This document shows, piece after piece, positions 1 through 64,000 of a DNA stretch of 64,000 nucleotides. The notes beneath the pieces were generated by a model. It ran no database searches. It was given only the letters and a program-made list of their open reading frames with translations, and was not told where the DNA came from. The first letter of the stretch is position 1. Every line of letters begins with the position of its first letter. This DNA is from Chiloscyllium plagiosum (lineage: Eukaryota): positions 19,244,300-19,308,299 of the forward strand of contig NC_057751.1 in NCBI RefSeq assembly GCF_004010195.1, read 5' to 3'. The position numbers and the translations under genes were made by a program.

Positions 1-573
1 ATTTTGTTTCCTAGTTGTGGGGTCGGGTCTAGCGCCACCTGTTGGTAGGTGTTGGTGTCTGCGAGTAGTACATTGGCTTTCTCTATGTAGTCCCTTCTGT
101 TCAGGATGACTGTGAGCCAACCTTTGTCTGCAGGTAATATAACGATGTTTTTGTCTTTTTTGAGGTTTTCTAAGGCTTTCTTTTCTTGTGTGTTCAGTTT
201 GTTTTCTTCCCTTTTTCGGCTCAGAGTAGGTGCAACTGTCTGTCTGATCGTTTGTTGTGTTTCTTCCATGAGATTGTTGTCCTTCAATGTGGTTTCTAAT
301 GCCGCTAGGAAATCCTTTTTGTCAGCATCTCGGTAATTGAAATTTAATCCTTTGACTAGTACCGCTTCTTCTGTGTCTGATAGGGTCCGGCCTGATAAGT
401 TCTTTATCCATGCCCCTGTGTTATCGGTTTTGTCTTTTTTTGTGAGTTTGTCCAGTTTTTTCTTCAGGTCCCGATTTTTCTTTATCTGTGTTTGTCGTTG
501 TTTGGTGTTTATGGCTCGTTCTACTGAGCCTACACCCTAAACCTCAACCTGAGCTACAAACCTTCACAAACCT
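1..573 (-). mobile_element. Penelope-like retroelement fragment (N-terminal part of RT ORF, running off window start) with inverted terminal piece
   Basis: Minus strand reads open: ...WIKNLSGRTLSDTEEAVLVKGLNFNY...ALENLKKDKNIVILPADKGWLTVILNRRDYIEKANVLLAD. The KGLNF and ADKG motifs are typical of Penelope ORFs. The + strand tail ACCTGAGCTACAAACCTTCACAAACCTT (549-573) resembles the tails of the Penelope copies at 38986-39020 and 61645-61679. Confidence 0.85.
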
Positions 574-690
574 TTTGCCCGGAACGCCGATTTTTTTTTT
601 TTTTCCCTGCTCCTCGGATGCTGTCTGACCTGCTGTGCTTTTCCAGCACCATTGTAATCTAGACTCTGATTTCCAGCATCTGCAGTCCTT
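574..690 (+). mobile_element. Short terminal fragment of a second Penelope-like family
   Basis: CCTGCTCCTCGGATGCTG..TGACCTGCTGTGCTTTTCCAGCA..ACTCTGATTTCCAGCATCTGCAGTCC recurs at 14947-15035 and 35672-35755, and at the ends of the RT-bearing copy at 56235-57507. Confidence 0.7.
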
Positions 691-719
691 GTTTTTACTT
701 GGGTATATGAATAGGAAGG

Positions 720-2239
720 TGTCAAAGTTCATATTTGACACGGCCCAGGGAATCCCTCGTGGACTCAGACCTGTAAGCCTCTCTTGGTTCGTCCCGGAGA
801 TCGGACTGTTTGGTCGTCTGGAATAAAAATCTCTTTTGTTTAATTTTAGTCTTTCCCTTTATTTACCAATAGCATCACTGTTACAACATAACACTGATAC
901 GTATAGGCTAAGCTAACTAGGTTCTAATAACCTAGGAGAGTAAGGCACCAGGTCTTCAAGAGCCCTCGCAGGCTACTCTCTCCTGTCACAAACAGGCTAC
1001 CTCTACACAAAAAGTTTACAAAAACACTGCATGATCTTAATTAGGCAGACAACATTGGAAAGGCAGTCATTCATAAGAAAGAGAAGTTTATTGACCGGTC
1101 TGTGTGTGCTTAGCTGATCACTCCTATAGGGCCTTAGCCATCTATCAGGTGGTAGAAACAAATTCAGTTGAGTCAGGTGTCTGTTGGCGAGGTAAGTCCC
1201 TATCGTAAAGAAGTACTAGTCTGAACTAATTGGGAGAGGTCATAAGGTAACCTTGCACAGCTTGTATGTCTGAGATTGTTGTCTTACAAAATGGCTTCTT
1301 AGCAAGGATGGCAAACTTTGACCATAAAATGGCTTCCTGACAGATTTTGTCAGAATCTCTTCAATGTTAGGTTTAGAATAATTTTTAAGCTAGGAGCAGA
1401 CTCCTGCTTTTTATCTTAAGCACAGAATCATTCTGTATCTGAGGCTGAAATGTTACCATAAGGTTGTATTTTCAATGATTCATTAGTCTTGAATGAAACA
1501 TGCTTTCATTTCAGGGTTGTGATTCAAATAAGACATAACATCTGACTAGTTAGAATTGACAGTGGTGCAGTCATGGTCTGTAAGAACAGCAAGTAAGTTA
1601 AAGCTTCATCAATATTACCTTTTACAGAGTTTACATTTCATAATCAGCGGTGGCTACTCAAAATCATCATAAAGTCCCAAAATGCAATTGAATTCAATCC
1701 ATAGCAAGTAAGCACAAAGAGTTAATTTTCTACTGGCTTCGGCAATCTCAGCACTAAAATGGTCTGTCACTCTCGCACTCTCCCTTTTGAACTCTCAAGT
1801 CAGGGACTTGGAACAGAAAAGATGTTTTTCCCTCTGTCCCTGCCTAGCTTGCAAGGGTAATAAGAATCCATTATAATAGTACCTGACCATTAATTACAAG
1901 GCTTTTGATGATACAGAGTTTCGTTTTGAGGTCAGAATCAAACACTGTCATTAATTTCACAAGGGAGTAGCCGTGAGTGTTATCACTTGGTGTCCCATTT
2001 ACACAAATTCACTGATGTGAAGGCAAATGTTCTTAATTGCCTTAGAGCATGCCGTTATCACTTGATGAGAACAGATGTTTTTATCTTCTGCATAACATGG
2101 GTTCCCCTTTTTTGTGGCCTGAGCTGCCCTGCCTGTCAGCTTATTTTCTTGTGTGCAGTAAATGTGTTCTATAATTCAACATTACATTACATTTAGTCTG
2201 AATGTTTAAGGACAAGTTTTAAGGCGATAGACGTTCTCA
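720..2239. mobile_element. Probable solo LTR (~1.5 kb) inserted into a CR1 3' tail
   Basis: Starts TG (720) and ends CA (2239), flanked by AAGG / AAAG. It splits the CR1 tail GGGTATATGAATAGGAAGG | ATTTAGAGGGATATGGG, which is contiguous in the copy at 12825-12860 (minus strand). Confidence 0.65.
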
Positions 2240-2472
2240 AAAGATTTAGAGGGATATGGGTCAAGTGCTGGCTAATGGGACTAGATTCATTTAGGATATC
2301 TGGTCGGCGTGGAGGAGTTAGACTGAAGGATCCATTTCTGTGCTTTACATCTCTATGATTCTATGTTGTCCTTCATAATTAAAGGATTTGAATACAGGAA
2401 TAGGGATGTCTTGCTGCAATCATACAAGAGTTTGGTGGACCAAACTTGGAGAATAGTGTGCAGTTTTGGTCT
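2240..2472 (+). mobile_element. CR1 LINE fragments (3' tail plus ORF2 C-terminal piece)
   Basis: The tail matches other CR1 3' ends in the window. 2363-2472 encodes LSFIIKGFEYRNRDVLLQSYKSLV, a CR1 ORF2 C-terminal motif. Confidence 0.75.
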
Positions 2473-2476
2473 CTTT

Positions 2477-2780
2477 ATAGAACTCATACTGTGCAGAAAA
2501 TGGCCAGTCGGCCCATCAAGTCTGCATCATCCCACTCAGGCCCACCCACCAACACCCTAACCCCATAACCTGCATTTCCCATTGACTAATCCACCTAACC
2601 TGCACATCCCTGGGCACTACGGGGACAATTTAGCACGGCCAATACAGGACTAATCCACCTAACCTACACATCCCTGGGCACTATGGGACAATTTAGCACG
2701 GCCAATTCCACCCTAATCTGCACATCCCTGGGCACTATGGGACAATTTAGCACGGCCAATCCCACCCTAACCTGCACATC
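2477..2780 (-). mobile_element. HE1/V-SINE 3' fragment with internal tandem duplication of a ~52-65 bp unit
   Basis: The unit CTAACCTGCACATCCCTGGGCACTATGGGACAATTTAGCACGGCCAAT occurs three times plus a partial copy. The same motif is in the SINE at 58476-58793. Confidence 0.7.
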
Positions 2781-2931
2781 ACTCACACTCACACTCACAC
2801 TCACACTCACACTCACACTCACACTCACACTCACACTCACACTCACACTCACACTCACACTCACACTCACACTCACACTCACACTCACACTCACACTCAC
2901 ACTCACACTCACACTCACACTCACACTCACA
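2780..2931. repeat. (CACACT)n hexamer microsatellite
   Basis: Perfect run of ~25 units; it produces the spurious VSVS/LTLT ORFs. Confidence 0.98.
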
Positions 2932-3102
2932 CCTTTCAAGAGCACTCCACCGTTACACGACTGCCGGACTCGCTCTGTTCACAGGTTCAGATAACGGCCG
3001 GCAGTGAAGTCCCTTGCGGGGCACTGGGAGACTTTTACACGAGAGGTAAAAGAGTAAAGATACTCACCCAGTGCCGTCGCAGGGATCCAGCAGCCATCAT
3101 TA

Positions 3103-3120
3103 ACCAGGACGAAGCCCCCA
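3103..3120 (-). promoter_or_regulatory. Primer binding site, tRNA-Pro-like
   Basis: Minus strand TGGGGGCTTCGTCC begins 2 nt after the LTR-terminal CA. Canonical PBS-Pro is TGGGGGCTCGTCCGGGAT, so there is one extra T and a diverged 3' end. A G|GTGAGT splice donor follows at ~3062-3068. Confidence 0.75.
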
Positions 3121-3122
3121 AT

Positions 3123-3847
3123 TGTTAGCGCGGATGAAATGATATCAGTCCAAGCCCAGAGTGCGGTTCAACAATCAGTAACGTTTATTGTTACAGTAGC
3201 GCCGGCGGAGACCAACCGAGGTCCGAATCTCGGCTGCTCTGCTGTTCCTGCGCGCTGCTACATATTATTTACCTTTAGTTGCCAGGATGTGTGGAATTTG
3301 AGGATGAATGGGATGATAGTTCCCCATCATCACTGGAGTAGGTGCAAATATGTTTCCTACCATCCCAGGAGAGTTGCAGGGCACGCACAATATGGTGCTA
3401 ATTGGTTTATGTAAAACGGGTCCGGGTATTATCTGCTTGTCTCTCTCTGTGAGGGCAGGGGCTAGCACCCCCCTTTGTTCCCTTGGGGTGTTGGTGTGTA
3501 TTGGTCTGTCCGTTCCTGTCTGGTGGATGCCTGTCCTTTGTGTCAGGTTGGTTCCGTATCGATGGGTATGGGTGTGTTTCAGTCAGTCTCTTGATGTGAT
3601 TAGGAAATGGGTTTCCATATTAATTAATTCCTGAGTTTTGGTCTGAGTCATGGGTAGTGTTGGTCTAGTGTGGATTTGATGTGTCCTCTGTCTCCCATCT
3701 CCCGGTCACGTGGGCGGACCGACAGCTGCTGAGCTCTGTGGGTTTAAAGCTGCGACTGCTGTTTAAAACACAAAATGAATTCTTATAGTTTCCTGATGTA
3801 GGCATAGTCCCGTGGCAAAAGCATGGCGGCTCTGATGCCCGCTTGCA
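3123..3847 (-). repeat. ERV LTR (725 bp, TG...CA), env-proximal copy
   Basis: Minus strand starts TGCAAGCG at 3847 right after the polypurine tract AAAGGGGGGAC (3848-3858). AATAAA is at 3184-3189 (minus). It ends ...GCTAACA at 3123. Confidence 0.88.
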
Positions 3848-4028
3848 GTCCCCCCTTTCGGCAAGGGGTTGGACAGGTCCACGCCCCCGATGCCGATATT
3901 TTAAAAGTCGGTTCCTCGCCCGGGTACATTCCGCCGGCCGTCATGCTGCAGTCATGGGGCCTTTGGATAGTCCCGGGAGATGGTCACATTAACTCGAGCC
4001 CTGTGAGCTCACGGTGCCTGATTGCCCG

Positions 4029-6357
4029 CTAGGAGTCGATGGCGTGGAGCATGGTCTTCCTGGCCTTTTGTTTCTTGTGCTGGCGGCATGAATGACACGC
4101 CAGCAGGAGCCAGGCCAGAGCCAGCAGTAACTGTATGCCTACAACGGTGTGCGAGATGATTCGGATCCAGGGATGTATGTTTACGTTCAGGCCCCAATCC
4201 CACACCCTCTGCGCCCACCCCTGGGACTGCAGAGCTGTGTCTGTGTCCTCCTCTAGGTCCTTTACATGCAACTGCAACTGGTGATACAGTTTCACTGAGT
4301 GTCCTACGCGGGTCCTAAGCTCCCGTAAGACCTCAGCCAAATGTGGGATGGGGGCTTGTTCGGGCTCCTGAAATTCAGGGACACCCTCAGGGAATATATC
4401 AGCAGTTTGTCTGGACTCGGGGTTCCGTCGTCGGACCTCTGAGATGTGAACTTGCCCGACCGTGACTGGGCGCCTGGGGGCGAAGCAGAACTCGTGCTGG
4501 GGAATCGGGCACTGCAGTCCATTATACCAAAATGAGGTTTCAAGAGTGGAGACACAATATCGTCCCTCCCCCCAGCATACCCCGCCCTAGTGAAGTGGGG
4601 GCCCNNNNNNNNNNNNNNNNNNNNNNNNNNNNNNNNNNNNNNNNNNNNNNNNNNNNNNNNNNNNNNNNNNNNNNNNNNNNNNNNNNNNNNNNNNNNNNNN
4701 NNNNNNNNNNNNNNNNNNNNNNNNNNNNNNNNNNNNNNNNNNNNNNNNNNNNNNNNNNNNNNNNNNNNNNNNNNNNNNNNNNNNNNNNNNNNNNNNNNNN
4801 NNNNNNNNNNNNNNNNNNNNNNNNNNNNNNNNNNNNNNNNNNNNNNNNNNNNNNNNNNNNNNNNNNNNNNNNNNNNNNNNNNNNNNNNNNNNNNNNNNNN
4901 NNNNNNNNNNNNNNNNNNNNNNNNNNNNNNNNNNNNNNNNNNNNNNNNNNNNNNNNNNNNNNNNNNNNNNNNNNNNNNNNNNNNNNNNNNNNNNNNNNNN
5001 NNNNNNNNNNNNNNNNNNNNNNNNNNNNNNNNNNNNNNNNNNNNNNNNNNNNNNNNNNNNNNNNNNNNNNNNNNNNNNNNNNNNNNNNNNNNNNNNNNNN
5101 NNNNNNNNNNNNNNNNNNNNNNNNNNNNNNNNNNNNNNNNNNNNNNNNNNNNNNNNNNNNNNNNNNNNNNNNNNNNNNNNNNNNNNNNNNNNNNNNNNNN
5201 NNNNNNNNNNNNNNNNNNNNNNNNNNNNNNNNNNNNNNNNNNNNNNNNNNNNNNNNNNNNNNNNNNNNNNNNNNNNNNNNNNGCGATTGAGGCCAGTTTG
5301 GCACTGTCGATCCAGTCGGGCAACTCCCCCCTTTGGACCTGGTCAAGATTATGCTGGATCTGGGCTACCATCCACAGGCCATACGCATGGCCCGGTTTAT
5401 AAGGCGGTTAATGGTGTGGGCGTGTGTCTCCAGGACTGCAATGCCGTCGAGCTGGGTGTGTGCTCCCTCTTCCCCCAGGCGTGCCTGGTCTGCCTGATTT
5501 GTGAGAGACCTCTGTAGCAGGTCCCTCATTACCCCTTTTAGTTGCTCGACCTTTTCGTTAAGGCCCTGGATGTCTAGGGAGTTTACTACGGATGTCCCCG
5601 TGTTGAGTCCTGTGAGAGCATCATTGACTATGTCCCGTCTGTGTCGTTGTGTGTGTGTTATGTCTGTCGGTCCGGTAGTGGGTTGCCCCCAATGCCGTCT
5701 ATGGCCCCCTCTATAATCTCCTTCCCCATCATGGTGTATAGGTTGCGTACCTGTGCTGTGCAATAGTCCAGTACCCGGATGCCCGATATATTGACCAGCA
5801 CAGGTACGACCTCGTGTCGGACGTTGTCATAAAGGGCCTCTCCCTCATCCCACAATACCAGTCCCCCCGCGGGCACCGGTCCCAGAGAGGGGCACGGCAA
5901 TATCTCCGGAGTCGTGGTCGGGGCGGGTGCAAAGCACAAATGCAAAGAGACTACCGCGGCATCAGTAGGCTCGTAATATCCACAAACAGACAGATCCCGT
6001 ACAGTAAAGGCATCAAAGGCCGGGGCAGAGGAGAGGTCCTCTGGCATGGCACACATTGTCCCGAACATGCAACCCCCCCAAGTCCATCGCCTCAGTACGC
6101 CGGAGGCAGGTCGGCCGCGGGTCACGCTCCAACGTGCAGAATAAACAGAGTGTCTGTACGCCCGGGAGAACTTCCAGCCAGGCGATGTAGAACGCGTCGA
6201 TCAAATCGGGCTTGTCCCTTGCAGGAATACAGATGGCGTCGGACGCGTTGAAGACAACACCGTGGCGGTAGAAGTTGTCATATATTTCGGGGAAGGAAGG
6301 CACTAGTCGTAGGGCGAAGAGGAGAGCAGGGAGGAGAGCGGTGCACCGGTGAAGCAT
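4029..6357 (-). pseudogene. env: ERV envelope glycoprotein, frameshifted and partly in an N gap
   Basis: Signal peptide MLHRCTALLPALLFALRLVPS and a Cys-containing SU. Furin-type RHRR at 5635-5646 is followed by DIVNDALTGLNTGTSVVNSLDI and the heptad-like QGLNEKVEQLKGVMRDLLQ. Further downstream: MVAQIQHNLDQVQRGELPDW, the Trp-rich GWAQRVWDW, a TM helix IISHTVVGIQLLLALAWLLLAC and a basic tail. Several frame changes are visible. Confidence 0.85.
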
Positions 6358-6479
6358 GATCTGTGGGAAGAGAGGGAGAGAGGCACCCTTACCAAGGGTG
6401 TAGGGTTAGTGTGTGTAGGAGCAGGTCTCCCTGGAGCCGGTCCACCCGTTGCACTGTAAGGAGAAAGAGGGGCGGTTAG

Positions 6480-7125
6480 AGTCAAGTCAAGGGGGAGTGT
6501 CTGTCCAGTCGGGGCTTGAGTAGGGCTTAAGCTGGTACCAGTGTTTCCACCTGCCCTTTCCCTTTATGTCGACACAGGCGCATGTGTCGCTGGTGAGGAT
6601 TTCGTGCGGTCCCAGCCACCGGCGGGGGTGAAGCCGGGTCGGTCAGGGGCGGGCCTGACCAGGACTTTGTCCCCAACGCCGGGAAGGGGTTGGGTGGGCA
6701 GATGCGGCTGCAGTTTTGCCTGGTCCCTAATGTCCTGCTGGTCGCGCGCAGTTTGTCTAAGGGACCGCAGCTGCGCATCCAGCTGCCTGATATAGCGCGT
6801 CATCCTGTCCCTCAGGGGGGCCATGTCTTCCCCCCCGACCATGACGTTCTCTGGTAGTCGCATGGCCCTCCCCGTCATGAGCTCGAAGGGAGCGGCCTGG
6901 GGTGGCCCTTGAGCGCATCAGTATGCAGGGCAGAACATCCACCCAGCCCTGCCCTGTTTCGGCGATCGCCTTCGCGATCGCAGCTTTGAGGGTCCGGTTC
7001 ATGCACTCGACCATCCCGGAGCTCTGGGGATGGAATGGGACGTGGAAGCGCTGTCTGATGCCTAGAAGGAGGCAGGCCAGTTTCATTGCGCGTCCGGTGA
7101 AGTGCGTGCCCTGGTCTGAGTCTAA
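6480..7125 (-). pseudogene. pol: Retroviral integrase, C-terminal two thirds (frameshifted)
   Basis: DSDQGTHFTG...FHVPFHPQSSGMVECMNRTLK carries the second D and the E of DDE. Also WVDVLPCILM..RATP, PFELMTGRAM, GDKVLVR, GPHEI (GPY/F-like) and WKHWYQLKPY. Confidence 0.9.
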
Positions 7126-9822
7126 ACATTTTGAATTGACCTGCAGGGTCTAAGGCTTTTTACAAAGTGAAAGGTTAGGGTTTCTTCTACTCTTTGTGTG
7201 AAGAAGTGATTCCTGATATTATCCTTTTGCTGTCTGGCTTTAATTTTACACAGTCTTGCTCTTGATTCTCCTGCCAGAGGAAATCGTTTCTCTCTGTCTG
7301 CCCTTTCAACTCTTTTTAGTTATCTTAAACAATCCAATTAAATCACCCTTCATCACCTTCATTGATTAGACCCAAATACTCCATACAATGTGGAATTCAT
7401 GCTCAAATTCTAATTGTTCTGTCATATTTTTGCTAATAGTCTTCCTTTCCAGCAGCTTCCTGGACATTATCTCCCCAGCTCAAGTTAAGCAAATCTTGCA
7501 GCCTCATTTTAAATCCTTAAATTTGGCCTTTCCAACTTGAGCATGAGGTTCCATCTGCATTCCCGCAAGGTAAACATAGAAATTTGTTCTTGTTAACTTT
7601 GCTATTTGGCTTCCTCTTCGATTCTGGCAGATTAACTTGTGAACTTCTGGGATATCTTTTGGAAAGCCAATAACCCAGTCCTACAAATGGCTTTTTGTTG
7701 ACCCCTCCTCTGTCAAGGTCAATCTCCATTGCAGCATGAATCATATGAGTCTTCTTGTATCCAGCCAGATAGAAATGTTCATTCGCTAACCTTTTAGTTT
7801 CCAACTATTGGACTCCAGTAACTAATTTAAAGCAAAAAAAAAAATTATAGTCTGGCATTCTCAATACCTGAGACTTGGAGACTAACAGTCTATTCACTTT
7901 TAACACAATCTACCATTGTCTACAAGTGTGAATACCTTCCCACGAAAACAACCAAGGGACACCTTTAATCTTAACAATCCAGTTTGCTGTCTGTGAAACT
8001 CAAATCTGCCTCTGTTACCCTAATTTACTGACAGCCCCAAAATGTAACCATCTTGTAAAAATAATTGTTTGGTAGTACTGAACTTAAAACATGTCTAAAA
8101 AGAGAAATGAGGTTGAAGCTTTTTGGCTTGCACTCATCAGGATTGAAATGAAGCATAGCCTTTAAGTTTCTTATTCTTATCGGCGATAAAACGGGTAAGG
8201 GAACCCTCTGGCCCCCAATCTAGGTCTTCGGCCGTGCTCCCACCCATGGTAGGGGCACAGCGGGTGTAACTTAACAGAAGCTAATTTAAAGTAAAGCTAG
8301 CAGGCGTGCTAAGAGATGCTGGCACTGGCTTATTCATCTCCCAGTCGGGGAGCCCACTCCGTGTAAGTCGAACCCTAGCCCCGCGGGTCAACCTGGGTAG
8401 GGGGTGGGGGGATAGTTACAGATGGGGCACGTGTCGATTCCTGAGCACGCAACCCGAGTTTCCATGAGTGTCTCTCTCTCACCGCCTGACATTCAGCGGC
8501 TGTGTGTACCCCACAAACACTGGGCGTGAACCAGGGGCCTGAGTGCAAGGGGGGGGTGGCGTGAAGTCAGACCTAACTGCGCCTGATCCTACAGAGGCCA
8601 ATACCTCGGGACTGCGAGGTCAATGGGCAGAGCGTATAACTGCCGGTTGGCCCAAAGGCCCCGCGTCTCGGGCTGGTTTGGAGGACTTCCCTTCTTGTAG
8701 CGCGCGCGCGCGTGTAGACCTCCCAGCCTCTACTGCGTACGCAAGGAAGGCGCTAAAACCGGGCTCCACGTACAATGGGGTCCCCTAACCTCCACTGCAG
8801 AGGTCAACCAGGAAGGCTTGTTTGGTCGGTTTTTATACGGGGAGGTCAATCTGTCGGGGTCTCGTACCTAAAGTCGTTGGTCCAAGGATAGTCCGTCAGT
8901 CACAGTAGCACATTGACAATAAACGACAATAATAATAATCAAGCACACTTTTTTACTNNNNNNNNNNNNNNNNNNNNNNNNNNNNNNNNNNNNNNNNNNN
9001 NNNNNNNNNNNNNNNNNNNNNNNNNNNNNNNNNNNNNNNNNNNNNNNNNNNNNNNNNNNNNNNNNNNNNNNNNNNNNNNNNNNNNNNNNNNNNNNNNNNN
9101 NNNNNNNNNNNNNNNNNNNNNNNNNNNNNNNNNNNNNNNNNNNNNNNNNNNNNNNNNNNNNNNNNNNNNNNNNNNNNNNNNNNNNNNNNNNNNNNNNNNN
9201 NNNNNNNNNNNNNNNNNNNNNNNNNNNNNNNNNNNNNNNNNNNNNNNNNNNNNNNNNNNNNNNNNNNNNNNNNNNNNNNNNNNNNNNNNNNNNNNNNNNN
9301 NNNNNNNNNNNNNNNNNNNNNNNNNNNNNNNNNNNNNNNNNNNNNNNNNNNNNNNNNNNNNNNNNNNNNNNNNNNNNNNNNNNNNNNNNNNNNNNNNNNN
9401 NNNNNNNNNNNNNNNNNNNNNNNNNNNNNNNNNNNNNNNNNNNNNNNNNNNNNNNNNNNNNNNNNNNNNNNNNNNNNNNNNNNNNNNNNNNNNNNNNNNN
9501 NNNNNNNNNNNNNNNNNNNNNNNNNNNNNNNNNNNNNNNNNNNNNNNNNNNNNNNNNNNNNNNNNNNNNNNNNNNNNNNNNNNNNNNNNNNNNNNNNNNN
9601 NNNNNNNNNNNNNNNNNNNNNNNNNNNNNNNNNNNNNNNNNNNNNNNNNNNNNNNNNNNNNNNNNNNNNNNNNNNNNNNNNNNNNNNNNNNNNNNNNNNN
9701 NNNNNNNNNNNNNNNNNNNNNNNNNNNNNNNNNNNNNNNNNNNNNNNNNNNNNNNNNNNNNNNNNNNNNNNNNNNNNNNNNNNNNNNNNNNNNNNNNNNN
9801 NNNNNNNNNNNNNNNNNNNNNN

Positions 9823-10322
9823 ATGTTTCCTGCCATCCCAGGAGAGTTGCAGGGCACGCACAATAGGGTGCTAATTGGTTTATGTAAAACGGGTCCGGGT
9901 ATTATCTGCTTGTCTCTCTCTGTGAGGGCAGGGGCTAGCACCCCCCTTTGTTCCCTTGGGGTGTTGGTGTGTATTGGTCTGTCCGTTCCTGTCTGGTGGA
10001 TGCCTGTCCTTTGTGTCAGGTTGGTTCCGTATCGATGGGTATGGGTGTGTTTCAGTCAGTCTCTTGATGTGATTAGGAAATGGGTTTCCATATTAATTAA
10101 TTCCTGAGTTTTGGACTATGAGTCATGGGTAGTGTTGGTCTAGTGTGGATTTGATGTGTCCTCTGTCTCCTATCTCCCAGTCACGTGGGCGGACCGACAG
10201 CTGCTGAGCTCTGTGGGTTTAAAGCTGCGACTGCTGTTTAAAACACAAAATGAATTCTTGTAGTTTCCTGATGTAGGCATAGTCCCGTGGCAAAAGCATG
10301 GCGGCTCTGATGCCCGCTTGCA
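9823..10322 (-). repeat. ERV 5' LTR (remainder in N gap)
   Basis: Matches 3349-3847 with about 6 substitutions and one 2-nt indel by eye. Identity stops at ...GCTTGCA(G). Confidence 0.92.
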
Positions 10323-10500
10323 GGGTCAAAACATTGAATCTTTTCAAGAAGCAGTTAGATATAATTCTTAGGGGCTAAAGGGATCCAAGAGGTTGGGACA
10401 AAAGCAGGAAAAGGATACTGAGTTTGATAATCAGCCATGATTGTGGTGGGGCAGTTTCAACGGATCAAATGGCCTACTCCTATTTTTTATGTTTCTATAG
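10323..10500 (+). mobile_element. CR1 3' tail flanking the ERV
   Basis: TTCAAGAAGCAGTTAGATATA..CTTAGGGGCTAAAGGGATC..TCAGCCATGAT..AAATGGCCTACTCC..TTCTAT is a CR1-type 3' end. Confidence 0.65.
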
Positions 10501-12719
10501 CAGGGAGTTCCAGAAGATTTACCTAGCAACAGTGAAGGAATGGTGATCGAGTCTCAATTTAGGGTAGTGTGTGGCTTTGAGGGGAACTTGTAGGTGTTGT
10601 TGTTTGTGTGTGTCTGTCACCCTTGCCCTTCTTAGTGAATGGAGATTGTTGGTTTGGTAGGTTCTGTTGGAGGAGCCTTGTTGAGTTATTATAGTGCATC
10701 TTGTAGATGGTACACACTGTTGTTATTGAGTATCAGTGGTGGGAATGAACGTTTATGTTGGTGATTGGAGTGATGATCAAGCAGTCCAGTCTTTGATTGG
10801 GTTAGTATAATCTATGAATTTAACCAATTTACATTCTGAATTCAGTTTGTGTAACTTGTTTCTGTCTTCTCTTCCACACCACCCTGCCCTTAGTTTATTA
10901 ATAAACAGCTCCGACAGGATTCCATTTATTCAAATGTTGCTTAACTGTATATTTAAGTCTTGATGTCAGATCTGTTTTGTAAAAGCAAATTGTCCTTTGG
11001 GTGTGAGTCACACTCGTGAATAAAGTTTCAACTTTGATCTCCAGCATCTGCAGACCTCACTTTCTCCTACTTATTAACTCTCACCATTATCCCAAAGGCA
11101 TTGAAAGTCAAGTGCATAGTGAGGAACTGGAGTCCTGGTACAGTCTGGACTGTAGCGGTGATGGATTTTCGTGCCCAAAAAATGCTAGAGAGCCAGCTTT
11201 TTTTTTTGATAGTTTGATATTTTTGTGGTCGTCATTTCTGGTGCTAAACTGGTAGAAAGAATGCAGAGAGGAAATATAAAATAAAGGGGACAATTCTTAA
11301 GAGGAGGAAGATCAGAGAAATCTGATTGCTTATGTACATCCTTGAAGGTGGCAAGATCCGTTCCGAGCATGGTTAACAAATTGTCAGCGATAAGGAACTT
11401 CAATTACGTAGACAGCTGGGAGAAGTTGGGATTGTTTTCCTTTTGAGAAGCAAAAGTTGAGACAAGATTTGTGTTGGAAATACTCAAGGCCAGAGAGGTT
11501 TGGACAGAAAGGGACACGTTTAAGCTATTTAGTAAAATAAAGAAAGGAGACGTAATGAAAAGCATTTTCACGCAGATAGTGCTTAAGATCTGGAATGCCC
11601 AAGACTCTGGTGGATCCAGGTTCAATCGGAGTATTCGTGAGAAAATTTTATTGTTATCTGAAAAAGAAAAATGTGCAGGGTTATGGGGACAGGGCAGTGG
11701 TATGCTCCTTCAGGAACCCACCAATGAGCTGAATAGCTGTAACTATTTTGTGTGTCTGTGAAATTCTGTGATCATTGAATTCAATTTTGCAATTTGCTGT
11801 AGTGCAATTTGAACTTGAATTGTGATTTTACACATTAAACCTTATACCCCTCTCAACTGTGACTCATTTCTTAAAGCTTCTAGTATCAAAAGCAAGTACA
11901 GTTTTCAGAAAGCAACATACAGCATCACAGCTTGATATTGTTGAGATTTAACATGCTATAGTGCTTAAAAACACTTCAAAAACATTATTTGTTGTTTTGA
12001 TGGGTATACTTCATATTCCGTGAGGTAGAAAGTCTTAGAAGCTCTTCCACTTTCTGTTGTTTCCTTCTGGCTTTCATTTGTCTGACAGTCCAAGACACAA
12101 TGGGAAGAGAGGAGGCGGTGGAAAAAGACAAAGTCAGGGGCTGGGGTCCAAGCTAACATTTCCAGTTCTGTAAAAGACTGCTTCCCTTCACTTTTTCCTC
12201 CCACTCTTCTTAAGGCCTCCTTGCTGGAATACAGTTAATCAGGCAGAAGTACAGATAGCAATAATCCTGTTGTCACTCATTTAAGTGACAATTCTTTATA
12301 TGTACTATCCAATAAAGTTAAAGATGGGGGACGCAAAAGTATCATAATTGGACATACAACTGGAATATCACTGGTATTCCATTATGGTTTCTCACCCGAA
12401 CCACCTTTGGATCTCTTCAGTAAAAATACTGAAATAGCAGCTCATGCCAATCAAAAAAAAACTCTCTGGGAAGTGTTAGTAGCTTGCAGTAGTCCACCTT
12501 TTGTAGCTTGGGACTAATACCTCTCTTCAGTTGTGGAGGGACAGAAAAACAGCCAGTTAGTCAGACAGAAGCTTGCATTTATTTATACAGTGCCTTTCAT
12601 GATATCAGGATGGCCTAATCATACAATAGTTTTAGAAGTGTTGGTTACTGTTGCAATGTAGGAAATGCAGCAGTCAATTTGCATGTAGCAAATAGCTCTC
12701 GCAAATAGCAATATGATAA

Positions 12720-12950
12720 TAGAGTCATGGAGATATACAGCACGGAAACAGACCCTTCGGTCCAACCCGTCCATGCCGACCAGATATCCCAACCCAATCT
12801 AGTCCCGCCTGCCAGCACCTGGCACATATCCCTCCAAACCCTTCCTATTCATATACCCATCCAGATGCCTTCCAAATGTTGAAATTTTACCAGACTCCAC
12901 CACTTCCTCTGGCAGCTCATTCCATACACGCACCACTCCCTGCGTGAAAT
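12720..12950 (-). mobile_element. CR1 3' end (5'-truncated)
   Basis: Near-identical to 15628-15855 and 20922-21128. Confidence 0.8.
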
Positions 12951-13102
12951 GTTTTAAGTAATGTTGTCCGAGAGGTAAGTGTTAGCCCCAGAACAATGGG
13001 GGTAAATTCCCACCTGTTAGGGTCTTAAGAGATTGTTTACAACTCTAACATGTTCTAACATCTCATCAATAGTACATCACTGGAATGACAACCTAGATTA
13101 TC

Positions 13103-13307
13103 GGATTTGGAGATGCCGGTGTTGGACTGGGGTGTACAAAGTTAAAAATCACACAACACCAGGTTATAGTCCAACAGGTTTAATTGGAAGTACACTAGCT
13201 TTCGGAGCGACGCTCCCTAACCCTAGCACCTGATGAAGGAGCGTCGCTCTGAAAGCTATTGCTTCCAATTAAACCTGTTGGACTATAACCTGGTGTTGTG
13301 TGATTTT
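13103..13307. mobile_element. Short fold-back Penelope-type element with hammerhead core
   Basis: Inverted arms at 13143-13216 and 13238-13309; 9-bp TSD TAGATTATC (13094-13102, 13308-13316); CTGATGA..GAAAGCTA at 13230-13258. Related copies at ~48475-48600, ~54060-54225 and ~62530-62675. Confidence 0.75.
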
Positions 13308-13589
13308 TAGATTATCAGAGTGAGGGTTGAACCCAGAACCAGAACTGAGTCAGACATGTGAGTGCAGTCCTGGCAAAAGGCCAGTCTTGAACTGAAAAAT
13401 AAGTGGTTGGGACTTCCAATGGCAAATATGAGTCATTTTCAACTGTAACACACTCCCTCCTCCCATGAAGACTCTAAAATAGGACAAAGGGTCAAAGAAC
13501 TGAATTGTTGACTCACTCTGTTCTCCACTGCTCCTGCCTGACCAACTGAGTCTTTGCAGCATGTTTATAAAAAAAAATTCAGATTTGAA

Positions 13590-14135
13590 TGCAAGTGCAG
13601 GGGTGTAATGTTGGAACAATAGTAGACACTGGTTAGGCCACACCGAGAATTTTGTGGACAGTCCTGGTCATCACATTACAGGAAGGACATAATCATCCGA
13701 GAGAGTACAGAGGAGACTAACGAGAATGTTGATGGGCTTGAAAATTGTAGCGATGAGGAAAGATTAGATTGGCTAAGGTTGGTCTCTTGGAGAGGGAGCT
13801 GAGGTGATTTCACAGAGGTGTACAAAATAACGAGGGGCTTGGATAAGGTGGACGAGGAAAACCCAATTCCCATAGTGGAGACGTCAGTTAGCAGGGAGCA
13901 CAGATTTAGTGATTGGGAGAAGTATTAGAACGGACATGAGGAAAACACTTTTTTTACTCAGAGGGTGTCTGTAATTTGCTGCCCTGTCTGGTGGAGACAG
14001 AAATCCTCAACTCATTTAGAAGGTACTGACTTGCACCTGCAAGATTACAGACCAGGCGCTGGATTAGAATGAACATTTAGCTGGTACAGACACAATGGAC
14101 TGAATGGCCTCCTTTCTGTGCTGTAACTTTTCTAT
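13590..14135 (+). mobile_element. Decayed CR1 ORF2 C-terminus and 3' tail
   Basis: ACTGGTTAGGCCACA..GGACAGTCCTGGTCATCACATTACAGGAAGGA..TTTACTCAGAGGGTG..GAATGGCCTCCTTTCTGTGCTGTAA. Confidence 0.7.
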
Positions 14136-14881
14136 TATATTTGTTGCACTTTCAGTGTTTTACCATTGGTTCCCTGAAGAACTGATCTGTCTTGTTCACT
14201 TCTCGACCTGAAATTTGTCTGTTGGCTCTTTGTTCATCTAGAGCATTTAACTGGACTTGAAAAACATTGTTTGGTCCCACCTTATGAGTTTTTATTAATA
14301 ATTGTGCACAACTATCTGGTTTTGGCTCAAGGAAGTTATGAGAAAAACCGATTAGTACAGCAAGTCCTCATTTAAAGTTTACCTATTTAATGTTGTTTTG
14401 CTTAAACATTAGCAAATTAATTGGGCTTGTAATCTCATTTAGTGTTGAGATTTGTTTTAATAATGTTTCCTGCATAAGCTCGTCATCGTCTTTCCCTGCT
14501 TCCTGACCTCCGGGTTGTCGTCTTTCCCTACTCCTCAACTCGTCCGTATGCCATTTCCCTTTTGTGGACTTGCGTTTCTGTCAAGAGATTCAGTCTGAAG
14601 TTGGAGCTTACAGATGTGGAAGAGCTGGTGGTTCACATGTGCTGGAACATTTGCAGGTTTTTTTAAAAAAAAATTACTTTCAAAGCTGCTCCTGTCTTGT
14701 TGCCCTTCTCCCAAACTTTATCTCACAGCGAGGGTTCAGGATTGGGAAGTAAGCAACAGCTATTCAGAAATAAGGTTCAAAAGATTGAGTCTATTGCAGG
14801 AGGATAAAGTTCAAGTGTTTATGCAGAACGATCCTGTAGCTGATGTTAAGACACTGAGACAGACAGCAGAATCTAATCAGC

Positions 14882-15044
14882 AGGTCAGGCAGCATCCGAG
14901 GAGCAGGAAAATCGATGTTTTGGGCAAAAGCCCTTCATCAGGGCTTCCTGCTCCTCGGATGCTGCCTGACCTGCTGTGATTTTTCCAGCACCACTCTAAT
15001 GTCGACTCTGATCTCCAGCATCTGCAGTCCTCACTTTTTTGCCT
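14882..15044. mobile_element. Short fold-back Penelope-like insertion with 17-bp TSD
   Basis: AGCAGAATCTAATCAGC occurs at 14865-14881 and 15045-15061. Internal inverted arms are CAGGTCAGGCAGCATCCGAGGAGCAGGAA and TTCCTGCTCCTCGGATGCTGCCTGACCTG. Confidence 0.8.
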
Positions 15045-15627
15045 AGCAGAATCTAATCAGCCTCCCTACCTCTGTATTTGCAAAACAGTAGAATTAAAAC
15101 ATACAAAGACTCTCAAAACTGATCCCGATGGTTCCTAACCAGACCTTTTGAGTAACCAATCCTGGATTTTATGAATAATTGATTCCAGACACTGGATTTG
15201 TAGCTTAAACAAAAGACTTAGCAATATATTAATAACATAGTAACTTTAGCAAAGCAAAATTAAGCAATAATCTAATGTATATGATTTAAAATCCAATAAC
15301 CTTTTGTTTTCAACCCTATTCATTCAAAAGATGGGCAAATAAACACAAATTAAAGGATAGATTTTAAACAAAATAACAAAACCATCCAGATGACTGAAGT
15401 GATTTTCCCAAAGATATATTTGTTTCTTGGTTGGTTTTCTGAAGGTGTTAATCAAGGCTACCTTTTCAGTTCACTGAGGACAATTCGATAATGCTTATAA
15501 CTTAGCTGTGGGAAGTTCAGATACTAGAAGCTGATAATGGCAGGGAATTTCCAAATCTTCATGCTGTAGATCAACAGCCAGACTCCTCCTCTTCCTCCTC
15601 AGAAATCCCCAGTTCAAAACAGTTATT

Positions 15628-16833
15628 GAGTCACAGAGATGTATAGCACAGAAACAGACCCTTCAGTCCAACTTGTCTATGCCAACCAGATATCCTAACC
15701 TAATCTAGTCCCATTTGCCAGCATTTGGCCCATTATCCCTCTAAACCCTTTCTATTCTTATACCCATCCAGATGCCTTTTTAAAATATTATAATTGTACC
15801 AACCTCCACCGCTTCCTCTGGCAGCTCATTCCATACACGCACCACCCTCTGTGTGAAAAGGTTGCCCCTTTGGTCCTTTTAAAATCTTTTCCCTCTCACC
15901 TTAAACCTATGCCCTCTAGTTCTGGACTCGCCCATCCCAGGGAAAAGACCATGTTTATTTACCCTATCTATGCCCCTCATGATTTTAAACCTCTATAAGG
16001 TCACTCCTCAGTCTCTGAAGCTCCAGGGAAAACAGCCCCAGCCTATTCAGCCTCTCTCTTTAGCTGAAACCCTCCAACCCTGGCAACATCCTTATAAATC
16101 TTTTCTGAACCCTTTCACGTTTCACAACACCATTCCGATAGAAAGGAGACCAGAATTGCGCACAATATTCCAAAAGTGGCCCAACCAATGTCCTGTACAG
16201 CCGCGACATGACTTTCCAACTCCTGTACTCAATACTCTTGACCAATAAAGGAAAGCATACCAAACGCCTTCTTCACTATCCTATCTACCTGTGACTCCAC
16301 TTTCAAGGAGCTATGAACCTGCACTCCAAGGTCTCTTTGTTCAGCAACACTCCCCAGGACCTTACCATTAAATGTATAAGTCCTGCCCTCATTTGCCTTT
16401 CCATAATGCAGCACCTCACATTTATCTAAATTAAACACCCATATGCCAAGATCCTGTTGTACTCTCAGGTAACCTTCTTTGCTGTCCACTGCAAATTTTG
16501 ATGGTATCTGCAAACTTACTAATTATGCCTCCTATGTTCACTTCCAAACCATTATATAAATAACAAAAAAACAGTGGACCCAGCACCAATCCTTGTGGCA
16601 CACCATTGGTCACAGGCCTCCAATATGAAAGGCAACCCTCCACCACCACCACCCTCTGTCTTCTACCTTTGTGCTAATTCTGAATCCAAATGGCTAGTTG
16701 TCCCGTTATTCCATGTGATCTAACCTTGCTAATCAGTCTACCATGAGGAACCTTGTCAAACGCCTTAATGAAGTCCATATAGATCACATCCACTGCTCTG
16801 TCCTCATCAATCCTCTTTGTTAATTCTTCAAAA
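15628..16833 (-). mobile_element. CR1 LINE, 3' ~1.2 kb (RT C-terminal half)
   Basis: AVDVIYMDFIKAFDKVPHGRL, VTNGVPQGLVLGPLFF, SKFAD, QRDLGVQVHSSLKV, LEYCAQFWSP; frameshifted. Confidence 0.93.
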
Positions 16834-18307
16834 GGTAACTCTGGCCCCTCCCTCTGTTTGACCATCATGTTCCCTTTCAAACTTGCTGGTACAATTTTCA
16901 GGTACTGACCTTGTAATGGCTAAACATCTGTTATCTGGTTGAATCTATTGCTTCCCCTTGAGGTGAAGAGTCTGTAGAATCCTTTGATGGTTTGAGAGGC
17001 CAGGCCTGGAAGGTAATTTCAGGTTGGTTCATGATCAAATTGGGGGGTTTCTCAGAAGAAGAGTTTTGGCTGTTGATGCTGCAACATGAAGATTTGAAAG
17101 CTTTCTTTAAAAAAAAAGACCAAGCAAACAAATCATCTTTCAGCTCTCAACTCCAAACTAAAATATATCTTAAAGAAATCAATGAGGGTTCTAACGCTTA
17201 AATATGTGGGAGTGACCCGCTGAACCAGTGCATTCCTCTAGAATATGATCCTAAAGGGTTGGCATCTGTTTAATGCCTAACATTTGCAATCTCTTTAATG
17301 TATTGATTTGTATTGAGATACAATTCTGTCGGTACTGGCAGCTTTCAGAATATTATTTAAGTAGCTATGCAATGCTATGATGCCTGATGCCATGTATCCA
17401 TTTACCTATAAGTGTCACTGACGAACTTAGCCAAAGTCAGCCAGGGCTCTGAGTCGCTAACCATTAAAGATCATGGTGTGAATATAGGCAGAAAAGTGTA
17501 TTTGATTTTTTTTTTTCACCAAAAGATTGAGACTACCATAATGGCTGAGATTGTAGTTTTCAAGTGGGTGGTACCAGTTTGCTCAAAATCCTTCCTTCGT
17601 GCAGCAAAAACAAGAAACATTCTATATCCAGAAGATCAGACAGCATCTAGCTAGGAAGCATAAGAGATGTAATTGGTTGTAAATGTGTGAAAATGGGAGG
17701 GAAGGGTTACAGTTTTTTTTTGAAGGAAGTAGCTTGGTCATGTATAACGTTTGAAGACTGTGTGGGAAATGGGGAAACAGAAAGCTCAAGGAAAATCTTG
17801 AATCCTGGTGGCTTGTTGAGTTACATACAAATTATTATTTACTTCTGAGATTTGGCTATGAATCCACTCCGGACTAATAGATGGAATTATGAAAATATCC
17901 CATGTCAAATAGTGTTGGGGTAGCCCCAAACTGATTAATTATGGACTCTATTAGTTTGTGGGAGTCATATACATACACAGCCCACAGTGATGATTGGTGT
18001 GAGGAAATAAAGCTGTGATACAAATGCTACAGGAGAGTAATCTTGAGGTCAGAGTGAAGGCACATTGTAGCGGTGAAGAAGTAGCTCTGCTTGTATCAAA
18101 CATTTGCTGTACCTTTATCTGAGTGTGCTCATTGTTATTATTAGGTGTTATTGTTCCTCAGCACAAATGTCACTTGTCCTGATCAAGCCAAAGAAAAACT
18201 TTCTCAGCCAAAAGAAGGCTTTGGGATCATGCTGCCAAGTTCTCAGTGTATTTGATTCAGTAAAGTTGATCTTTTAGCTGATAGAGATTTTCTTTTTCTC
18301 TAACAGT

Positions 18308-62439
<44,132 letters not shown>

Positions 62440-63145
62440 GTGAGCAAACCATTGTGCCGATAACTCTGTGCATTTACGTCATGAGGTTTGTATTCATGAT
62501 CAGAAATCTTGGGAAGTTAATATTTATAAATGATGTGGACTGGGGTGGACAAGGTCAGAGGTCACATGACACCAGGTTATAGTCAAACAAGTGCCCTGAC
62601 AAAGGGGCAGCGCTCTGAAAGCTTGTGATTTTAAATAAACATGTTGGGCTATAACCTGGTGTTATGTCACTTCTGAGACTATTCCTAAAAGAACAGCATA
62701 ATAGGAGGGTGTTGAAGGGGCTTTGTCAGTGGCATTCGAACTCTGAAAATGGAGACTTTCGTTATGTGCAAATGCTGCAGTATTGTGCGCCTGTGCAGGT
62801 AGCATAGTTTCAAACTAAAAGTTCTGGTTTACTCATGCGTTTTGCAGTTCATGTCAAGCCCTTAATTCAACTCTGATACAAATGATGTACGTAAAATGTA
62901 AGCTGGAAGCCTGTAGAGCTTAATGCTATCTCACTTATCACTTCAATCACTGCCATGTCATTGAAGTCAGGAAGTTGCATATTTGCAGTCCCTGATTGTG
63001 TCTCAGAATTATCCCAAAACATTTTGCTTGCAATGAGTTTGTTCAAAAGGCAGTCACAGCAGTACCCATTTCACGTACAATGTTGTCCCAGAGCCAGCAA
63101 GGAGGTGGCTACGTAATCTCTCTTTTTAAATGCTGCGAGTTGAGG

Positions 63146-63645
63146 AATTGAATTGAATTGACTCGAATTTGTTGTCATGTGTACCAAGGCACAGTGGAAA
63201 GCTTTGTCTTGCGAGCAGTACAGGCAGATCACAGAGTTAAGTAGCATAGGTAAACAGCAAAACAAAAACACAGGTACAGGTGAATGTTTGAGTCCATTCA
63301 GTATTCTAACAACAGTAAGGTAGAAGTTGTTTTGAAACCGGCTGGTGCGTGTGTTCAGGCTTCTGTACCTTCTCCCCGGTGGTAGAGATTGTAGAAAAAC
63401 GTTGCCAGGGTGGGATGGATCTTTGAGAATGCTGGCGGCCTTTCATTGACAGAGGGCCTGGTAGATGGATTCTATAGATGAGAGGTTGGCCTTTGTGATT
63501 GTCCCGGCCGAGTTCACCACTCTCTGTAACCGTCTCTGATCTTGAATGGTACAGTTGCCATACCAGGTAGTGATACATCCAGACAGAATGCTCTCGATGG
63601 CACATCTATAAAAGTTGGCAAGAGTATTCACCGTCATGCCAAATT
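63146..63645 (-). mobile_element. Rex1/Babar-type LINE 3' end
   Basis: LANFYRCAIESILSGCITTWYGNCTIQDQRRLQRVVNSAGTIT; (AATTG)n tail at 63146-63160. Confidence 0.88.
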
Positions 63646-64000
63646 TTTGTGGTTCTGTTCGCTGAGCTGGGAATTTGTTACGGACGTTTCGTCCCCTGTC
63701 TAGGGGACATCCTCAGTGCTTGGGAGCCTCCTGTGAAGCGCTTCTGTGGTGTTTCTGTGTGTTTTTGCATGAGCAAAACCAATGTAATGTACAAAATCCC
63801 ATGCAAGGACTGCACAAAACACTACATAGGACAAACAGGAAGACAGCTAACGATCCGTATCCATGAACACCAACTAGCCACGAAACGACATGNNNNNNNN
63901 NNNNNNNNNNNNNNNNNNNNNNNNNNNNNNNNNNNNCGGACAGCTGGAACTGACAACCGGAAGCAGCAGAGACAAACCACTATAAATGCCAAAGGAAACA
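63646..64000 (+). mobile_element. Penelope element: inverted terminal piece plus GIY-YIG endonuclease fragment, truncated by gap and window end
   Basis: MSKTNVMYKIPCKDCTKHYIGQTGRQLTIRIHEHQLATKRH (63769-63891). Minus-strand hammerhead CTGAGGA-TGTCCCCTAGACAGGGGAC-GAAACGTC at ~63683-63716. Confidence 0.9.

Follow-up and report, generated by a model that had tools for sequence, protein, structure and literature searches.

The Env proteins of WDSV and WEHV lack the hallmarks of gamma-type Env, and in the accessible text of PMC9967133 they are viewed as having arisen recently from an ancestor of gamma type. A survey of anamniote Env proteins covers gamma-type Env in its accessible part (bioRxiv 2021.11.23.469661), while the available portion of PMC11468914 links foamy virus Env to F and leaves epsilonretroviruses and snakehead retrovirus (SnRV) unmentioned. 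Both SnRV-like and epsilon-like endogenous retroviruses (ERVs) have been reported from elephant shark (PMC4422223, PMC4977317, and PMC6001957, each as far as its accessible text goes), and ancestor-type class I ERVs from zebrafish (PMC8672886, likewise in part). A further comparison is offered by recKoRV1, a recombinant of KoRV and PhER in which an LTR with the leader and gag start is followed by a foreign middle and then by the viral 3' end and LTR; it is non-coding, is present in many copies, and needs the enzymes of a helper (PMC6112702, accessible part). Neither a WDSV-type Env in shark ERVs nor an integrase/env chimera with host DNA was found described in the literature searched, with most subscription journals outside that search, and the family may already be listed by its reverse transcriptase (RT) in the supplements of large ERV surveys.

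Layout of the shark element

The window, i.e., the whole 64,000-nucleotide stretch of Chiloscyllium plagiosum DNA analysed here, contains an ERV that is oriented on the minus strand and has the order integrase (IN) C-terminal half, env, as determined by translation and blastx. An earlier note, made from the sequence alone, had drawn attention to positions 4029-7125; the element runs past this segment, with a leader, a gag start, and a host-like insert at 7123-8957. LTRs, a primer-binding site (PBS), a leader, a gag start, an insert, half of IN, env, and a polypurine tract are present:

2780-2932, no strand: (CACTCA)25 microsatellite found by TRF, joining host repeat DNA with the leader piece
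2938-3106, minus: leader piece with a splice-donor-like GGGTGAGT (3069-3062), from the joint 8952 to 2938 and sequence pattern
3107-3120, minus: tRNA-Pro-like PBS, adjoining the left LTR
3123-3847, minus: complete LTR of 725 nt, TG...CA, with AATAAA at 3189-3184
3850-3858, minus: polypurine tract, a purine run 2 bases ahead of the LTR
4029-6357, minus: env, broken; blastx to relatives P0002, P0004, and P0005 at 40-80%, hydropathy, and motif scan
6454-6479, minus: probable env splice acceptor (branch point, pyrimidine tract, AG), from sequence pattern, with putative function
6487-7122, minus: C-terminal half of IN with two frame breaks; Pfam rve E=5.7e-4, blastx
7123-8150, no strand: host-like insert of 1,028 nt in place of most of gag and pol; GC, CpG, and junction contigs
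8151-8957, minus: 5' leader and first ~30 gag codons (ATG 8247); composition and gag-pol match
9823-10322, minus: U3-side 500 nt of an LTR, probably the 5' LTR; 98.4% identical to 3350-3848, TG start

The boundaries of the LTR at 3123-3847 are marked in the raw reads of run X23, from a related shark, by loose read ends with diverse flanks (89 reads at 3123 and 74 at 3847). Between 3350-3847 and 9823-10322 the two LTRs show 6 substitutions and a single 2-nt indel over 500 aligned columns, in agreement with the earlier count of about six substitutions and one indel. The indel is a variant within the family (89 of 177 reads), and because of this the pair may derive from more than one insertion. 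An N gap at 8958-9822 (865 N) lies between the two LTRs and holds the remainder of the probable 5' LTR; host flank follows past 10322, and the left LTR continues into the PBS and the leader piece. No target site duplication (TSD) was visible at the LTR-bounded locus. The gap, the PBS after the left LTR, and the missing TSD likewise leave a single insertion doubtful. The PBS, which we take to be of the tRNA-Pro type, matches the post-LTR site in 6 gammaretrovirus loci apart from a single inserted base. A joint from 8952 to 2938, with 62 letters between, is found in 5 reads of X23 and in a contig of X9; the leader piece at 2938-3106 therefore normally sits after the 5' LTR, and at its place in the window either it was misplaced in assembly or a truncated tandem copy begins with it. 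The leader and gag start at 8151-8957 are viral-like in composition (GC 55%, CpG o/e 0.75), and 8232-8164 matched the N-terminus of the Heterodontus gag-pol protein P0070 (57%, E=7e-4, blastx). A search of positions 1-20000 against Rfam gave no match.

The insert at 7123-8150 has a GC content of 37.5% and a CpG o/e of 0.14, compared with 0.61-0.79 for the viral segments and 0.23 for the host DNA on the flanks. It has what we take to be a LINE-like look, and no match between it and the rest of the window was found by tblastx and blastn. Both of its junctions lie within N-free window sequence. Reads and contigs from 4 of the 24 listed runs (X1, X9, X11, and X23) were compared with the window, the other runs having small word shares; the compared runs come from related organisms and not from the window's own DNA, with identity of at least 99% in 54 of 3243 X23 reads. 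In X23, raw-read depth was 23-37 over the insert, 36-58 over IN, 53-87 over env outside one duplicated bin, and about 220 over the LTR, most internal bins having 36-87. This depth is the X23 support for a multicopy insert, and the copy numbers calculated from it (~40-70 for the insert, 70-120 for IN, 110-190 for env, and 340-570 for the LTR) hang on an assumed genome size of 3-5 Gb. Contigs of X1 over the insert had a depth of 290-310 and 1-4% differences. Contigs of X9 span both junctions (6778-7433, with 51 gap letters, and 7838-8357). Four X11 contigs carry ordinary integrase-type sequence beyond 7122; the insert is contained in another X11 contig, of 1,123 nt, that does not extend into the gag start. 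The chimeric junctions are common to related sharks and are multicopy. As in recKoRV1, cis signals are retained and the coding middle is replaced by foreign DNA; that the same junctions recur in many copies is indicated indirectly, by depth in one organism (A) and by junction contigs in another (B).

The envelope and its relatives

The env region begins with an ATG at 6357 followed by a hydrophobic, signal-peptide-like stretch, has an RHRR site at 5646-5635 and a fusion-peptide-like stretch of small residues starting at 5634, contains the VAQIQHNLDQVQRGELPDW segment and a transmembrane helix at 4160-4104, and ends with a stop at 4029-4031. The frame is broken near 6070-6130, 5610-5660, 5390, and 4570-4600; with the two breaks in IN, the total is at least six. 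A Chiloscyllium protein (P0026, 91%) shares with the window env its terminal out-of-frame tail near 5390, and an 86-nt duplication in SU is found in 72 X23 reads. In an X9 contig that spans the N gap at 4605-5282 (678 N), the gap is filled by 375 nt, and in the relative P0004 by 125 aa, so that the distance from cleavage site to helix is ~1.17 kb. Motifs resembling CX6CC or an ISD were absent from all minus frames of the sequenced part of the transmembrane subunit (TM) and from all Env relatives scanned (0/11), most of which cover the gap. The CX6CC scan was positive in gamma and delta controls; what we take to be the ISD pattern was run on the shark sequences, not on a control. The TM ectodomain comprises 407 aa in the shark Env, as measured in an uninterrupted relative rather than in the broken window copy, compared with 384 aa in WDSV, 354 in SnRV, 389 in foamy virus, 144 in gamma, and 133 in delta. 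Of the two marks of a gamma-type Env, i.e., CX6CC with ISD and a short TM ectodomain, neither is found.

Searching for Env homologues resulted in 5 of 388 candidates and later in 16 representatives. The named relatives are from Mustelus, Chiloscyllium, Pristiophorus, Heterodontus, Scyliorhinus, and Rhinoraja, thus from sharks and rays only, and scans of viral and metagenome data returned no loci of the family. The labels of the gamma, delta, and foamy references were based on motifs and tree groups, plus what we take to be their genome sizes. Reference retroviruses were taken from IMG/VR, where L002 and L040 are identical in RT text to WDSV and SnRV, respectively, as given in the supplement of Wang and Han (PMC7947760); the epsilon Env in the comparison is WDSV alone, as no WEHV env was found. 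When the shark Env alignment was compared with WDSV Env by HHalign, a probability of 94.6, an E-value of 7e-8, and a score of 69.9 over 384 columns were obtained (shuffled maximum 21.7). The score was 28.2 for SnRV (E=0.021, shuffled maximum 24.6), 26.9 for delta and 23.1 for gamma, both through the membrane helix only, and 22.2 for 16 foamy Envs (E=0.18), which is at shuffle level. In Smith-Waterman alignments the TM of P0002 gave z=9.3 with WDSV (0/200 shuffles), 3.2 with SnRV (2/200), and 0.6 and 1.9 with foamy viruses. For three relatives z was 9.3, 8.1, and 4.7 with WDSV, and the ranges were 2.4-3.3 with SnRV and 0.6-2.5 with foamy viruses. The window's own short env pieces gave z=1.1-2.6 with WDSV, and two of the three pieces scored higher with SnRV (3.1 and 3.5); the C-terminal piece gave z=5.1 with a delta TM. 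Judged by these alignments, the shark Env is homologous to WDSV Env, and WDSV is the best match among the references tested. The two TMs are colinear from furin site to membrane helix with 22% identity, their ectodomains are similar in length, and CX6CC is absent in both. Unlike WDSV, the shark protein has a short SU and cytoplasmic tail (a 714-aa ORF versus 1,229 in WDSV), and the element leaves ~180 nt between env and LTR, without space for accessory genes.

Much of the earlier description of this segment agrees with these data: it had proposed a shark retrovirus with an IN remnant (7122-6487), an env with a signal peptide and an RHRR site, a small-residue-rich segment after cleavage, and no CX6CC or ISD; a motif of this kind appearing once the gap was closed was named there as a refutation, and none is found across the gap in the relatives. 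Its distance of about 1.5 kb between cleavage site and helix was rightly long but too large. The suggested resemblance of VAQIQHNLDQVQRGELPDW to SnRV TM was also recovered (z=3.1, 1/200 shuffles; WDSV 2.6), whereas the label "snakehead/spuma-type" is at odds with the whole-TM scores. The description of gamma TMs as short with CX6CC and of SnRV and foamy TMs as long agrees with the values above; since both WDSV and SnRV have a long TM, the extension of the short, ISD- and CX6CC-bearing type to epsilon viruses is false, and a long TM, occurring in WDSV, SnRV, and foamy viruses, is not diagnostic of the SnRV/spuma type.

Pfam and PDB sequence searches with the env pieces, P0002, and the alignments A3 and A5 returned nothing significant, and two AlphaFold models of P0002 had pLDDT values of 30.2 and 34.6. 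The second of these low-confidence models was compared with BFVD using Foldseek, where the top rows were viral fusion glycoproteins with TM-scores of about 0.1, among them a torovirus spike (E=3.6e-5) and paramyxovirus F0 (2.6e-3). ESM features placed the protein near the Fusion_gly (PF00523) and Baculo_F clusters (0.89-0.93), with low recognition (1608). An F-like fold of this Env may be taken as a lead only. The structure comparison called for in the earlier note gave no more than this lead, and the reference ranked highest by HHalign was WDSV, not SnRV or foamy virus.

Integrase and the placement of Pol

The window retains no RT, and its IN is without the first catalytic D and the zinc finger. 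The nearest IN is that of the P0042 cluster (66% over 73 aa). P0042 is a full Pol with the domain order PR-RT-tether-RH-IN, and placement of Pol uses it as a proxy, its host being off record; P0069, a 77% RT neighbour of P0042, clusters with a Mustelus protein. Window IN and P0042 were grouped at 98/99 in the IN tree. In the RT+connection trees P0042 belongs to a fish/shark clade (support 99-100/98-99) that is sister to Anguilla, Astyanax-type, epsilon, and gamma sequences (91/81 and 84/97). This class I-side support is under the starred level, is unresolved in the RT-core mixture tree, and is 81/55 in the IN tree. The trees comprise 26-49 chosen rows from fetched proteins. Deltaretroviruses, which have long branches, were omitted from the RT-core, IN, and second RT+connection trees, and rows without the anchor motif were omitted from the first RT+connection tree (P0070 and P0099) and from the IN trees (P0044, P0071, P0102, and P0105; P0103). 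Loki stand-ins were picked for carrying PFGY, a motif of the Loki rows in the Wang and Han supplement, and fall sister to all retroviruses.

AU tests with the RT of the proxy Pol rejected placement with Loki (p=0.002) and, in a row set without fish foamy-like ERVs, with foamy viruses (p=0.038). A position as sister to WDSV/WEHV was rejected as well (p=0.0009), which sets the proxy Pol apart from these viruses. Shark plus SnRV was not rejected (p=0.26 for RT and p=0.071 for IN). The window IN is 59% identical to that of Anguilla elements, 46-49% to epsilon, and 43% to SnRV, whose IN is grouped with foamy IN at 99/97. Ty3/Gypsy, a grouping that the earlier note had named as a refutation, is out, since P0042 has a tether and RNase H and the RT and IN trees agree. 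We infer that the parent virus was a fish/shark retrovirus that branched off deep in the tree, close to where epsilon+gamma (class I) begins. Because env and pol can recombine, the histories of Env and Pol may differ.

Origin, age, and meaning of the chimera

The locus is probably a broken, pol-less shark ERV with host-like DNA in place of gag-pol and a long, CX6CC-free, WDSV-homologous Env, and likely a non-autonomous passenger. A single recombination event between host DNA and a provirus, or the RNA of that provirus, would have given rise to the chimera, which would have retained the sequences needed in cis (LTRs, PBS, leader/packaging region, and polypurine tract); it could then have been packaged, reverse transcribed, and integrated in trans with the proteins of a helper, while env was carried along and decayed. 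The parent virus may have had a furin-cleaved class I fusogen, probably of a paramyxovirus-F-like build. Env lesions are common to copies, and therefore amplification in trans presumably took place after env had stopped mattering, comparable to recKoRV1 (PMC6112702, accessible part). The element differs from recKoRV1 in that half of its IN and all of its env region remain, its middle resembles old, low-CpG host DNA, with an origin from an LTR element unsupported, it is far older and of another virus lineage, and TSDs are not seen. It is a combination of known kinds, i.e., a non-autonomous recombinant ERV and a WDSV-type Env on a deeper Pol lineage.

An SnRV-like shark ERV (clade Huo, class III) with an SnRV-type Env, such as CmiERV lineage I, would be consistent with the AU tests and with the RT motifs of P0042, which resemble the SnRV row in the accessible part of the Wang and Han supplement; SnRV TM is likewise long and CX6CC-free and is colinear, with shared cysteines and a helix-loop motif, and matches the segment singled out in the earlier note, and such ERVs are known in elephant shark (PMC4422223, in part). 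We nevertheless regard this origin as unlikely, as none of five trees joins shark Pol with SnRV (CmiERV sequences being outside the comparison), SnRV IN goes with foamy IN and is less similar to the window IN than that of epsilon or Anguilla elements, and the whole-TM score for SnRV barely exceeds its shuffles, well below that for WDSV. The best tree lies elsewhere than the class III, SnRV-side Pol of the earlier note, which the AU tests do not reject. Lower still do we rate the chance that there is no amplified family and that misassembly, or a single local rearrangement within an otherwise ordinary provirus, produced the chimeric layout. The two N gaps, the missing TSD, and the position of the leader piece on the wrong LTR beside a microsatellite would fit such an accident, many of the small indels could be sequencing errors, and the insert could be a host repeat in its own right; the junctions, however, are in N-free sequence and are spanned by contigs of another organism, the insert has even depth and low divergence in organism A, and one env lesion is common to a Chiloscyllium protein.

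The lokiretrovirus-like or foamy-like ERV suggested in the earlier note is very improbable. These viruses share with the shark element a signal peptide, a basic cleavage site, and a long TM (PMC7947760 and PMC11468914, accessible parts); the long, furin-cleaved Env and its ESM position near Fusion_gly and Baculo_F point the same way, and IN matches are labelled NYNRIN-like, with Loki IN related to CGIN1 (PMC7947760, in part). The Loki reading of these labels was dropped since the proxy RT is without the PFGY motif of Loki rows and the AU test rejects the placement; together with the foamy AU test this largely refutes such an ERV for the proxy Pol. Similarity to the 16 foamy Envs is no higher than in shuffles, Loki Env being outside the comparison, and the accessible part of PMC7947760 gives 0 Loki elements in 3 Orectolobiformes genomes, with two Chiloscyllium assemblies screened.

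For the probable chimera, the LTR divergence of 1.2% corresponds to 27 Myr (Poisson 10-60) at 2.2e-10 per year, the rate assumed in PMC4422223 (accessible part), to 6 Myr at 1e-9, and to ~8.6 million generations at the rate of 7e-10 per generation measured in PMC10587355 (accessible part). The proposal of a young, recently active copy is opposed by the frame breaks, some of them common to copies, and by slow shark clocks. The window copy is dead, and no host function is evident. More recent activity may be attributed to the lineage, rather than to this copy, because a related Mustelus family has uninterrupted Env ORFs that are 99-100% alike.

WDSV Env, described as distinct from the gamma type and of unexplained origin, gains a family of relatives spread over six or more genera of sharks and rays, and a recKoRV-style recombinant with host DNA has probably been amplified in sharks. 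These relatives provide sequence diversity for fold modelling and for testing an F-like Env as ancestral in retroviruses. The shark element may show the source of WDSV's unusual Env: tentatively, and with the odds leaning against it, WDSV Env could come from an old F-like family in the shark/fish lineage below epsilon+gamma, shared more distantly with SnRV. If this is true, shark ERVs would be the donor of epsilonretrovirus Env or witnesses to an F-like Env ancestral on the class I side, which would contradict the view, in the accessible text of PMC9967133, of a gamma-type Env in the epsilon ancestor.

Variation in the insert and in env

A 95-nt stretch of the host-like insert (window 7653-7749) is absent from 11 reads of X23, a sequencing run from a related shark, and is likewise skipped by contigs from X1 and X9, two other runs from related sharks; sub-variants of the insert therefore exist and are common to different organisms. 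The minus-strand translation of window 7150-7400 looks like the C-terminus of a decayed CR1-type LINE, and a tblastx search with this CR1-like text within the window gave no match. When X23 reads were compared with the window, seven carried strand-switch joints in env at 4370-4398, where loose ends also occur in X1 and X9; this suggests that some copies of the family carry an env variant with a short inverted segment or a hairpin.

Repeats and other features of the window

Two features of the window are:

2590-2780, 54-nt tandem repeat, 2.4 copies (TRF)
1-540, minus strand, open frame of 178 aa with a PADKG motif

The tandem repeat, which resembles a shark SINE/LINE tail, continues into a (CACTCA)25 microsatellite. 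A PADKG motif is known from Penelope-like reverse transcriptases; a Pfam search with the 178-aa frame returned nothing significant. Elsewhere, an inverted repeat at 13143-13309 (perfect 48-nt arms, 71-nt spacer) is MITE-like, and 45000-48000 and 56000-57000 show higher GC and strand skew.

Spread of the Env type

More distant Env relatives, at 24-40%, come from Scyliorhinus, Pristiophorus, and Rhinoraja (homologues P0038, P0039, P0040, and P0041), and these sequences indicate that the element's Env type is present in several lineages.
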